Shown: positions 1-64,000 of the stretch, in pieces
How the letters are laid out: the number at the start of each line of letters is the position of its first letter
Numbering within the stretch: position 1 is the first letter of the stretch
Origin: Parcubacteria group bacterium
GTDB lineage: Bacteria > Patescibacteriota > Minisyncoccia > Phycocordibacterales > DATDWN01
Length of the DNA stretch: 64,000 nt
Direction: 5' to 3'
NCBI GenBank assembly: GCA_038327915.1
Contig: JBBQLO010000001.1
Span: forward strand, 20,407-84,406
Program-made: the position numbers and the translations under genes
Notes under the pieces: generated by a model
The model's database searches: none
The model's input: the letters and a program-made list of their open reading frames with translations, nothing else
What the model was told of the DNA's origin: nothing

Positions 1-63
1 ATTTTGTAGACCCAGACAGAGGCAGGCACTACTTCATTAGGCATATGATAGTCGAAAAATATA

Positions 64-1389
64 ATGCATAAAAAAATATTTATATTTCTTGTTATTTTCA
101 CCACGATTTTTAGCATAGGTGGCGCAGGTTATTGCGTTTACAGAAAATACACCACACACGTTGTCGAAAAAGTTGTGTATAAAACTCTGCAGGAAAAAGA
201 TTCGTATGTACGTTTTGACATGGAAGCATATGATCAAATTTCTCAAAATTATTGGGTCTCTCCAAAAAATTATAAAAATTATAATTTACCAGATTTGCCC
301 GAGATGTTTCATCTCTCACTTCAAAAAGTAACTAATGTAAACCAGGCTCTCTCGACTTCTACACGAAGTGGTGTGGCAGAAATGCTTGCTCATGCTTTTT
401 CTCTTGCTACAAGTACGGATGCTAAAAAACAAATAGCTCTCAAAACTGTCACTGTTGTTTTGTATAATCTCATACCAATACAACGAAATGGATTACTTTC
501 TGATTTACAAGAAACAGCACTTCGACAAAATGTTAGCAATATTAATCCGACGACTGACTTGTACGGAGACCTCGGCCTTCAAAAAGGAGCGAGTGCAACG
601 CAGGTGGCTCTGGCATACACACAAAAAAAAGCTCGGCTTGAAAAATCCTCAGCCATAATGACTCAAGTGGAAATTAAAACAGAAATTAAAAAAATATCAT
701 ATGCGCAAAATGTTCTCACTAATCCCCAGAATAAAGATTTATACGACCAAGGTCATATAGAACCAACACTCGCTCGCCATATAGACGGCACAACACTTTA
801 TGTTGACATGCGGAAAATATCGCCATCAACTCTTATCGAATTTGCTCACAGTATTGACACTGCGAGTACGACACCAAAACTTTCAAGTATGATTATTGAT
901 GTACGAGGAAATGTTGGCGGGTCATTGGATTTTTTGCAAGGTTTTCTCGGGTTGTTTGTAGGAATAAATCAATATGCATTTGATTTATTTCACCAAGAGG
1001 ACTATCAGGTGCAACGGACAACTCAGAATAATTTTCCAGAACTTGTACGATATGGCGAGATTGCTTTTTTGACTGACAAAATGACACAATCTACTGCAGA
1101 ATTGACGACTGCAACATTCAAGAAATTTCACTTGGCTCGTGTTGTTGGTACAACAAGCCGAGGATGGGGAACTGTTGAAAACACATACCCCCTCATGTCG
1201 CCCATTGATAATGGAGTAAAATATTCTCTTTTGCTAGTCAATAGTATTACGTTGCGTGACGACAACGAACCCATTGAAACACGCGGTGTTAGTCCAGATG
1301 TGGATACACAGGATCCTCATTGGAAAAGCAAACTCGGTAATTTCTTTCATTCTACAAGCCTCATACAGGCCATACAAAAAGAAATATAA
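64..1389 (+). CDS. S41-like peptidase domain protein (C-terminal processing protease-like), N-terminal membrane anchor
   Basis: N-terminal hydrophobic segment. 'IIDVRGNVGGS' resembles the S41 DLRxNxGG motif and 'TQSTAELT' resembles the Ser-containing GSASAAE region. The expected catalytic Lys in the TFGKG-like segment appears as 'SRGWG', so activity is uncertain. Confidence 0.45.
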   Translation: MHKKIFIFLVIFTTIFSIGGAGYCVYRKYTTHVVEKVVYKTLQEKDSYVRFDMEAYDQISQNYWVSPKNYKNYNLPDLPEMFHLSLQKVTNVNQALSTSTRSGVAEMLAHAFSLATSTDAKKQIALKTVTVVLYNLIPIQRNGLLSDLQETALRQNVSNINPTTDLYGDLGLQKGASATQVALAYTQKKARLEKSSAIMTQVEIKTEIKKISYAQNVLTNPQNKDLYDQGHIEPTLARHIDGTTLYVDMRKISPSTLIEFAHSIDTASTTPKLSSMIIDVRGNVGGSLDFLQGFLGLFVGINQYAFDLFHQEDYQVQRTTQNNFPELVRYGEIAFLTDKMTQSTAELTTATFKKFHLARVVGTTSRGWGTVENTYPLMSPIDNGVKYSLLLVNSITLRDDNEPIETRGVSPDVDTQDPHWKSKLGNFFHSTSLIQAIQKEI

Positions 1390-1805
1390 TGTTGTATACT
1401 AGGTATATGAATTTTCTCATCATTATGCCGTATTACATAGTGTGGCATTATGGACAAGCTCTCTCGGATATACGTGGTATATGGAAAAATTTTCTTGTTT
1501 TCATATTTCATCTCTTTTCTATTCCGGTCCTTTTTTCCACACTTTTTTCTCCGTGGCAAAGAATTGTTAATGATCCGAATGCAGTCACGGCCGTGAGTAG
1601 TTTTGCCGATACTCTTATTGTTAATACAATTATGCGAGTCTTCGGAGCCTGTATTCGACTTGTGACCATCCTCATTGGCTTTATGTGTCTTGCAGCAATG
1701 TTTGTCACTGGAATTATAGTTTTCATGTTCTGGTTGGTACTCCCAGCGCTTCTGCTCATGGGGGTAGTGTGGGGGTTTGGTCATTTATTTTTGAATGTAG
1801 GTTAA
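1389..1805 (+). CDS. small polytopic membrane protein, hypothetical
   Basis: 138 aa ORF with several hydrophobic helices, directly downstream of the peptidase. No recognisable motif. Confidence 0.35.
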   Translation: MLYTRYMNFLIIMPYYIVWHYGQALSDIRGIWKNFLVFIFHLFSIPVLFSTLFSPWQRIVNDPNAVTAVSSFADTLIVNTIMRVFGACIRLVTILIGFMCLAAMFVTGIIVFMFWLVLPALLLMGVVWGFGHLFLNVG

Positions 1806-1824
1806 TTTATTTACGCATATCTGT

Positions 1825-4317
1825 ATGAATTTTATCGAAATACAAAAAAATGCTCGTTCTCTCTACTACCCAGTATTTCTTTTGGAAGATACTTTTTCTC
1901 ATACCCGTCGAAAAAATGTAAGATTTTGGGTGGGTATTTTGTCTCTCGTTTTATTTGTCGTCTCGGTAGCACTTTCTGGAGTTCGGTCTGTTTTCGGCGG
2001 TTACGGTTTGCTCGGAAATGAAGTGTTTTCGTCTACAGTTATTTTTTTCTGTATCTGGATATTTATTGGATTGTTAGAGGCATTTTATTATTCGTACTTT
2101 TATATTGAATATAGCGAAAATAGTAAAAAAAAATCTTTAGAGGAAGTGGTTTTTATTGATTTTGATGTTGCCTACGCTTTTTTTCATGTTTCATCAGACG
2201 ATGTTACTGGTACATTCTTTACAAAAACTAGTGTAAAAAATAGTGGCGGAGAAATTGGTTTGGAGTTCCTCTTGCGAGCTGGAGTGTCACAGGTAGACTT
2301 CGATAGATTTATATCTACGCGCAGTGTTCTCCTAAGAGGAGATCAGGTTAATTGTGATCTCACTGAAGGTCGTGTCACTCTGACCAACTTTCTTCTCGCT
2401 TTATGCACATCTGACAAAGGTCTTGCGGATTTTCTTTTCACGTACGGTATTCAAGAAAAAGAGATTATTGGTATTGGGGAGTGGATTTCTGAGCGTCTTA
2501 TGTCTACTCAGTCGAGAAATCACTGGTGGTCGAGGGATTCTCTCAGTCGTATTCCAGGTATCGGTCAAGATTGGTCTTACGGCCAAATATATACACTTAA
2601 AAAGTACGAACGGTATCTACCAGCTGTGACGAGTACACGATATGAAGTCCATTCGTCCTATGGAGTTGATGAACTTAAAGAAATAGAAGCAGTTCTTTCT
2701 CGGAGTCGGGAGGCCAACGTCATATTGGTAGGTAATGACGAGGGAGGTAAACTTTCTCTTGTTGCACATTTACGCAATATGATTGGAGAAGGTGTAGTCC
2801 TCTCAGCACTTCGACACAAGCGTGTCATTGTTCTTGACTCGGACACACTTGTCTCCCATAATAGTTCCAAAGAACTTTTTGAAGCCGAATTTGCGAAGGT
2901 AATGAATGAATCGATTATGGCGGGCAATATTATTCTGGTCATTGAAAATTTTCCTTCACTCATCGCTTCTGCATCGCTTCTTGGTTCGGATGTGCCAACG
3001 CTTCTCGAATCATATCTCCATTCACCGAGTCTCCAAATTATTGCTCTTTCAGATATGGAACGTTTTCATGAAGTACTCGAAAAAAATACCGCACTGATGC
3101 AGTACTTTGAGTACACACTTGTTAAGGATGTAAATAATACAAATAATATAAAAGTGTTGGAGAATGAATCGGCTCAGTTTGAGTCCATACTTATTTTTAC
3201 ATATCCCGCTCTCGAAGCTATTGTTGAGTCTGCAGAAAGGTATTTTCCGAACGCTGTCATGCCTGACAAGGCTATTGATCTTCTTCTAGAAATTGTTCCC
3301 AAGCTAAAAGCAGAGGGAAGAGATTTTGTTTTCAAATCCGACATTAATACACTTGTTCAAACCAAAACTGGTATTCCAGTAGGGGAAATACATGTGGAGG
3401 AAAGAGAAAAGCTACTTCATCTTGAAGATTTGTTGCGTAAACGTATTGTTGGTCAAGAAGAAGCCATTGTCTCTGTTTCAAATGCTGTCAGGCGAGCGCG
3501 GTCTGGCGTTGTCAGTGCCGATCGTCCAATGTCTTCGTTTCTTTTTCTTGGTCCGACAGGAGTGGGAAAGACTGAAGTGACAAAAGCACTGTGCGAAGTA
3601 TTTTTTGGAGGCGACAATCATATTATGCGTCTCGATATGTCGGAATATTCGGCACACGATGCTACATCTAAACTCATTGGATCTTTCGAAAGCCGACAAG
3701 CAGGGATACTTTCCTCACTTCTTCGTGAACACCCGTACGGAGTTTTGCTTTTGGATGAATTTGAAAAAGCAAATAAAGAAGTTATGAATTTATTTTTACA
3801 AATTCTTGATGAAGGATTTTTCGCAGATCAGACAGGTAAACGAGTCAATGCTCGCAATCTAATTATTATTGCAACATCGAATGCTGGGAGTGATCTTATT
3901 TGGCAAGCTGTTAAAGCGGGAGAAGATTTGTCAGGAAGTAAAGACAAAATACTAAATAGTATTATTAACTCTGGAATGTTTAAACCAGAACTCCTCAATC
4001 GCTTCGACGGAGTCATTTTATTCCACCCACTTACAAGTGAACACGTGAGAGCTATTGCTAAAATTAAATTAGGTATTTTGCACGAACGCCTTGCTGGCAA
4101 AGGTTTGAATCTAGTTATAGACGATGCGCTAATTGATTTTGTCGCTAGTCATGGTACAGATCCAACTTTCGGTGCCAGGCCAATAAATCGTGCAATTTCT
4201 GACACTGTTGAGCAGTTGGTGGCTAAAAAAATTATCGACGGCTCTATCTCTCCTGGTTCAAAAATAGTTTTGAATACCACGGAATTAGAACAAAATGGAA
4301 TAAAAATAGGGCTGTAA
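1825..4317 (+). CDS. membrane-anchored Hsp100/Clp-family double AAA+ ATPase (ClpA/ClpB-like) with degenerate D1
   Basis: Two TM helices at the N-terminus. D1 aligns to ClpB D1 but Walker A is 'GNDEGGKLS' (Thr replaced by Leu) and Walker B is 'ILVIEN'. D2 is canonical: 'LFLGPTGVGKTE', 'VLLLDEFEKA', sensor region 'IIIATSNAGS' and 'LLNRFDGVILFHPL'. No ClpP-docking IGF-like loop and no long M-domain. Confidence 0.7.
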   Translation: MNFIEIQKNARSLYYPVFLLEDTFSHTRRKNVRFWVGILSLVLFVVSVALSGVRSVFGGYGLLGNEVFSSTVIFFCIWIFIGLLEAFYYSYFYIEYSENSKKKSLEEVVFIDFDVAYAFFHVSSDDVTGTFFTKTSVKNSGGEIGLEFLLRAGVSQVDFDRFISTRSVLLRGDQVNCDLTEGRVTLTNFLLALCTSDKGLADFLFTYGIQEKEIIGIGEWISERLMSTQSRNHWWSRDSLSRIPGIGQDWSYGQIYTLKKYERYLPAVTSTRYEVHSSYGVDELKEIEAVLSRSREANVILVGNDEGGKLSLVAHLRNMIGEGVVLSALRHKRVIVLDSDTLVSHNSSKELFEAEFAKVMNESIMAGNIILVIENFPSLIASASLLGSDVPTLLESYLHSPSLQIIALSDMERFHEVLEKNTALMQYFEYTLVKDVNNTNNIKVLENESAQFESILIFTYPALEAIVESAERYFPNAVMPDKAIDLLLEIVPKLKAEGRDFVFKSDINTLVQTKTGIPVGEIHVEEREKLLHLEDLLRKRIVGQEEAIVSVSNAVRRARSGVVSADRPMSSFLFLGPTGVGKTEVTKALCEVFFGGDNHIMRLDMSEYSAHDATSKLIGSFESRQAGILSSLLREHPYGVLLLDEFEKANKEVMNLFLQILDEGFFADQTGKRVNARNLIIIATSNAGSDLIWQAVKAGEDLSGSKDKILNSIINSGMFKPELLNRFDGVILFHPLTSEHVRAIAKIKLGILHERLAGKGLNLVIDDALIDFVASHGTDPTFGARPINRAISDTVEQLVAKKIIDGSISPGSKIVLNTTELEQNGIKIGL

Positions 4318-4485
4318 TGTATTATAAATGTGGTCGTCTTATATCTCGGTTGTGTTACACGACACAGGTAACTACGGAGCGTGTTTATAACACAATCTAC
4401 ACATTATCAGCTTAATTTCTATGTATTGTTTTTGTTTTTAGCCGACAATTACTGCTCACTTATTAAGTATATATTAAATTATCAT

Positions 4486-5352
4486 ATGAATAAAAAAATT
4501 ATTTCTCTTGGTTCTGTTCTTATGTGTGTGTTTCTTTTTGGTGCACAAGGTGCGTCTGCACTGAGCCTCAACCTCGATGCACAGTCTACTGCAGGTGCGA
4601 ACACAAGTTCAAACGGTGACGCGATGCACGCCACGGTCACTGCTGACATGGGTGTACACGCAACAACTAGTCCAGCTCGTATTGCAAAAAACAAAGCTCG
4701 GGCTGAGCGGGAAATTGACCAACGCGTTACCGCATTAACAAAACTCGAGACTCGAATTGCTGCTATGAAAAGATTGTCTTCTGATCAGAAAACAAGTCTG
4801 ACTGCGACATTAAGTGCTCAAGTTTCGGCAATGAGTGACTTGAAATCAAAAATCGATGCAGATACGGATACAACTGTGCTCAAAACTGACATTCAGTCAA
4901 TCACTAAAGCCTACCGTATTTTTGCACTCGTGTTACCTCTCGAGCGAATAGTTGAGTCAGCAGACACACTTGCTACACGATCAGATACAATGACGACCCT
5001 TTCAGCAAAACTCCAGGTTCGCATTGATGCTGCTCATACAGCAGGTAAAGATACGACTGTGGTCGCGGGATTGATTTCAGATATGAATACAAATTCAGCT
5101 GACGCAAAAGTGCAAGCCAATGCCGCTGTTGCACTCATAGTCAATCTCAAGCCAGATAATGGAGACAAAAGTATTGCGAAATCAAACACCCAAGCTATTT
5201 TTTCCGCTCGAGCTAAAATAAAAGTAGGGGAAATGGATATACGAACTGCGAGACGAGATGCTTCAAAAATCACTTCCGCTCTCAGAGCAATGCACCTCAA
5301 TGCAAGTATGAATGCAGGTGTCACAGCTTCTTCAACCACAACGGTTCGTTAA
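4486..5352 (+). CDS. secreted coiled-coil protein, hypothetical
   Basis: The internal Met 'MNKKIISLGSVLMCVFLFGAQGASA' gives a typical signal peptide. The remainder is Ala/Thr/Lys-rich with heptad-like repeats. The ORF-track start at 4381 is probably upstream read-through. Confidence 0.5.
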   Translation: MNKKIISLGSVLMCVFLFGAQGASALSLNLDAQSTAGANTSSNGDAMHATVTADMGVHATTSPARIAKNKARAEREIDQRVTALTKLETRIAAMKRLSSDQKTSLTATLSAQVSAMSDLKSKIDADTDTTVLKTDIQSITKAYRIFALVLPLERIVESADTLATRSDTMTTLSAKLQVRIDAAHTAGKDTTVVAGLISDMNTNSADAKVQANAAVALIVNLKPDNGDKSIAKSNTQAIFSARAKIKVGEMDIRTARRDASKITSALRAMHLNASMNAGVTASSTTTVR

Positions 5353-5453
5353 TCAACTAAATAGTGTAGGTCGTTTCTCTTTAGAGAGATACAAAAACAA
5401 ACTGCGCATAATACGCAGCTTGTTTTAATAACATAATTTGTTACTATTTTAGT

Positions 5454-6002
5454 ATGTTAAACTATCTTATTGCAATGACTGATCTAAAAAATACTGGCTT
5501 GGTATTTTCTCAGCATGAAATTATAGAAATAGGTCTTGTTGTTTTTGAATCAGCAACGGGCAAAATACACGATACATTGGATATAAAAGTGTAACCTACT
5601 CATGTTGAAAATTCTATGTCCGAAGCTTTAGAAGTCAATGGTTACAACGAAGAGAGATGGTTGGATGCTGTCGACTTACACACAGCAATAGAAATGTACG
5701 CATCAAAAACCAAAGACTGTGTATTTTGTGCTTATAACGTTGCGTTTGATTGGGGATTTATTTCTGAAGCATTTGTAAAAACGGGAATAGTGAACCATAT
5801 GAATACAGAAGAAAATCATGATCGTCTCGACCTTCTCACTATGGCGTGGATGGCGAGTCTCAAAAATAGTGAAAAGAGAAAATTCAATTTTCAGCGTGCA
5901 TGCGCGGTTTTTGGTGTTCCAATTGAGCCTGATCCCCATACAGCACTAAATGGAGCGATGACTGCGTATGCTCTGTATAAAAAGATAAACAGTATAAAGT
6001 AG
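5454..6002 (+). pseudogene. DnaQ-like (DEDDh) 3'-5' exonuclease, disrupted by in-frame TAA and with degenerate catalytic motifs
   Basis: The frame starting at ATG 5454 (MLNYLIAMTDLKNTGL...IIEIG, an Exo I-like motif with DxK instead of DxE) hits TAA at 5592-5594. It then continues in the same frame into ORF 5616..6002, which carries Exo II 'YNVAFDWGFI' and Exo III 'HTALNGAMTAYALYKK' with the catalytic Asp replaced by Gly. Confidence 0.5.
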
Positions 6003-6006
6003 TGGC

Positions 6007-7155
6007 ATGAATAATATATTTACTCACGTACGTGACTGGTATGGACGCTTTGAGAGGCCCATTTCCTCGCTCTCACTTGTTGGAGGTTTCGTTTTTGATG
6101 CATTTACTTTGCGTCGAGTGGATCAGTTTTTGGAAAACTTTTTTGTGCTGGTTCACATTGTTGTTGTCGCTATATGTATTGTGTGGATTAATCGTCTTGA
6201 TAATATTGTACACAGCGATGTGCAAGGCGAAGTTGAAAATGAAAAAAAACCAAGAACCATGCATTTTTGGCTCGTGAATATTTTGCAATTTTTCTTTGGA
6301 GGACTGCTGTCAGTTTATCTCGTCTTTTATTTCCGAAGTGCTGACTTTTTTGTCTCTTGGCCTTTTATTTTTGTCCTCGCTCTCACATTTTGGGCCAATG
6401 AGTCTTTGAAACGACATTTTACTCGCCTTATCTTTCAAGTTTCTCTTTTTTTTATATCTCTGTTTTCATTTGCTATTTTTGTTTTACCAGTCTTGCTTCA
6501 CTCTATAGGTCCGAGAATTTTTGTTCTTTCAGGACTTGTCAGCATTATCGTTATCGCTATTTTTCTTGTTATTCTCCATTATGCGAGTCGGGAAAAATTT
6601 CGTCACAGTAGCAAATTAATTTTTATTTCTATTATAAGTATTTTTTCTATTTTCAATATATTATATTTTGCCCATCTCATACCACCTATTCCGCTTTCTC
6701 TTCAGAAAGGAGGCGTGTATCATTTTGTCGAGAAAAATCTAATAGGAAATTATATAGTAACGACCGAAGCAGCTAATTGGAAAGGTCGAGTTATTTTATT
6801 TTTTAATTTTTTTCCTTCTGTTCATGTGAGTAGTGTGAGTGGTGGTAGCTTGTATGCATACAGTGCTATTTTTTCTCCGACAGATTTGAATACGACTATC
6901 ATCCACGAGTGGCAACAGTACACAGAGTCCACTCGCACGTGGAAGACACGTAGTCGGGTGGCTCTTCCTGTCGTTGGGGGTCGAGAGAAAGGGTTCCGCA
7001 CCTATTCTACGTTGTTTTTTAGTCCTTCTAATCTCACAGCAGGTAAATGGCGAGTAAATGTTGAAACGACCGACGGACAGGTTATTGGCAGTTTACGTTT
7101 TACACTTGTTCCAAGTAAGGTGGATGTCTCGTTACAAAAAGAAGTTAGATCCTAA
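6007..7155 (+). CDS. polytopic membrane protein with C-terminal extracytoplasmic domain, hypothetical
   Basis: 382 aa with about 7 hydrophobic helices followed by a roughly 150-aa soluble domain. No motif recognised. Confidence 0.45.
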   Translation: MNNIFTHVRDWYGRFERPISSLSLVGGFVFDAFTLRRVDQFLENFFVLVHIVVVAICIVWINRLDNIVHSDVQGEVENEKKPRTMHFWLVNILQFFFGGLLSVYLVFYFRSADFFVSWPFIFVLALTFWANESLKRHFTRLIFQVSLFFISLFSFAIFVLPVLLHSIGPRIFVLSGLVSIIVIAIFLVILHYASREKFRHSSKLIFISIISIFSIFNILYFAHLIPPIPLSLQKGGVYHFVEKNLIGNYIVTTEAANWKGRVILFFNFFPSVHVSSVSGGSLYAYSAIFSPTDLNTTIIHEWQQYTESTRTWKTRSRVALPVVGGREKGFRTYSTLFFSPSNLTAGKWRVNVETTDGQVIGSLRFTLVPSKVDVSLQKEVRS

Positions 7156-7271
7156 AATATTGAGTATTGGGGGGTAAGACCTTATTTTTGTATAAAATTA
7201 TTTTGAGTTTTTATAGATTGAAAAACAGTAAAATTTCCCAAATGCTGCCATTTCAGTTATAGTACCAACCT

Positions 7272-9056
7272 ATGAATAAGAAAGTTTTATTTGCAGTTGT
7301 TTTTACCGTATTTGTAGATTTGCTTGGGTTTGGAATCCTTTTGCCAGTTATACCACAACTTTTGGCAAACCCTGCTTCACCTTTTTATCTCCTACCACAC
7401 GGGGTAAGTCTTAAAATGGGCTATATCATACTTGGTTTTTTGACTGCAATTTTTCCTTTTATGCAGTTTCTTGCTACGCCGATACTCGGTGAACTTTCTG
7501 ATCGTTTTGGGCGTAAACCCGTCCTTGCTTTTTCTCTTTTTGGTACAAGTCTTTCGTATGTTATTTTTGCAATGGGTGTCCTGACTCGAAACTTGCCACT
7601 ACTTTTTATTGCACGTGCATTTGACGGACTCACGGGTGGCAATATCGCCGTCGCTCAGGCTGCTATTGCTGACGTATCTACCCCAGAAAATCGTGCTAAA
7701 AATTTTGGTCTTATAGGAGCTGCTTTTGGTGTCGGATTTATTCTAGGTCCATACTTGGGTGGTAAACTTTCTGATCCAACATTTGTTTCTTGGTTTAATG
7801 CATCTACACCTTTTTGGTTTGCAGCGGGTCTTGCATTTGTAAACACACTGTCAGTTATTTTCCTCCTGCCGGAGACACTCAAAGAAAAAAGTAAAACTCT
7901 TGCGCTTCACCTTGGCAAGTCTTTTCAAAATATTCGCAAAGCTTTTAGTCTTCCAAATATTCGTGCCGTGTTCAGTACCGTGTTTCTTTTTCAGGGTGGT
8001 TTTACATTTTTCACTACATTTTTTAGTGTCTTCCTTATTACGAAGTTTGCCTTTAATCAGGGCGATATAGGTAATTATTTTGCATATGTTGGATTGTGGA
8101 TCGCTTTCTCTCAGGCAGTTATTACTCGCCAAGTGACGAAGCGTTTTAATGAACAGGCTATCCTCCGTGTTTCTCTTATTGGTACGGGTATTTTTGTTCT
8201 TGCTCAGTTTATACCATCGGCATCGTGGGGACTCTTGCTCGTGGTACCATTTTTTGCAATGTTCAATGGACTGTCTCAAGCCAATCTTACATCATTAGCC
8301 AGCCGCTCAGCTGGATCAGAAATGCAGGGAGAGATTCTTGGTATCAATGCTTCGGTTATGGCTCTCGCTCAGTCTATACCACCAATTCTTTCGGGGTTTC
8401 TAGCCGCGTCTATTGGTGCGAGAGTTCCTATATTTGTTTCTGGGATCGTTATAATTCTTGCGGGCATCGTCTTTATATTTGCTTATAGTAAGACTTCCTC
8501 TGTAATTTTGCCTTACACAACATCTCACAAAAATAAATATATGAAAAAATTACTCATTGTTGCTGGCGTTCTTATCATTGTGTTGATTGGAGAAGTGACG
8601 TATTTCACTAAAATACGCACTCCTGCAAGTATATTCAACAGCGTAAACATTAGTGTCACACATCCACTACCGGTGACCGAAAACGCAGGCGTATCTTCGA
8701 CCACTACTGCTCATGCTGGGACAACTGGACAAGTAACGCCTTTGACACCGCCCGCAATACTTACGTACACCCCTATGATAATAACTCAAGCCAATAATAA
8801 CAGTATTGTGCATGTGAAAGTAGGATCACGTTTTACTCTTCAGCTCGGAGACATGCGGTGGAATATTTCTTTGAGCGATCCTGGCATCGTCAATCGCGTA
8901 CCTAATTTCGCTATGATTCGTGGTGCTCAGGGAATTTATTCAGCAGACAAACAAGGGGTGACTACACTCTCTGCCGAAGGACGTCCCACTTGTAATCCTG
9001 GGGAAATGTGTGCCCAGTACATCATTATATTTTCGATAACCATTGTAGTTGAATAA
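7272..9056 (+). CDS. MFS transporter fused to, or overlapping, a C-terminal membrane-anchored beta-rich extracytoplasmic domain
   Basis: MFS signature 'GELSDRFGRKPV' after TM2, with 12 TM-like segments up to about residue 420. An internal Met at 8541 (MKKLLIVAGVLIIVLIG) begins a signal-anchor and a roughly 170-aa domain in the same frame with no intervening stop. Confidence 0.7.
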   Translation: MNKKVLFAVVFTVFVDLLGFGILLPVIPQLLANPASPFYLLPHGVSLKMGYIILGFLTAIFPFMQFLATPILGELSDRFGRKPVLAFSLFGTSLSYVIFAMGVLTRNLPLLFIARAFDGLTGGNIAVAQAAIADVSTPENRAKNFGLIGAAFGVGFILGPYLGGKLSDPTFVSWFNASTPFWFAAGLAFVNTLSVIFLLPETLKEKSKTLALHLGKSFQNIRKAFSLPNIRAVFSTVFLFQGGFTFFTTFFSVFLITKFAFNQGDIGNYFAYVGLWIAFSQAVITRQVTKRFNEQAILRVSLIGTGIFVLAQFIPSASWGLLLVVPFFAMFNGLSQANLTSLASRSAGSEMQGEILGINASVMALAQSIPPILSGFLAASIGARVPIFVSGIVIILAGIVFIFAYSKTSSVILPYTTSHKNKYMKKLLIVAGVLIIVLIGEVTYFTKIRTPASIFNSVNISVTHPLPVTENAGVSSTTTAHAGTTGQVTPLTPPAILTYTPMIITQANNNSIVHVKVGSRFTLQLGDMRWNISLSDPGIVNRVPNFAMIRGAQGIYSADKQGVTTLSAEGRPTCNPGEMCAQYIIIFSITIVVE

Positions 9057-9059
9057 AAG

Positions 9060-9105
9060 TTATTCTTTCTATATTTTTTAGTTTTTTTTACTGTATAATG
9101 AAATA
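9060..9105 (+). promoter_or_regulatory. extended -10 promoter candidate (TGtATAAT) upstream of the ECF sigma gene
   Basis: 'tttactgtataatg' at 9089-9100 sits about 40 nt upstream of ATG 9143. Confidence 0.35.
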
Positions 9106-9142
9106 TTAGCCGGCGATTACTGTAATAATCTCGATACACCTC

Positions 9143-9736
9143 ATGGATGACAACACAGAGTTACGTGATGAAGTGTTAGCAGAACTTGTCCAAAAAGGTG
9201 ACAAGGAGAAGTTTGGTGTATTGATGCATCGTTACGGGGAAAAGCTTTTTCGGTACGGTCGTCGGTTTCTGTCTGAAAGGGAGTCTATCGAGGACATTGT
9301 CCAAGACGTTTTTATGAACACATATAAAAATATCCAAAGCTTCGATACATCACAAAAATTTTCTTCTTGGATATATCGCATTGCTCATAATGCTTTTGTG
9401 AATGAACTCAAACGCAGTTCAAGAAATCCACTGACTTTTTTTGATTTTGATTTTGACACACTTATATCTTACTCCGGCAGAGATCTTCATGAGGCAGATG
9501 GAGCCGTACACGACATTGAACAGAAAGAAATGAAAACAATGGTGGATCGAGGACTTGAAAAACTGTCGCCAAAATACAAAGAAATAATCATTCTTCATTA
9601 TGTCGAAGATCTGAGCTACAAAGAAATATCAGATGTTTTGGCAATTCCTGTCGGTACCGTTGGTATTCGCCTCAAGCGTGCCAAGGACTCCCTACGCAAG
9701 ACATATGAAAAACTCGATCTCACATTCACTGTATGA
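9143..9736 (+). CDS. RNA polymerase sigma-70 factor, ECF subfamily
   Basis: Region 2 'SWIYRIAHNAFVNELKR' and region 4 HTH 'LSYKEISDVLAIPVGTVGIRLKRAKDSLRK'. 197 aa. Confidence 0.8.
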   Translation: MDDNTELRDEVLAELVQKGDKEKFGVLMHRYGEKLFRYGRRFLSERESIEDIVQDVFMNTYKNIQSFDTSQKFSSWIYRIAHNAFVNELKRSSRNPLTFFDFDFDTLISYSGRDLHEADGAVHDIEQKEMKTMVDRGLEKLSPKYKEIIILHYVEDLSYKEISDVLAIPVGTVGIRLKRAKDSLRKTYEKLDLTFTV

Positions 9737-10455
9737 CTCAAGAAAAATTTATAACAAAAGAAGAAAAAATTCAGGAGACGGTTCTCGAAAAGATTCGATG
9801 TAATGAGATAACCATGCGTCCGAAATTTTATCATTTCATGAAAGTCGTGGTATTTATTCTTGTAACTTTTTTAATTTTAGTTATTTCCGTATTTATTTTT
9901 AGTTTTATTCTTTTCAGTATTCGTGCTTCAAGTCAGTTGTTTTTACTCGGATTTGGACTGCGTGGTATCGTTGTGTTTTTTGTGCTTTTTCCGTGGTTTC
10001 TTTGTATTTTGGATATTGTATTGATTTGTGTTCTTGAACTTCTACTCCGACATTTTCGATTTGGTTATAGACGCTCTGCAATCTACCTTCTTGGGGGTAT
10101 TCTCGTGGTCATGATTTCCCTGGGTTTTCTTTTGGAGCGTGTCCGTTTTCATGAAGGATTACTTGATATTTCTGAGCATCATCGTCTTCTTTTTCCCCTT
10201 GGTGAAATGTATGCACATACGCGTGCCCTGCCTGCTCACGAGCAAGGACTCTGTCGGTGCGTTATAACGGCTATTTCGGTGGATTCCCTTATACTCAGAG
10301 ATGATGATTCTTCCTACGGGACCACTACTGAATTTGTTGTGGCGCTGCCACTTTCATTTGTTACAGACACATTTGTGGTAGGTGATCGGGTTTTTGTAGC
10401 AGGTACAGTGATTGACGGAAAAGCTCAAGCATTTGGGATTCAAAAAATGAAATAA
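9733..10455 (+). CDS. putative anti-sigma factor / membrane protein
   Basis: Overlaps the sigma gene by 4 nt (ATGA). Has a cytoplasmic N-terminus, then multiple TM helices, then a C-terminal domain. The call rests on position only. Confidence 0.4.
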   Translation: MTQEKFITKEEKIQETVLEKIRCNEITMRPKFYHFMKVVVFILVTFLILVISVFIFSFILFSIRASSQLFLLGFGLRGIVVFFVLFPWFLCILDIVLICVLELLLRHFRFGYRRSAIYLLGGILVVMISLGFLLERVRFHEGLLDISEHHRLLFPLGEMYAHTRALPAHEQGLCRCVITAISVDSLILRDDDSSYGTTTEFVVALPLSFVTDTFVVGDRVFVAGTVIDGKAQAFGIQKMK

Positions 10456-10532
10456 AAACTCTTTTGTGGGTGTATGAATATGCATAGCAACTGTAATCAT
10501 AGCTGTGTACAAGGAATACACATATAATACAT

Positions 10533-10946
10533 ATGAAAAAAATCATCAGAAAGTCACTTAAGGGGTCACTACGAAGATATGGTAAAATTAAAAATACACT
10601 GTGGGCGAGTGCTCGAGCGGGTTTTGTTACATCCATGATGCTTGTTGGTACTAGTACTGCCTTTGCCCAGCCTTACACTCTATATCGAGGGGGTATGACT
10701 TCATCCCCCCAGTCTGTCTTTGACCAAGCGGACCAAGCGGATTATATTCCTTTTGTTTCCTCAACTGATGCCAAAGTAGACTCAAAGATGCACACAATGC
10801 ACCGCTTTAATTCTCGTTCTCGAGCTAGGGGACTGGCTAAGGGTCTCGGTGTGTCAGAAAGTGACATGAGTCGGGCACTCAGTGCAGGTAAACCAGTCAA
10901 ACAGATGTTAATAGAAAAAGGAATTATGCCGTCGGAATTGAAATAA
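10533..10946 (+). CDS. small secreted protein, hypothetical
   Basis: Basic N-terminus followed by a hydrophobic core ending 'AFAQP', which is signal-peptide-like. 137 aa. Confidence 0.4.
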   Translation: MKKIIRKSLKGSLRRYGKIKNTLWASARAGFVTSMMLVGTSTAFAQPYTLYRGGMTSSPQSVFDQADQADYIPFVSSTDAKVDSKMHTMHRFNSRSRARGLAKGLGVSESDMSRALSAGKPVKQMLIEKGIMPSELK

Positions 10947-10972
10947 AACTAATTTACTTTAAAATTTAATTC

Positions 10973-11527
10973 TTGACTAATGGTATGGAACTAAAAGCAA
11001 AAAAAAATATAGGTATTATTGTTGGATCAATCGTTGTTGTCATGATCTCAGTGGCGGTATACATTTTAGTTAAATCTTCAAAAAAAATGGAAGTAGTGGT
11101 ATTGGATCATATAGATACAACACAGACACAGGCAGGTGTGACAATTAATGCGACAAGTAGTGTTGCAACTACAGAACGTGTCAACTCACACGGATCAATG
11201 ATGGGAAGTGGGGGTGGTATGATGGCACCTACTTATAAAAACGGCACATATACTGCAGTGGGTTCGTACAATTCTCCCGGAGGTTTAGAAAAAATAAAAG
11301 TATCACTCACTCTTCAAAATGACACTGTCGTGGAGGCGATCACTGTTGGTGAAGCGTCTTCTCCAACGTCAAAAGAATATCAGGCACAGTTTATATCAGG
11401 TTTCAGGCCGAGTGTTGTTGGTAAAAATATAACAGCCATTTCTCTTGATGTTGTATCCGGATCTTCACTGACATCTCAAGGCTTTAACGATGCTGTACTA
11501 AAAATTAAGACACAAGCGAAAGGTTAG
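10973..11527 (+). CDS. membrane-anchored FMN-binding domain protein (flavinylation substrate candidate)
   Basis: N-terminal TM anchor. 'YKNGTYTAVGSYNSPGGLEKIKVSLTLQNDTVVEAITV' and 'DVVSGSSLTSQGFNDAV' match the FMN_bind domain pattern, including an [ST]G[AS][ST]-like flavin attachment motif. Confidence 0.55.
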   Translation: MTNGMELKAKKNIGIIVGSIVVVMISVAVYILVKSSKKMEVVVLDHIDTTQTQAGVTINATSSVATTERVNSHGSMMGSGGGMMAPTYKNGTYTAVGSYNSPGGLEKIKVSLTLQNDTVVEAITVGEASSPTSKEYQAQFISGFRPSVVGKNITAISLDVVSGSSLTSQGFNDAVLKIKTQAKG

Positions 11528-11536
11528 AACCGGACT

Positions 11537-12511
11537 ATGCGGTTACCAACTTTTTCATTTGAAGCCATTGGTACGCAGTGGGCAATATACATCGGAGATG
11601 AGGATGGAGAAGTTTCTTCCGATTTAAGTTTAGAATTGTCTGAAAAAATTCAAAAGAGGATCGCTGTATTTGATCTGCACTACTCGCGTTTCAGATCAGA
11701 TTCTCTCGTGTCTGAAATGTCTCGAGTTGCTGGAGTGTATACGTTGCCAGCTGATGCAGAAGCATTGTTTGACGTGTATAAGAAAACATACGACGTGACT
11801 GGGGGTCTTGTCACTCCACTCATCGGTCAGGCTCTCGTTGATCTTGGATACGATGCACAATACTCCCTTGTGCCAAAGACGGTTATCGGAAAAGTACCCC
11901 AATGGAAAGACGTTCTACACTATGATTACCCACTTCTCACTGTGAAGACTCCCGTACTTCTTGATTTTGGGGCTGCGGGTAAGGGCTATTTGATTGACAT
12001 TATAGGGAAGATACTCAAAGATAGCCTGAGAAACAGTAAAGTATTTTCTTTTACCGTCGATGCTGGTGGAGATATTTTGCACGCAAAATGCGAAAAGCAT
12101 ATTACTTCCCCTAGGCAGCGCCTAGGGGTGATGAAAATAGAAAAAAAACTACGAGTTGGACTCGAGAATCCCGAAGACACCACTCAAATAATTGGTGTGG
12201 CAGAAGTTTGCAATGAAAGTATTTGTGGCTCTGCGGGCAATCGTCGCACGTGGCAAAAGTTGGGAAACAAAGGAGAAATAAAAAAACTTACACACATTAT
12301 TCACCCCGAAACGCATTCATCTCCGAAAGGAATATCTGCCATTTGGACTATTGCTTCGACCGCGTGTGTTGCCGACATGCTCGCCACTGCACTTTCTTTT
12401 GTTTCTCCTGAAATACTCAGACCACATTTTTTATTCGAATACCTCATTCTGAACACCGACTACAGTATCAATAAATCAGAGGGTTTTGTGGTTGAATTAT
12501 TTACAGTATAA
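11537..12511 (+). CDS. apbE: FAD:protein FMN transferase, ApbE family
   Basis: ApbE blocks are present: 'AIGTQWAI', 'LLDFGAAGKGYLID', 'FTVDAGGDIL', 'GSAGNRRTW...HIIHPETHSSP' and 'ADMLATALSF'. Confidence 0.75.
   Translation: MRLPTFSFEAIGTQWAIYIGDEDGEVSSDLSLELSEKIQKRIAVFDLHYSRFRSDSLVSEMSRVAGVYTLPADAEALFDVYKKTYDVTGGLVTPLIGQALVDLGYDAQYSLVPKTVIGKVPQWKDVLHYDYPLLTVKTPVLLDFGAAGKGYLIDIIGKILKDSLRNSKVFSFTVDAGGDILHAKCEKHITSPRQRLGVMKIEKKLRVGLENPEDTTQIIGVAEVCNESICGSAGNRRTWQKLGNKGEIKKLTHIIHPETHSSPKGISAIWTIASTACVADMLATALSFVSPEILRPHFLFEYLILNTDYSINKSEGFVVELFTV
12108..12128. repeat. palindrome CCCCTAGGC-AGC-GCCTAGGGG inside apbE coding sequence
   Basis: Perfect 9-bp arms. It shares the core CCTAGGCARCGCCTAGG with the intergenic palindrome at 14541-14573. 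Confidence 0.5.
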
Positions 12512-12569
12512 TGTGATGAGTAATAAAATCTTTTTTGTGAAAAGAAATATTTTTTAATAATAAATTTTT

Positions 12570-14180
12570 ATGGAAAAAATCGATAATTTTTTAAATGACA
12601 TCACTATGTATAGAGTAATGCTTTACGGTCTTTGCATTTTAGCCGTTATTGCGATTATCTTTGGATTTTTGGGGGTTATTTCCTATTCTGGGTTTTCACT
12701 TTTTTTAAGTCTTGTCGTTATTATTTTTGCTTGTTTTACAACAAATCTAATTTTTGCAAAAATATTTCGAGCGCCAACAAACGTTGAGTCGTCGTGGATT
12801 ACTGGTTTTATTTTATTTTTTATACTTTCACCGATCACTATTTCTTCTATCTTTCCCTTTCTTTCTCTTTCCACTTTTTCAAAAATTTTGATATTCATTT
12901 TAGTTGGTACGATAGCAATGGCTTCTAAGTATATTCTCGCCATTGGCAAAAAACATATTTTTAATGCAGTTGCTATATCACTTTTTGTGATTGGTTTATT
13001 TGGTTTAGGCATAGGTATATGGTGGATAGCGAGTCCGGCGATGCTTGGACCAGTCGCTTTTTTGGGTTTTTTTATTTTACGCAAAACTCGTCGCTTCTCG
13101 CTCTTTTTTGCTTTTTTGGTACCGGCATATATTGCTATTTTAGTTTTTGCATTTTTAAATCACGTAGTATTGTCTAGTCTTTTTCTTCAAGTTTTTACTT
13201 CGTGGCCGATTATTTTCTTCGGCACCATTATGCTGACAGAACCACTCACCACTCCTCCATATCTTCGAATGCAGGTTATATACGGAATTTTGGTCGGAGT
13301 TCTTTTTGGCTCACAATTTTCTTTTGGACCAGTTTACTCCACTCCAGAATTTGCTTTGATTGTTGGAAATATTTTTGCTTATATAGTCAGTCCAAAACAA
13401 AAATTGATGTTAGAGCTTACAGAGAAAAAGAAAATTGCTTCAAATATTTTTGAATTTATTTTTACGTCCCCTCAAGTTGCTCTTCGAAAATTTTATTTTA
13501 AACCAGGACAATATTTAGAATGGACACTTGCACACAGTCACCCAGACACTCGTGGTAACAGGCGTTATTTCACTATTGCTTCTTCGCCGACCGAAGACAC
13601 TATTCGCCTCGGCATACGTACTGACCCGCTTGAGTCTAGTTCATTTAAGAAAAAATTAGTGTCGATGAAAAAGGGTGATCTGATAGTAGCATCTCAACTT
13701 GCAGGAGAGTTTACTATGCCGATAGATCATCACATCTCGATGGTTTGGATTGCAGGAGGTATTGGGGTAACACCTTTTCGTAGTATGCTTATGTATTTAT
13801 TGGACAAAAATGCAGAACAGAAAGAGAATAATATAAAGAAAAATAAAAACCAAGAAGAAATACATAACATCACTCTTTTTTATTCCAACAAAACTTTTAT
13901 AGATATTGCATATGCAGACATTCTTGATCGTGCCGAGAGGGAACTAGGAGTGAAAGTTGTGGTAACACTTACCGACATGGCTTCATTGCCCCCAGACTGG
14001 CAGGGCGAAACAGGATTTGTTGATCGAAGAATGATTGCGCGCCACGTCGTCGACCCTACCGTCTGCATGTACTATATTTCCGGTCCACACAACATGGTCA
14101 CTGCATATGAAACTGTACTTGCAGCCATGAATGTACGTTCTTCGCACATAAAGTCTGACTTCTTTCCTGGATTTGCATAA
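12570..14180 (+). CDS. membrane-bound NOX/FNR-like oxidoreductase (polytopic TM domain plus FAD/NAD(P)-binding domain)
   Basis: Roughly 280 aa of TM helices with only 2 His, so not a classical bis-heme ferric reductase domain. The C-terminus carries 'RRYFTIASSP' (the RxYS FAD motif), 'GGIGVTPFRSML' (the NAD(P) GGxGxxP motif) and 'CMYYISGPHNMV'. Confidence 0.65.
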   Translation: MEKIDNFLNDITMYRVMLYGLCILAVIAIIFGFLGVISYSGFSLFLSLVVIIFACFTTNLIFAKIFRAPTNVESSWITGFILFFILSPITISSIFPFLSLSTFSKILIFILVGTIAMASKYILAIGKKHIFNAVAISLFVIGLFGLGIGIWWIASPAMLGPVAFLGFFILRKTRRFSLFFAFLVPAYIAILVFAFLNHVVLSSLFLQVFTSWPIIFFGTIMLTEPLTTPPYLRMQVIYGILVGVLFGSQFSFGPVYSTPEFALIVGNIFAYIVSPKQKLMLELTEKKKIASNIFEFIFTSPQVALRKFYFKPGQYLEWTLAHSHPDTRGNRRYFTIASSPTEDTIRLGIRTDPLESSSFKKKLVSMKKGDLIVASQLAGEFTMPIDHHISMVWIAGGIGVTPFRSMLMYLLDKNAEQKENNIKKNKNQEEIHNITLFYSNKTFIDIAYADILDRAERELGVKVVVTLTDMASLPPDWQGETGFVDRRMIARHVVDPTVCMYYISGPHNMVTAYETVLAAMNVRSSHIKSDFFPGFA

Positions 14181-14221
14181 AAGCTTTGTTTCTAGATCCA
14201 TTTTTGATTTTTGGATAGCAA

Positions 14222-14251
14222 TTGACAAAATACATTTTACTGTTGTAAAAT
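14222..14251 (+). promoter_or_regulatory. sigma-70-like promoter (TTGACA-18-TAAAAT) upstream of small ORF
   Basis: TTGACA at 14222-14227 and TAAAAT at 14246-14251. A strong SD 'AAAGGAG' lies at 14286-14292. Confidence 0.4.
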
Positions 14252-14297
14252 ACAGTGGAAAGCTGAAAACAAGCTAAAGTTTTTAAAAGGAGAAAAT

Positions 14298-14516
14298 ATG
14301 ATCTGTATTAATTTTCGGAGTCACCAAATTACTATTAACGTAGAGGACCTTGATTGTGGGAGTAGACCAGGCAATAGTTCTTCTTTGGTTGTGTCTAAAG
14401 AAGGTCAGGGTCACACCTGCAAATTTGTAGGCATGAACAATACCTACAGTAGTGGAAATTTCGAACTCGAAGGTCAAGCTCTATTTTATCTCATGCAAGC
14501 GATTGTGAATGTATAG
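14298..14516 (+). CDS. small protein (72 aa), hypothetical, with consensus promoter and SD
   Basis: ATG preceded by AAAGGAGAAAAT. No signal peptide or known motif. Followed by a 15-bp palindromic hairpin. Confidence 0.3.
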   Translation: MICINFRSHQITINVEDLDCGSRPGNSSSLVVSKEGQGHTCKFVGMNNTYSSGNFELEGQALFYLMQAIVNV

Positions 14517-14540
14517 TTTGATTGGAAGGACGGGCTAAAT

Positions 14541-14573
14541 CCCTCAGCCCTAGGCAACGCCTAGGGCTGAGGG
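14541..14573. repeat. 15-bp-arm perfect palindrome CCCTCAGCCCTAGGC-AAC-GCCTAGGGCTGAGGG
   Basis: Seen directly in the sequence. No T-run follows on either strand, so it is not a classical terminator. Confidence 0.6.
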
Positions 14574-14658
14574 ACGGATTAATCAAGCGGCGTCACTAAG
14601 ACTCCGAGAAATCGGGGTCGTCTTATATATACAAAATATTTCATGCTACAATTGTCAC

Positions 14659-16362
14659 ATGACTCAAGCCGAAGCACTCGACATATTGAAAATGGGTAAG
14701 AATGTTTTTCTTACTGGGCCAGCTGGTAGTGGAAAGACGTTTGTCTTGAATTCCTATGTTGAGTATCTCAAATCAAACGCGGTGGATGTCGCAGTAACTG
14801 CTTCGACGGGTATTGCAGCGACACACCTGGGAGGTATGACCATACACTCGTGGTCTGGTCTTGGTATACGGAGTACGCTGACGGACTACGATATCGAAGA
14901 CATGATGAGTAAACAATATTTGTACAAACGCTTTGAGCGGACAAAAGTACTCATTATCGACGAAGTTTCTATGCTTCATCACTTTCGTCTCGACTTAATC
15001 GAGTGGATTTGTAGGCAGTTTAAACACAACGACTCGCCTTTTGGTGGTATGCAAATTATACTTTCCGGAGATTTCTTTCAGCTACCGCCGGTGACGCGGG
15101 GTGACGTTTTAGAATCTGAATTTGCTTACAAGGCAGACTCGTGGGCACGCTCTGATTTCACCATCTGTCATCTTTCGGAACAACATCGACAGAAAGACGA
15201 CGTATATCTCGAAATTCTTAACCAGATTCGTCAAAATAATGTGAGTAAAAAAACTCTAGCTCTTTTACAGAGCAGAATAAATCAGGATCCTGAATCCGGA
15301 GCAGAACCGACTAAACTTTTTACACATAATGTAGATGTCGATGTCATCAATCACCGCCATCTCGATCTGATAGAAGGGGATATTAAAAAGTTTATTATGA
15401 CTTCTCGGGGTTCTCCGGGACTTGTTGAGAGTCTTAAAAAAAGTTGTCTTTCTCCGGAAACACTTGTGTTGAAATTGGGCGCACGGGTAATGTTTACTAA
15501 AAATAGCCAGCAGAATCAATATGGCGAAGATTACCAGCACAGCTACGTTAACGGCACACTAGGTGTGGTCAGTGATTTTAATTCATTTGGCGACCCCGTT
15601 ATTCGCACTATTCAAGGAAATACGTTCAGCGTTTCGCCTGCAAGTTGGAAAATAGAAGAGGAGGGAAAAATAAAAGCAGAGATTTCACAGTTACCGCTAC
15701 GTCTTGCGTGGGCCATTACGGTACATAAAAGTCAGGGCATGTCTCTCGATGCTATGGAGGTTGATTTGTCAAAGTCTTTTGTACGGGGGATGGGCTATGT
15801 TGCGCTTTCTCGGGTGCGATCCCTCGGTGGGATGAAACTTCTTGGTTATAATGCAATGGCTTTGCAAGTAGATACCGAAGTTCTTGCACAAGACGCACTT
15901 ATGCGCGACATGTCCGAGGACACTGGAAGTGATTTGAAAGAAATGACTCGCGGGGAAATAACGGCGGTGCAAAATGAGTTTATGAAAAAAATTGAACCGG
16001 ACGAAAAAAAGAAAATAAAAATAAAAGAAGGGAAAATAAAAAAAGAGCAAAATAAATCGACGCATGACATCACGGCTGATTTGCTGGCAGAGAAAATGTC
16101 AATCGGAGAAATGGCTGAGACTCGAAAAATGACACAAGAAACGATAATTTCGCATATCGAAAAACTAATTGAATTAAAAACAAATCCAGACTTTGCATAT
16201 TTACGAGATGAATTAGGGCGTGGAGAATTTAAAGATATGTTAGAAGCCTTTGCCAAAGCTAAGACAAAGACTCTCGCTCCTGTTTATAATATTTTAGACA
16301 AAAATAAAAAAAATCCAAGTTACCTCAAACTTCGACTGGCACGGCTTTTTTTGGAGAAATAA
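14659..16362 (+). CDS. PIF1/RecD-like SF1B 5'-3' DNA helicase with C-terminal HTH-like domain
   Basis: Walker A 'LTGPAGSGKTFVL', motif II 'LIIDEVSM', 'ITVHKSQGMS', and a Lys/Glu-rich linker leading to a C-terminal helical domain. Confidence 0.75.
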   Translation: MTQAEALDILKMGKNVFLTGPAGSGKTFVLNSYVEYLKSNAVDVAVTASTGIAATHLGGMTIHSWSGLGIRSTLTDYDIEDMMSKQYLYKRFERTKVLIIDEVSMLHHFRLDLIEWICRQFKHNDSPFGGMQIILSGDFFQLPPVTRGDVLESEFAYKADSWARSDFTICHLSEQHRQKDDVYLEILNQIRQNNVSKKTLALLQSRINQDPESGAEPTKLFTHNVDVDVINHRHLDLIEGDIKKFIMTSRGSPGLVESLKKSCLSPETLVLKLGARVMFTKNSQQNQYGEDYQHSYVNGTLGVVSDFNSFGDPVIRTIQGNTFSVSPASWKIEEEGKIKAEISQLPLRLAWAITVHKSQGMSLDAMEVDLSKSFVRGMGYVALSRVRSLGGMKLLGYNAMALQVDTEVLAQDALMRDMSEDTGSDLKEMTRGEITAVQNEFMKKIEPDEKKKIKIKEGKIKKEQNKSTHDITADLLAEKMSIGEMAETRKMTQETIISHIEKLIELKTNPDFAYLRDELGRGEFKDMLEAFAKAKTKTLAPVYNILDKNKKNPSYLKLRLARLFLEK

Positions 16363-16474
16363 TGTTGTCAGTAATAATGCATACATCGGGCGTATGATGG
16401 AATGTGGGGATTACTGTCTGGATTACAAATTATAAATAAAATATAATAATGTAATTATAATTAGTTTTAATAAT

Positions 16475-19400
16475 ATGACTAAGAAAATACATGTTCGACT
16501 GCGCTGTCCTCCATTATTATTTTCATTAGTTATAATATTTGTTTGTTCTATTTTTTTCAGTCTTCCTTTTGGTATTTTTAGTAAAGTGGCATATGCCACT
16601 TTTTTTCCGCCCTTTCCCCCACCTCCTCCCGGTAATCTTGATCTCAGTATAGATTCTCAGGGTAATATTCCATCAGTTTCTATATCTTGTACGGTAGGCC
16701 ATGACTATACACTGGCACTCGTTCACGAAGAAGATGGTGTTGTTTCGTACAGTCCCGGTGTTAAGCAAAGAATATATTGTCTCACAGGCGTGATAACATT
16801 TGATGGTTTCAATCTTAATGAGCAATTAAAACTGTATGTAGATATACATTACCCTGTATATTATTACATTCGTTCACCACTCGAGTATGTTATAAAAGAT
16901 ACAACAGGATTGGGTTCGGGGATTGGGTGCAACCAAAACAGTTGCCCACTTATAAATGAAACGGGAGATTTTAATAGTTATAACTATTCTTCATATCTCC
17001 CATCGTCAAGTTATTGGCCGACTGTTGCTGCCGGACCGACTTTTGTTACTTATAATTATGTGACGTGGTTTAATCGTACAAATGGAAATGGGGTCGCAAA
17101 TGTATACCCACCCTCAGGAAATTCGAGTGTTCTTTTCTTGCCTGGGATTGAAGCAAGTCGTTTATATGTGGCAGCCCAGCCGAGTGCGGGAATTCCAGAA
17201 AGAAGACTGTGGGAGCCAAGTAATGACCAAGACGTAGAGCATCTATATCTCGATTCAAATGGCAAACAGCCCGTGTCTGCATTTCCCGTTTTCAACAACA
17301 TTTACACTCGTGATGTTATTAATAGTGCATACGGAACGATAGGTATTTATGGATCTTTCCTTTCTCAGCTAGAAAAAATGAAATCGACCGACCATTCTAT
17401 CGCCGACTATGCCGCAGTGCCTTATGACTGGCGCCTGTCGCTTGACGATATTTTGAACGGGGGCGTTAAGAGTGGCGAAGGAAGTAATGTCCAAATTTCA
17501 TTTATCTCAACAACTTTTGATCCGTACATTATTTCTGAATTACGTCGTCTGGTTCTCGGCTCAAAGTCAGGAAATGTAACTATCGTGGCACATTCAAATG
17601 GTGGGCTGGTAGCAAAAGCTTTGCTCAAAAGACTTTCGGACACGCACGACCCACTTTTAGAGAAAATAGATAAGCTTATATTGGTTGCGGTACCTCAACT
17701 TGGAACGCCGGAAGCAATCGCCGCAACTTTGCATGGTAAAGAACAGGGTATTCCGCCCGCTTTCCCTGTAATTCTCAATGAAAATACCGCAAGAGGTTTT
17801 GCTCAAAATAGTCCGATGGCATACAACTTATTGCCGGATAACAATTACATTACTTATGTAGATACACCTGTGGTAACATTTGATTCTACTCTACCTGACT
17901 GGAGTGCAAAATATGGTAGTACGATTCATTCCACCGGAGGTCTGCATACGTTTCTCACTGATACATATGGAAGAGTGGAGGCAACAAGTGTTGATGTCAG
18001 TAAACCAGATACACTTAACGCTTCGCTTCTGACTGCATCAGAAGACATGCATGCATCTCTCGATGCGTGGCCAATTCCTGAAAGTATTGATGTGACAGAA
18101 ATAGCAGGTTGGGGAGTGCCTTCGACCATGAGTGGAATTGTATATACAAAGAAAAAACAATGCGCCGAGGTTGTGTGTGCAAACCTGCTAGCGCCAACTG
18201 TTGAGCCTAATCCAACGTGGACTATAGATGGTGATGGAACGGTAGTCACTGCGAGTGCTCTGTGGGCAAATGGCAGTACGACCATGAAGAGATATTGGGT
18301 GGATATGAAGGGATATAACAATGATCATAAACTTCAAACATTAGGAGGATTAAATAATTTTGATCATAAAAATATTCTGCAAATTTATGAATTAAATAAT
18401 TTTATTTCAGATATTGTTTTAGGCTCTCCACATCCTCTCACCAGTTATACTTATTTGTCTATCGAAGCTCCTGCAAGTAGAGAAAATCGTTTAATGTATT
18501 CTCTCCACTCGCCCCTCACTCTCAACCTTTACGACACTAAAGGTCGTCACACAGGTATTTCCACTACCACTGGCCGGATCGAAGAACAAATTCCTGACAC
18601 CTACTACACCCAGTTTGGAGATGTCAAATATATTTTTAGTGACGACGCCACGACAAGTGAGGTAGTAATGAACGGCTATGCCACAGGGACTTTTACATTT
18701 AACATCAATCAATTGCAGGGTGATACACTCATTGCGAGCACCACATTCAAAGATATTCCGACAAGTACGACCACTCAAGTGACTTTAAATATTGGAGGCT
18801 CAGTGAGTACACTCTCTCCTATGAGCATAGATAAAAATGGTGACGGCATTATTGACACAGTGCTCGCTCCCAAACTCAATGGTGTGGTCACTCTCGACAC
18901 TACTCCGCCAGTGACTACCGCCACGACAACAGGAACGAGAGGTAAAAACGGCTGGTATACGAGCGATGTATCAGTTCAACTTGGCGCAACCGATACTGAA
19001 AGTGGAGTTGCGACCACATGGTATTCAATAAACGGAAAGACGTGGCTTGCGTACAGTACGAGTAGTCCAATTATTGTAAATATAGAGGGAACTACCACTG
19101 TTTCATATTATTCTACCGACATTGCTGGCAATAGCGAAGCGACAAATACGCGTGTCATTAAAATAGACAAGACTACTCCCGAGGCTCTAATAACTTTTGA
19201 CCCTGTCTCCCAGCAGTTAACTGTTTTAGGTACAGATGCAATTTCCAGCACAACAGTTTTCACTACTGCAACCTCATCACTCATTACCGACACGGCAGGG
19301 CACACTCTCCAGATTTTCTTTACTCAATTACAAAAAAAAGTAAAATCACATATTATTAATCTTGTCGTTACCAAACTCAGCTACGATGGGGTTGCAACTA

Positions 19401-19669
19401 CTACATCCAGTGTGATGAAGTACAAATGGATGACAGATGCAATAAATCATTTTAGACTTTTTACCCTCCACGCCGTTGCTTCAGGCACTGAAATGGAATC
19501 GCACTATCGGCCAAAAAAAGATGTGACAGTTATCATGACTAAACCCAGTGATTTTGATGACGGTACTACTGATGACGATGTTGATTTACGACCGATAAAG
19601 ACAAAAATAAATGGTATGGTTGTGCCGGGACTAAAAACAAATAAAGGAAATATTATGATTAATTATTAA
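16475..19669 (+). CDS. large secreted alpha/beta-hydrolase (PGAP1/LCAT-like lipase motif) with Ig-like/beta-sandwich domains
   Basis: Signal anchor. 'VTIVAHSNGGLVAKALL' is a GHSxGG-type nucleophile elbow. The later block 'TTPPVTT...GKNGWYTSDVSVQLGATDTESGVATTWYSINGKTW...YYSTDIAGNSEA...IDKTTPEA' matches a common bacterial Ig-like surface module. Confidence 0.6.
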   Translation: MTKKIHVRLRCPPLLFSLVIIFVCSIFFSLPFGIFSKVAYATFFPPFPPPPPGNLDLSIDSQGNIPSVSISCTVGHDYTLALVHEEDGVVSYSPGVKQRIYCLTGVITFDGFNLNEQLKLYVDIHYPVYYYIRSPLEYVIKDTTGLGSGIGCNQNSCPLINETGDFNSYNYSSYLPSSSYWPTVAAGPTFVTYNYVTWFNRTNGNGVANVYPPSGNSSVLFLPGIEASRLYVAAQPSAGIPERRLWEPSNDQDVEHLYLDSNGKQPVSAFPVFNNIYTRDVINSAYGTIGIYGSFLSQLEKMKSTDHSIADYAAVPYDWRLSLDDILNGGVKSGEGSNVQISFISTTFDPYIISELRRLVLGSKSGNVTIVAHSNGGLVAKALLKRLSDTHDPLLEKIDKLILVAVPQLGTPEAIAATLHGKEQGIPPAFPVILNENTARGFAQNSPMAYNLLPDNNYITYVDTPVVTFDSTLPDWSAKYGSTIHSTGGLHTFLTDTYGRVEATSVDVSKPDTLNASLLTASEDMHASLDAWPIPESIDVTEIAGWGVPSTMSGIVYTKKKQCAEVVCANLLAPTVEPNPTWTIDGDGTVVTASALWANGSTTMKRYWVDMKGYNNDHKLQTLGGLNNFDHKNILQIYELNNFISDIVLGSPHPLTSYTYLSIEAPASRENRLMYSLHSPLTLNLYDTKGRHTGISTTTGRIEEQIPDTYYTQFGDVKYIFSDDATTSEVVMNGYATGTFTFNINQLQGDTLIASTTFKDIPTSTTTQVTLNIGGSVSTLSPMSIDKNGDGIIDTVLAPKLNGVVTLDTTPPVTTATTTGTRGKNGWYTSDVSVQLGATDTESGVATTWYSINGKTWLAYSTSSPIIVNIEGTTTVSYYSTDIAGNSEATNTRVIKIDKTTPEALITFDPVSQQLTVLGTDAISSTTVFTTATSSLITDTAGHTLQIFFTQLQKKVKSHIINLVVTKLSYDGVATTTSSVMKYKWMTDAINHFRLFTLHAVASGTEMESHYRPKKDVTVIMTKPSDFDDGTTDDDVDLRPIKTKINGMVVPGLKTNKGNIMINY

Positions 19670-19682
19670 TTAATATAAATAA

Positions 19683-20105
19683 ATGAGTAAAAAAATAGTT
19701 TTAGGTATTGGATCTATCTGTATATTTTATTGGGTTATTTTATTTTTACTAAATTCATCATTGTTCTCTGCGGGTAGACAGTGCTACATGAATTATGTGG
19801 GAATGTGTGGAAATATTTCCGACTTGATTAGCCATACAGCTTCATTTGTGAGACCTTTTTTTATAATCTTTATCCTCTCTCTTATCACATATAGAATGCG
19901 AGAAGAAATTTTTCAAGCGTGGATTAAGTTTGCTTATGTATGGGTACCGCTTACTTTATTTCTAGTTTTTATTGTTCCAGAATATGATTCTTCTCTTCTT
20001 CCTATTGTAACTAAAGGTCCTATTTCATTTTTCTTTTCTTTTCTTTTTCTCATTATTTCTCTCATCATCATTATTTCTAAATCACATTCTTTAAAAAAAC
20101 ATTAA
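19683..20105 (+). CDS. small polytopic membrane protein, hypothetical
   Basis: 140 aa with 3-4 hydrophobic helices. Confidence 0.4.
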   Translation: MSKKIVLGIGSICIFYWVILFLLNSSLFSAGRQCYMNYVGMCGNISDLISHTASFVRPFFIIFILSLITYRMREEIFQAWIKFAYVWVPLTLFLVFIVPEYDSSLLPIVTKGPISFFFSFLFLIISLIIIISKSHSLKKH

Positions 20106-20177
20106 TTTTTGCGTGTGCGAATTCCAAAAATAAGTAGCTTGTAAACTGAAAAATTAAATTTCTGTTACACTAATCAG

Positions 20178-20603
20178 ATGTCTTTTTTTACATTTGATAT
20201 TATTCGTATTGCCCGCCGTCGTATTCGTCGACGTTCTTCTTCACGACACTCAGTTTCAAAAACATCTGTTGCTCATTACGCACTGTACAAAGAAGCTGCT
20301 CGAATTTTAGTCCATAAAAAAATATTGAAGTTTAATAGCATGTATCATTTTAAAGTGGGTAGGGTAGCTATCCGAAACACGCGGTCGCGATGGGGTAGTT
20401 GTTCCTCGAAAGGTAACCTCAATTTCAACTATAAAATAGCACTTTTGCCAGAGCAAATGGCTGACTACATTGTTATCCATGAATTGTGTCATTTGGGCGA
20501 GTTTAATCATTCAGAGAATTTTTGGAATCTTGTTTTGCATGCTATGCCAGAATACAAAGTAGTGCGGGATGAGTTGAAAAAGAAAGGTATGAGTTTTTTT
20601 TAA
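20178..20603 (+). CDS. YgjP-like (DUF45/M48-family) metal-dependent hydrolase, short form
   Basis: 'RSRWGSCSSKG', 'YIVIHELCHLGEFNHSENFW' (HExxH...H) and 'AMPEYK' match the YgjP/WLM-like consensus. Confidence 0.65.
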   Translation: MSFFTFDIIRIARRRIRRRSSSRHSVSKTSVAHYALYKEAARILVHKKILKFNSMYHFKVGRVAIRNTRSRWGSCSSKGNLNFNYKIALLPEQMADYIVIHELCHLGEFNHSENFWNLVLHAMPEYKVVRDELKKKGMSFF

Positions 20604-20707
20604 ACATTCTGTTTTTGTATATATTTTGCCTATGTTTTAATATGCAAGGATCTTCTATATTTTTTGACAGGATACTAATATATGCCAGCCTGGAGTAGGA
20701 GGCTGTC

Positions 20708-21205
20708 ATGCAAATTGTTCAAAAGTATTTCGCAGGTCCTTCGGATTATAAAGATGGTCTTGTATCAGCGATAAAACGTGCACACAATTCCATATCCCCA
20801 TTTTGGAGTGATAGGGGTCCCCTCTGTCGAGTAATTTTAACAAGTGATCCAATTGAATCATTTCTTAAGAGGGTCACTGTTTCTTCTCCATGGGATAGTA
20901 TCATTATGTCTCTCCCCCAAACGGGTGTTTTAGAAAAGAATGTGCAAGAATATTTTTTCGCTTGTTTTGCAACGTTTCTCATGGTTCAAAATCCTGCATT
21001 AGAAAGAGTTATTGATGAAGAAGGGGTGGATCTTGTGCTCGCGTGGGTTGTTGAAGGGGGATTAAGAAAAACAACTATTCTAGTCCCTAATTCTGAAGTT
21101 TTTGTTGCGAGTTTTGGTCGCTACACAATCAACAAAAAAACTCTACCGAAACCCATTTTAGATTTTATGGAGTGTGTCACCATACGAGTCATGCTCGGAG
21201 AATAA
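20708..21205 (+). CDS. hypothetical protein
   Basis: 165 aa ORF with no recognisable motif. A terminator follows. Confidence 0.35.
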   Translation: MQIVQKYFAGPSDYKDGLVSAIKRAHNSISPFWSDRGPLCRVILTSDPIESFLKRVTVSSPWDSIIMSLPQTGVLEKNVQEYFFACFATFLMVQNPALERVIDEEGVDLVLAWVVEGGLRKTTILVPNSEVFVASFGRYTINKKTLPKPILDFMECVTIRVMLGE

Positions 21206-21229
21206 ATTTGAAATGAGGAAGGGCAGAGA

Positions 21230-21270
21230 GCCGGCACAGAGTGTGTCTGTACAGTGTCCGGCTTTTTTTA
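21230..21270 (+). terminator. rho-independent terminator candidate
   Basis: GC-rich imperfect hairpin gccggcacagagtgtg/tctgtacagtgtccggc followed by T8. Confidence 0.5.
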
Positions 21271-21444
21271 TTTTATCTGTTATACTATGTGTATTACAAA
21301 ATAACAAAAAAATGTATGTCAAAAGGAGACGGGCACCGAAAAGAAAAAAAGAAACCAAAGAAAAAGAAATAGTGAGTAACACTATGTGTAATCTACAAGT
21401 GACGGGGATTAGCAAATGATAAGCAATTTAAATATAAAAGTAAC

Positions 21445-21729
21445 ATGAAATCCTTTACAAAAAAGGTGAGAGAGGCTGTTGCTAAAATTCCGGCGGGCAA
21501 AGTGTTAAGTTACGGTGAGGTGGCTCGACTGGCAGGCAGTCCACAAGCAGCTCGAGCTGTCGGAGCTGTTATGCGCAATAATTTTGATCCTGCTATTCCA
21601 TGCCACCGAGTAGTCCTTTCTTCTGGTGTGGTGGGAGAGTATAACCGTAATGGTTCAAATAAAAAAATGGAAATTTTAAAAAAAGAAGGTGTGAAGTTTA
21701 TGCGAGATAATAGAGTGCAGATGAAATGA
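21445..21729 (+). CDS. MGMT-family protein (methylated-DNA-protein-cysteine methyltransferase DNA-binding domain only)
   Basis: 'VLSYGEVARLAG...PCHRVV' places the active-site Cys in a PCHR motif. 94 aa with no N-terminal domain. Confidence 0.75.
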   Translation: MKSFTKKVREAVAKIPAGKVLSYGEVARLAGSPQAARAVGAVMRNNFDPAIPCHRVVLSSGVVGEYNRNGSNKKMEILKKEGVKFMRDNRVQMK

Positions 21730-22193
21730 AATACTGGCTTTTCAAAAGTGATGCGGAGTGTTATTCAATGGAGGATTTTGTGTTAGAAAGTAAACAGACA
21801 AAAAGCAAAGTACCATGGGTGGGTGTGCGCAACTATCAAGCTCGTAATTTTATGAGAGAGATGGGTATCGGAGACGGCATTCTTTTTTATCAATCGGGAA
21901 AAATACCGGCGGTGATCGGTGTGGCCACTGTTTCGGGAAAAGTTCATGCAGACATGTCAGCACAAGACCCGAAAGACGAGCATTTTGACCCGAAAGCGTC
22001 ACTAGAAAATCCTATCTGGCAATGTGTTGATATTTCATTTGCTAGAAAATTTAAAAACCAAGTAACTTTGGCAGACATTAAATTTCGCGCAGACCTCTGT
22101 GAAATGCTCGTAGCCCAACGCGGAGGTCGACTTTCCATTCAGCCCGTATCAAAAAAGCATTTTAAACGAGTGGTGGAAGTTGGGGGAAAATAA
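21726..22193 (+). CDS. EVE (PUA-like) domain protein
   Basis: 'KYWLFKSD...WVGVRNYQARNFMREMGIGDGILFYQSGK...VIGVATV' matches the EVE domain. Its start overlaps the MGMT stop (ATGA). Confidence 0.7.
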   Translation: MKYWLFKSDAECYSMEDFVLESKQTKSKVPWVGVRNYQARNFMREMGIGDGILFYQSGKIPAVIGVATVSGKVHADMSAQDPKDEHFDPKASLENPIWQCVDISFARKFKNQVTLADIKFRADLCEMLVAQRGGRLSIQPVSKKHFKRVVEVGGK

Positions 22194-22223
22194 TGTGGAT
22201 AACTTCCTTGCAATATTTGCATT

Positions 22224-22252
22224 TGACAAGTGATAGGCTCTTCATATATACT
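22224..22252 (+). promoter_or_regulatory. sigma-70-like promoter candidate (TTGACA-17-TATACT) upstream of rpoB
   Basis: Motifs seen at 22224-22229 and 22247-22252, about 180 nt upstream of the rpoB ATG. Confidence 0.3.
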
Positions 22253-22430
22253 ACATCTTAATTCACACGATTGAGTCCTGGCCTGGGGAAATGGAAAATA
22301 AGAAGGGGAAATAGGGGAATGTTTTAATATATAAGTTAAAAGAAAAATAAGTCTTTGAAGGAAGGGCTTATCTTCGTTTTTGCGTTTTTTATTAACAAAG
22401 GAAATTCCAAAATCCTAACTATATTTTTCT

Positions 22431-25400
22431 ATGCAACACACACACGAAGAAAAAGTAACTAACAAGTCAACAGCTCGTCCTCAGAAATTTTTCGGACGAT
22501 GGAAAGCCCCACTTATAACTACACCAAATTTTGTTGAGCCTCAGCTCAATTCTTTTGCATGGCTTATAGAAAAAGGGTTAAAAGAAGTATTTGAAGAGTT
22601 TTCGTCAATCAAAGATTATTCAGAGAAAAAATTTACACTCGATTTTACGGGTTTTGAACTTTCGCATGCTAAATACGATGAGTATCATGCAAAGGACAAT
22701 AAACTCTCATATGAAGCGCCACTTAAAGTCAAGGTAAGATTAAAAAATCACATTCTCGGCACAGAAAAGGAACAAGAGATTTTTATGGCAGATTTTCCAC
22801 TTATGACTTCTCATGGAACTTTTATCATTTCTGGAGTTGAGCGTGTTATTGTCCCTCAGCTTGCGCGCTCATATGGAGTTTTTTTCACCGATCAGGAAGT
22901 AAAGGGGCGTAAGATTTTTGGTGCAAAAATAATTCCATCTCGCGGAGCATGGGTTGAGATTGAATCAGACGCCGACGGCATGCTTTTTGTTCGTATAGAT
23001 CGCAAACGTAAATTTCCTGCTACAACTCTCCTTCGTGTTCTTGGTGCTCGAGATGATCAAGCCATTAAAAAGCTTTTTGCAGACGATGAATTTGCCACAG
23101 CTTCTATAGCTAAAACATTGGTCAAAGATCATGACAAATCTATTGAAGATGCATATATCGAAATCCACAAAAGACTTCGAGACGGTGATTTGGCCACAGC
23201 AGAAAACGCAAAGGAATTTGTTAATTCGATTTTTGAGGCAGAACGTTATGACCTTTCTCCTGTTGGAAGATTTAGTTTCAACAAGAGATTTGGGCTTAAA
23301 ATGGATGAAAAAGAACTTAAACGTAAAACACTGACTATTGAAGATGTTGTCATCATTATGAAGCATATCGCTTTGCTTAATAATACACCTCTCGCTGTCG
23401 CAGACGACATTGACCACCTTGGCAAGCGCCGTGTGCGTTTTGTAGGTGAACTTTTTCAGCAAAATATTCGTAAAGGTATGGCTCAGATAAAGCGTAATAT
23501 TCAAAACCGTATGTCGACTATCGACACGGATGTTACTCTCCCCGTACAGTTTATTTCTCCAAAACCACTTCAGGCTCGCATCAAAGAGTTTTTTACAACG
23601 AACCAACTTTCGCAGTTTATGTTGCAAGAAAACCCTCTTGCCGAAATCGAACACATGCGAACACTTTCTGCACTCGGCGCCGGTGGACTTAATCGTGCCC
23701 GAGCAGGATTTGAAGTTCGAGATGTTCACACATCACACTACGGAAGAATTTGCCCGATTCATACTCCGGAAGGTCCAAACATTGGTCTCGTTTTGCGTTT
23801 AGCTGTTTACGCTCGTCTCAATAATTTTGGAATGATCGAGACCCCATATGCAAAAGTAAAAAATGGCAAAATCACAGATGAAATATCTTATCTTAATGCC
23901 TCAGAGGAAGAAAGTTTTGCTATTGCTCACGCGGCGACTCCGTATGATGCTGAAGGTAAAATCACAATAGATGAAGTCGAAGTTCGTATTGAGGGTAACC
24001 CCTCAACAGTTTCTCGAGAGAAGGTTGACTATATTGATGTTGCTACAAATCAAGCATTTTCTATTGCAACCTCAATGATTCCCTTTCTTAATCACGACGA
24101 AGCAGCTCGAGCTCTCATGGCATCCAACATGCAAAAGCAGGCAACCCCATGCATTATTCCAGAAGCACCACTTGTGGCGACTGGAATGGAGAGTGACGCT
24201 CTGAAAGACACAGGACGACTTCTCATTGCTACTGAAGAGGGAGTTATCACCCATGCTGATGGCGGTAAAATTACTGTCAAAAACACAAAAGGCAAAGAAA
24301 CTACACATAAACTGGTGTCTTTTTCTCGAACTAATGGTTTTACGGCATTTCATCAACGACCGTCAGTTTCTGTTGGAGAAAAAGTCACAAAAGGACACGT
24401 CTTGGCTGATACTTCTGCGTCAGAAAATGGTCAGACTGCTATCGGTCAAAACATGCTCGTAGCTTTCATGTCGTGGAGTGGTAGCAACTACGAGGATGCA
24501 ATTATACTTTCTGAGCGCGTAGTAAAAGATAGTAAATTTACTTCAATTCATATCGAAGAATTTGTGGTCAATGTTCGTGATACGAAGCTTGGGCCAGAAG
24601 TTACAACGTGTGACATTCCAAATGTCGGTGAAGCAAAGTTAAAAAACTTGGCTGAGGACGGTATTATTCGTGTTGGTGCAGAAGTTCGCTCTGGAGATAT
24701 TTTAGTTGGAAAAGTAACACCAAAAGGCGAGACACAACTTACCCCCGAAGAGCGTTTGCTCAGATCACTCTTTGGTGAAAAAGCAAAAGATGTTAAAGAT
24801 ACATCAAAGAGAATGGAGGGTGGCAAACGAGGGCGTATTATTAAAGTACAAGTTTTTTCTCGAGAAAAGGGTGATAAATTAGAATCTGGAATTATCAAAC
24901 GAATTCATATTGAAGTAGCACAACTCCGTAATGTGTCTGTTGGAGATAAGCTGGCAGGACGACACGGAAACAAAGGTGTTATTTCAAAAATTTTACCTGA
25001 GGAAGATATGCCGTATATGGCAGACGGAACTCCTATCGATGTTATTTTGACACCACTTGGAGTGCCATCTCGTATGAACTTGGGACAGATTCTCGAACTC
25101 CATCTCGGACTTGCTGCACACACACTCGGCTATCAAGCAATCGTACCTCCATTTGCAGGAGCAACGGGAGACGAGATCAAGACAGAATTGAAAAAAGCAG
25201 GATTTTCTGAGACAGGAAAAATGAAACTGTTTGACGGGCGAACGGGTGATGCCTTCGATCAGGATATTGCTGTGGGATACATGTATATTTTGAAATTACA
25301 TCACATGGTAGAAGACAAAATTCACATGCGTTCCATTGGACCTTACTCTCTCATCACTCAGCAACCACTTGGAGGAAAGGCTCAAAACGGAGGTCAGCGA

Positions 25401-25694
25401 TTTGGAGAAATGGAAGTCTGGGCACTTCTCGGTCATGGTGCAGCCCATACATTGCAGGAAATTCTTACTATTAAGTCAGACGATATTACGGGACGATCTG
25501 CTGCCTTCGACGCTATTGTTAAGGGATTGCCAATTACAGAACTCAATACCCCTGCTTCATTCAATGTACTTCTTAATAACCTGAGAGGTTTGGCTCTTGA
25601 TGTTCAGATTAAAAATACAGGTGGAAACCTAAACTCTGGCCAGAACACTAGTCAAAATACAAACGAACAATCGAATAATTATCAGGCACATTAA
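22431..25694 (+). CDS. rpoB: DNA-directed RNA polymerase subunit beta
   Basis: 1087 aa. Conserved blocks include 'SHYGRICPIHTPEGPNIGL', 'NMQKQA', 'RHGNKGV', 'GGQRFGEMEVWAL'. Confidence 0.95.
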   Translation: MQHTHEEKVTNKSTARPQKFFGRWKAPLITTPNFVEPQLNSFAWLIEKGLKEVFEEFSSIKDYSEKKFTLDFTGFELSHAKYDEYHAKDNKLSYEAPLKVKVRLKNHILGTEKEQEIFMADFPLMTSHGTFIISGVERVIVPQLARSYGVFFTDQEVKGRKIFGAKIIPSRGAWVEIESDADGMLFVRIDRKRKFPATTLLRVLGARDDQAIKKLFADDEFATASIAKTLVKDHDKSIEDAYIEIHKRLRDGDLATAENAKEFVNSIFEAERYDLSPVGRFSFNKRFGLKMDEKELKRKTLTIEDVVIIMKHIALLNNTPLAVADDIDHLGKRRVRFVGELFQQNIRKGMAQIKRNIQNRMSTIDTDVTLPVQFISPKPLQARIKEFFTTNQLSQFMLQENPLAEIEHMRTLSALGAGGLNRARAGFEVRDVHTSHYGRICPIHTPEGPNIGLVLRLAVYARLNNFGMIETPYAKVKNGKITDEISYLNASEEESFAIAHAATPYDAEGKITIDEVEVRIEGNPSTVSREKVDYIDVATNQAFSIATSMIPFLNHDEAARALMASNMQKQATPCIIPEAPLVATGMESDALKDTGRLLIATEEGVITHADGGKITVKNTKGKETTHKLVSFSRTNGFTAFHQRPSVSVGEKVTKGHVLADTSASENGQTAIGQNMLVAFMSWSGSNYEDAIILSERVVKDSKFTSIHIEEFVVNVRDTKLGPEVTTCDIPNVGEAKLKNLAEDGIIRVGAEVRSGDILVGKVTPKGETQLTPEERLLRSLFGEKAKDVKDTSKRMEGGKRGRIIKVQVFSREKGDKLESGIIKRIHIEVAQLRNVSVGDKLAGRHGNKGVISKILPEEDMPYMADGTPIDVILTPLGVPSRMNLGQILELHLGLAAHTLGYQAIVPPFAGATGDEIKTELKKAGFSETGKMKLFDGRTGDAFDQDIAVGYMYILKLHHMVEDKIHMRSIGPYSLITQQPLGGKAQNGGQRFGEMEVWALLGHGAAHTLQEILTIKSDDITGRSAAFDAIVKGLPITELNTPASFNVLLNNLRGLALDVQIKNTGGNLNSGQNTSQNTNEQSNNYQAH

Positions 25695-25718
25695 TTATAA
25701 TCTAATTGTCATACTCTT

Positions 25719-28700
25719 ATGCAAAACTATAAAACAAAGACACAAAATTCCAATGATTTTGAGACAATTACATTAAAACTTGCCTCGCCTGAACGTATTC
25801 GGGAATGGTCATTTGGCGAGGTTACAAAGCCAGAAACTATTAATTATCGAACTCAACGCTCAGAGAAAAGTGGTTTGTTTGATGAAAAGATTTTTGGGCC
25901 AGACAAGGATTACGAATGTTATTGTGGAAAATACCGTGGTATTCGCTATAAGGGAATAGTGTGTGAAAAGTGTGGTGTGGAAATTACACGTTCTATCGTG
26001 CGTCGTGAGCGGATGGGTCACATAGAGCTCGCGTCACCCGTTTCCCATATCTGGTTTTTGAAATCGATGCCATCTCGCATTTCACAAGTGCTTGGTATAC
26101 CCACAGCGGACCTCGAAAAGGTAATTTATTTTGCTGGATATATTGTGACCAATGTTTCAGAGGAAGACCGCACACGATATTTGAAGGATCTCGATTCAGA
26201 ATATAAAGCAAAAATAAAATCGTTGCAGGATGAAAAAACAAAAGAAGCCGTCAAAGAAATGCTTCTCAATGCAAAACGTGAAATTGAGTCTATTCAGGAG
26301 GGAACGGTTTTGGATGAGGTATCGTATCATAACTTTGGAATGAAGTATGGGTCTATGTTTGAAGCGGGTATTGGTGCAGAGGCAATTTATACAATTTTTA
26401 AAAAGATTGACCTTGCAAAACTACTTACTCATCTCGGAGCAGAACTTGAAAAAGCAAGTTCACTTGAGTCTGTTCGTATTGCAAAGCGTATTGCCACAAT
26501 CCAAGCCATGATTCACGCGGGGGTCCGTCCAGAATGGATGTTCCTTACTTCTATTCCTGTTATTCCGCCTGCTCTCCGTCCGATGGTTCCGCTTGATGGG
26601 GGACGATATGCAACGTCTGATGTAAACGATTTATATCGACGCGTGATTAACCGCAACAATCGTTTGAAGAAACTAAAAGACATTCACGCTCCCGATGTTA
26701 TTTTACGTAATGAAAAAAGAATTTTACAAGAAGCTGTTGACGCACTTATCGATAACTCTATCCGTCACGGGGGAGCAGGTAACGCAATCAATCCTTCACA
26801 AAGGAGACCACTTAAGTCACTTGCCGACAACCTTAAAGGAAAACGTGGAATTTTCCGTCAGAATCTGCTTGGTAAGCGTGTCGACTATTCAGGTCGCTCA
26901 GTTATTGTCGTTGGTCCTGATTTAAAATTGTCCCAATGTGGTTTACCAAAGCATATGGCACTTGAGCTTTTTAAACCATTTGTTATTTCTCAGTTATTAC
27001 AGAAGGAACTTTCTTATAACATTAGAGGAGCAAGTAAATTGATTGAAGACGGTATTCCAGAAGTATGGGCAATTCTCGAAGATGTTATTAAAGACCGATA
27101 TGTGTTACTTAACCGCGCTCCAACATTACACCGCCTTGGTATTCAGGCTTTTCAACCAATTCTTATCGAAGGTAATGCAATTCAGTTACACCCACTCGTG
27201 TGTTCGGCGTTTAACGCTGACTTCGATGGTGACCAAATGGCTGTGCATGTGCCACTTTCCGACGAAGCTCAAATGGAAGCACGAGAGATTATGGCTTCTG
27301 ATAAGAATATCTTGAAACCAGGTAGTGGTGATCCGACTGTATCTGCAAAGATGCTCGACATCGTCCTTGGGTGTTACTGGATGACTAAAATTGTTGAGGG
27401 TGCCAAAGGCGAGAATAAAATATTTTCTTCTCCGAATGCCGCTATCACAGCCCACGATTTTGGAGCTATTTCATTTCGTTCAAAAATAAAAGTTTTGCCG
27501 ACTGAATCTTCCAAATACGCACAGTTTGACGGAAGTATGTTTGAGACGACGGTTGGCAGATTGCTTTTCAACTCGGTTTTGCCAAATGACTATCCATTTA
27601 TGAATACCGAGATAGATTTGAAAAAAATTGCTTCTCTCATTGATGAGCTTATTGAGCGGTATGGTATTGAACAAGTTCCGCCTATTATTGATAAGATAAA
27701 AGCTTTTGGATTCAAGTATGCTACATATTCAGGAACTACATGGGGCATCGATGATATTATGATTCCAGAAGGTAAAAAAGAAATTATCACTCGAGCAAAA
27801 GCGGAAGCCGCACAGAACATTGAACACTTCAATGGAGGACTCATCTCAAAAGAAGAGCGTCTCCGACAGAATATTGAAATTTGGCACGGAGCAAAAGCAG
27901 AAGTAGAAAAGTTAATGCCTGCAACATTACCAAAAAATGGTTCTGTTTCCGATATGGTACTTTCTAAAGCCCGAGGATCAATGGGAAATATTACCACCAT
28001 GGCTGGTATGAAAGGACTTATTACCAACACTGCTGGAGAGACAATTGAATTTCCTATTCTCTCATGCTCTAAAGAAGGATTGACTCCGCTTGAGTATTTT
28101 ATTACTACTCACGGTGCCCGAAAAGGTTTGACAGACACTGCTCTTAACACTGCTAAGGCGGGTTATTTGACACGTAAACTGTTCGTCGTAGCTCAAGATA
28201 CTATTATTACTGAAGAAGATTGTGGAACAAAAGAGGGAATTTTCATTGATAAAAAAACCGCGGACGGCATGGAGATTTCTGTAGCAAAACATATTAAAGG
28301 GAGATTCCTTGCAGCAGACGTCGTGTCTGCTGACGGGGCGATATTGTTTAAAAAAGATGCATTACTCAGTAAAAAGGATGCGCTAGTTATAGAAAATGCT
28401 GGAGTGACAAGAGTCTCTGTCCGATCACCTCTTGCTTGTCGAACTTTGAACGGCATTTGTATTAAATGTTATGGAGTGGACTTGGGTAAAAATAAAATTA
28501 TTGAACTCGGTGAGGCGGTAGGTACTGTCGCCGGACAAGCTATTGGCGAGCCAGGAACGCAGCTCACTATGCGTACTTTCCATGCCGGAGGTACAGCATC
28601 GCAAACTGGAGATATTACAGCGGGACTTCCTCGTGTTGAAGAACTCTTTGAGAAACGAAAACCAAAAAACCCTGCTGTTGTTTCTTCTGTTTCTGGAACT

Positions 28701-29381
28701 ATTACTGATATTAAAATTACAGACAAAGAAAAAATGATATTTGTTACTCCCGTCATTGAAGACCGAAGTAAAAATAAGACAACACTCGAATACACTGTTT
28801 CGTTTAATCGCGTTATTCTCGTTAAGGTAGGAGATGAAATCAAAAAAGGCGATATCATCACAGATGGTTCTGCCGACATTGACGAACTATTTGAGTATGC
28901 GGGGAAAGATAAAACCATTGATTACATTATTCGTGAAATCAACAAGCCATACGAATTGCAAGGAGAAACAGTGTCGAGAAAGCACATTGAAACAATCGTT
29001 CGACAAATGTTTGCTCGAAAGAAAGTCAAAGATGCCGGAGATACTATTTTTTCACCTGGAGACATTGTGGAGACAGCATTTCTCGCAGAAGAAAACAGTC
29101 GAGTCAAAGCTCTCGGTAAAGATGAAGCTAAAACCGAAGGAGTGGTTATGGGTATTACAGACGTGTCCCTTTCTCGCAAGAGTTTCCTAGCCGCTGCTTC
29201 TTTCCAGCACACTACTCGAATGCTCATCTCTTCTTCTATTCGTGGTAACGATGACGAACTTTCGGGACTTATGGAAAATGTTATTCTTGGGCGACTTATC
29301 CCGGCTGGTACTGGATTCAAAGGGAGTAAGAAAGCTGAAATGATTGCTGGTATGAAAGCAAAACGCGACTACTCGGCATAG
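25719..29381 (+). CDS. rpoC: DNA-directed RNA polymerase subunit beta'
   Basis: 1220 aa. Zn finger 'CYCGKYRG...CEKCGV', catalytic '[14 protein letters not shown]', 'RFGEME'-equivalent blocks. Confidence 0.95.
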
Positions 29382-29566
29382 TAACTTTAATTTTGAACCA
29401 CGAAACTCCTTTCGTCACATGCTTTTTGAAACCAGAATAATTTCTTGCTAGAAATTTTCTTCACGCTGGACAATCAAGAAAACAATGTCCTCCTCGTGTG
29501 CATGAGTGTTCCCTCACACTCGTCGTCCTTGTTTTCTAATCGTCTGCGCGATGTTTCAAAAAACAT

Positions 29567-31435
29567 ATGCCTTCAATGAAGTTTCTTGTTTCAAAAACAC
29601 TTACGCATATGTCAACCTCCGTCGAACAAATTAAATCCAAGCTCGACATTGTCACTCTCATTTCCTCGTACATACCGTTGGAACGGGCAGGAGTCAGTTT
29701 CAAAGGTAAATGCCCGTTCCATAATGAGAAGACACCTTCCTTTTTCGTCTCGCCTGAGCGAGGAAATTATTATTGTTTTGGTTGTCATGTGAAAGGAGAC
29801 ATCTTTACTTTTGTTCAGGAGTTTGAGGGTATAGATTTTCGCGGAGCTCTAAAAATGCTTGCCGACCGCACTGGCGTGGTTTTGTCACAGCATTCACCTG
29901 ATGAAATAAATGAGAAGGAGGTGGTGTATTCTCTTTTAGAACAGGCAGTTTTCTTCTACCAAAAAAAGTTATCCGAAAACGGACAAGCTCGAGAATATAT
30001 TGCAGGTCGAGGCGTGGGAGAAAAAAGTATTGCACAATTCCGAATCGGTTTTGCTCCCTTAGAATGGAGAGGTCTCTTCGAATTCCTCAAACTCAAAGGC
30101 GCCACAGAAAAAGATATGCTTCGGGCAGGACTTATTAAAAGAAAGGAAGTTGATCCTGTTGGAGACAGAGATGTGGTCGAAACGTACTATGACACCTTCC
30201 GCGGGAGAATTATGTTTCCTATCAACGACTCGTCTGGAAGGACAGTTGGATTTTCTGGACGTATTCTTGTGCCAGACCTAAGATCACCAAAATATCTCAA
30301 TAGTCCAGAGACAGAAGTATTTAAAAAATCAGAAGTACTTTTCGGACTTGATAAAGCTAAAACAGACATTCGATTAAAAGACTATTCTATTTTGGTAGAG
30401 GGCCAAATGGATCTTGTCATGATGCACCATGCGGGTATAACGAATACAGTGGCTTCTTCAGGAACTGCTTTGTCTCTCGAACATTTGACCAAACTTCGCC
30501 GTTTGTCGTCAAGAATCATTATGGCATTTGACGGTGATGGCGCAGGGTTTCGGGCCGCAGATCGGGGGGCCACCTTAGCATTGTCCCTTGGTATGGAACT
30601 CAAAATTGCCGAAATGCCAAAAGGTAAGGATCCGGCAGATCTGGCCAAAGATGATGTGGCTCTACTGACACTTTGTATTAAGTCAGCTAAGCACATTATT
30701 GACTTTTACACTGATTCACTTCTTAAGGAAGGCCTTCTTCCCCGTGAAGTAGGGCAAAAGATAAAAGAGCATGTGCTTCCATACGTTGCGATCCTGCCGA
30801 GTGCAATTGAACAAGCACATTTTGTACGTAGAATATCCCAAGTTGCTTTTATAAAAGAGGAAGCTCTGTGGGAGGATTTAAAAAAAGTGTCACGCCAAGG
30901 AGTTTCAAAAGAAGTGGTATTATCACAAATATTTCCTGTAGCTTCAGTGGGTAGGCTTGAAATAATTGAAAGAAGACTCATTGGCTTTGTGATGTGGCAA
31001 CGGGAGAGCAATAAGTTGGTGGAGTCAAAAACAGTTGCTTTAGTTGCACTACCAAATATTAATATACAAGAGATAGAGGAAAAAATACGTCAAATTTTGG
31101 GAGAGCGGCTCGATATGCTCATTGACCAATTGAATAATGAAAAAGAAGGAGAGAAGGAAATATTGTTGTTTGAAACTGAAAACTATTATACTATACGAGA
31201 TACGACAAAGGGCACCACTGGAGGTCCCGACAATAGCTATATTTTTAGAGAAGTGGTAGAACTACTTCAAGCACTAGAGGAGGGGTATCTCAAAAAAAGC
31301 GCTGAGCGCTTGCGGACAGAACTCCAAAGAGCCGAGCAACGTGGTGATCATGTTGAGAGAGATCGACTGACGGGAGAGTATCAAATTATTTCACAAAAAA
31401 TCAATCACATTAAAAATAAAAAGGATATAATATAA
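29567..31435 (+). CDS. dnaG: DNA primase
   Basis: Zn ribbon 'CPFHNEKTPSF...CFGCHVKGD' and TOPRIM 'EGQMDLVMMHHAGI...MAFDGDGAG'. The true start may be the internal Met at 29609. Confidence 0.9.
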   Translation: MPSMKFLVSKTLTHMSTSVEQIKSKLDIVTLISSYIPLERAGVSFKGKCPFHNEKTPSFFVSPERGNYYCFGCHVKGDIFTFVQEFEGIDFRGALKMLADRTGVVLSQHSPDEINEKEVVYSLLEQAVFFYQKKLSENGQAREYIAGRGVGEKSIAQFRIGFAPLEWRGLFEFLKLKGATEKDMLRAGLIKRKEVDPVGDRDVVETYYDTFRGRIMFPINDSSGRTVGFSGRILVPDLRSPKYLNSPETEVFKKSEVLFGLDKAKTDIRLKDYSILVEGQMDLVMMHHAGITNTVASSGTALSLEHLTKLRRLSSRIIMAFDGDGAGFRAADRGATLALSLGMELKIAEMPKGKDPADLAKDDVALLTLCIKSAKHIIDFYTDSLLKEGLLPREVGQKIKEHVLPYVAILPSAIEQAHFVRRISQVAFIKEEALWEDLKKVSRQGVSKEVVLSQIFPVASVGRLEIIERRLIGFVMWQRESNKLVESKTVALVALPNINIQEIEEKIRQILGERLDMLIDQLNNEKEGEKEILLFETENYYTIRDTTKGTTGGPDNSYIFREVVELLQALEEGYLKKSAERLRTELQRAEQRGDHVERDRLTGEYQIISQKINHIKNKKDII

Positions 31436-31439
31436 AAAA

Positions 31440-32717
31440 ATGCCTACACATATACACAAAAAAATATCCGGAAAAGTTGGTAAAAAAACGCCTAGTAAGA
31501 CGGTTACTAAAAAACCACAAAAGAAAGTAAAAAAAATAAAAGCTGTATCCGCACCTGCTCCCCGGAAGAAAAAGAAAAATAAATCGTCATTGGCTATGAA
31601 CGCTGAACGGACTCAGCCAACTCGCGTTGTAAAAAAAGCTGATCGACAACAAGAAGGTCTTTCAAAACTTTTGAGTAAAGGTAAAGAGCGAGGGTATGTA
31701 ATATACGATGAAATTTTGAAAGAATTTCCAACCATTGAAGATGATATTCTATTTCTAGAAGACTTGTACGAAAAACTTTCGAGCGCGGGAGTTGATATTC
31801 TTGAAGGTGGTGGACTTTTGGAAACCGCACCTCTCGATGATCTTGTTAATAAAAAATACTCGTATGGTAAAAGTGATGCTACATACGACTCTATTCAAAT
31901 GTATTTGAAAGAAATCGGTCAGTACCCCCTGATCTCAGGGACAATGGAAAAAGAGCTCGCCCGACGTATTCAGGCTGGAGATAATGAAGCAAAAACACTT
32001 CTCGCCCGCGCCAACCTTCGCCTTGTTGTTTCTATTGCTAAAAAGTATGTTGGCCGTTCTGCAGATTTGACACTCCTCGATTTAATTCAAGAAGGTAACC
32101 TCGGACTTTTCAAAGCCGTCGACAAATTTGATTGGACAAAAGGTTATAAGTTTTCAACGTATGCGACGTGGTGGATTCGTCAGGCCATTACTCGTGCTCT
32201 CGCGGACCAGTCACGAACCATACGTGTGCCAGTGCATATGGTAGAAACCATCGCTAAATACAAACAAGTCGTACGTCGTTTGTCTCAGGACCTTGGTCGC
32301 GACCCACTGCCAGAAGAAATTGCTACTGAGATGAACCTCACTGTGGATAAAATTTATACTATCGAAAAAATCGACCAGTCCACAGTCTCTCTCGAAGCGC
32401 CTATTGGTAATGAAGGTGATGAAGATAAAAGCAAACTTGGTGATTTCCTTGCAGACGACAAAATTCTTTCTCCAGATCAAGAAAGTGCACGAAGAATTAT
32501 TTCCGACCAGGTCAAAGAAATTTTGAATGACTTACCGGAGAAAGAGAGGAGAATTTTAGAGATGCGACATGGGCTGACTGACGGTGTGACACATACACTT
32601 GAAGAAGTGGGGCGTGAGTTTGGCGTGACCCGCGAGCGTATTCGCCAGATTGAGGCAAAAGCACACGAAAAAATCCGCCAGCATGATAAAATCAACCGCT
32701 TGAGGAATTATTATTAA
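31440..32717 (+). CDS. rpoD: RNA polymerase sigma-70 factor with Lys-rich N-terminal extension
   Basis: Regions 2-4 are present: 'YATWWIRQAITRA', 'LEEVGREFGVTRERIRQIEAKA'. A dnaG-rpoD pairing is the conserved MMS-operon core. Confidence 0.9.
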   Translation: MPTHIHKKISGKVGKKTPSKTVTKKPQKKVKKIKAVSAPAPRKKKKNKSSLAMNAERTQPTRVVKKADRQQEGLSKLLSKGKERGYVIYDEILKEFPTIEDDILFLEDLYEKLSSAGVDILEGGGLLETAPLDDLVNKKYSYGKSDATYDSIQMYLKEIGQYPLISGTMEKELARRIQAGDNEAKTLLARANLRLVVSIAKKYVGRSADLTLLDLIQEGNLGLFKAVDKFDWTKGYKFSTYATWWIRQAITRALADQSRTIRVPVHMVETIAKYKQVVRRLSQDLGRDPLPEEIATEMNLTVDKIYTIEKIDQSTVSLEAPIGNEGDEDKSKLGDFLADDKILSPDQESARRIISDQVKEILNDLPEKERRILEMRHGLTDGVTHTLEEVGREFGVTRERIRQIEAKAHEKIRQHDKINRLRNYY

Positions 32718-32816
32718 ATGCAGCGTTTGAAGTTTACTGTTCAAGTAGAAAACTTCACCTTATGTAGGTGAAGTTTTTGATATTTTACTCTGTATAATTT
32801 GTGGTAGTATTGTCGT

Positions 32817-35800
32817 ATGAAAAAAAATTCAGAGACTATTTTTATCACTCGTTATAACAAGCTCAATCCTGAGCAGAAAAAAGCAGTTGATGCTATTGAA
32901 GGTCCTGTGCTTGTTATCGCGGGGCCTGGTTCCGGTAAGACAGAAATTTTGTCGTTACGAGTAGCCAATATTTTAGAAAAAACGGACACAGCGCCGGGCT
33001 CTATTCTTTGTTTAACCTTTACGGATTCTGCATCGCTAAATATGCGTGAGAGGCTTGCTGGACTCATAGGTACTGCAGCATATCGTGTTCAAATTCATAC
33101 GTTTCATAGTTTTTGTACGTATGTTATCGCACGATATCCAGAGTATTTTTTTGGTTCAGCTGATTTTAATCCCGCAGATGATGTTACTCGGCTCGAGATT
33201 ATTTCTACTATTTTTCGTACATTGTCGCACGAAAATCCACTTCGTTCTGAGCATCCTGACCAAGGTTTTGTTTTTTTGCGACCGACACTCAAGTCAATTT
33301 CAGACTTGAAAAGAGCTGGTATGTCACCGGGTGAATTTCGTCAGGTTGTTCTGCACAATGAAACTATACTGGGTCTCCTCAATCCTCTTGTGGCTCGTAT
33401 GCTTCCTGAACGCATAACTAAAAAAGAGATTTCTACGTTGCAAAGATTATACACGGCCATGAGCCAAGTCCCATGTCTGCCACTGCCTCTCTTGCACATC
33501 CAGTGTCTCCGTGATACGACAACTGCCGCTTTAAACGTTGCCTTGAGTACTGCCGAAGAAAGTGGAACTTCTACACCGCTATCCGACTGGAAGAAAGAAA
33601 ATATTACTCGAGATGTTAGTGGAAATTTTGTATTGAAAGATACTGAACGTGCACCTAAAATGCGAGCCCTTGCCGACATGTATGATGCATATCAGAAAGA
33701 AATGTACACGGAGGGTTATTTTGATTTCGACGACATGATTCTTGAAGTTATTCAAGCTGTTGAGAAAAACCCGATTCTTGCTCTTGAGCTACAAGAAAGT
33801 TTTCAGTACATACTTGTTGACGAATTTCAGGATACCAATGATGCTCAAATGCGACTCATCCTTGCCCTCACAGGGGCAGAGGTTCACGAAGGCAGACCAA
33901 ATGTCATGGCAGTAGGGGACGACGATCAATCTATTTATAAATTCCAAGGTGCAGAAGTCGCAAACATAATTTCATTTAAAAAAAATTTTAGAAACCCAGA
34001 TGTTATCACACTTACTACAAATTATCGCTCTACACCAGAAATTTTAGATATTTCGGAAAAAGTAATAAATCAAGGAGTTCGAGGTTTGAAATCTTTATTA
34101 CCAGAAATAGAAAAAACAATTACTGCAGGAAACACAAACTTACCGACGGGGAGGGTTTATTTTAAGTCGTTTGAAACGGAATTACACGAATATGATTTTA
34201 TTGCCAAAGAAATTTTCCGGCTTATTAAGGAGGGTCAGTTACCAGAGCAAATAGCTGTTATTGCCCGTACTCACAAAGGTCTTCAAAATATTGTACCTTA
34301 TTTTAAAGCTCTTGGAATTGATGTTCGATATGAAAAACGTCACGATGTTTTACGTGATGAATTGATTCGAGAAATCATTACTCTTATCAAATTTGTATCC
34401 ACTATTGGGCGCGGCAATATGGACGAAGCCGACGAGTATATGCCAGAAATTCTCTCGTTTCCATTTTGGAAAATTTCTCGAAAACTTGTGTGGGAGATTT
34501 CTCTTACCGCCCGTACAACAGTATCGCATTCATGGATTGCCACCATGCAATCACATGAAAATTCTTCTGTTCGGGATATTGCAGACTTTCTTATCGATGT
34601 CGGAATTCGTTCCCAGTCTCTGCCTCTTGAACGTGTTATCGATGTACTCATCGGCAGTGAGGTCCTTCTTGTTTCTGATTCCGAAGATAATGAAGATAAT
34701 GAGGAAGGTGAGAGAGAAGAAAGTAGAAAAGAAAACAAAGAAGAAGACAAAGTAACATCAACACCCGTATTTCATAGTCCATTTCGACAGTATTATTTTA
34801 GCCAAGAAACTTTTACAGAAAGAAAGCCGGAGTACATTTCTTTTCTTTCTTCCCTCAAAGTTTTTATCGGTGCGCTTCGTGAATATCGACAAGGAAAAGT
34901 TTTGTCGGTTGGTGATTGTGTTTCTTTCGTTGAGGTTCATGAAAAAAATAATATGGAACTTTTAGACCAGAGCCCGTTTGTGGGAGGAAAACACGCTGTC
35001 TCTTTTCTCACTGCACACAAAGCCAAAGGTTTGGAATTTGACGTGGTATTTATTCTCTCTGCCAATGATGAAATATGGAGTGGGAGAGGAATTCCTGATA
35101 AATTGCCGTTTCCAAAAAATATTACCGCTAGACCAAGTGCCGACTCGATTGATGATAAAATTCGTCTCTTGTATGTGGCTCTTACCCGCGCCCGGCACAC
35201 TCTATACGTCACACACTATGAACGTCGCGAAGATGGGAGAGCTGTTTTGCCGTTAGAGTTTCTTTCTCCCTTTTCTCATCAAATTGAAAAAAGTGAAAAT
35301 ATTTTTGATCCTCACCCTATTGAGGTACATGTTAACTCTCTTGTCGCCTTACCTTTTACAGGAGATGAGGAAAGTATGTTGCATAGCACTCTTTCCGAAT
35401 ACTGTATGTCAGTGACGCACCTGAACAATTTTCTTGATGTTTCTCGTGCTGGTCCGCATGTATTTCTTGAGCAAAATCTTTTGCGATTTCCCCAGGCTAA
35501 AACTCCCTCTAATGTGTACGGTACCTCCATGCATTCTTCCCTTCAGTACATCTATACGTATTTTCGACGAGAGACAACATTACCACCTGTTGACCAGGTA
35601 CTTACTTTTTTTGAAAAATCGCTCAAGTCGGGTAGGCTTCACCCGACAGATCACCTTGTGCAAGTAGAGCGTGGTCGTCAAGCATTGGCATTGTACATAA
35701 AGACACATGCTGATGATATTCGAAGTGAAGACAGAATTGAAACTGATTTTAAACATCAAGGCGTTGTTCTCGATTCAGAAACAGGCATGGCGTGTATTCA

Positions 35801-36221
35801 ACCTGTCCATATTACAGGTAAAATAGACAAAATGCGCATCGAAGGTAGTGAAATAGTTGTCACTGACTGGAAGACCGGCAAGCCAAAGACTTCATGGGAA
35901 GGAAAAAGTTTGGAAGAAAAAATACAACTATATTCTTATCGTCGCCAGCTTCTTTTTTATGCTATTTTGATTGCTGGGTCAAAAGATTTCTCTGATTTCG
36001 GCGTCTCCCGTGGAAATTTAGAATTTCTCGAGCCGGTTAATAATACGTTTCTTGCTCTTTCACTTGAAATTGAATCAAGTGAAATTTCTCGTTTAAAGTC
36101 TCTTATTATTGCTGTGTACTGCAAAATAGTCGCTTTGGATTTTCCATCGACGGAAAAATACAGCCCAGACTTTGCAGGCTGTATTGAATTTGAAAACGAT
36201 TTGATAGAAGGAAAAATTTAA
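32817..36221 (+). CDS. UvrD/PcrA-like SF1A helicase fused to C-terminal PD-(D/E)xK (RecB-family) nuclease domain, with acidic insert
   Basis: Motif I 'VIAGPGSGKTEIL' and motif II 'ILVDEFQDTN'. The C-terminus has 'GKIDKMRIEGSEIVVTDWKTGKP' followed by 'QLLFY', a RecB-nuclease-like motif. There is an acidic low-complexity insert 'SDSEDNEDNEEGEREESRKENKEED'. Confidence 0.8.
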   Translation: MKKNSETIFITRYNKLNPEQKKAVDAIEGPVLVIAGPGSGKTEILSLRVANILEKTDTAPGSILCLTFTDSASLNMRERLAGLIGTAAYRVQIHTFHSFCTYVIARYPEYFFGSADFNPADDVTRLEIISTIFRTLSHENPLRSEHPDQGFVFLRPTLKSISDLKRAGMSPGEFRQVVLHNETILGLLNPLVARMLPERITKKEISTLQRLYTAMSQVPCLPLPLLHIQCLRDTTTAALNVALSTAEESGTSTPLSDWKKENITRDVSGNFVLKDTERAPKMRALADMYDAYQKEMYTEGYFDFDDMILEVIQAVEKNPILALELQESFQYILVDEFQDTNDAQMRLILALTGAEVHEGRPNVMAVGDDDQSIYKFQGAEVANIISFKKNFRNPDVITLTTNYRSTPEILDISEKVINQGVRGLKSLLPEIEKTITAGNTNLPTGRVYFKSFETELHEYDFIAKEIFRLIKEGQLPEQIAVIARTHKGLQNIVPYFKALGIDVRYEKRHDVLRDELIREIITLIKFVSTIGRGNMDEADEYMPEILSFPFWKISRKLVWEISLTARTTVSHSWIATMQSHENSSVRDIADFLIDVGIRSQSLPLERVIDVLIGSEVLLVSDSEDNEDNEEGEREESRKENKEEDKVTSTPVFHSPFRQYYFSQETFTERKPEYISFLSSLKVFIGALREYRQGKVLSVGDCVSFVEVHEKNNMELLDQSPFVGGKHAVSFLTAHKAKGLEFDVVFILSANDEIWSGRGIPDKLPFPKNITARPSADSIDDKIRLLYVALTRARHTLYVTHYERREDGRAVLPLEFLSPFSHQIEKSENIFDPHPIEVHVNSLVALPFTGDEESMLHSTLSEYCMSVTHLNNFLDVSRAGPHVFLEQNLLRFPQAKTPSNVYGTSMHSSLQYIYTYFRRETTLPPVDQVLTFFEKSLKSGRLHPTDHLVQVERGRQALALYIKTHADDIRSEDRIETDFKHQGVVLDSETGMACIQPVHITGKIDKMRIEGSEIVVTDWKTGKPKTSWEGKSLEEKIQLYSYRRQLLFYAILIAGSKDFSDFGVSRGNLEFLEPVNNTFLALSLEIESSEISRLKSLIIAVYCKIVALDFPSTEKYSPDFAGCIEFENDLIEGKI

Positions 36222-36223
36222 AT

Positions 36224-36952
36224 TTATTTCGAGAGTAATGTGTCGATTGTTGACTTGAGAGCCTCATACGACTCTGCACCGACAACTGGTATTTGTGAAC
36301 CGTCTTTTGTGATAAGAACTGAGTATGGTGTTCCTTGGGCGCCCGCTTTCACCGCTTCGTCATAGCTCGCTTGAATTTTAGCTGAATATTTTCCTGAATT
36401 GAGACAGGTTGTGAAATTTTTAGTGTTGATTCCTATTGTTGAAGCAAAGGTTGTGAGTTGCGCGGGGTCGAGACCATTGTTACCCGGAGTCTGGTCGTAA
36501 ATCATGTTGAGATATTGCCAAAATTTAGCCGGACCACCTATTTCATTGACACATTCAGTTGCCTCTGCTTCTTTTGGTGCTTTGGAATGAAGTTGAGCGA
36601 TAGGAAAGTGGCGATATACCCACGCAACTTTACCATCTTTGCCATATTCGGTCATAAGCCGATTGAGCGTTGGGTTAAAAAGTTTGCAGTACGGACATTC
36701 AGTATCAGAATATTCAACAATTACAATATCTGCGTTCGGATTCCCGAGAATATGGTCGCTTGCGGATATAGAAGGAATCTGGTGAGGTGCTGTTGGTGTT
36801 GTTGTAGTTGTGACTGCTTGATTTTTGATTGTTTCTTTTTTTGCATTGAGGTTGGAAAAATATAGTGCACCAGCAATGATACCTCCGGCAACGATGATAG
36901 CAATAGGAATGGCGATTTTGTTTGTGTCCATGGTGTGTATTATACCTTTCAA
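36224..36952 (-). CDS. DsbA-like thiol:disulfide oxidoreductase (thioredoxin fold), membrane anchored
   Basis: N-terminal TM helix and a CxxC active site 'TECPYCKLF'. Confidence 0.7.
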   Translation of the reverse strand: MKGIIHTMDTNKIAIPIAIIVAGGIIAGALYFSNLNAKKETIKNQAVTTTTTPTAPHQIPSISASDHILGNPNADIVIVEYSDTECPYCKLFNPTLNRLMTEYGKDGKVAWVYRHFPIAQLHSKAPKEAEATECVNEIGGPAKFWQYLNMIYDQTPGNNGLDPAQLTTFASTIGINTKNFTTCLNSGKYSAKIQASYDEAVKAGAQGTPYSVLITKDGSQIPVVGAESYEALKSTIDTLLSK

Positions 36953-36986
36953 ATTTTCAAAAGCAAATTATTATTGCAACAGAAAC

Positions 36987-37161
36987 CAGTCACTCTCGCA
37001 TGCTTGCTTTTTTAGAACATCGCGCAGGAGCTTAGAAAACAACAGCGATCGAGTGCGCGGCATACGAGGAGCTGATTGTTTTCTTGAGCGACGAGCGCTG
37101 AAGAAATTTTTCAGCAGAAAAATATTCTGGTTCTAAAAAAGCAAGCATGCGAGAGTGACTG
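36987..37161. repeat. 32-bp perfect inverted repeats (36987-37018 and 37130-37161) flanking a 111-bp GC-richer core: MITE-like element or invertible segment
   Basis: The left arm cagtcactctcgcatgcttgcttttttagaac is the exact reverse complement of the right arm. It lies 35 bp upstream of the dsbA-like start and directly after the exonuclease stop. Confidence 0.7.
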
Positions 37162-37167
37162 AAATCA

Positions 37168-37749
37168 CTAAAACAAACTTTGAGTTTTCATCTCCTCGAC
37201 GGGTTCCCAATGTTTGGTATCAAGCTTAATTTCTTTAACGTTTGGCCCTTCTTTAAACATCAACTTTTTATTTTTTAGTGCGTACTCATAGACATCTTTT
37301 GTGATGCGTACGTCGTCTGTACAGTACTTTCTAATTTTTTCGATTTCCCCCTGCTTCCACCATACGATAGCATCAAGGCCGTTACCGCTTTTTTTTATTC
37401 CAAGCGTCCCTTCAGCCACTTGGTCGAGTTTCATTCTCCTGCCGTAGGCGTTTCTGATTTCCTTCAATATGTCGAGTGAGCGAATGTGAGAGAGGTCATG
37501 TCCTCGGGATTTTATATAGTATTTATTAAGTATTGGAATATCAAAATGGTCTCCGTTGTACGTGATGAGCATGTCGGCGGTATCGAGTAAATCCCACAGG
37601 CGTGGAAAATCCTCTTCGAGAAAACTGTCGTACGTGCGTGTCTCGCAATCATATGTACATACCATCGACACATCGAGGGCAACTGGGTCCGTCGATCCCA
37701 CATCCTGAAAGATATTTTTTGTTTCAATATCGAAGACAATTTTTTTCAT
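37168..37749 (-). CDS. DEDDy-type 3'-5' exonuclease, RNase H-like fold (YprB/PolB-exo-like)
   Basis: Exo I 'IVFDIETKN', Exo II 'YNGDHFDIPIL' and Exo III 'YCTDDVRITKDVYEY'. Confidence 0.65.
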   Translation of the reverse strand: MKKIVFDIETKNIFQDVGSTDPVALDVSMVCTYDCETRTYDSFLEEDFPRLWDLLDTADMLITYNGDHFDIPILNKYYIKSRGHDLSHIRSLDILKEIRNAYGRRMKLDQVAEGTLGIKKSGNGLDAIVWWKQGEIEKIRKYCTDDVRITKDVYEYALKNKKLMFKEGPNVKEIKLDTKHWEPVEEMKTQSLF

Positions 37750-37878
37750 ACAAAGAGTATAGCAAAGTAGAGAATTTTGACTAATATTGATACAATATAT
37801 TTGAAATTAGTCTACTTGACAAAGAAATATAATCGTATATTGTTATTTTTAGATTTTGTAATTTGAAAGGAGGTTTAA

Positions 37879-38631
37879 ATGGATAATGAAAGAATTGAAA
37901 TATTTCGAGAGCACTTCGAGGAATGTCTCAGACATTTCGGAAAGACTTTCAGTGCTAACTATCCTCCTGGAAGCAGGAATCGATGCAAGCTACTCAAGCC
38001 TTTAATTGATTTTTGTGGAGTTGGCAGACAAACCGCTCAGAAATGGATAGACGACATGGGTATTCCAAGAGGGGAACTCATGATGAAACTTAGTTGTTAC
38101 CTTGACTTGAATGGATATAGAATCATTGAGCTCGAAAGAATGCCGAGAGTAATTCGAGGTGTTCTGGAGCTTATTGGTTTTAGTATACTCAGTGCCAACG
38201 ATATGGCAGTCGCTCTGGGTTATGAAGTCCAGAGTCTGTATGACATTTTTCTCAGGGAAGCAGGGACAAGTCAAGAAAAAGAAGCGATGATGTTTGAACT
38301 CTGGAAGGGTAAGAAGACGGAACTTGAAACAAAGAATCATGAGGCTTTTGAATCAATCCATCTAGCAAGAGTTTCTAGAGCAACTTCAGAGTCAGAAGTA
38401 ATCGGACAGCAAGTTTTGTCCCTTATGAAATCTGGTGAAGACATTTCTGCTCGGCGAAACGCTACACTGGCAATCATACGAGGTTTGCGGCTTCTTTTGG
38501 ATGAGGGTTTGTTTTCAAATCTTACCTCAAAGGAAATTTCAGGCATAAGCAATGATGAGCGTCTTGATGTTCTTCAGCTTTTGAATCATTTTACCGCTCT
38601 GAGCTCAAAACTCATACAAGTAAGGGACTAG
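37879..38631 (+). CDS. hypothetical protein, first gene of higher-GC strong-SD island
   Basis: Perfect SD AAAGGAGGT sits 5 nt before the ATG. 250 aa, no recognisable catalytic motif, possible HTH near 'GRQTAQKWIDDMGIPRGE'. Confidence 0.45.
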   Translation: MDNERIEIFREHFEECLRHFGKTFSANYPPGSRNRCKLLKPLIDFCGVGRQTAQKWIDDMGIPRGELMMKLSCYLDLNGYRIIELERMPRVIRGVLELIGFSILSANDMAVALGYEVQSLYDIFLREAGTSQEKEAMMFELWKGKKTELETKNHEAFESIHLARVSRATSESEVIGQQVLSLMKSGEDISARRNATLAIIRGLRLLLDEGLFSNLTSKEISGISNDERLDVLQLLNHFTALSSKLIQVRD

Positions 38632-38633
38632 TC

Positions 38634-38897
38634 ATGGAAGATCATAGCTTTATCTGTATTGTTGAGAAAGTAGTTACTGAGGGTAAACATGGACCCTACG
38701 CGGCGGTCAGCTCAAACGATTTAGGACCAATTACTTTTGCCCTCACCTTACAGGTGTGGAAAGAAGAAATATGGCCCGAACCTGGAACGTATGTTGTACT
38801 GTCTCAGGTAATCAAAAAGCGTGCCGGATGGCGTGCAAAACTGGGTCGGTTTTTACAACCGTCCGACGAGAAAAAAGGAGAAACGAATGAGAGTTAA
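38634..38897 (+). CDS. small hypothetical protein (87 aa)
   Basis: Tightly packed between the flanking genes and on the same strand. No known motif. Confidence 0.35.
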   Translation: MEDHSFICIVEKVVTEGKHGPYAAVSSNDLGPITFALTLQVWKEEIWPEPGTYVVLSQVIKKRAGWRAKLGRFLQPSDEKKGETNES

Positions 38898-39711
38898 GAG
38901 AACGCAGACTGTAATGTTGAGCGGACTGAAAGCCAACTTGTTTGTCAGGAAAGAATTGGATCCGGATCATGTATTCGTGCTTGCTGAGCTCATGGAGGCT
39001 GGCGTTCCGATGAATGATCGGATGAAAGTCACTGAGACGGATCATATCATCGTTGATGGACGTCACCGTAAAGAAGCATATGAGCTCGCTAAGTATAGAG
39101 AGGTTGAAGTCGATATTGTTGCAGACATGAGTGAGATCGAGATGATATCGGAGGCATATCGGTCAAACACAGGTGGTTCTAAACCACCAACAACAGACGA
39201 CACCGAACACACCATCATGCTTCTTTGGCAACGGAATGAAAACATGAGGCGGATTGGGGAGTGTCTCGGAATTCCGAGTGGTCTTGCTCGAAAATACGTG
39301 ATGGCGATCAAATCGCGTATGGCTAGGGTTGCACTCCAACAAGCTATTGCTGCGGTTACCAACAACAATGTGAAGATTCAGGATGCTGCAGAACTTCATG
39401 GAGTAGATATCGAAATGTTGAGGACGGTGATGTCCGGTAAACGTAAAAAGCATAAGAACGGTGTGGGCGATGTTCAGCGAACGTTAACCAATACCCACAG
39501 AACTCTTGGGTTGAAAAATGCGGCAACAATCCGTGCATTGTTTATGCAGTTCGCAGATGGTGATATTACGGAAATGCAAATGAAAGAGATTCTTGATCAA
39601 CTCGAATCACTTCAAAAGCGTCATACTCGGTCAATCGTTGATTGGAGGGCGCGTTTTGAAGGGATTGTTAAGGGGAACAAGAATTCTCAAGAATGTGCAA
39701 AATCCGCTTAA
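38887..39711 (+). CDS. ParB/Srx-like nuclease-domain protein with HTH
   Basis: Start chosen at ATG 38887, preceded by AAAAAGGAGAAACGA. The ParB N-terminal domain pattern is 'LFVRKELDPDHVFVLAELMEAGVPMNDRMKVTETDHIIVDGRHRKEAYELAKYREVEVDIV', followed by an HTH-like 'RRIGECLGIPSGLARKYV'. Confidence 0.6.
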   Translation: MRVKRTQTVMLSGLKANLFVRKELDPDHVFVLAELMEAGVPMNDRMKVTETDHIIVDGRHRKEAYELAKYREVEVDIVADMSEIEMISEAYRSNTGGSKPPTTDDTEHTIMLLWQRNENMRRIGECLGIPSGLARKYVMAIKSRMARVALQQAIAAVTNNNVKIQDAAELHGVDIEMLRTVMSGKRKKHKNGVGDVQRTLTNTHRTLGLKNAATIRALFMQFADGDITEMQMKEILDQLESLQKRHTRSIVDWRARFEGIVKGNKNSQECAKSA

Positions 39712-39724
39712 TTGTTTTTTACCG

Positions 39725-39753
39725 CCAGGGTGCATATGCACCCTGGTTTTTTT
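39725..39753 (+). terminator. rho-independent terminator
   Basis: Perfect 22-nt palindrome ccagggtgcatatgcaccctgg followed by T7. A T-run also sits upstream. Confidence 0.75.
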
Positions 39754-41059
39754 ACTTCCTCACCACATTTTCCACCTCTTCCGCCTTCACTTTTACTTCC
39801 TCACCAGTTTGCATATTTTTGAGTGGGTATTCACTTGTTTTGACTTCGTCTTCACCGACAACAATGACAAAAGGGATGTTGTGTTTGTGAACAATTTTTA
39901 TCTGGTCTCCTACTTTTTTACCAGAGAGGTCGATAGCTACGTTAAGACCTTGTTTGTTTTTTGTTTCATCTTTTGTACGAAGTTTCTCCGCTAGTGTGCG
40001 AGCATGGTCAGTGAATTCGGAACTCAGCGTAGCGATGTATACTTGTGCACTTGGAGTGTATTTTGGAAGGAGATTGTGGCTTTCGAGGAAATCTCTCGCG
40101 GTGACATCGCCGGCGCCGAAGCCGACTGCTGGAACTTTTTTTGCACCAAAAATATCAAGAAGGTCGTCGTATCGCCCGCCGCCAAAAACAGAGCGGGGGT
40201 TGTCTGGGTTTGCATCAAAGACTTCAAAGACGGTGCCGGTGTAATAATCAAAACCTCGCATGAGAGTTGGATCAAAAACTATATTTGCAATACCTATTGA
40301 TTGGAGTTTTTCAATGAGTTCAATCAGTTCTTTTGAATGTAGATTTTTTTCACCAAGTAAGGTCAGAAGAGTTTCATTTGAACTCAAAAGTGCAATGAGT
40401 TCTGGGGCTTTTTCACCAAGTATGGCTTCAACACTGTCGAGAAAAGCGTCAGGAGTGATTTTTAATTTTTTGTCTATTATTTTTGAGAGTGTATGACTCT
40501 GCTCACTGTCGAGTTTAAAATAGGTATAGAGGTCTGTGAGGATTTTACGACTATTTATTTTAATAACAAAGTCTGCGTCATGTGCGCCAAAATTTTTCAT
40601 AATTTGGTGAGCAATTGTGATGATTTCTGTATCTGCCTCGCTACTGTCGACCCCAAAAAGATCTACATTGAGCTGCCAGTGCTCTCGCAAGCGACCGCGT
40701 TGAGGTTTTTCATATCGAAAAAGATTGGGAATAGAGTACCAGCGAAGCGGAAAAGCGAGTTCTTGGCTCCGAGCAGCCACCATCCGGGCAACTGTCGGTG
40801 TCATTTCGGGACGCAAAGTAACCTCCCTGTTTCCGCGGTCGGTAAAAGTGTATGTTTCGTTTGTTATAATTTCCTCCCCAGATTTAGCACGGTAGAGTTC
40901 TGCTGGTTCGAGGAGGGATGCGGAATATTCGACATAGCCAAATTTTTCGACTGTTTCTTTCCACGTCTTGAAAATATGATTTTGTATAAACATATCTTCA
41001 GGATAAAAGTCTCGTACCCCTTTATAGCTTTCCGTTGATAGTTTCATTTTGTCAGACAT
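39752..41059 (-). CDS. hisS: histidine--tRNA ligase
   Basis: Start chosen at the internal Met 'MSDKMKLSTESYKGVRDFYPEDM'. Class II aaRS motifs and the C-terminal anticodon-binding domain are present. Confidence 0.88.
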   Translation of the reverse strand: MSDKMKLSTESYKGVRDFYPEDMFIQNHIFKTWKETVEKFGYVEYSASLLEPAELYRAKSGEEIITNETYTFTDRGNREVTLRPEMTPTVARMVAARSQELAFPLRWYSIPNLFRYEKPQRGRLREHWQLNVDLFGVDSSEADTEIITIAHQIMKNFGAHDADFVIKINSRKILTDLYTYFKLDSEQSHTLSKIIDKKLKITPDAFLDSVEAILGEKAPELIALLSSNETLLTLLGEKNLHSKELIELIEKLQSIGIANIVFDPTLMRGFDYYTGTVFEVFDANPDNPRSVFGGGRYDDLLDIFGAKKVPAVGFGAGDVTARDFLESHNLLPKYTPSAQVYIATLSSEFTDHARTLAEKLRTKDETKNKQGLNVAIDLSGKKVGDQIKIVHKHNIPFVIVVGEDEVKTSEYPLKNMQTGEEVKVKAEEVENVVRK

Positions 41060-41079
41060 ACTGCTAGTGTATATAAAAA

Positions 41080-41847
41080 ATGAATAATCCACAAGAAAAA
41101 GAGGTTCATGTTTTATATAAAAAACTTGGGGAGACGCCACTTGAGTGCGTGGAGCGGTATCGAAGCGACAAGCTGGAATTGGCTGGAACCCCTCTCACAT
41201 ATGCTGGACGGCTCGACCCTCTGGCAGAGGGTGTGCTCATTGCATTGTCCGGAGAGGGTGTCGCCCAAAAAAGTGATTTTTTAAAATTGTCGAAGACATA
41301 TGAGTGTAAAATCTTGTGGGGATTTCATACGGACTCACTTGATATTTTGGGAGTGGTTTCTCTACAGAGACATACACCTCTTCCAAGTTCGGAGGATGTC
41401 GAAAAAATCATTCAAAAATCCGTCGGGATATTCCACCAGAAATATCCGCATTATTCCTCACGAACAGTTGGAGGTAAGTCTCTTATTGAGTGGTCTCGTT
41501 TAGGGAGAATAGGAGAAATAGAAATTCCGTCACATGAAGTAGAAATTTTAAAAGCGGAATATGTGTCGCGAATACAGATAAATGGTGAAGAATTGCAAAA
41601 AGAAATTATTCGTCGGGTTGGTTTGGTGAGTGGGGATTTTCGTCAGAAGGAAATTAAAAATAAATGGAGAAAAGCTTTTTCGCAAGATGTAAAAACCACG
41701 TACACCATTGACACAGTGAGACTCGAGGTTTCAAGCGGATTTTACGTTCGGCAATTTGTGGCGGATCTCGCACACACACTTGAGACCCAAGCCACTACTT
41801 TTCATATACTCCGCACACAGGTAGGAAAATATAAAGTTAAAAAGTAA
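41080..41847 (+). CDS. truB: tRNA pseudouridine(55) synthase
   Basis: 'YAGRLDPLAEGVLIAL' is the catalytic-Asp motif GxLDPxAxGxL. 255 aa. Confidence 0.75.
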   Translation: MNNPQEKEVHVLYKKLGETPLECVERYRSDKLELAGTPLTYAGRLDPLAEGVLIALSGEGVAQKSDFLKLSKTYECKILWGFHTDSLDILGVVSLQRHTPLPSSEDVEKIIQKSVGIFHQKYPHYSSRTVGGKSLIEWSRLGRIGEIEIPSHEVEILKAEYVSRIQINGEELQKEIIRRVGLVSGDFRQKEIKNKWRKAFSQDVKTTYTIDTVRLEVSSGFYVRQFVADLAHTLETQATTFHILRTQVGKYKVKK

Positions 41848-41913
41848 TTTGCATTTTTTAGTGAGTATGGTTGAATAGTAATAGAGTAGTTAAATTTAGC
41901 GCAGGAGTGAATT

Positions 41914-42102
41914 TTGGAAAATTTCAATGCACGTACGCGTGAGGTTCACCTTCATGATCTTTTTGCTGGCAATGGACTCCAACCTTTGAGGAATAAAAGA
42001 AGGAAGCGAGGTATGGAGAGTCCGAAGAGGTCCTTCAAGAAGGCAACCGTGAAGAGGATTGCAGGCAAGAAGACCCGCCCACGCGCTGCAAGACAGAGAT
42101 AG
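41914..42102 (+). other. GC-rich segment encoding a possible small highly basic peptide or ncRNA, ends at a strong terminator
   Basis: ORF with R/K-rich tail 'MESPKRSFKKATVKRIAGKKTRPRAARQR'. Its composition is unlike the flanks. The terminator lies at 42113-42160. Confidence 0.25.
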
Positions 42103-42112
42103 GTGACATAAT

Positions 42113-42160
42113 GCCCCGACTGCAGATATCGCAGTCGGGGCTTTGCTTTGCAATTTTTTA
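42113..42160 (+). terminator. rho-independent terminator
   Basis: 11-bp GC stem gccccgactgc/gcagtcggggc with loop agatatc, then tttgctttgcaatttttt. Confidence 0.7.
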
Positions 42161-42171
42161 TCGGGAGTGCT

Positions 42172-42528
42172 ATGAGCCCGTCTAAATTAAAGAGAGTATT
42201 TGGAAAAGTGTTAATGGGGGTAATGGAGGAGGAGAGAATAAGCCAAACTTTTTTGGCCAAGAAGGTAGGAATTCCAAAACATGAATTAGGAGAGATTGTA
42301 TTGGGGAGGCGTTCAATCGCACCAAGTAAGGAATGTAGGAGCCTGCATGCAGTCGTTTATGCTCTTCGTCTAGAAAAAGGTCTTCTCAGAAATTCTCTAT
42401 TCGGTATCCTTGAGAAATTATGCACACTTCGCAGGGAAAATAAGAGGAGATATAAAAGACTTTTCAGAAGAGGAGTCCATGGCGTAGCCGATGCAGAAAG
42501 GCTACAACGTCTCTTGAGGTCATTTTAA
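42172..42528 (+). CDS. XRE-family helix-turn-helix regulator (putative)
   Basis: 'ISQTFLAKKVGIPKHELGEIVLGRRSI' has an HTH_3-like pattern. Start chosen at Met 42172. Confidence 0.45.
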   Translation: MSPSKLKRVFGKVLMGVMEEERISQTFLAKKVGIPKHELGEIVLGRRSIAPSKECRSLHAVVYALRLEKGLLRNSLFGILEKLCTLRRENKRRYKRLFRRGVHGVADAERLQRLLRSF

Positions 42529-42565
42529 ACAGTACTTTTTTTATGAACATTCAAATCCCCGAGCA

Positions 42566-42605
42566 GTTGCTTCGGGGATTCTCTTTTTGTTTCATATTTC
42601 TGCAC
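42566..42605 (+). terminator. rho-independent terminator candidate
   Basis: Stem atccccga/tcggggat, then tctctttttgttt. Confidence 0.5.
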
Positions 42606-42621
42606 ACCCCCATGTATGTAA

Positions 42622-44397
42622 TTATTTTTTCATCAATTTTTTGCGAAGTCGTACAGACTTTGGAGTGATCTCAATGTATTCATCTTCAGACATAATTTCC
42701 ATTGATTTTTCAATATCGAGTGCGTAAGTGGCTGCAAGATAGACAGAGTCGTCTGAACCAGAAGCACGCATGTTTGTCAGCTGTTTGCCTTTAGTAGGAT
42801 TTACGAGCAAGTCTTCACCTTTTGAGACATTGCCAATAACCTGACCCTCGTATACTTCTGTTCCAGGTTCTATATAGAGAGTTCCACGTTGTTGCAAGTT
42901 GTCGAGAGCAAAAGCAAGTACCTTACCTTTCATCATCGAAACCATCGAACCGTAGTGGGTGCGTTTTATTTCACCCACATATTCACGAAATTCAACAAAA
43001 CGAGATGAGAGAATACCCTTGCCTCTGGTATCAATGACGAATTGCCCCCGATAGCCTAAAAGTCCTCGAGTAGGGATTTCAAATATGATTCGCTGGGCAC
43101 CGTTTTCTTGTTTGATGCTTGTTAATATTCCACGACGTTCAGTTAGTTTAGAAATGACAGCACTCGCGACATCGTCAGAAACATCAATAATAACTTCTTC
43201 AAAAGGTTCCATTTTGACACCATCTACTTCTTTTATAATAACTTGAGGTTGTGAGACTTGGAGTTCGTAGCCTTCACGTCGCATGTTTTCGAGGAGTATT
43301 GCGATGTGTAATTCTCCACGACCAAATACTGTCATAGTATCGCCGGTGAAATCTACTTTGAGTCCGACGTTAATCTCCAATTCCTTTTCCAGTCGTTCAC
43401 GAATTTGCCGTCCGGTCACGTATTTGCCTTCTCGCCCAGCGAACGGAGAGTCATTGACCAGAAAATTGAGAGAAATAGTTGGCTCGTCTATATTGATACT
43501 TGGCAAAGCTTTGGCATTTTCGTCTTTACAGAGAGTGTCGCCGATGTAGACTGTGGGCAGACCAGCTACCATAACAATGTCACCTGCGATAGCTTCGGCC
43601 ACTTCAACACGTTCGATACCTTTAAATGTAAACAGTTTGGTGATTTTGCCCGCCACTATATTTGTAGTATCGTGCTGTTTTACAAAAACTTGCTCGCCAA
43701 CTTTAATAGTACCCTCGTAAATTCGACAGACAGCAAGTCGTCCAAGAAAGTTATCATATCCGAGGTTAAATGTTTGAGCTCTGAGTGGGAGTGATGGATC
43801 ACCGGACGCTGCTGGCACTTCGCGAAGAATGGTTTCAAGAAGTGGAGTGAGGTCGCTTGATTCATCAGACAATTTCATTTTGGCAATACCTTGACGACCA
43901 ATGGCAAAAACGGTAGTAAAGTCAAGTTGAGCGTCATTGGCACCAAGTTCGAGAAATAATTCCAAAATCATCTCGTGTACATCGTCTGGTCGCGCAGCTG
44001 GTTTGTCTATTTTATTGATAACAACAATTGGCTTGATACCAAGTTCCAAAGATTTTTTTAATACAAAGCGTGTCTGAGGCATAGGTCCCTCTTGAGCATC
44101 AACAACAAGTAGCACAGTATCGATAGAACGGAGTACACGTTCTACCTCTGATCCGAAGTCGGAGTGGCCTGGAGTATCCACGATGTTGATTTTGGTCGTA
44201 GGTCGATCGCCTCCAGCTTTCGGGTAAAAGACGGATGTGTTTTTTGCATAGATAGTAATACCGCGTTCCTGTTCGAGGGCGTTACTGTCCATCGATACTC
44301 CTTCGACTGTCATACCGGTTTGGCGCATGAGTGCGTCAGTGAGTGTTGTTTTGCCGTGGTCGACATGGGCTATAATCGCTATATTTCTAATTTCCAT
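42622..44397 (-). CDS. typA: translational GTPase TypA/BipA
   Basis: 'IRNIAIIAHVDHGKTTLTDALM', the G-domain motifs and a length of 591 aa are typical of BipA. Confidence 0.9.
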   Translation of the reverse strand: MEIRNIAIIAHVDHGKTTLTDALMRQTGMTVEGVSMDSNALEQERGITIYAKNTSVFYPKAGGDRPTTKINIVDTPGHSDFGSEVERVLRSIDTVLLVVDAQEGPMPQTRFVLKKSLELGIKPIVVINKIDKPAARPDDVHEMILELFLELGANDAQLDFTTVFAIGRQGIAKMKLSDESSDLTPLLETILREVPAASGDPSLPLRAQTFNLGYDNFLGRLAVCRIYEGTIKVGEQVFVKQHDTTNIVAGKITKLFTFKGIERVEVAEAIAGDIVMVAGLPTVYIGDTLCKDENAKALPSINIDEPTISLNFLVNDSPFAGREGKYVTGRQIRERLEKELEINVGLKVDFTGDTMTVFGRGELHIAILLENMRREGYELQVSQPQVIIKEVDGVKMEPFEEVIIDVSDDVASAVISKLTERRGILTSIKQENGAQRIIFEIPTRGLLGYRGQFVIDTRGKGILSSRFVEFREYVGEIKRTHYGSMVSMMKGKVLAFALDNLQQRGTLYIEPGTEVYEGQVIGNVSKGEDLLVNPTKGKQLTNMRASGSDDSVYLAATYALDIEKSMEIMSEDEYIEITPKSVRLRKKLMKK

Positions 44398-44719
44398 AAA
44401 TTTTAATTAAAAACCGGCAGTCTCGCCGGAAGAAAGGTAATTAAAGCAAATTTTATATAGAGAGTCAAATTGGAAATTTCTTTCGCGAAAGTTATAGAAT
44501 AAAATTATTTTTGTACATTCATTCCTACTTCATTGACCGTTGTTATAATGAGTGCCGATCAGGTCGATAGTCGTGCAAGTACACTTAAATATTTAAAATA
44601 TTTTTTTACTAGTATGACTTTGAGTGCGTATACCGCATGCTTCATTGCATCAATAATTAGTTCAGTATAATTTATTACGTTTCGTTTATATTATTTATTA
44701 AATTTTACACCCAAAAAAT

Positions 44720-45730
44720 ATGAAAATATCTAAACTCGGATTTCTTGCTCCAGTTCTCGGCGTTCTGCTTACTGCATCGCCTGCGTTGGCAGCTTCGTCT
44801 ATCACTGTAACGAACACCAGTGATGCAAATGTTTCAAATACAGTTAATGCAAATGCTAATACTGGTGGTAACAGCTCAACTGCCGGTATGGGCTCACATG
44901 GTGGTATGGGAGGAAGTGTAACAGGAAGTAATACTCATGGATCCAATACGGCAGGTAGTGGAGGTATTGGAGGGGATGGTGGCAAGGGGGGAAATGTAAC
45001 AAGTGGGGATGCAACTGCCATAGCAATGATTTCTAATGATGTGAATACAACTAATACACACATTGAAGCCAATGATCCATCAGTTAACCAATATACGGAG
45101 ACTGTAGACTTGAGTACTCAAAAAGGTTCATCTGCACAGTCACTTGATGCAACTTATATGCATGACATGACTCATGCAGGTGCACAAAATAACCAGAGTA
45201 ATTCAAACGTAGACAGTACCCAGCACTCAACGTCAAGTGCTGATACACACTCAAATCCAAATTCAACATCAAATAGTAATACCTCATCTTCAACAAGTAA
45301 TAATGATCAGGCTAAATCTTCAAACAGCACTGATAATTCAAGCTCGACAAAAAAATCGACCTTAAGTGTAGCTGCAAATGAAAATCATGACAATCTCGAT
45401 ATTCACACAACACATGTGTATGTAGGAGGTGATAACGCAATTTCAACAAACAATCATTCTTCTGCAACAGTTGGAGGAGTGCTTACTGTAAATGCAACAA
45501 CCGGTGATAACCACTCAATGGCTGGAAATGCAGGTAAGGGTGGAAACGCTGGAGATGTTACAACATCCGGCAATATGAACTCAACTCAAACTACTTCAAA
45601 TATAAGTGGAATGGGTGGTAATGGCGGATTCGGCGGTAACGGCGGCACCGTGATGAGTGGAAACACACAATCAGGTACTGCTCTAGTGAATGTCGTTGGA
45701 CGTTCAATTACACGCATTACACGAATGTAA
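44720..45730 (+). CDS. secreted Gly/Asn/Ser/Thr-rich low-complexity protein
   Basis: Signal peptide '...LLTASPALAASS'. Repetitive GGNGG / NTxSN composition. Confidence 0.5.
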   Translation: MKISKLGFLAPVLGVLLTASPALAASSITVTNTSDANVSNTVNANANTGGNSSTAGMGSHGGMGGSVTGSNTHGSNTAGSGGIGGDGGKGGNVTSGDATAIAMISNDVNTTNTHIEANDPSVNQYTETVDLSTQKGSSAQSLDATYMHDMTHAGAQNNQSNSNVDSTQHSTSSADTHSNPNSTSNSNTSSSTSNNDQAKSSNSTDNSSSTKKSTLSVAANENHDNLDIHTTHVYVGGDNAISTNNHSSATVGGVLTVNATTGDNHSMAGNAGKGGNAGDVTTSGNMNSTQTTSNISGMGGNGGFGGNGGTVMSGNTQSGTALVNVVGRSITRITRM

Positions 45731-45842
45731 TAAGTAGGAAAAACAGGACTCTCCTGTTTTTGGATAAGATCTGGATTATATTTCCATGTTTTGTTTGAAA
45801 ACAGAAGATATTTACTCAATAAAAAAATTGAAACAAATCTGT

Positions 45843-48503
45843 ATGAAAATAAAAAATTTTTCACGTGCTGGAACATACTTTCTATTCATTGCGTTTTTTC
45901 TCAGTCAAAGCACGTACCCATTACTTCTTCAAGCGGAAGTAGTGGGGGATACCGCGAGCTCTTCTCCGCATGTTATAGAATCAAGTGTTCCTGAAATTAT
46001 CGCAAGTACAACGACAAGTATAAATGTATCTACGGGGACTCAACCAGATGTTCTTGCTTCAACAACCAGTCCACTCGATTCAACTTCCACTTCTTCCACC
46101 TCGGTTTTAAATATTGCGAGCTCTACATTTACTGGACAAACCTTGTCAGGTTTTGAAAAAACTCAAATTATCGCCACAAGTACAGATGTTGCTTCAACAA
46201 CCCTTGCATTTGCTTCAAGTACACTTAGTCTTGCCTCAACTTCTCCAGTTTCGATTTTTACTAATACTTCAAATCCGAGTGAAGGAAGCACTACATCTCT
46301 CAACAATATTGCAACAACAAGTGACGCAACCTCGACAGCGCTGGTTTATCCGACTATTCTTTCTGGTTCGGCAGTTGCGATGGCCAATGTGTTCAATATT
46401 CTTAATTCTAATTTTATCAATTCAATTGGTTCAATAATTTTTTCAAATTTTATAGATCAGGTTACATCAGTCGATCTTAGAAATTCTTCCTCTACATCCT
46501 TTAATTGTGGTACAGCCCTCTGTGGAGGAAATCAACCTATCAACTGGAACTTATCTGATACCGGAATTGCTACCAATACTATTCAAGTTGATGCGGGCAG
46601 TGGCAATAATACAATTTCCCAAATCAAAGACGGAGTTATCGCTACTGGAAATGCATACGCGGGGGTAAACTTAGTAAACTTAGTAAACACAACCTTCGCA
46701 GATTCGCATTATTTAATAGCAACATTGAATGCATTTAAGGGAGTCAGCGGAGATATTATTTTTCCAAATTTTACCAGTAATTCGTCAGAAACCGCTAGTA
46801 TTTTAACTCCAAATAGTGGCGATTCACAGACAGTAAATACTTTTCAAAGTTCAGCTACAATAAAAAATACAGCAAGTACTTTTTCCGACACGGGAAATAA
46901 CGGTATTGACGCATCGAGTAGTGCGCTGATGACGGGAACAGGAGAAGCATATACAAATATTTTTAATCAGGTTAATTCTTTGTTACCCGGAAACGGCATG
47001 ACGGTGTTACTTCGACTTTCGGGAAAATGGAACGGTCAAATTTTCAATCCTCCGGCAGGTATGCAACTTATTCACGGCGTAGATGGAAGCTTGTATTTAT
47101 ACGGAGTAAATACACATCTTCCAAATGTCCTTTCTTCTAGTTCAATCATTGATACTTCAACATCGACGATTAATAATAACGTCAAAGTGACCGCAGTGAC
47201 AGGTCGTAATCAAATTATCGGCGCTCAGACAGCACTCATTTCTACTGGTAATGCATATGCGGGTGCAAACATTGTCAACATCGCAAACCAACACGTAGTT
47301 GGAAAAAACTGGTTACTTGCCGTTATAAATATTTTTGGAGATTTCAATGGTAATATTTCTTTTGGTAGACCTGATTTGTGGATTGGAGATAAAGTTACGG
47401 GACCTGCATACATTGCTGACGGATCGATTCTTACTTACAATTTGACCATTATTAATAATGGAGATGCAGATGCGAGTGAAGTCTTTCTTTCGGAAATGCC
47501 AGATACACAGCATATAAATATTTCTACATCTTCACTTCCGTATAAAACAACTTCAGACGGGCATCTCCGCTGGAATATCGGTAATCTTCCAAAAGGAAAG
47601 GCGGTAGAAATCACATATTCTGGAACTGTAAAAAATGCTCCGTCTGGGACTCATATTATAAATAATACACAGGTCACAGAACACGAAACAGATAATAATA
47701 CTACGGATAATACTGACAGTGCTTCAATTCAAAGCACGATTCTTACACAAAACGGTGGAATCTATGTTTATACACCTTCACAGCAAACAAATGCGCCATT
47801 AAATAAACTTGCTGAGGTACCACTTCCTGTGAATCAGTTTCCAATTATTAGGGTAACGCGAGTTATTCCCCATGCTTTAATTTCGGAAAGTAATTCAACT
47901 ACCACCGAACAACTTGTTATAAAAAACGAGAGTAACGTAGATGCACCGAACGTAAGATTGGTAGATATTCTTAAAAATTCAACAGGAAATATTTTTCACC
48001 AGGAAGATTGGAACCTCGACACGGTCCGTGCACATGAAGAAATCACTGTTGAATACAGCTTTGTTTTTTCGACAAGCACGCCTGCTGGAATCTACACCCT
48101 TTCAAGTTTTGTTGAAGGAGAGAATATTGCTTCACGAACAACTCAAAACGGAGAAATTGTTATTAAATTCCCTGAGATTATTCCAAGTATAGTAGATACA
48201 CCTATTTCAATTACGGAAAATTTTACCGTACCACATATTGTATTTCCTTCGATAGTTTATAAGCCGACACAAGTAGTCAGTATAAAGCCAATTTCTAAAG
48301 TTGATCCGTTTGAGAATGCAACCTCAAGTACTACTTTTGTTCCGCATATTCCTCCAACAATTGGTTCAACAGAAAATTTGCTTGCAAATACTTCGACTTC
48401 TTCTGGGTCAATTCCATTTTCGATGAGTATTTTGGGATTTCTTTCTCTTCTAGCAACTGGAGTGTACACTTCAAAAATATCTTTTATAAAAAAACCATTC
48501 TAA
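45843..48503 (+). CDS. large cell-surface protein with S/T-rich stalk, DUF11-like repeats and C-terminal TM anchor
   Basis: Start chosen at Met 'MKIKNFSRAGTYFLFIAFF' (signal). Repeated blocks 'TGNAYAGVNLVNLVN...' and 'STGNAYAGANIVNIAN...'. 'YNLTIINNGDADASEV' is DUF11-like. The C-terminus 'ILGFLSLLATGVYTSKISFIKKPF' is a TM anchor. Confidence 0.6.
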   Translation: MKIKNFSRAGTYFLFIAFFLSQSTYPLLLQAEVVGDTASSSPHVIESSVPEIIASTTTSINVSTGTQPDVLASTTSPLDSTSTSSTSVLNIASSTFTGQTLSGFEKTQIIATSTDVASTTLAFASSTLSLASTSPVSIFTNTSNPSEGSTTSLNNIATTSDATSTALVYPTILSGSAVAMANVFNILNSNFINSIGSIIFSNFIDQVTSVDLRNSSSTSFNCGTALCGGNQPINWNLSDTGIATNTIQVDAGSGNNTISQIKDGVIATGNAYAGVNLVNLVNTTFADSHYLIATLNAFKGVSGDIIFPNFTSNSSETASILTPNSGDSQTVNTFQSSATIKNTASTFSDTGNNGIDASSSALMTGTGEAYTNIFNQVNSLLPGNGMTVLLRLSGKWNGQIFNPPAGMQLIHGVDGSLYLYGVNTHLPNVLSSSSIIDTSTSTINNNVKVTAVTGRNQIIGAQTALISTGNAYAGANIVNIANQHVVGKNWLLAVINIFGDFNGNISFGRPDLWIGDKVTGPAYIADGSILTYNLTIINNGDADASEVFLSEMPDTQHINISTSSLPYKTTSDGHLRWNIGNLPKGKAVEITYSGTVKNAPSGTHIINNTQVTEHETDNNTTDNTDSASIQSTILTQNGGIYVYTPSQQTNAPLNKLAEVPLPVNQFPIIRVTRVIPHALISESNSTTTEQLVIKNESNVDAPNVRLVDILKNSTGNIFHQEDWNLDTVRAHEEITVEYSFVFSTSTPAGIYTLSSFVEGENIASRTTQNGEIVIKFPEIIPSIVDTPISITENFTVPHIVFPSIVYKPTQVVSIKPISKVDPFENATSSTTFVPHIPPTIGSTENLLANTSTSSGSIPFSMSILGFLSLLATGVYTSKISFIKKPF

Positions 48504-48595
48504 ACACTCAGCATAGTATTCCTCTCGTTCGTGTTAAAATATTATTCACAATTATTTAAAAAATGTGATACAATTTATGTCATTGTTAGAATGCC

Positions 48596-49606
48596 GTGAA
48601 TACTATTATGCTTAATGAAGCTCAAAAATTAAATCCAAAATTGTGGAATAAAGATGTCGAACAGATTGCCATTCGCCGTGGCTTTGGAGAGGGCTTACTT
48701 GCTGCAGGAAAAAAAAATACTGACATTGTTGGGTTGTGTGCCGATCTTACGGAATCCACTAACATGCATTTGTTTCGAGATGCATTTCCTGAGCGTTTTA
48801 TCGAAATGGGGGTGGCTGAACAAAACCTTGCATCAGTGGCTTCTGGGCTTGCTGCCATGGGCAAAATCCCATTTATTTCAAGCTATGCAATGTTTAGTCC
48901 GGGTCGCAATTGGGAACAGATTCGTACGACAATCGCCTACAATAACCGAGCTGTTATTATAGTAGGTTCTCATGCAGGAGTGTCGGTAGGACCAGATGGT
49001 GGCACGCACCAAGCAATCGAAGACATTGCACTTATGCGAGTCATACCGAAAATGGTAGTCATTTCTCCTTGTGATTATATTGAAGCTCGCAAAGCTACAG
49101 AAGCTGCAGCAGAACTCGGACACCCTGTGTACATTAGGCTTTCTCGAGAGAAAACTCCTGTTATAACGACCGAAATAACACCCTTTGAAATAGGTAAAGC
49201 ACAATTATATTATGGACTCGAGGGCGAGCATGCAGACGTTGGAATTATTGCTACGGGGGCTCTTCTGTACCGTGCACTTAAAGTTGCCGAGACTCTCAAG
49301 AAAGAACATATTTCTGCTAAAGTTTTAAACATCACCACTATTAAGCCACTCGACAGAGAATCTGTCATTGCGCTTGCTCGTGAATGTGGGGCATTGGTTA
49401 CGGTAGAAGAACATCAAATTGCTGGGGGTTTGGGTAGTGCTGTTTCTGAATGTATCTCAGGAAACTTTCCTGTACCGATTGAATTCATCGGAGTGAGAGA
49501 CCAGTTCGGACAATCTGGTACTCCAGACGAGCTTCTAGAACACTATGGCATGGGTGAAACTCACATTCTTGTGTCAGCAAAGAAAGTGACAGGAAGAAAA
49601 AAATAA
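48596..49606 (+). CDS. transketolase, C-terminal (pyrimidine-binding) subunit of split enzyme
   Basis: 'FIEMGVAEQNLASVASGLAAMGKIPF' and the C-terminal domain are present. No N-terminal TPP subunit is adjacent. Confidence 0.8.
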   Translation: MNTIMLNEAQKLNPKLWNKDVEQIAIRRGFGEGLLAAGKKNTDIVGLCADLTESTNMHLFRDAFPERFIEMGVAEQNLASVASGLAAMGKIPFISSYAMFSPGRNWEQIRTTIAYNNRAVIIVGSHAGVSVGPDGGTHQAIEDIALMRVIPKMVVISPCDYIEARKATEAAAELGHPVYIRLSREKTPVITTEITPFEIGKAQLYYGLEGEHADVGIIATGALLYRALKVAETLKKEHISAKVLNITTIKPLDRESVIALARECGALVTVEEHQIAGGLGSAVSECISGNFPVPIEFIGVRDQFGQSGTPDELLEHYGMGETHILVSAKKVTGRKK

Positions 49607-49644
49607 AATTATAGAAGAATATTATTAAAATATATATTAATAAT

Positions 49645-50652
49645 TCAGATTTTTCTTGGTGTGTAGTCTGCGGGAGCATTTTTCAAATATTCTTCTATTT
49701 TTTCGGCAGAGAGTAGGCCTTCTTGTGCGCCGATTTTTTGGACGACTGACATCGAGTTAATAGGACCTCGTAGGAGGGCTTCCTGAAGAGTCCTTCCCAT
49801 TGCGAGATATGACACGACAGTCGAGAAAAATGCATCACCGGCGCCAGTTCGCTCAAAAGGTACGTGAGGGTACACAGGCATATACCAAAAATTTTCAGGA
49901 CTTGCACTTTCATATGCATATGCACCATCGATTCCATCTGTGATAAGAACTATTTTTGGACCGAGCTTTGATATTTTTTGTGACAGAACTTTTACATCAT
50001 GACTTTCTTCTTTCAAAATAACTTGTGCTTCTTCTACATTGCAACAGAAAATGTCAGTCCTTTCGTATATTTTTTTTAATACATCAGTCCCAAACTTGAT
50101 CTGAAAGATGCCCGGTTGAAATGCCATTTTGACATCTTTATTTTTTTCTAAAAAATCTCCGATCTGAGTATGAAATTCGAGAGAGCTCTCTCCAAGAGAA
50201 GTAAGATATATCCATTTTGGGTCGCCGATCTGTGGAAAATTATATGGGAACTGCGTGTGTTTCTGGAGAATAGTACGGTCTTTGTCAAACCATAGTATGT
50301 AATGATAGTTAGTAGTTTGGTTTTTGTGAGCGCGTATAAATTTTGGATCAACACCGTCTTTTTTGAGTGATGACAGGCATTTGTTACCATTTTCGTCTGC
50401 ACCGATATTTGCTACCAGAGCAGATTTGAGCCCGAGTCTACTTGCAGATACAGCTGCATTACCGGCGTTTGCCACTCCAGCAATTTCGTTTACAGATGCA
50501 TACGGTATTTTGGTGGCAAACGGTAAACAGAGTGTGGCACCTGTACCGGCACCTTCTATACGTATACCGTTATCTTCTAAACGAATAAATGCATCCACTG
50601 CGAGTTCTCCAATTGCAACGAAATCATACGCGGTTTTGAAAAACATATACAT
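49645..50652 (-). CDS. PfkB-family carbohydrate kinase
   Basis: PfkB signature 'GAGDAFFSTVVSYLAMG' and an N-terminal GG dipeptide region. Confidence 0.8.
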   Translation of the reverse strand: MYMFFKTAYDFVAIGELAVDAFIRLEDNGIRIEGAGTGATLCLPFATKIPYASVNEIAGVANAGNAAVSASRLGLKSALVANIGADENGNKCLSSLKKDGVDPKFIRAHKNQTTNYHYILWFDKDRTILQKHTQFPYNFPQIGDPKWIYLTSLGESSLEFHTQIGDFLEKNKDVKMAFQPGIFQIKFGTDVLKKIYERTDIFCCNVEEAQVILKEESHDVKVLSQKISKLGPKIVLITDGIDGAYAYESASPENFWYMPVYPHVPFERTGAGDAFFSTVVSYLAMGRTLQEALLRGPINSMSVVQKIGAQEGLLSAEKIEEYLKNAPADYTPRKI

Positions 50653-50681
50653 ATAGTATCATGATGTTATACTAAAGGTCT

Positions 50682-51566
50682 ATGAATCAAAAAAATATGC
50701 AGACATTGCGAGAATATGTGAGAGATGCACAGGAAAAGAAAATAGCCATCGGACATTTCAATATTTCTAATCTTGAGGGACTATGGGGAGTGTTTAAGGC
50801 AGCGCAGAAACTTTCCGTGCCAGTCATTATTGGAGTTTCTGAGGGAGAGCGTGATTTTGTCGGTGTGCGACAAGCCGTAGCACTCGTAAAAAGTCTTCGG
50901 GAGGAATTCGATTATCCTATTTTTCTCAATGCTGACCACACGTATTCGTTTGAGAGAGTGAAGGAAGCAATTGACGTAGGTTTTGACTCGGTTATTTTTG
51001 ATGGTGCACAACTGCCTCTTGAAGAAAATATTAAAATAACTCAACAGTGCGTAGAGTATGCGCGTAATTGTGGGAGAGACGTTTTGGTAGAAGCAGAAAT
51101 GGGTTACATCGGAGTATCTTCAAAAATTCTCGACGATATCCCAGAGGGAGTCAAACTCGATTCTGCTTCTCTTACTGATCCTCTTGTCGCTAAAGAATTT
51201 GTCAAAGCAACTGGTGTTGATATGTTTGCGCCAGCAGTAGGAAACATTCACGGTATGTTTCGTGGGGGAGTGGATCCTGCTCTCAATATTGAAAGAGTAA
51301 AGGAAGTATCTGAATCAACTCGTGTACCACTTGTTCTTCATGGTGGTTCAGGCAACTCCGAAGATGATTTTAAGCAAGCGATAGCAAACGGTGTGACGAT
51401 AGTACACATTAATACCGAAATCCGTATTGCGTATAAACAAGGCTTGATGAAAGGTATTTCCGAAAACCCTGACGAAGTAGCCCCGTACAAATTCCTCCGC
51501 CCCGCTGTACTGTCAGTCCAAGACGTCGTGGAAAAAAAATTGAGATTGTTTAATAATCTATCATAA
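50682..51566 (+). CDS. class II fructose/tagatose-bisphosphate aldolase
   Basis: 'HFNISNLEG', 'LNADHTYS', 'LVLHGGSG' and a length of 294 aa. Confidence 0.8.
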   Translation: MNQKNMQTLREYVRDAQEKKIAIGHFNISNLEGLWGVFKAAQKLSVPVIIGVSEGERDFVGVRQAVALVKSLREEFDYPIFLNADHTYSFERVKEAIDVGFDSVIFDGAQLPLEENIKITQQCVEYARNCGRDVLVEAEMGYIGVSSKILDDIPEGVKLDSASLTDPLVAKEFVKATGVDMFAPAVGNIHGMFRGGVDPALNIERVKEVSESTRVPLVLHGGSGNSEDDFKQAIANGVTIVHINTEIRIAYKQGLMKGISENPDEVAPYKFLRPAVLSVQDVVEKKLRLFNNLS

Positions 51567-51606
51567 AATATACGTGCTATATTATATTTAATATATAAAA
51601 AATAAT

Positions 51607-52575
51607 ATGAAAATTTACATTACACGGAAGATTCCAGAAATAGGAATAAAAATGTTGCAGGACGCTGGCCATGAAGTCGACGTAAACCCTGCGGATCGTA
51701 TTTTAACCAAGCAGGAACTAATGGAAATTCTCAAGGCAAAGCCGTATGACGCAGTCCTGCCTCTTTTAACTGATACTATTAACGCTGAAATATATGATGC
51801 AGTACCCACAGCCAAAATTTTTGCAAACTACGCAGTCGGAACAAACAATATTGATGTCGCTGAAGCTACTAAGCGTGGCATCACTGTAACCAACACACCT
51901 GGCGCCCTTACTAACACAGTTGCTGAACACGCAGTGGCACTACTTTTGGCACTTTCTACTCGTCTTGTAGAAGCAGATGCGTACACACGATCGGGTGCGT
52001 ACAAAGGCTGGGAACCTATGGGTTTTTTGGGAGTAGATCTTGCGGGGAAGACTCTTGGTATCCTCGGAGCGGGTCGAATCGGTTTTCGTGTAGCTCACAT
52101 TCTTGTTCACGGATTTGATATGAAAGTTGCGTATTATGACGTTAAAAATAATTCTGAATTTGAAGCAGACTATAATGCTACTTTTTGTGCGACTCCAGAG
52201 GAATTATTAAAAATATCTGACGTGGTCTCTGTTCACGTGCCACTTTTACCCGAAACTTATCATTTACTGAATGCAGAACGACTGGGTATGATGAAAAAAA
52301 CTGCTTATCTCATTAACACTTCTCGTGGGCCAGTAGTAGATGAGGTCTCACTTGTTGCAGCTCTACAAAATGGAGTGATTGCCGGAGCCGGTCTTGATGT
52401 GTATGAAAATGAGCCGGCACTTGCCCCAGGTCTTGCTGAACTTCCTAATGTAGTCCTTACCCCACACACTGCTTCTGCCACCATGAAGGCTCGCGGGGAG
52501 ATGGCAGAGCTCGCAGCACAAAATATTATTGATTTTTTTGAGGGCAAGGAACCGAAGAATAAAGTTGTAATATAG
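51607..52575 (+). CDS. D-isomer-specific 2-hydroxyacid dehydrogenase (glycerate/hydroxypyruvate reductase-like)
   Basis: NAD-binding 'GILGAGRIGFRVA' and the catalytic region 'NTSRGPVVDE...GAGLDVYENEP...HTASAT'. Confidence 0.8.
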   Translation: MKIYITRKIPEIGIKMLQDAGHEVDVNPADRILTKQELMEILKAKPYDAVLPLLTDTINAEIYDAVPTAKIFANYAVGTNNIDVAEATKRGITVTNTPGALTNTVAEHAVALLLALSTRLVEADAYTRSGAYKGWEPMGFLGVDLAGKTLGILGAGRIGFRVAHILVHGFDMKVAYYDVKNNSEFEADYNATFCATPEELLKISDVVSVHVPLLPETYHLLNAERLGMMKKTAYLINTSRGPVVDEVSLVAALQNGVIAGAGLDVYENEPALAPGLAELPNVVLTPHTASATMKARGEMAELAAQNIIDFFEGKEPKNKVVI

Positions 52576-52593
52576 GATAATTAAGAATAAAAC

Positions 52594-52821
52594 ATGATTA
52601 AATTTGTACACAAAAAACATTTTACCAAAGTAAAAGGTACTGCCAAAATAATTATCACATACAGTGCTTTTGATATTATTCTCGGTATATTTCTTTTGGT
52701 AACCAATATTATTGTCATAATGACACTCTACCACTATCAGAATCCTTCATATAAAAATGGGATGATGAATTCGCAAGTTCCATATCCGTTACGTTTGCAG
52801 ACCTCTCACTCACGTCTATAA
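52594..52821 (+). CDS. small single-TM protein (MIKFVHKKH...), paralog of 54597..54779, pilin-cassette associated
   Basis: 75 aa with one hydrophobic helix. About 60% identical over the first 50 aa to ORF 54597. Confidence 0.45.
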   Translation: MIKFVHKKHFTKVKGTAKIIITYSAFDIILGIFLLVTNIIVIMTLYHYQNPSYKNGMMNSQVPYPLRLQTSHSRL

Positions 52822-52850
52822 TGCATGGTTTTGTCTTTCATAATAAAATA

Positions 52851-53342
52851 ATGCCTCATTATAAAGACAAAGGATTCACCCTTATCGAACTTCTTGTTGT
52901 TATTTCTATTATTGGCTTACTCTCGAGTGTTGTGTTGGCTAGTCTCAATACTGCTCGTGGGAAGGCTCGAGATGCGTCGATTAAGGAAGAAGTACAACAA
53001 GTTACTCGACTTATGGCACTTAATTATAGTGAGACGGGAACATACGTCCAACTCCAAGATTGGACGTGGAAATATACTGTGGCAGATTGCGCAGCGTCCA
53101 CAGTGTCTGGTAATTATGCCAGTCAGTTTATAAATATATGTAAAAGTGTTGTTTTATTGAATGGAGGAGTAGGTGGTTTTTTCAGTGGCAACTCGGTCGA
53201 TGGTAACAATCTTTTTTCTGTTTTTGCGTATTTACCATCCGTAGGTCAGTTCTTTTGTGCTGGTAGTAGTGGTGCAAACTCTGCTGGAACACCGGGAACG
53301 TATTCGTATTGGTCTGGTCCCGGGTGTTATGGTAACCCTTAA
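52851..53342 (+). CDS. type IV pilin-like protein (prepilin)
   Basis: Class III signal 'MPHYKDKG|FTLIELLVVISIIGLLSSVVLASL', with Cys pairs near the C-terminus. Confidence 0.75.
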   Translation: MPHYKDKGFTLIELLVVISIIGLLSSVVLASLNTARGKARDASIKEEVQQVTRLMALNYSETGTYVQLQDWTWKYTVADCAASTVSGNYASQFINICKSVVLLNGGVGGFFSGNSVDGNNLFSVFAYLPSVGQFFCAGSSGANSAGTPGTYSYWSGPGCYGNP

Positions 53343-53422
53343 ACTGGGTGGTGTAAATGAAGTAGCTACTGAGCATCTTACAAAATTGAATGTGATACAA
53401 TGAAGTAAATAAAATTAACACT

Positions 53423-53713
53423 ATGTCCGACGTTCAATTTGATGAAGAAAATGCTCTAGCAAGCTATTCAAACTCTTTTCGTAGAACACAAGAGGAAACA
53501 TTGAGTACACTTCAAAACCTAGTTATTAAGACCGGATTAATTTCAAGCAAAGTTCAAGCCGATTATGTACTCGGTGCCATAGCCCTTATTTGTTTTTTAG
53601 CTACGTGTTTCGTATTTTTTTCCTCTAGTGGTATTTTATCGTCTGGTTCAGTTCCAGTTTCGAAAGAAAAGATGATAGAGGCTTTACATCAATTACCACA
53701 GGGACGCCCATAA
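53423..53713 (+). CDS. small single-TM protein, MSDVQFDE family (copy 1)
   Basis: Conserved N-terminus 'MSDVQFDEEN', one TM helix. Own TTGAAT-18-TAAAAT promoter-like sequence at 53376-53405. Confidence 0.5.
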   Translation: MSDVQFDEENALASYSNSFRRTQEETLSTLQNLVIKTGLISSKVQADYVLGAIALICFLATCFVFFSSSGILSSGSVPVSKEKMIEALHQLPQGRP

Positions 53714-53725
53714 TTTGTCCTTTAT

Positions 53726-54283
53726 ATGTTCAATATACTTAAAAATAAAATAAAGGTTACAAACAAAGGCTTCACACTTATCGAACTTTTAGTCGTCATT
53801 GCCATTATTGGTTTACTGTCGAGTGTTGTTCTTGCAAGTCTCAATACTGCTCGAGGGAAGGCTCGAGATGCCAAAAGGGTTGCCGAGTTATCTTCATTAT
53901 AGAGTGCAATTGAGTTGTACCATGACAGCACTGGTCATTATCCGAATGATGGTGGGGGTGGAACATATGCTGATTGTTGGAAGGTAGGAAGTAATTGGAT
54001 TCCTGATAGCGGTAACTATAACTGGTCGAGTACATATATTCCTAAACAACCACGCGATCCGATCGATACGTGTTGTTGGCCATGGGGTAACTGTGGAAAC
54101 CCCGGAGATGCAGGAACGTACGAATATTGGAGTGATGGCAACAAATATCTCCTTGTCGCCCGCTTGGAAAATACTTCTAGCCCGCTTCGGGCAGAAATAA
54201 CACGGATTATTGACCCAAGGAGTGGTCAACCATACGCTAACAATAATCCACTTGGAAAATATTGTTTTGTTATTAGTAATTAG
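53726..54283 (+). pseudogene. type IV pilin-like gene interrupted by in-frame TAG (53900-53902)
   Basis: 'MFNILKNKIKVTNKG|FTLIELLVVIAIIGLLSSVVLASLNTARGKARDAKRVAELSSL*SAIELYHDSTGHYP...'. The frame stays open and conserved, with 4 Cys, through to 54283. Confidence 0.55.
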
Positions 54284-54314
54284 ATATAATTGTAGTTCAT
54301 TTAAATCAACTTAT

Positions 54315-54500
54315 ATGTCCGACGTTCAATTTGATGAGCAAGATCTCGCTTCATATACTCAACCGAGGAAAATAGGAGAGAAATCTACCTTGGTGAAGTT
54401 TGTGGAGAAAATGGGTGTGCCAGAGGAGTATGTAAATTACGTATTTATTGGAGTAGTATCTGTGTGTATTTTTTTTGCGGTACTCATTGTTATTCGTTAA
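54315..54500 (+). CDS. small single-TM protein, MSDVQFDE family (copy 2, short)
   Basis: 'MSDVQFDEQDLASY...' with a C-terminal TM helix. The 5' nucleotide block is near-identical to copies 1 and 3. Confidence 0.45.
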   Translation: MSDVQFDEQDLASYTQPRKIGEKSTLVKFVEKMGVPEEYVNYVFIGVVSVCIFFAVLIVIR

Positions 54501-54596
54501 TCTAGTCACTCCTCTCCCCAAATTCCCCAATCCATTATGGATGCTATGAAGTCGGGAGGACCTGCACGTTTGAAATAATTTAAAATTTAAAATATT

Positions 54597-54779
54597 ATGA
54601 TAAAATTTATTCACAAAAAGCATCATGACGAGCTAAAAGGAACAGCGAGGATAATTATTACCTATACTCTCACTGACATTATACTGGGATTTTTTCTTTT
54701 ATTTGCCAGTTTTCTTGTTATTGTGACTTTGTATCAGTATCAATCAACCATGTATTCCTCAGGTGTCAAGGGTTCGTAA
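54597..54779 (+). CDS. small single-TM protein (MIKFIHKKH...), paralog of 52594..52821
   Basis: 60 aa, same architecture, located upstream of a pilin gene. Confidence 0.45.
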   Translation: MIKFIHKKHHDELKGTARIIITYTLTDIILGFFLLFASFLVIVTLYQYQSTMYSSGVKGS

Positions 54780-54833
54780 GAACATTTGATGAAAATGAAC
54801 GCACCTCATATGCCCACTTTTTACTAACAGACT

Positions 54834-55355
54834 ATGAATAAAAAAAATTTACATTTACGCAAAGGCTTCACCCTGATCGAACTCCTCGTGGTCATTGCTA
54901 TTATTGGTCTTTTATCGAGCGTTGTATTAGCAAGTTTGAATACTGCTCGGGGGAAGGCGAGGGATGCAATAAGAAAACAAGAAATGCGAGAAATACAAAG
55001 TGCACTCAACCTCTATTATTCTGATTTTGGTTCCTACCCACTTCCAAATCCTGGTTCGTGGGGTGGAATTAGTACAGTACCATGCGGACCAGGAAATGGA
55101 CAAACAGGCGGCGCGAATGCATATATTTTAGGGTTAACTCCAAAATACATGGGCACTCTCCCTGTTGATCCTGGTCCTGCTGGTTCTTGCAATGGTATTA
55201 TGTATGCTTCTGATGGCATAAATTATAAATTATTAGATCATCAGTCGTATGAGGGAACATATCCCACTGCTGGGCAGGAATTTTATGATCCACTTCGAAA
55301 AACATGGTCGATCATGCTTTGTAGTGGAGATTTGACAACGTGTAATACATGGTAA
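54834..55355 (+). CDS. type IV pilin-like protein (prepilin)
   Basis: 'MNKKNLHLRKG|FTLIELLVVIAIIGLLSSVVLASLNTARGKARDA' with Cys pairs in the C-terminal half. Confidence 0.75.
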   Translation: MNKKNLHLRKGFTLIELLVVIAIIGLLSSVVLASLNTARGKARDAIRKQEMREIQSALNLYYSDFGSYPLPNPGSWGGISTVPCGPGNGQTGGANAYILGLTPKYMGTLPVDPGPAGSCNGIMYASDGINYKLLDHQSYEGTYPTAGQEFYDPLRKTWSIMLCSGDLTTCNTW

Positions 55356-55379
55356 TATAATAAATGTAGTTATTTTTAT

Positions 55380-55670
55380 ATGTCCGACGTCCAATTTGAT
55401 GAAGAAAATAGTCTCGCGAGTTATACACGTTCTGCTGTGCGTAAACCTGACGAAGTAGCGGGTGGTTTTGTTATGAAAACTGTGATGAAAACAGGGTTTG
55501 TCAAGACTTCAGCACAAGCGCAATACGTACTTATGGCACTCGCAACGTTATTTTTTCTTACAGCGACGTTTATTATTTTTCACGATTCAGGAGGTAGATT
55601 TTCTTCGAAAGTTGTTCCAAGGGAGACCGTTGATGAAATGATGAAAAAAATTTCTAATCATGGCCAATAA
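55380..55670 (+). CDS. small single-TM protein, MSDVQFDE family (copy 3)
   Basis: 'MSDVQFDEENSLASY...' with a TM helix 'YVLMALATLFFLTATFIIF'. Confidence 0.5.
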   Translation: MSDVQFDEENSLASYTRSAVRKPDEVAGGFVMKTVMKTGFVKTSAQAQYVLMALATLFFLTATFIIFHDSGGRFSSKVVPRETVDEMMKKISNHGQ

Positions 55671-55683
55671 TTCGATATACTTT

Positions 55684-56202
55684 ATGAAAAAATATAATCG
55701 AGGTTTTACTCTTATCGAGCTCTTGGTCGTTATTTCAATTATTGGTTTGTTGTCGAGTGTTGTTCTCGCAAGCTTAAATACTGCGCGATCTAAAGCCCGT
55801 GATGCAAAGACTTTGGAAGATATACACCAGATTACACTTGCACTCCAGTTGGTGCGTTCAAATGATCCAAATTTTCTTTTTCCTGGAAATTCAGGGAGTT
55901 GGCAATGTCTCAAGTCAAGTGGCACATGTTGGGGTGGAGGTTATTCAGCGAACGCGGGAGTTATTACAGCGCTAGCCCCATATATGTCCAATGTTCCGAG
56001 ACCATCACCCCCATCAGGTACAGAAATGTACGATGCATATTTATATTTACCAAATTACACCGCTTATATTGGATCTTCTCCTCCCGGCACATATATTATA
56101 TATGCTCTAGAACGTCCTTTTCCAGGATCATGTAATGGATACTACGCTGGTGCATACGATGTTGGCTATTACTATTGTTACTCTTTTATTGATGGATTGT
56201 AG
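55684..56202 (+). CDS. type IV pilin-like protein (prepilin)
   Basis: 'MKKYNRG|FTLIELLVVISIIGLLSSVVLASLNTARSKARDA' and a Cys-rich C-terminus. The ORF-track start at 55660 overlaps the upstream gene. Confidence 0.7.
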   Translation: MKKYNRGFTLIELLVVISIIGLLSSVVLASLNTARSKARDAKTLEDIHQITLALQLVRSNDPNFLFPGNSGSWQCLKSSGTCWGGGYSANAGVITALAPYMSNVPRPSPPSGTEMYDAYLYLPNYTAYIGSSPPGTYIIYALERPFPGSCNGYYAGAYDVGYYYCYSFIDGL

Positions 56203-56289
56203 TTGTTGCTAGCTAGTTGTAGTTAACAAAAGTTGAGATAAAAACCAAAGGTTGAGACCATTTGCTTGATTCTTATCACTACTTAAGGT

Positions 56290-56961
56290 ATGCTTGCCTA
56301 CATGAATATATTACAAGCACAAGAAAGAAAAGCGGGAGACAATCTTTTTGATCTGCGCAAAAAAGGCGGAATGCCCGCAGTTTTTTACGGTAAAAAAACT
56401 ACTTCTACACCAGTGTCTCTTATTCTCAAGGATTTTATAAAAGTATGGAAAGTGGCTGGTGAGTCTGGTGTGGTAACAATCAAAAGCCCAACTGGCACTG
56501 TCGATGCTCTTATTCACGAAGTCTCTCTTGATCCCGTGACAGATATTCCTCGACATGTTGATTTTTATGTGTTTGAAAAAGGAAAGAAAATCGAAATTTC
56601 TGTACCACTAGAATTCGTAGGCATTTCTCCGGCAGTTAAAGATCTGGGAGGAAGTTTGGTCAAAGTTCTTCATGAGCTTAAAATTTCAGCTGATCCCCAG
56701 AATATTCCTCACGAGATTGCAGTAGACATATCTTCCCTCGTTACATTTGAAAGCCAAATACTTGCTTCGGAGATTGTATTACCCCAGGGAGTTGTTTTGG
56801 AAGAACTGCCGAGTGAAGTGGTGGCTTCAGCTACTCCTCCAAAGGAGGAGGAATTAGAAGAGTCTGCTCCTGTTGATCTTTCTTCTATTGAAGTAGAAAA
56901 GAAGGGCAAGAAGGATGAAGAGGGTGCAGATGCAACTTCTCCGAAGGCAGACGACAAATAA
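56290..56961 (+). CDS. rplY: 50S ribosomal protein L25 / general stress protein Ctc
   Basis: N-terminal L25 domain 'LQAQERKAGDNLFDLRKKGGMPAVFYGK' and a C-terminal acidic extension. Confidence 0.8.
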   Translation: MLAYMNILQAQERKAGDNLFDLRKKGGMPAVFYGKKTTSTPVSLILKDFIKVWKVAGESGVVTIKSPTGTVDALIHEVSLDPVTDIPRHVDFYVFEKGKKIEISVPLEFVGISPAVKDLGGSLVKVLHELKISADPQNIPHEIAVDISSLVTFESQILASEIVLPQGVVLEELPSEVVASATPPKEEELEESAPVDLSSIEVEKKGKKDEEGADATSPKADDK

Positions 56962-57001
56962 ATACTCATACAAAATAGACCCTAAATAAATACGTAAGAC
57001 A

Positions 57002-57027
57002 AGACGGATCCAATCCGTCTTTGTTGT
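57002..57027 (+). terminator. rho-independent terminator
   Basis: agacggat-cca-atccgtct followed by ttgttgt. Confidence 0.6.
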
Positions 57028-57043
57028 ATACTTATTTACACAC

Positions 57044-58450
57044 ATGTTTTTTTTATTTTCCAGAAAATACAAACCTATTAAGGATTCAACAGTGGTTTTT
57101 TCTATACTCGTGTACGTGCTTCAATTCGCTTTGTGGGGATTCCCTTCTGTCAGTCTTGCCCTGACTCCGGCTGAACAAAAAGTAGAGTGGGAAGCAGAGC
57201 TTTCTCAAACCGAAGCTGATATTACTAAATGGCAGTCCATTCTCGACCACAGCAAAGCTGGTACTGCATCTCTACAACACGATGCGTCCGTCCTCAATGC
57301 AAAAATCCAACAAGCAAAGCTTTTTATTAAACGTAAAAACATTGCAATTGCCCAGCTTGCGTCAGATATTGCGGACAAAAACACTCATATTACTCAGCTG
57401 GAAAACAGAATACGTACAGGGCATGATTCTCTCGCACAGCTTTTGCGTAAGACCAATGAGATTGACCAGTATAGTTTGCCCGAAGTGGTTCTGGGTGAAC
57501 AAAATTTATCTGATTTTTTTGGAGATATTGAATCGTTTCAATCCGTGAACAAGTCACTCTCTAGTCTTTTCGTAAAGATTAGAGAAACAAAAGATTTGAC
57601 CGTAAAAGAGAAAGTGGCACTTGATGCCCAAAAGACAAAAGAGGCAGACACTCGTGCGGCAGCAGTTGTACAGCAACAGCAAGTCCAAGCTAATGAAAAA
57701 CAAAAAGAATATCTCATTCAGGTAAATAAAACACAAGAGAAGACGTATTCTCAAGTACTGTCTGACCAAAAAGCCAAAGCAGCTAAAATCCGCGCAGCTC
57801 TTTTTGCACTTGCCGGAGGTTCTGCCGCGATTCCTTTTGGGGATGCTTTCAAGTTTGCACAAGAGGCTTCAGTTAAGACAGGTGTCCGTCCGGCATTTCT
57901 TCTCGCTATTTTGACGCAGGAATCTAACCTCGGAAGTAACGTGGGAACGTGCAATAAGCCAGGAGGCCCCAGTTCAAAAGACTGGCACCATATTATGCCA
58001 GGACCGGATCAAATATCCGCGGGACTTTCAAGACGTGACGATCAGTCAGCTTTTGTTCGCATCACTTCTGCTCTTGGACTTAATCCTGATATACAAAGAC
58101 TTTCATGCCCAATGGGTGGAGGTGGGTGGGGAGGAGCTATGGGGCCATCACAATTTATTCCAACTACATGGGAAAATTATCAGAGTAAAATAGCTCGTGC
58201 TGTCGGTAAGTCGGTCGTTAATCCGTGGAATGCCGAGGATGCTTTTATGGCTTCCGCCATCTATCTTTCAGAACTTGGAGCGGGGGGTGGAAATGGAGGG
58301 GGAGGAGGATATACAGCAGAACATACAGCAGCCCTCAAATATTATGCGGGAGGTAACTGGAACAAGCGATCAAATGCATTCTACGGAGATCAAGTCTTAG
58401 CGAAGGCAACATCTATTCAGACAACCATGATTGACCCTCTTAATCTCTAA
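57044..58450 (+). CDS. coiled-coil protein with C-terminal MltB-like (family 3) lytic transglycosylase domain
   Basis: Signal anchor followed by a long heptad-rich region. 'AILTQESNLGSN' and 'GGAMGPSQFIPTTWENY' resemble the Slt35/MltB motifs (ES...G...QFMPxT). Confidence 0.55.
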   Translation: MFFLFSRKYKPIKDSTVVFSILVYVLQFALWGFPSVSLALTPAEQKVEWEAELSQTEADITKWQSILDHSKAGTASLQHDASVLNAKIQQAKLFIKRKNIAIAQLASDIADKNTHITQLENRIRTGHDSLAQLLRKTNEIDQYSLPEVVLGEQNLSDFFGDIESFQSVNKSLSSLFVKIRETKDLTVKEKVALDAQKTKEADTRAAAVVQQQQVQANEKQKEYLIQVNKTQEKTYSQVLSDQKAKAAKIRAALFALAGGSAAIPFGDAFKFAQEASVKTGVRPAFLLAILTQESNLGSNVGTCNKPGGPSSKDWHHIMPGPDQISAGLSRRDDQSAFVRITSALGLNPDIQRLSCPMGGGGWGGAMGPSQFIPTTWENYQSKIARAVGKSVVNPWNAEDAFMASAIYLSELGAGGGNGGGGGYTAEHTAALKYYAGGNWNKRSNAFYGDQVLAKATSIQTTMIDPLNL

Positions 58451-58478
58451 AATGGTTTAACCTTTTTAGAGATTAAGA
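58438..58478. repeat. 15-bp perfect inverted repeat (tcttaatctctaaaa / ttttagagattaaga) with 11-nt spacer
   Basis: Overlaps the stop codon of the upstream gene. The stem is AT-rich with no T-run after it, so it may be an operator-like site upstream of rpmE. Confidence 0.5.
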
Positions 58479-58541
58479 ATTCACTAATCTTTAGATGCTA
58501 TATTTGCTAAAATATCCCTCTTCTGCTACATTATATACTCA

Positions 58542-58898
58542 ATGAAAAAAGACATACATCCAAAAGACTATCGAAAAGTACTTTTTCTCGACAATAGTAG
58601 TGACTCTCAATTCGTCATTTCTTCTACTGTGGTGACATCAGAAAAAGCAAGACTTAAGGGTAGCGCAGTAGATAGTAAAGAATATCCTGTATATCGCGTA
58701 GAAATTTCTTCTGCTTCTCACCCTTTCTACACTGGTACAGATAAAATCCTTGATGCCGCAGGTCGAGTTGAAAAATTCAAAGCAAAACAAGCAAAGGCAA
58801 AAACTACTGTAAAAAAAGTTTCAAAAGTTGCAAAGACGGAAGAAAAAGAAAAGGAAGAGGTAATGGAAGAAAAAAACGAACAAGAAGAAATCATGTAG
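58542..58898 (+). CDS. rpmE: 50S ribosomal protein L31 (type B-like) with Lys/Glu-rich C-terminal tail
   Basis: '[13 protein letters not shown]...SHPFYTG...GRVEKF'. Confidence 0.85.
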
Positions 58899-58914
58899 TA
58901 GATAGGACAGAAAG

Positions 58915-58937
58915 GCGGGCAAAAGGCTCGCTTTTTT
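58915..58937 (+). terminator. rho-independent terminator candidate
   Basis: gcgggc-aaaag-gctcgc (with one G-U pair) followed by T6. Confidence 0.4.
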
Positions 58938-58969
58938 GCTATACTTGTTTTAATTTTTTAGATATATAT

Positions 58970-59917
58970 ATGGACATCGAAAAATATACACAAAATCAAA
59001 AGACTTCTTATTTGGCTGAATCCTATAAAAAACTTGATATTCAGGAAAAAGCTACTCAAGAAATGGTGGTTGCCGACCCATCGCTCCTAGAACTCGCGGC
59101 AGGTGAGATTGAATCTTTACATATGCAAAAAGAGGAAATTAGGAAACAAATGGAAAACATTTTAGCTGAGGATGAAAAAGAAGAAGAATCTCCGAATGAA
59201 GTGATACTCGAAGTGCGTGCGGGAGCTGGTGGGGAAGAAGCGTCACTTTTTGCTGAAGAGCTTGCACATATGTATAGCATGTATGCTGAGAAACGAGGGT
59301 GGTCTGTTTCTACCATCAATGAATCACGATCTGCTGTTGGTGGCTATAAAGAAGCAAGTTTTGAAATTCGCGGGAGAGATGTGTATATAGACTTACGTTA
59401 TGAAACAGGTGTACATCGTGTCCAAAGGATTCCTGCGACAGAAAAAATGGGGCGAGTTCACACGTCTACTGCGACGGTAGCAGTGTTGCCTGTACGTAAA
59501 AAAACTTCGGTTGTTATTGTCCCGAGTGACTTAGAAATCGAGACTTCTCGATCTGGCGGGGCGGGGGGACAAAATGTAAATAAAGTGGAAACAGCTGTGC
59601 GAATTGTTCACAAGCCGACAGGTATTGATGTTCGCTCGACAGCACAGAGAAGTCAGCTAAAAAATCGCGAGATGGCGATGTCTATTCTTATTGCTAAACT
59701 TGAAGAAAAAAAGGAGACGGAAGAATCGGCAAAATATTCAGCTGACCGCAAAGGTCAGATAGGCACCGCAGATCGTTCGGAGAAGATACGTACGTACAAT
59801 ATTCTCCAAGACCGCATAACGGACCACCGTATAAAAGAAAGCTGGCACAATATTGAAAAAATAATGGCAGGGGAGATAGAGCCTATTGTAACTGCCATGC
59901 GACTTGCAGACAAGTAA
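58970..59917 (+). CDS. prfA: peptide chain release factor 1
   Basis: GGQ motif '[16 protein letters not shown]' and the PxT tripeptide 'RIPATEK', which indicates RF1 rather than RF2. Confidence 0.85.
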
Positions 59918-59939
59918 TCTTTCTGATAAGCTTATCCGT

Positions 59940-60707
59940 ATGGAAACAACTAGTATGAAAAATGACATAAAGTCTGGGGTAGAAGCACAAGAAGCGGTAC
60001 AGGCTCTTTTTTCTGTTGGAGCACATTTTGGCTTTGTGAAGTCTCGTAGACACCCATCTGTAGAATCTTTTATTTTTGGAGTTAAAAATAAGATTGAGAT
60101 TTTTGATTTGGAAAAAACAAGCGGAGCTTTGGCAAAAGCCCTTGCCTTTATTGAATCACTCGGAGAGAGACATGCTACTATTCTTTTTGTTGGTGGCAAA
60201 GAGGAAGCTAAAGGGTCGGTGACATCTGTGGGAGCGTTAATAAACCAGCCATATGTGGCAGGACGTTTTATTGGCGGTACACTAACCAACTTTTCTGAAA
60301 TTCGTAAACGCGTCGATCGACTAGAGCGACTGACTTCTGAAAGAGAGAAAGGTGAGCTCTTAAAATACACTAAAAAAGAGCGACTTCTTATTGACCGCGA
60401 AATCGCAAAGCTTCATGAATTTTTCTTCGGTATTTCAGTTATGAAGCAACTCCCTCATGCAGTATTTGTTGTCGACGCAAAAAAAGAATCGATTGCAGTC
60501 AAAGAGGCTCAAAAAATGGGTATTCCTCTAGTTGGCCTATGTGGGTCAGATAATAATCTTTATGATGTTGACTACCCGATTCCCGGTAATGATTCATCTC
60601 GGGCCAGTATTGAGTATTTTCTTAAAAAAGCAGCTGAAGCTTATAACGTAGGCTTAAATAAGGCAAAAGCTCCTGCACATGTAGCGACGGATACTGAAAC
60701 AAAATAA
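59940..60707 (+). CDS. rpsB: 30S ribosomal protein S2
   Basis: 'LFSVGAHFGFVKSRRHP...IFGVKNKIEIFDLEKT' and 'VFVVDAKKESIAVKEAQKMGIPLVGL'. Confidence 0.85.
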   Translation: METTSMKNDIKSGVEAQEAVQALFSVGAHFGFVKSRRHPSVESFIFGVKNKIEIFDLEKTSGALAKALAFIESLGERHATILFVGGKEEAKGSVTSVGALINQPYVAGRFIGGTLTNFSEIRKRVDRLERLTSEREKGELLKYTKKERLLIDREIAKLHEFFFGISVMKQLPHAVFVVDAKKESIAVKEAQKMGIPLVGLCGSDNNLYDVDYPIPGNDSSRASIEYFLKKAAEAYNVGLNKAKAPAHVATDTETK

Positions 60708-60770
60708 ATCGGTGGCTAATCGATTCATTCGATTTTATTTTAGCAGTGTCTATAATATAATATATTATCT

Positions 60771-61355
60771 ATGGAAATAACCACTCAAAGCATTAAAGAA
60801 TTAAGAGATAAAACTGGCATATCTGTCATGCAGTGCAAAAAAGCACTTGAAGAAGCAAAGGGTGACATGGAGAAAGCCATAGTGATTCTCCAAAAGAAAA
60901 GTACAGAGGCGGCAATTAAAAAAAATAATCGCACTTTGGGAGCTGGGGTAGTAGAGGCATATGTGCACAGTACACACACAGTAGGTGCTCTCGTGGAGCT
61001 TTTGTGTGAGACTGATTTTGTCGCCAAAAACGATGAATTCAAGGCTCTGGCACGCGATATCGCAATGCATGTTACAGCCACTTCTCCTCAATTTCGAGTG
61101 AGGGGAGACATAGACGAGCAGGCACAAGCACGAGCAACAGAAATGTTTACTAAAGAAGTAGAGGGTAAACCTGAAGAGATAAAAGCCAAAATTCTAGAAG
61201 GTAAACTTTCTGCATATTGGAGCGAACGAGTGCTTCTGGAGCAAGCCTTTATTAAAAATCCTGATATTACTATCACCAATTTGATTGAGTCGGCAATCCA
61301 AAAATTTGGAGAGAAGATAGAGCTTTCGCGCTTTGTTCGCTACACTATTTCTTAA
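60771..61355 (+). CDS. tsf: elongation factor Ts (short form)
   Basis: 'IKELRDKTGISVMQCKKALEEAKGDMEKAI' N-terminal UBA-like domain, immediately downstream of rpsB. Confidence 0.85.
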   Translation: MEITTQSIKELRDKTGISVMQCKKALEEAKGDMEKAIVILQKKSTEAAIKKNNRTLGAGVVEAYVHSTHTVGALVELLCETDFVAKNDEFKALARDIAMHVTATSPQFRVRGDIDEQAQARATEMFTKEVEGKPEEIKAKILEGKLSAYWSERVLLEQAFIKNPDITITNLIESAIQKFGEKIELSRFVRYTIS

Positions 61356-61385
61356 ATTATTTATTGATACTGTATTACATCATTT

Positions 61386-61751
61386 ATGACTATATTATTT
61401 TTTACTACTTCTTTGGTCGTCATCTGTGTCATGTTAGCTTCACGGGTATTTCAGATAAAGGTACGTCAAATACATTTTCTTTCCCACATGTTTGCGCGGG
61501 GAGATAGTGTTATTCAAGGTTGGATAGAAAAAGGTTTTGGTAAATATAATCTGTATCGTAAAATAGCTCGATTATTCATTTTTGATTTTTTACCTTCATA
61601 CTTATACGAACAAGTTGTTAAAATAAAAGACTATATCGCAAAAAAATACTACGGGATGGGCGATGAATTCCGGGGCCGCCGCATCCTTCGGACTACCGGT
61701 TCAGTATCTTTTTTTCTAAAGCGTCTTGCGGAAGATAGGATGAAAAATTAA
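61386..61751 (+). CDS. hypothetical protein
   Basis: 121 aa ORF with an N-terminal hydrophobic segment and no motif. Confidence 0.3.
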   Translation: MTILFFTTSLVVICVMLASRVFQIKVRQIHFLSHMFARGDSVIQGWIEKGFGKYNLYRKIARLFIFDFLPSYLYEQVVKIKDYIAKKYYGMGDEFRGRRILRTTGSVSFFLKRLAEDRMKN

Positions 61752-61827
61752 GCAATTGCTTTATGGTTTTGTATCGAGTATAGTATTTTTGGAAAAAGAA
61801 ATCAGTTTATTTAAAACTTTCAACAGT

Positions 61828-61903
61828 GCCACCCTAGCTCAGTTGGCAGAGCGCCACTTTTGTAAAGTGGATGTCGTCAGTTCGACTCTGACGGGTGGCT
61901 CCA
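61828..61903 (+). tRNA. tRNA-Thr (anticodon UGU), CCA encoded
   Basis: Folded by hand. The 7-bp acceptor stem GCCACCC/GGGTGGC is perfect. D-arm GCTC-AGTTGGCA-GAGC, anticodon stem CCACT/AGTGG with loop TTTGTAA, T-arm GTCAG-TTCGACT-CTGAC, 3' TCCA. Confidence 0.85.
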
Positions 61904-62218
61904 GAATCAGACAAAAAGGTTTTGAAGAAGCAGGAATGTGAGACGCACGGAAGGTTTGCCGTCCCCCCCCGGCCACTGATATGCTCAAGAATTTTTGATA
62001 AAGTATGTTCTAGCAGTGTTATAAAGAGACTCCAAATATGATTTGAGAAAATATTAAAACTATTTAGTTATCAATAATTATTTTTTGTTACTTGATAATT
62101 TTAAGTATATGTAAGTTGCCACATCGCAAGAATGATTCACACAATTACGTGTAGAATATATTCCCAAATCATTAAAAGAGTATCCGGAAAACAAAAATTA
62201 AAATTATTTTGCCTAAAC

Positions 62219-62995
62219 TTAGTGTTGCTTGCTACTTGATGATGTTTTTGTTGTAGAGCTTGCGTTTTGAAAAGCGGCAAGAGCTACGAGTGGTGGTAAA
62301 GAGTTCAGTGCTTCGAGGCTCTGGTAGCCATAATATGCTTTGCCATTAATAAACAGCGCTGGTAAATTATTTTTGACTTTGTTTATTGAAATCAGTGTTT
62401 TAACTGCTGAGAGATCCATGTCGTAGTCAAACGAATAAACTCTGAGAGTGGGATATGTTTGACGGAGGCTTGTGAGAACGTAGCCTTCGCGAGTGCAATC
62501 TGTACAATTGCTTTTATTTGAGTAAAAGTAAATTATTGAGACGGGAGTCTTTTTGCATTCTTTACTGATTTTTTGCATGAGCAAGTAGTCTTTTATCTCA
62601 AGGAGTGAGTAATATTGTTTGAGTACAAGTACCTGCGAGTCAGTGGCACCGCGGTCTTTTTCTGTATATGAAAGTTTGTCTTCTAGGTCGCCAAGTGCTT
62701 GGGATAGTGCATTCGCACCACCAGCGTCAGCACATGAGGATTGCTCAAGGAGAGTAAATTGAGTTTCTGATGAAAGAATATCAATGGAGATTTTATCTTG
62801 GATAGAATGAATCTCGTCTATTTTTTTCTGGTTAAAGTAGTTGGAAAGGTAAATGGCTGTAGCAAAAATAGCAACAGTAATCAGGAAGGCAAATATATAT
62901 TTTTTCCAGTCTATATTTTGGTTTGTATTCATATTTTTTAGCGCCACGACGTTTTGACAGAAAATACAGCATTCCAAATTGCACTTCCAAGCCAT
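62219..62995 (-). CDS. membrane-anchored hypothetical protein
   Basis: A probable start at the internal Met 'MNTNQNIDWKKYIFAFLITVAIF' gives an N-terminal TM helix. Cys-containing extracytoplasmic domain. Overlaps the end of the upstream GT2 gene. Confidence 0.4.
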   Translation of the reverse strand: MAWKCNLECCIFCQNVVALKNMNTNQNIDWKKYIFAFLITVAIFATAIYLSNYFNQKKIDEIHSIQDKISIDILSSETQFTLLEQSSCADAGGANALSQALGDLEDKLSYTEKDRGATDSQVLVLKQYYSLLEIKDYLLMQKISKECKKTPVSIIYFYSNKSNCTDCTREGYVLTSLRQTYPTLRVYSFDYDMDLSAVKTLISINKVKNNLPALFINGKAYYGYQSLEALNSLPPLVALAAFQNASSTTKTSSSSKQH

Positions 62996-64000
62996 AGTGG
63001 AGCTATAAAGGCGTAGAGGGCAAGATAGTACACCAAGTCCATGCCGAGTCGAAACTTGCCCTCAGCCATTCTGCGGGACAAGAAGACAAGAGTCAAGGTA
63101 CCCATAAATGTAATGATACTCGCGATTGCTATAAATTGAGTATTGATATAAAACCAGTCAAAACCAAGATGTGAGAAATGAAAACCCACAGTTTTTATTT
63201 TCACGTACGCATTGATGAGTGAAGTGAGAAAATGAAAAATGGAAAGAGAAAGTACATAGAGTCCTGAGCCAACCGATATGGAAGCCATAGGTAGAACAAA
63301 AATTCCTAGGTTTCCATATTCTTTTCTAAAAAGCATTTCTCGATAATCTACTACATTTTTAATAAATCCGTACGACCATCTTAGCCGTTGTCTGTAGAGT
63401 TTTCTTAGTGTGTCCGGAGTCACTGTATAGACGTGAGCACTATGAGAATTAGCCATTTTATAGTGGTTTTTCTGCATTCGGAGAGCCATTTCCATGTCTT
63501 CTGTTTGGTGGGCATAACGATAGCCGCCGAGTTGTATAAAAACTTCTCGCCTAAAAATAGAAAATGGTCCAGGAGTCACGTACATAGCATCAAGATATGA
63601 AAACATTTTTCGTATAAGAATTCCCCAGCCATATTCTACTTTCTGAATGAGTTGAATGATGCCTTTTGGTTTCCATACTTTGACCGAAGGCGTGACGGCC
63701 ATTATTTCAGGGTCTTCAAAGTAGGGGATTATGTTGAGCAGCGCTTTACTGTCAACGTATGAGTCCGCATCGAGACACCCAACAAATTGACTCGTTATGT
63801 GTGTCAGGCCAAAATTTAAGGCAGAGTGTTTGCCACCATTTTCTTTGTGAAAAACCTGAATTTGGGGGTTGTTTTCAAATGCGCGAGCTTGTGCCAAAGT
63901 TCCATCTGTCGATCCATCATCAATGATAAGTATTCGTAATAAGTCGTGAGGATACTCTAGCTCGAGAAGTGAAGTAATTGTCTTAGCGAGAGTTTTTTCT
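62938..64000 (-). CDS. family 2 glycosyltransferase (processive GT2-like, QxxRW motif), 5' end beyond window
   Basis: 'GCLDADSYVD' (DxD region), 'QRLRWSYG' (QxxRW) and C-terminal TM helices. The reverse complement of 63897-64000 still encodes the GT-A N-terminal region ('DDGSTDGT'), so the gene is partial. Confidence 0.75.
   Translation of the reverse strand, partial: EKTLAKTITSLLELEYPHDLLRILIIDDGSTDGTLAQARAFENNPQIQVFHKENGGKHSALNFGLTHITSQFVGCLDADSYVDSKALLNIIPYFEDPEIMAVTPSVKVWKPKGIIQLIQKVEYGWGILIRKMFSYLDAMYVTPGPFSIFRREVFIQLGGYRYAHQTEDMEMALRMQKNHYKMANSHSAHVYTVTPDTLRKLYRQRLRWSYGFIKNVVDYREMLFRKEYGNLGIFVLPMASISVGSGLYVLSLSIFHFLTSLINAYVKIKTVGFHFSHLGFDWFYINTQFIAIASIITFMGTLTLVFLSRRMAEGKFRLGMDLVYYLALYAFIAPLWLGSAIWNAVFSVKTSWR

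Follow-up and report, generated by a model that had tools for sequence, protein, structure and literature searches.

A Tandem Type IV Pilin Array and a Conserved Family of Small Membrane Proteins Encoded Ahead of the Pilins

In the Pseudomonadota, membrane proteins of the TfpY, TfpX, TfpZ and FimB-like group, whose biochemical function is unknown, are each encoded in a two-gene cassette and co-regulated with a specific pilin (Qaderi et al. 2025, PMC11841053). The TfpY-like members, 235-245 aa in length, contain three transmembrane (TM) helices and a periplasmic alpha/beta domain; an attenuating terminator separates their genes from the pilin gene upstream (PMC11841053). The proposal is that these proteins help the pilin to assemble by interacting with it, without themselves becoming part of the fibre, and that the variable head of each pilin is matched by a variable extracytoplasmic part of its partner (PMC11841053). 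In the multi-pilin loci of Saccharibacteria TM7x (PMC11623550) and the pilin clusters of Paceibacteria UBA5633 (PMC9763046), as the pilin-related passages of these papers describe them, neighbouring pilins share a conserved N-terminal helix and diverge in the C-terminal domain; those same passages make no mention of a small membrane protein ahead of the pilins.

Within the 64,000 nucleotides analysed here (the window), which come from an ultra-small bacterium of the Patescibacteria, a first-pass annotation had reported four prepilin genes, three genes for proteins beginning with MSDVQFDE (MSD) and two for small MIKF proteins. All nine open reading frames and both motifs stand as described, and three defects had been overlooked (Table 1). 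The four pilins match N_methyl and TIGR02532, and their N-termini read GFTLIELLVVI[AS]IIGLLSSVVLASLNTAR[GS]KARDA, 34 consecutive positions that are identical except for two (A/S and G/S). Protein alignment bears out the reported combination of near-identical N-termini with divergent C-terminal halves, and no other prepilin N-terminal motif was found in the window. A DsbA-like reading frame at 36224-36952, which had been connected with the pilins, is a genuine Thioredoxin_4/DSBA match; the connection itself, across 16 kb, is conjecture.

Table 1. Features of the pilin array, in window coordinates.
Feature	Position	Strand	Description
MIKF1	52594..52821	+	75-aa single-TM orphan ORF, immediately 5' of pilin 1
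Pilin 1	52821..53342	+	prepilin, 4 Cys; start 52851 or upstream ATG 52821; N_methyl E 1.4e-8, TIGR02532
MSD1	53423..53713	+	96-aa MSDVQFDE-family protein with tail; 12 nt 5' of pilin 2; family profile E 2e-44
Pilin 2	53726..54283	+	prepilin broken by in-frame TAG 53900-53902
MSD2	54315..54578	+	MSDVQFDE family, 'GVPEEYV' subfamily; cut to 61 aa by in-frame TAA 54498-54500; old tail readable to 54578
MIKF2	54597..54779	+	60-aa MIKF1 paralogue, between MSD2 and pilin 3
MSD relic (fourth copy)	~54770..54832	+	5' ~20 codons (GFVRTFDENERTSYAHF), start codon gone, abuts pilin 3
Pilin 3	54834..55355	+	intact prepilin, 4 Cys; N_methyl and weak T2SSG matches; GspG-like N-terminus; PDB pilin N-terminal matches
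Sigma-70 promoter	55332..55361	+	TTGACA-18-TATAAT, 12/12 consensus; 18 nt 5' of MSD3 ATG; -35 box within pilin 3 end
MSD3	55380..55670	+	96-aa MSDVQFDE-family protein with tail; directly 5' of or overlapping pilin 4; profile E 6.7e-45
Pilin 4	55660..56202	+	intact prepilin, 4 Cys; start 55684, or 55660 (11-nt MSD3 overlap); N_methyl E 4.4e-9

Three parts of the array are in decay: pilin 2, MSD2 and a fourth copy of MSD. The reading frame of pilin 2 stays open for 126 codons beyond its TAG (chance P~2e-4), which dates the nonsense mutation as recent; the gene is probably either a newly formed pseudogene or polymorphic among strains. In MSD2, the 25 in-frame codons that follow the TAA align with the tails of the other MSD copies, so the gene is not of intact length, as all three MSDVQFDE ORFs had been said to be. 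The fourth copy was recognized by the pattern FDE.{3,5}SY, whose sole matches in a six-frame translation of the window are the three MSD genes and this relic (expected 0.1). The independent Logan assembly SRR19962015 agrees at every position from 53074 to 55509, both in-frame stops included, and TAG and TAA serve as ordinary stop codons across the window.

The spacing of the genes defines the repeated unit. Gaps from MSD to pilin measure 12-13 nt (or, for pilin 4, an 11-nt overlap), those from pilin to MSD are wider, at 24-80 nt, and the unit therefore reads MSD to pilin. This is also the conserved order elsewhere, in place of the pilin with a following MSD gene that was originally described. 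The locus, which runs from an aldolase gene to L25, is orthologous to external loci with zero, one or two such units, giving copy numbers of 0, 1, 2 or 4 and identifying the window array as a local expansion.

An exhaustive profile search (threshold E<=1e-3) gathered 216 cluster representatives of the MSD family; among the matches listed, nearly all are 60-110 aa long and align from residue 1. Members occur widely in the Parcubacteria/Paceibacteria branch of Patescibacteria, and MSD2 (P0003) belongs to a subfamily with P0009, P0078, P0097, P0098 and P0130. The signature of the whole family consists of an N-terminal M-S-D-V-Q-F-[DE]-E, then K-T-G-[LIV]-[VA]-K..Q-A..Y-V-L, and one TM helix; F6 and the Gly are each 97% conserved, the Ala 91% and the Lys 84%, and the part ahead of the near-invariant Gly is the most conserved stretch. 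Naturally tail-less members occur. In the array, the near-identity of the MSD 5' ends, first put at about 26 nt, extends over 23-29 nt, and the longest uninterrupted identical stretches measure 23, 18 and 11 nt. Synonymous codons at this end vary freely across the family, showing that the constraint acts on the protein, not on the nucleotide sequence. No relatives were found in Pfam, NCBIfam, PHROG or PDB, in keeping with the initial impression that the repeated unit has no named counterpart in canonical pilus loci, and every source annotation seen was 'hypothetical' bar one automatic JGI YneF/UPF0154 label, for which a Pfam scan gave no support. With at least 216 clusters sharing a signature of their own, the MSDVQFDE ORFs are independent proteins and not fragments of pilins, and by sequence they constitute a real, protein-level conserved family, undescribed so far. 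An AF2 model of MSD3 (pLDDT 78) predicts a flexible N-terminal coil at 1-7, helices at 8-19 and 30-37, a loop at the conserved Gly, a TM helix at 44-69 and a tail helix at 81-94. A weak positive-inside bias (2.5 versus 1.5 K/R), the sole basis for assigning topology, suggests an N-in/C-out orientation.

Conservation and synteny of MSD genes with pilins in other Patescibacteria, on which the idea of an independent family had been staked, were both found. Of 30 distinct MSD genes outside the window, 18 are followed on the same strand by a prepilin motif that starts within 450 nt downstream (background 0.03; binomial P~3e-20, from loci that lack phylogenetic independence). In 184 kb of external DNA, 25 pilin motifs were counted, and 19-20 of them stand right behind an MSD gene; 4-nt overlaps occur at L023 and L027. 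The pairing recurs in at least five contexts unrelated to one another: between aldolase and L25 (L020, L023, L025, L027 and the window locus), between DnaE and RNase HII (L006), between a glycosyltransferase and FtsW (L028), near RbfA (L026), and in a pilus operon ordered PilM-PilN-like-PilO-PilB-RR-PilT-PilC-MSD-pilin-pilin-PilD (L029, L030, L031). In that operon, MSD is placed between PilC and the first pilin, and later pilins have no MSD of their own. The module also has highly expressed housekeeping genes around it. Roughly a third of the MSD genes (L002, L008, L009, L012, L015, L016, L019 and L021) lack an adjoining pilin, so that MSD can exist, and perhaps act, without a neighbouring pilin. 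Adjacency differs with the tail: 18 of 21 tail-bearing versus 2 of 8 tail-less MSD genes adjoin a pilin (Fisher P=0.004; 29 genes).

Transcription signals were sought in the same material. Upstream of MSD1 is a promoter-like TTGAAT-18-TAAAAT (53386-53415); since the region as a whole has no excess of promoter-like sites over shuffles, just the perfect promoter of MSD3 is noteworthy. A -10 box abuts the ATG in 10 of 27 MSD genes, versus 4.0+-1.8 in shuffles. No + strand terminator was found inside the array.

We propose, with moderate confidence, that a two-gene type IV pilus module expanded in tandem by birth and death to form the array, with MSD as the first cistron, the pilin as the second, and MSD serving as an accessory factor for the pilin. 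MSD and pilin would share a transcript, in many cases from a promoter directly ahead of the MSD start, and their translation would be coupled, which would put both into the membrane together in the same N-in/C-out topology. The variable, Pro-rich extracytoplasmic tail of MSD would then touch the variable pilin head, while its invariant cytoplasmic N-terminal peptide would dock a conserved cytoplasmic or membrane component of the pilus machine; MSD would thereby hold or deliver its pilin for assembly. The contact between MSD and pilin may not be made within the membrane in a paralogue-specific way, since the pilin membrane helix is nearly invariant whereas the MSD TM segments vary, a poor fit to such pairing.

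The two MIKF proteins are 58% identical, and a dN of 0.34 with saturated dS indicates that they are coding and under purifying selection. The MIKF1 stop overlaps the alternative start of pilin 1 as TAATG. A word-indexed search found no relatives outside this genome and MIKF1 has no match in Pfam, NCBIfam or PHROG; of the two conserved families announced for this locus, MSD stands and MIKF is found solely here. The MIKF ORFs appear to be lineage-specific additions. MIKF2 lies where L007 has an N-terminally truncated MSD paralogue, and the MIKF ORFs are possibly extremely diverged, N-terminally truncated MSD copies, though a relationship to MSD could not be demonstrated.

An alternative that we regard as unlikely is that MSD is a general Parcubacteria small membrane protein with a housekeeping or regulatory role, such as regulating pilin expression from a membrane anchor or serving as a translated leader cistron, and that it adjoins pilins through shared expression needs and takes no physical part in building the pilus. 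Eight loci have a pilin-free MSD beside DnaE/RNase HII, FtsW or L25, the neighbours of the module are the highly expressed genes mentioned above, and MSD controls access to the pilin cistron, being the first cistron and often having a promoter at its ATG. Pilin adjacency is nonetheless preserved in all of the unrelated contexts and in the pilus operon, the pilin-free copies are mainly short tail-less forms, and at the DnaE locus, L008 and L009 look, next to L006, as though a pilin was lost recently. A TM helix and two motifs conserved at the protein level in 216 clusters also point to a functional protein rather than a mere translated leader.

It is considerably less probable that MSD is cleaved by prepilin peptidase after its near-invariant Gly (K-T-G|L-V-K-D-E), yielding a minimal Flp-like pilin or pseudopilin that primes or co-polymerises with the downstream pilin. 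Type IV prepilins follow a rule of G-1, hydrophobic +1 and E+5, which the MSD Gly, its -2 Lys, the hydrophobic +1 and a +5 Glu in 43% of members recall; the predicted mature protein would be about 50 aa, largely one helix, and the gene can have pilins beside it, in the interval from PilC to PilD. However, the MSD residues from +3 through +9 (K-D-E-K-Q-A-N) carry charge or are polar, and the hydrophobic helix does not begin before +10, whereas that of known class III signal peptides begins at +1. The window copies have no Glu at +5 (Ser in MSD1 and MSD3, Tyr in MSD2), the leader to be discarded would be the best conserved region, no N_methyl or Flp match was obtained (DUF4244 matched 1 of 139 members), and the predicted loop sets the Gly between two helices, not at a membrane-abutting helix start.

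Slightly less probable again is that MSD is a minimal PilN analogue whose conserved N-terminal peptide, predicted as coil, binds PilM and tethers it to the membrane. The outline architecture agrees, and the pilus gene passage of a Paceibacteria survey gives pilBCDMT alone (PMC9763046). Against this, the MSD-containing operon also encodes PilM (E 4.6e-33), a PilN-like protein (223 aa; weak, E 0.0026) and PilO (E 7.6e-7), so that the alignment complex is already present. PilN carries an INLLP motif, unlike the acidic MSDVQFDE; MSD is without any extracytoplasmic domain, and it occurs as several paralogues per genome, each beside a pilin, which would be unexpected for a machine subunit.

MSD is probably a new pilus accessory factor and not part of a pilin-shuffling system. 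The pilin N-termini have a dN of 0.04-0.10 with dS from 0.64 to saturated, identifying the pilins as old paralogues under protein-level selection, not gene-converted, and since their N-termini are conserved in protein alone, cassette recombination is unsupported. Thus the first reading fares well in treating MSD as an independent, pilin-syntenic family and fails in its suggestion of cassette recombination or pilin variation. An antigenic or phase-variation locus, in which conserved 5' blocks serve to shuffle 3' cassettes among copies, might be read from four tandem pilins that join an identical N-terminal protein block to unrelated C-terminal halves, and the nonsense-bearing pilin 2 could in principle act as a silent donor, but we consider it very improbable: every pilin is complete at its 5' end, from start codon and leader peptide through the full N-terminus, with no 5'-truncated silent cassette among the copies, the 5' blocks show just 70-81% DNA identity and exact runs of 9-17 nt, a repeat search of the region found no blocks shared among the variable 3' parts, and the 0-2 units at the same locus in relatives fit duplication and loss.

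Neisseria pilS copies are promoterless, lack the 5' conserved region and recombine via long identical tracts. Like pilE/pilS, the window array has multiple tandem pilin-related sequences with variable C-terminal coding parts; unlike pilE/pilS, it consists of complete genes throughout, and their 5' blocks differ from one another through synonymous divergence. PilN, at about 200 aa, has a periplasmic coiled coil and a ferredoxin-like domain. MSD resembles it as a putative bitopic inner-membrane protein with a short, highly conserved cytoplasmic N-terminal peptide and a gene in pilus operons, and differs in having no such periplasmic domains, in its motif, and in sharing its operon with a separate PilM, PilN-like and PilO set. 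The tandem paralogous pilins, with conserved helix and divergent C-terminal domain, are like those of the TM7x and UBA5633 loci as far as the pilin passages of those reports describe them. Although no sequence or fold relationship to TfpY-like proteins was detected, MSD shares with that group its nature as a membrane protein encoded in a two-gene unit with a particular pilin, and the pilin-assisting role proposed for it is like theirs; it differs in its size of 60-110 aa, its one TM helix, its tail of at most about 30 aa, its place upstream of the pilin as first cistron, and its occurrence in Patescibacteria.

Our analysis of the region from 52594 to 56202 defines a family of small membrane proteins, here called MSD after the N-terminal sequence MSDVQFDE, that is conserved at the protein level, has a single transmembrane (TM) helix, is genetically linked to type IV pilins and belongs to pilus operons. 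Tandem pilin arrays as such are commonplace in Patescibacteria; the novelty lies in the MSD accessory family and its gene-order rule. In the ORF listing for the window every gene of this region lies on the plus strand, with four prepilin genes (pilins 1-4), three MSD genes (MSD1-MSD3), two paralogous ORFs for small single-TM proteins (MIKF1 and MIKF2), and the decayed 5′ end of a fourth MSD gene (the relic).

Genes and gene remnants of the pilin array, in window coordinates
Feature	Position	Strand
MIKF1	52594-52821	+
Pilin 1	52821 or 52851 to 53342	+
MSD1	53423-53713	+
Pilin 2	53726-54283	+
MSD2	54315-54500, once reaching 54578	+
MIKF2	54597-54779	+
MSD relic, short	~54770-54832	+
Pilin 3	54834-55355	+
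MSD3	55380-55670	+
Pilin 4	55660 or 55684 to 56202	+

Type IV pilins have a short basic leader ending in Gly, Phe or another hydrophobic residue at +1, Glu at +5 and a hydrophobic helix of ~20 residues, followed by a globular C-terminal domain that usually contains a disulfide-bonded loop. All four array ORFs carry a class III signal peptide (...[KR]G|FTLIELLVVI...) and share GFTLIELLVVI[AS]IIGLLSSVVLASLNTAR[GS]KARDA, beyond which they diverge completely. N_methyl matches are above cut-off for each (E 4e-9 to 3.5e-8), the TIGR02532 cut-off was passed by pilins 1, 3 and 4, the intact ones scanned, and the N-termini match those of solved pilins in the PDB. Each C-terminal half has at least four Cys residues, and T2SSG matches are weak. 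Pilins 1 and 4 have a plausible leader peptide from either of two candidate starts: the alternative start of pilin 1 overlaps the end of MIKF1 as TAATG (52819-52823), and the alternative ATG of pilin 4 lies 11 nt ahead of the MSD3 stop (55660-55670). Within the 64-kb window the four array pilins are the only ORFs with pilin N-terminal motifs, pilus machine genes, including a prepilin peptidase, were not found, and the neighbors are housekeeping genes. Rfam (over 51500-57000) and tRNA scans returned nothing inside the array.

A word-indexed homologue search with MSD1 alone returned only MSD1 itself. An exhaustive HMMER profile search of 1.84 billion cluster representatives recovered 216 proteins at E<=1e-3. 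The profile was built from the three window copies, which score E 2e-44 (MSD1), 1.3e-20 (MSD2) and 6.7e-45 (MSD3); the 213 other proteins, which bear the same signature, thus provide independent support for the family. Among the 150 matches listed, nearly all are 60-110 aa long and align from residue 1. The signature consists of an N-terminal M-[SA]-[DNE]-[VI]-[QE]-F-[DE]-E and a K-x-G-[LIV]-[VA]-K..Q-A..Y-[VI]-L motif followed by a single TM helix, and the consensus reads MSDVQFDEE, ~20 variable residues, LVkLViKTGLVKdEkQANYVLiGIAvv...(TM), and then either no tail or a variable, often Pro-rich one. F6 (97%), G (97%), A (91%), K (84%) and L (84%) are the best-conserved positions. Hydropathy analysis places one TM helix from about residue 47, with an N-terminal side slightly richer in K/R, and an AlphaFold2 (AF2) model from a 55-sequence alignment (pLDDT 78) predicts coil for residues 1-7, helices spanning 8-19 and 30-37, a loop around the conserved Gly, the TM helix (44-69) and a further helix in the tail (81-94). 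MSD1, MSD2 and MSD3 (61-96 aa) all show the signature, the single TM helix and a length within the family range; MSD2 falls in a distinct 'GVPEEYV' subfamily that is also represented elsewhere (locus L026).

The first-pass annotation, made from sequence alone, had described the MSDVQFDE ORFs as conserved proteins with no named counterpart, and both parts of that description hold. Searches of Pfam, NCBIfam, PHROG and PDB-sequence profiles, and of Foldseek with the AF2 model, yielded only scattered matches attributable to TM bias. Family members are named 'hypothetical protein' in their sources, which are Candidatus Taylorbacteria, Paceibacterota, Nomurabacteria and Patescibacteria UBA2103, and selected passages of the literature on Patescibacterial pili make no mention of an MSD-like protein. 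An automatic JGI label of YneF/UPF0154 on one member found no support in a Pfam scan of 139 members.

Thirty further loci with MSD genes (L002-L031; 184 kb of DNA) made up the external sample, which drew on a related-locus search with an alignment of a 22-sequence MSD subset. Synteny with pilins in other Patescibacteria, a check proposed with the original observation, is borne out: 18 of the 30 distinct external MSD genes whose downstream DNA was long enough to count are followed within 450 nt on the same strand by a prepilin motif (binomial P ~3e-20, with the background set generously, on purpose, at 0.03 per 450 nt). Two more have such a motif slightly further off, one in L030 and one in L007, where a truncated MSD paralogue intervenes. 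Viewed from the other side, 19-20 of the 25 pilin motifs in the 184 kb lie directly behind an MSD gene. Gaps are typically 3-20 nt, with a 4-nt overlap in L023 and L027. The adjacency recurs between aldolase and L25 (L020, L023, L025, L027), between DnaE and RNase HII (L006), between a glycosyltransferase and FtsW (L028), next to RbfA (L026), and inside complete pilus operons (L029, L030, L031) ordered PilM, PilN-like, PilO, PilB, response regulator, PilT, PilC, MSD, pilin, pilin, PilD and further pilins. Relatives with MSD-pilin modules encode PilB, PilC, PilD, PilM, PilO and PilT. The operon in L031 (1912-15418), with MSD between PilC and the first pilin, also contains unannotated proteins of 143 and 177 aa with weak YldA-like and PilX_N matches, and one of 240 aa whose N_methyl motif scores below threshold.

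The conserved order elsewhere is MSD first and pilin second. Spacing in the window agrees with it: MSD to pilin distances are 12-13 nt or an overlap, and pilin to MSD distances are 24-80 nt. The repeated unit originally read as a pilin followed by its MSDVQFDE protein must therefore be turned around: in the window, MIKF1 belongs to pilin 1, MSD1 to pilin 2, MSD2 (along with MIKF2 and the relic) to pilin 3, and MSD3 to pilin 4. On the minus strand of L027 the usual order is inverted at 7829-8264, where a pilin gene precedes an 81-aa MSD-family gene; that contig also has two MSD-pilin units of normal order.

The MIKF ORFs are coding, as judged from a dN of 0.34 with saturated dS between the two copies and stops in the other frames. 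The earlier suggestion that they form a conserved family found no backing, as no relative outside this genome was detected at word-index sensitivity, and Pfam, NCBIfam, PHROGs and PDB sequence profiles gave only scattered TM-bias matches. Similarity between MIKF1/MIKF2 and MSD is not significant (hhalign probability 19%, hmmsearch 4 bits). N-terminally truncated MSD paralogues occur directly after MSD in L002 (6207-6377; E 2e-16) and L007 (645-902; E 1e-12); they retain the K-x-G...Q-A..VL motif and the TM helix and lack the MSDVQFDE peptide. Since the L007 copy sits between MSD and pilin, the position of MIKF2 in the window, descent of MIKF from a very diverged, N-terminally truncated MSD is possible but unproven.

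The array occupies a slot whose flanks are transketolase, PfkB (minus strand), class II aldolase and 2-hydroxyacid dehydrogenase on one side, and L25, an SLT-like protein, L31, RF1 and S2 on the other. The complete genome CP174360.1 (UBA2103) and several metagenome contigs have the same flank order. This synteny with UBA2103, together with the Taylorbacteria, Nomurabacteria and Paceibacterota names among relatives, places the organism in Patescibacteria. Because the orthologous slot holds a lone MSD (L016, L021, L022), one MSD-pilin unit (L020, L023, L024) or two (L025, L027), the four units of the window represent a local expansion. The SLT-like gene (57044-58450) codes for a conserved protein of ~460 aa in which a lytic-transglycosylase domain (SLT_2) is weakly matched, and its orthologues in L020, L021, L025 and L027 always lie behind L25; a cell-wall-cutting enzyme beside the pilin module could be functionally linked to it.

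The units are old, as judged from the separate subfamily of MSD2 and from the divergence of the pilin N-terminal blocks, and this divergence bears on the initial suggestion that a conserved 5′ block with variable 3′ parts resembles pilin-variation or cassette-recombination loci. In pilE/pilS-type variation, donor cassettes are silent, promoterless and 5′-truncated, and long identical tracts flank the variable segments. All four array pilins are complete at the 5′ end, each with start codon, leader and full N-terminal block. The conserved block is only 70-81% identical at the DNA level, with longest exact runs of 9-17 nt; dN for the N-terminal blocks is 0.04-0.10 with dS from 0.64 to saturated, and the 3′ halves share no repeats or blocks with one another. 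This pattern, with no 5′-truncated silent copies, argues against gene conversion or cassette shuffling, and the tempting recombinational reading of such tandem pilin arrays is removed as unsupported.

The array is partly decaying, as indicated by two in-frame stops and the relic. Pilin 2 contains a TAG at 53900-53902, followed by 126 further open codons (chance P~2e-4). MSD2, which had been taken to be of intact length, ends at a TAA (54498-54500), and the 25 in-frame codons that follow align with the tails of MSD1 and MSD3. Both stops are present in an independent Logan assembly (SRR19962015) that is identical base for base over 53074-55509. Recoding is not the explanation, since TAA (34), TAG (6) and TGA (2) all terminate long ORFs in the window. 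The stops resemble recent mutations that inactivate or truncate the gene, or else polymorphisms caught in the consensus. The array-matching Logan contig breaks at 53074, in pilin 1, and 55509, in MSD3, which may reflect repeat-induced assembly breaks or strain variation. The relic, GFVRTFDENERTSYAHF, overlaps the 3′ end of MIKF2 and abuts pilin 3; a six-frame search of the window for FDE.{3,5}SY found only the three MSD genes and the relic (0.1 expected). The stretch after MIKF1 resembles the relic DNA more weakly (alignment A9), suggesting that the MIKF-relic junction is older than the MIKF duplication.

A perfect sigma-70 consensus, TTGACA-18-TATAAT (55332-55361), stands 18 nt ahead of the MSD3 start codon; MSD1 and MIKF2 have weaker promoter-like sites in front of them, and no plus-strand terminators were found within the array. 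In the family, 10 of 27 MSD genes have a good -10 hexamer ending 4-10 nt before the ATG, compared with 4.0±1.8 in shuffles, a sequence pattern that suggests leaderless or very short-leadered MSD-pilin transcripts. Upstream -10 sites were noted at the MSD genes of L010, L015, L017, L019, L025 and L028. An RNA element or downstream box at the MSD 5′ end was rejected: the first eight codons show free synonymous variation among family members, and Rfam is empty over 51500-57000. That the three window copies are almost identical over their first ~26 nt thus reflects protein-level constraint and shared ancestry rather than an RNA signal. Elsewhere in the window (9143-10455), a gene for an ECF-type sigma factor (Sigma70_r2/r4_2) overlaps by 4 nt the next gene, whose 240-aa product has no Pfam family; the two may be a sigma/anti-sigma pair.

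We infer an accessory role for MSD in pilin handling or assembly. It would be co-translated with its pilin and inserted N-in/C-out, the topology of the pilin itself; its variable tail might contact the variable head of the pilin, and its invariant N-terminal peptide a conserved part of the machine. Consistent with this model, MSD proteins with an extracytoplasmic tail of at least 12 aa are pilin-adjacent in 18 of 21 cases and tail-less ones in 2 of 8 (Fisher P=0.004 in a small, phylogenetically uncorrected sample; n=29, L002-L030). The tail-less forms (~60-70 aa) are mostly 'orphans' with no adjacent pilin, and MSD2, the copy that has lost its tail, is also the one that no longer abuts a pilin. 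We speculate, with low confidence, that the type IV pilus of Parcubacteria has in MSD an unrecognised, lineage-wide component. As an adaptor specific to its pilin, MSD would pick out one paralogue by means of its variable extracytoplasmic tail and plug it into the PilC/PilB/PilM machine through its invariant cytoplasmic N-terminal peptide. By gaining and losing modules, as in this four-unit array with decaying copies, these episymbionts might then alter which pilus they present, and perhaps which hosts they attach to.

Of the organelles by which Patescibacteria attach and interact with hosts, type IV pili have the best support. Yet, to our knowledge, their pilus machinery has so far been annotated only by homology to model bacteria, and small proteins are as a rule overlooked in this lineage. 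MSD is a concrete new candidate component: it is conserved, unnamed, travels with pilins and occurs inside the pilus operon. Thousands of metagenome-assembled genomes can be better annotated with its signature and the MSD-then-pilin rule.

Two other roles rank lower. It is conceivable that MSD is itself cleaved by prepilin peptidase at the conserved Gly, as a K at -2, a hydrophobic +1 and, in 43% of members, an E at +5 would allow; however, polar residues occupy +3 to +9, and cleavage would discard as a leader the part of the protein that is conserved best. Flp/Tad pilins, whose leader also ends in G, continue with XXXXEY and a hydrophobic core immediately after, whereas the MSD core starts only at +10, E+5 is confined to that same minority, and Flp-like DUF4244 is matched, weakly, by 1 of 139 members. 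MSD is unlikely to replace PilN, a protein that binds PilM through a conserved N-terminal peptide and has both a TM helix and a periplasmic domain (PF05137), because PilM, a separate PilN-like gene and PilO share its operon, as in L031, and MSD has neither a consistent PF05137 match nor, in the AF2 model, an extracytoplasmic domain.

Among known systems, the cassettes of Pseudomonadota that join a pilin gene to an accessory gene come closest in concept. The membrane proteins TfpX/Y/Z and FimB share the regulation of one particular pilin, with which they are proposed to interact, promoting its assembly while staying out of the fibre (PMC11841053). TfpY/FimB-like proteins are ~235-245 aa long, begin with three TM helices and carry an alpha/beta domain in the periplasm; their genes come directly after that of the major pilin, with a terminator in between (PMC11841053). 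In contrast, MSD proteins are 61-96 aa in the window and nearly all 60-110 aa across the family, have one TM helix by hydropathy and AF2, and are encoded upstream of the pilin in the window and in 18 of the 30 external genes, with no plus-strand terminator in the array. MSD departs from TfpY/FimB on every structural and gene-order criterion, and the two are therefore analogous rather than homologous.

What the first reader, a model, noticed from the sequence alone, without database searches (positions are those of the whole stretch)
53726..54283. Pilin gene carrying a single in-frame amber codon but otherwise intact
Pilin copy 2 reads ...ARDAKRVAELSSL-TAG-SAIELYHDSTGHYP... and continues open, with four conserved Cys, for another 127 codons. 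By comparison with pilin 3 (...EIQSALNLYY...) the TAG sits where a Gln (CAG) is expected, so this is a single C-to-T change. TAG is a genuine stop in this genome, since rpoC and rpmE end in TAG. Possible explanations are a very recent inactivation, a silent cassette used as a recombination donor, programmed read-through, or an assembly or sequencing error.
Basis: seen in the sequence. Interest (0 to 1): 0.5.

Follow-up and report, generated by a model that had tools for sequence, protein, structure and literature searches.

The report
Pilin gene broken by amber codon
One of four neighbouring pilus-subunit genes in a small uncultured (Patescibacteria-type) bacterium carries a single, apparently recent Gln-to-stop mutation that most likely switches it off; this is an ordinary young pseudogene or null allele, not a new coding trick.

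Summary
Window 53726..54283 (+) is a type IV prepilin gene with one in-frame TAG (53900..53902) after codon 58, then 126 open codons. The post-stop part is 70-73% identical to intact orthologues. Twenty of 28 orthologues have Gln at the stop column, so CAG>TAG is the simplest origin. TAG is a real stop here: about 9 of 54 long ORFs end in it, including this gene, rpoC and rpmE, and the window encodes an RF1 with PAT and GGQ motifs. No orthologue has a stop at this column, nothing folds downstream, and no suppressor tRNA lies in the window, so programmed read-through is unsupported. The gene keeps its start, leader and constant N-terminus, and shares no long identical tracts with its paralogues, so it is not a pilS-like silent cassette. 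A separate assembly (Logan, SRR19962015) reproduces the TAG. The post-stop region shows no clear decay, so the mutation is young. The window holds other nonsense-interrupted genes: an exonuclease (TAA at 5592, well supported) and probably the small membrane-protein gene next to the pilin (TAA at 54498). An orthologous pilin in another metagenome carries an independent TGA. Best reading: a young loss-of-function allele in a redundant pilin array. Interest is low.

The parts
53726..54283 (+). Pilin 2: a type IV prepilin gene (185 codon positions plus terminal TAG) interrupted by one amber codon. It is the only member of its conserved orthologue family in the window.
   Evidence: Translation. Pfam N_methyl PF07963 at 33.6 bits and NCBIfam TIGR02532. 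Intact orthologues P0001-P0020 of 172-206 aa at 55-75% identity. No second copy of the globular domain in the window.
53900..53902 (+). The in-frame TAG (codon 59 of the prepilin, residue 44 of the mature pilin), lying inside the long N-terminal helix alpha1.
   Evidence: The column is Q in 20 of 28 orthologues. It corresponds to Q54 of P0001, inside modelled helix 13-64.
53726..53899 (+). The 58-codon product actually encoded: a 15-residue leader ending KG, then FTLIE... and 43 residues of helix alpha1, with no globular domain.
   Evidence: This 58-aa product is what gene callers recorded on both the NCBI and the Logan contig.
53903..54280 (+). The post-stop 126 codons, encoding the end of alpha1 and the Cys-rich globular domain. 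They are still family-like.
   Evidence: tblastn E=1e-64. The segment keeps 25 of 26 family-invariant residues. pN is 0.17-0.26 against pS 0.62-0.80 versus orthologues. 27 of 100,000 shuffles are stop-free.
54203..54205 (+). A CGG (Arg) codon replacing a Gly that is invariant in all 22 intact close orthologues (motif VTG.IDPR). It is the only family-invariant residue lost.
   Evidence: The other stop-bearing orthologue (L010) has Glu at the same column.
53423..53713 (+). Intact small membrane-protein gene (MSDVQFDE family, 96 aa), 12 nt upstream of pilin 2. It is the conserved partner of this pilin family.
   Evidence: A gene of the same family lies immediately upstream of the orthologous pilin in L003, L004-L007, L008 and L009. 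The family has 721 hits and no Pfam domain.
54315..54578 (+). Second MSDVQFDE-family gene, just downstream of pilin 2. It ends at TAA (54498..54500) after 61 codons, right after its membrane helix, and is followed by 25 open codons that resemble the family's C-terminal tail. Probably a second nonsense interruption.
   Evidence: The 120 best family members are 83-135 aa. The HMM score rises from 10.0 to 18.2 bits when the tail is added, and 20 of 1000 random 25-mers but 117 of 1000 shuffled tails reach that score. Every top phmmer alignment shown crosses the TAA by about 7-17 residues.
52821..53342 (+). Pilin 1, an intact paralogue whose constant N-terminus is shared and whose globular domain is unrelated.
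54834..55355 (+). Pilin 3, an intact paralogue.
55660..56202 (+). Pilin 4, an intact paralogue. It overlaps the third MSDVQFDE gene (55380..55670).
58970..59917 (+). Release factor 1 gene (PAT tripeptide and GGQ motif), the factor that reads UAG as stop.
   Evidence: Pfam PCRF plus RF-1. NCBIfam prfA 367.7 bits against prfB 223.5 bits. Sequence ...[14 protein letters not shown]... and ...[11 protein letters not shown]....

Best explanation
Pilin 2 is a genuine type IV prepilin gene that has recently acquired a nonsense mutation, most simply CAG (Gln) to TAG. It belongs to a family conserved across Parcubacteria-type Patescibacteria and is normally co-encoded with a small membrane protein just upstream.

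Ribosomes terminate at codon 59 through RF1. The product would be a 58-residue prepilin (43 residues after leader cleavage) made only of the N-terminal helix. It has no globular, disulphide-bonded head, so it cannot form a normal pilus subunit. The gene is therefore a young null allele, a pseudogene in the making, within a tandem array of four different pilin genes. It is tolerated through redundancy, or favoured because losing a surface subunit can pay, for example in escaping a pilus-binding phage.

Shown: the stop, its position, the intact homologous continuation, TAG and RF1 acting as terminators, lack of conservation of the stop, and other nonsense-interrupted genes nearby. Inferred: the ancestral codon, the recency, the loss of function, and any selective reason.
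For: - The stop is real and reproducible. Searches show it, and a Logan assembly of SRR19962015 is 100% identical over window 53074..55509. The NCBI 98.5-kb contig carries the same 58-aa product.
- Twenty-eight orthologues have a sense codon at this column, Q in 20 of them.
- TAG terminates about 9 of 54 long ORFs, including this gene itself.
- RF1 with PAT and GGQ motifs is encoded 5 kb away.
- The stop falls inside helix alpha1 of the modelled orthologue (pLDDT 92.3, helix 13-64), so the whole globular domain is lost.
- The post-stop region is as conserved as in intact orthologues: 1 of 26 invariant, 2 of 49 at >=90% and 7 of 66 at >=80% conserved columns changed, all within the range of the other members. 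This implies a short time since the mutation. Had no invariant residue been lost, neutral divergence would be bounded at about 5% (95% bound); with the one observed loss the bound is looser.
- Other nonsense interruptions lie in the same 64 kb: a DEDDh exonuclease with TAA at 5592, where Pfam coverage grows from profile 52-164 (28 bits) to 8-164 (52 bits) on read-through and PDB alignments cross the stop, and probably the adjacent MSDVQFDE gene with TAA at 54498.
- An independent nonsense allele (TGA at a Leu/Met column) occurs in an orthologous pilin of another metagenome, L010.
- Precedent: pilus-targeting phage selects nonsense alleles of pilA and pilW in P. aeruginosa (PMC13170266).
Against: - No close strain carrying the intact CAG allele was found. 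The best intact relative is 75% identical, and a 40-nt pattern with N at the mutated base found nothing in metagenome contigs. The ancestral state and the age are therefore inferred, not observed.
- The post-stop region shows no clear decay, which is equally what a still-expressed (read-through) gene would show.
- Reads could not be inspected, so the TAG could be one allele of a mixed population.
- Only 64 kb of the genome was available, so a suppressor tRNA elsewhere cannot be excluded.
- Orthologues mostly use CAA at this column, so a CAG intermediate is assumed.
Confidence: 0.75

Rival explanations
1. The TAG is a consensus artefact or minority allele. On this view it is a sequencing or assembly error, or one allele of a strain mixture, and the dominant organism has an intact CAG gene.
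For: The source is a metagenome-type assembly, and no read data could be inspected. The organism was found in only one run, so the two assemblies may share the same reads.
Against: - Two different assemblies agree base for base over 2,436 bp.
- The window contains two further in-frame nonsense codons and no obvious frameshifts. Random errors producing three nonsense codons would imply dozens of substitution errors in 64 kb (inference), which is not typical of short-read consensus.
- The neighbouring genes all have clean, full-length domain hits.
Confidence: 0.1
2. The gene is still expressed through the stop. Either basal near-cognate read-through (tRNA-Gln reading UAG) or a suppressor tRNA encoded elsewhere yields some full-length pilin, so the TAG acts as a strong down-regulator rather than a knock-out.
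For: - The post-stop region shows no clear decay.
- In E. coli, near-cognate decoding of UAG inserts Gln among other residues (PMC4333366), which here would restore the consensus residue.
- A minor pilin might be needed only in trace amounts (inference).
Against: - The stop is not conserved in any of 28 orthologues.
- There is no stable structure downstream: -21.8 kcal/mol, z=0.25, with 115 of 200 shuffles folding at least as well.
- No suppressor tRNA or Rfam element lies in the window.
- RF1 is intact.
- TAG also ends this same gene and about 8 others, so an efficient suppressor would extend many proteins.
Confidence: 0.08
3. The gene is a silent pilin cassette, kept as a donor for recombination into an expressed pilin gene, as with Neisseria pilS.
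For: Four pilin genes lie in tandem with an identical 35-residue constant region, an arrangement that could in principle allow recombination.
Against: - Pilin 2 has its own ATG, leader peptide and complete constant region, and sits in the conserved two-gene arrangement behind its partner gene.
- The constant regions are only 69-75% identical in DNA, with many synonymous differences and no long identical tract.
- The variable domains are unrelated.
- Orthologues elsewhere are stand-alone intact genes.
Confidence: 0.02
4. The gene is a functional split or short pilin. The 43-residue helix-only product would be assembled as a head-less pilin (compare Geobacter PilA-N), with or without the C-terminal part re-initiated at TTG 53915.
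For: - The truncated product retains the leader, the G|FTLIE processing site, Glu5 and the hydrophobic helix.
- A TTG lies 12 nt after the stop.
- Truncated pilins can have biological effects, as with PilA108 in P. aeruginosa PAO579 (PMC3684759).
Against: - The post-stop segment has no signal or membrane segment of its own, so it could not reach the outside, where its Cys residues would form disulphides.
- No orthologue is split here.
- The other nonsense allele (L010) is cut at a quite different place.
- 43 residues is shorter than the 61-residue Geobacter PilA-N (own knowledge, not tested).
Confidence: 0.03

Closest known systems
Nonsense (null) alleles of type IV pilin genes, such as phage-selected pilA E11* and pilW E129* in Pseudomonas aeruginosa (PMC13170266), and non-piliated pilE variants of Neisseria gonorrhoeae in public genomes (PMC13017665; title and start of abstract only)
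   Same: A single base change creates a premature stop in an otherwise intact pilin gene. The result is loss of that subunit. Such alleles arise readily and can be selected.
   Different: Here the allele is seen in an uncultured Patescibacteria-type genome, with no phenotype or selective agent known. The gene is one of four tandem pilins, so the consequence may be small.
Truncated PilA108 of P. aeruginosa PAO579 (PMC3684759)
   Same: A premature stop in a pilin gene leaves an N-terminal fragment that is still made.
   Different: PilA108 keeps most of the globular domain and acts through a specific C-terminal motif sensed by AlgW. The fragment here is helix-only (43 residues after processing), and no such pathway is known in this lineage.
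Neisseria pilS silent cassettes (own knowledge)
   Same: Several pilin-related sequences lie clustered in one locus, and not all are expressible.
   Different: pilS copies lack a promoter, a start codon and the constant N-terminus, and share conserved tracts with pilE for gene conversion. Pilin 2 has all the expression features and shares no long tracts.
Geobacter split pilin PilA-N / PilA-C (own knowledge)
   Same: A pilin reading frame divided into a short helix-only part and a separate globular part.
   Different: In Geobacter these are two established genes, and the C-terminal part has its own export signal. Here a bare stop codon divides the frame, and the second part has no start signal or export signal.
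Type IV pili of cultivated Patescibacteria (Saccharibacteria; PMC11623550, abstract seen)
   Same: Multiple pilin genes in an ultrasmall episymbiont lineage, where pili are thought to mediate host contact and motility.
   Different: The lineage is different (nearest orthologues are from Parcubacteria-type genomes such as Ca. Nomurabacteria). Nothing here was tested functionally.

Membership tests
Type IV pilin / prepilin (class III signal peptide) | N-terminal leader ending in Gly, followed by F-x-x-x-E and a hydrophobic stretch of about 20 residues (the prepilin peptidase cleavage and methylation motif) | tested here: met
   ...NKG|FTLIELLVVIAIIGLLSSVVLASL. Pfam PF07963 at 33.6 bits (cut-off 21.2). 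NCBIfam TIGR02532 at 35.1 bits (cut-off 16.3).
Type IV pilin / prepilin (class III signal peptide) | A long N-terminal alpha-helix packed against a globular beta-sheet head | tested here: inconclusive
   The AlphaFold2 model of the closest intact orthologue P0001 has pLDDT 92.3, a helix at 13-64 and then strands. The best Foldseek PDB hits are pilins (C. difficile PilW and PilA1, N. gonorrhoeae PilE), but only at E=0.07-1 with TM 0.3-0.5. The window protein itself could not be submitted.
Type IV pilin / prepilin (class III signal peptide) | Conserved Cys residues in the head domain (disulphide-bonded region) | tested here: met
   C84, C116, C117 and C123 are conserved in the close orthologues. 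A DsbA-like gene is present in the window at 36224..36952. The bonds themselves are not testable.
Type IV pilin / prepilin (class III signal peptide) | Prepilin peptidase and assembly ATPase/platform genes in the same genome | not testable with these tools
   None was found among the window proteins scanned. The rest of the genome is not available.
Nonsense pseudogene / null allele | An in-frame stop at a position that is a sense codon in orthologues, with homologous coding sequence continuing in frame | tested here: met
Nonsense pseudogene / null allele | The codon is read as stop by the organism | tested here: met
   TAG ends about 9 of 54 long ORFs. RF1 with PAT and GGQ motifs is present. 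The 64 kb contain only tRNA-Thr(TGT).
Nonsense pseudogene / null allele | Signs of relaxed constraint (further disabling changes, loss of conserved residues) | tested here: inconclusive
   There is no second stop or frameshift. One family-invariant Gly is replaced by Arg (54203..54205), but the overall deviation count lies within the range of intact orthologues. dS is saturated, so omega on the terminal branch cannot be measured.
Programmed stop-codon read-through / recoding | The stop codon is conserved at the site among orthologues | tested here: not met
   None of 28 orthologues has a stop there (Q20, S5, R1, A1, V1). The one other stop-bearing orthologue has TGA about 80 codons further on.
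Programmed stop-codon read-through / recoding | A stimulatory downstream RNA structure, or a dedicated suppressor tRNA, or loss of the matching release factor | tested here: not met
   The fold of 53890..53990 has z=0.25. There is no Rfam hit and no suppressor tRNA in the window. RF1 is present. The tRNA set of the rest of the genome was not testable.
Silent pilin cassette (pilS type) | Lacks a start codon, leader and constant N-terminal region | tested here: not met
   ATG at 53726, a 15-residue leader and the full constant region are present.
Silent pilin cassette (pilS type) | Shares near-identical DNA tracts with an expression locus | tested here: not met
   The longest shared block is 133 nt at 69-75% identity. 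No other copy of the variable domain lies in the window.
Split pilin (Geobacter PilA-N / PilA-C type) | The C-terminal part is a separate gene with its own start and export signal | tested here: not met
   After the TAG the first possible in-frame start is TTG at 53915. The sequence that follows (YHDSTGHYPNDGGGG...) has no hydrophobic signal.

The most novel reading that the evidence does not exclude
Nonsense codons may be a recurrent, selected off-switch for this particular conserved pilin family in Parcubacteria-type bacteria. Two unrelated genomes carry independent stops (TAG here, TGA in L010). Both have also replaced the same otherwise invariant Gly of the VTG.IDPR motif. The amber allele may still yield trace wild-type pilin, because near-cognate read-through of UAG inserts Gln, the ancestral residue. 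On this reading the allele would be a leaky, population-level way of varying the pilus surface rather than plain decay.
Probability: 0.06. Interest if true: 0.5.

Novelty: new member of a known kind. Interest (0 to 1): 0.2.

Why it matters
As it stands, the finding matters mainly for annotation. The locus should be recorded as a pilin pseudogene or nonsense allele, not as a 58-aa 'pilin' plus unannotated DNA, and not as evidence for amber recoding in this lineage.

It also illustrates birth-and-death turnover in the tandem pilin arrays of ultrasmall episymbiotic bacteria, whose pili are thought to mediate host contact. At least two and probably three genes in 64 kb are interrupted by nonsense codons.

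If the rarer reading were true, with recurrent selected and leaky nonsense alleles in one conserved pilin family, it would point to a simple route of surface variation in organisms that lack classical phase-variation machinery.

Tried and rejected
- **Search for a strain with the intact allele.** The protein search gave no relative above 75% identity. A 40-nt DNA pattern with N at the mutated base found nothing in metagenome contigs. The genome-collection scan returned only one 55%-identical Nomurabacteria locus. Ancestry and polymorphism therefore could not be observed directly.
- **dN/dS dating of the stop.** Synonymous sites are saturated against every available orthologue (pS 0.62-0.95), so only long-term purifying selection can be stated.
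- **Read-through signals.** There is no downstream structure, no Rfam family and no suppressor tRNA in the window.
- **Window-wide amber recoding.** A scan for same-frame open stretches on both sides of a stop found no other TAG-split gene. The TAG between 10973..11527 and 11537..12511 separates two distinct genes, since ApbE starts at profile position 2.
- **Gene-conversion or cassette idea.** Repeat analysis found only diverged constant regions.
- **Structure of the window protein itself.** Foldseek against the PDB gave only weak pilin matches.
- **Sample identity.** A literature search for SRR19962015 found nothing. Exact look-ups of two other window proteins found no record.
- **Tail test for the neighbouring small gene.** This gave only moderate support: 20 of 1000 random 25-mers but 117 of 1000 shuffled tails reach the observed score.

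Full report
**1. What is in the sequence**

Window 53726..54283 on the + strand translates to MFNILKNKIKVTNKGFTLIELLVVIAIIGLLSSVVLASLNTARGKARDAKRVAELSSL*SAIELYHDSTGHYP...KYCFVISN*. That is 58 sense codons, TAG at 53900..53902, 126 further sense codons, and a terminal TAG. The N-terminus is a textbook prepilin motif, with Pfam N_methyl at 33.6 bits and NCBIfam TIGR02532 at 35.1 bits.

The open continuation is not chance. Only 27 of 100,000 shuffles of the 378-nt post-stop segment lack an in-frame stop. The segment also matches orthologous pilins at tblastn E=1e-64.

**2. Genomic setting**

The window is ordinary chromosome from a 40% G+C bacterium. It carries rpoB/rpoC-sized genes, DnaG, sigma-70, HisRS, BipA, ribosomal proteins L25, L31 and S2, and other housekeeping genes. 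The homologues of its pilins come from Patescibacteria/Parcubacteria-type metagenome genomes, and the only species-representative genome hit was a Candidatus Nomurabacteria MAG.

The pilin lies in a tandem array:
- small protein MIKF-1 (52594..52821), then pilin 1 (52821..53342);
- MSDVQFDE-1 (53423..53713), then pilin 2;
- MSDVQFDE-2 (54315..), then MIKF-2 (54597..54779), then pilin 3 (54834..55355);
- MSDVQFDE-3 (55380..55670), then pilin 4 (55660..56202).

The four pilins share an identical 35-residue constant region but have unrelated head domains.

**3. Orthologues**

With Gln placed at the stop, pilin 2 finds a well-defined orthologue family. P0001-P0020 are 172-206 aa and 55-75% identical over more than 92% of the length, with more distant members down to P0028. 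All of these are uninterrupted.

At the stop column the 28 orthologues read Q (20), S (5), and R, A and V (1 each). In seven orthologous DNA loci the codon is CAA six times and CAG once.

In other genomes the orthologous pilin sits directly behind a small membrane-protein gene of the MSDVQFDE family (L003, L004-L007, L008, L009). That family is uncharacterised, with 721 detectable members and no Pfam domain. Pilin 2 is in this conserved arrangement behind an intact partner gene. It is the only copy of its head domain in the window.

**4. Is TAG a stop here?**

Yes.
- Among 54 long ORFs the terminators are TAA 40, TAG 9 and TGA 5. The TAG set includes rpoC, rpmE and pilin 2's own end.
- The window encodes a release factor whose best match is RF1 (367.7 bits against 223.5 for RF2, somewhat below NCBI's strict cut-off of 400). 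It carries the RF1 PAT tripeptide and the GGQ motif.
- The only tRNA in the 64 kb is tRNA-Thr(TGT).
- A scan for same-frame open stretches on either side of a stop found no other TAG-split gene.

**5. Consequence of the stop**

An AlphaFold2 model of the closest intact orthologue (P0001; pLDDT 92.3, pTM 0.80) has the long N-terminal helix at residues 13-64, followed by a compact head. The TAG column corresponds to Q54, inside that helix. Termination leaves a 58-residue prepilin, or 43 residues after cleavage at KG|F, with no head domain and none of the conserved Cys. Such a product cannot be a normal subunit. This step is inferred from general pilin architecture.

The Foldseek search of the model against the PDB put type IV pilins on top, but only weakly (E=0.07-1). 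The head domain is therefore not close to any solved pilin.

**6. How old is it?**

The post-stop region has no second stop and no frameshift. Leave-one-out counts at conserved columns show the window gene changed at 1 of 26 invariant, 2 of 49 at >=90% and 7 of 66 at >=80% conserved post-stop columns. These all fall inside the range of intact orthologues.

If no invariant residue had been lost, neutral divergence since inactivation would be bounded at about 5% at 95% confidence. One was in fact lost, so the bound is somewhat looser.

Against orthologues, pN is 0.17-0.26 while pS is 0.62-0.80. This shows long-term purifying selection, but synonymous sites are saturated, so the terminal branch cannot be timed. 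The one invariant residue lost is the Gly of VTG.IDPR, now Arg (CGG at 54203..54205).

**7. Is it an artefact?**

A Logan assembly of run SRR19962015 yields a 2,436-bp contig that is 100% identical to window 53074..55509, TAG included. The 58-aa product is also recorded on a 98,509-bp NCBI contig. It is not known whether the two assemblies share reads, so a read pile-up is still needed. A simple assembly error is nevertheless unlikely.

**8. Not an isolated case**

Three further observations point to ordinary nonsense mutation.

(a) Window 5454..6002 is a DEDDh (RNase_T-type) exonuclease gene interrupted by TAA at 5592..5594.
- The downstream ORF alone covers Pfam profile positions 52-164 (28.1 bits). 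The read-through product covers 8-164 (51.9 bits).
- Alignments to DinG and PolC exonuclease domains run straight across the stop.
- The Exo I motif reads D-L-K instead of D-x-E.

(b) The MSDVQFDE-2 gene immediately downstream of pilin 2 stops at TAA (54498..54500) after 61 codons, right after its membrane helix.
- The 120 best family members are 83-135 aa.
- The next 25 codons are open and align with the family's tail, including its conserved Pro.
- Every top phmmer alignment shown crosses the stop, by about 7-17 residues.
- Statistically this is only moderate: 20 of 1000 random 25-mers but 117 of 1000 shuffled tails score as well.

(c) In another metagenome contig (L010, Ga0315288_10004024) the orthologous pilin carries an independent in-frame TGA (...YWSNGQRY*IAARLEN...). 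It sits at a Leu/Met column, and the remaining 42 codons are intact. That contig otherwise uses TAA, TAG and TGA as terminators and shows no TGA-split genes.

Two stop-bearing alleles among about 30 orthologues is not a significant excess over a background pseudogene rate of a few per cent (my estimate).

Curiously, L010 has also replaced the same invariant Gly, by Glu. Given the few invariant residues each allele has lost, the chance of sharing a column is roughly 1 in 20. I record this as unexplained.

**9. Alternatives**

Programmed read-through fails its defining tests. The stop is not conserved, there is no downstream structure (z=0.25), and there is no recoding element or suppressor tRNA in the window. 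RF1 is present.

Basal near-cognate read-through cannot be excluded. It would partly restore the wild-type residue, because Gln is among the amino acids inserted at UAG in E. coli (PMC4333366). That is a general property of amber codons, not a feature of this locus.

A pilS-like silent cassette is rejected. Start, leader and constant region are present, the paralogues' constant regions are only 69-75% identical in DNA, and the variable parts are unrelated.

A Geobacter-like split pilin is rejected because the post-stop part has no start or export signal.

**10. Comparison with what is known**

Nonsense alleles of pilin genes are well known. A pilus-targeting phage selects pilA E11* and pilW E129* in P. 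aeruginosa (PMC13170266). A premature stop gives the truncated PilA108 of strain PAO579 (PMC3684759).

Pili of cultivated Patescibacteria are implicated in host association and motility (PMC11623550, abstract). Loss or variation of a subunit is therefore biologically plausible in this lineage.

**11. Verdict**

This is a real and reproducible single nonsense codon in an otherwise intact, conserved pilin gene. It is best explained as a young loss-of-function allele in a redundant tandem array, in a genome segment that carries other nonsense-interrupted genes. It is a new instance of a familiar kind of event, and interest is low (0.2). The decisive missing data are the read pile-up, the full tRNA inventory, and expression data across the stop.

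Noticed in passing
window 5454..6002 (+), TAA at 5592..5594: A DEDDh/RNase_T-type 3'-5' exonuclease gene is interrupted by an in-frame TAA. Pfam coverage grows from profile 52-164 (28 bits) to 8-164 (52 bits) when the stop is read through, and PDB alignments cross the stop (aligned to K or D). The Exo I motif reads D-L-K instead of D-x-E, so this is probably a decaying gene.
   Followed up: partly
window 54315..54578 (+), TAA at 54498..54500: The small membrane-protein gene just downstream of pilin 2 (MSDVQFDE family, copy 2) ends after 61 codons, against 83-135 aa in the 120 best family members. It is followed by 25 open codons that align with the family's C-terminal tail, so this is probably a second nonsense interruption about 600 bp downstream of the pilin's TAG. 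Statistical support is moderate.
   Followed up: yes
window 53423..53713 and 55380..55670; L003 230..553; L006 1170..1454; L008 133..423; L009 16..387: A small single-pass membrane protein (N-terminal MSD[VI]Q..E, then a QA.YVL motif before the membrane helix) lies immediately upstream of, or overlapping, a pilin gene. This forms a conserved, uncharacterised gene pair. The small-protein family has 721 detectable members, no Pfam domain, and only 'hypothetical protein' names.
   Followed up: partly
L010 2333..2872 (JGI contig Ga0315288_10004024), TGA at 2738..2740: An orthologue of pilin 2 in another metagenome has an independent in-frame TGA at a Leu/Met column and is otherwise intact. Both stop-bearing alleles have replaced the same Gly that is invariant in 22 intact orthologues (window Arg, L010 Glu). 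Unexplained.
   Followed up: partly
L010 2173..2271 and 2912..3010; 2330..2439 and 3158..3267: The TGA-bearing pilin in L010 is bracketed by a 99-nt direct repeat (91% identical) that contains the 3' end of the upstream gene. Its first 110 nt are 89% identical to those of the next pilin, which suggests a recent tandem duplication of a pilin cassette.
   Followed up: no
window 52594..52821 and 54597..54779 (+): Two paralogous small membrane proteins (MIKF[VI]HKKH...GTA[KR]IIITY...) each lie just upstream of a pilin gene (pilins 1 and 3). Neither has a Pfam hit.
   Followed up: no
window 54784..54816 (+): A 33-nt stretch between MIKF-2 and pilin 3 is 73% identical to the 5' part of the MSDVQFDE genes and translates to FDENERTSYA. 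It may be a relic of a fourth copy, or it may be chance.
   Followed up: no
window 58970..59917 (+): The release factor 1 is short (315 aa). It matches the prfA profiles only from about position 34-42 onward and scores below NCBIfam's strict cut-off (367.7 against 400 bits), although the PAT and GGQ motifs are intact.
   Followed up: partly
window 55332..55361 (+): A perfect sigma-70 consensus (TTGACA, 18 nt, TATAAT; 12 of 12 matches) overlaps the end of pilin 3, 19 nt before the third MSDVQFDE gene. A TATAAT also follows pilin 2's stop (54285..54290). This suggests that each small-protein/pilin pair is its own transcription unit.
   Followed up: no
L004/L005/L006 (e.g. L004 3689..5549): In the genomes carrying orthologue P0007, the small-protein/pilin pair lies next to dprA (DNA_processg_A), transcribed divergently. 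This hints at a link between this pilin family and DNA uptake.
   Followed up: no
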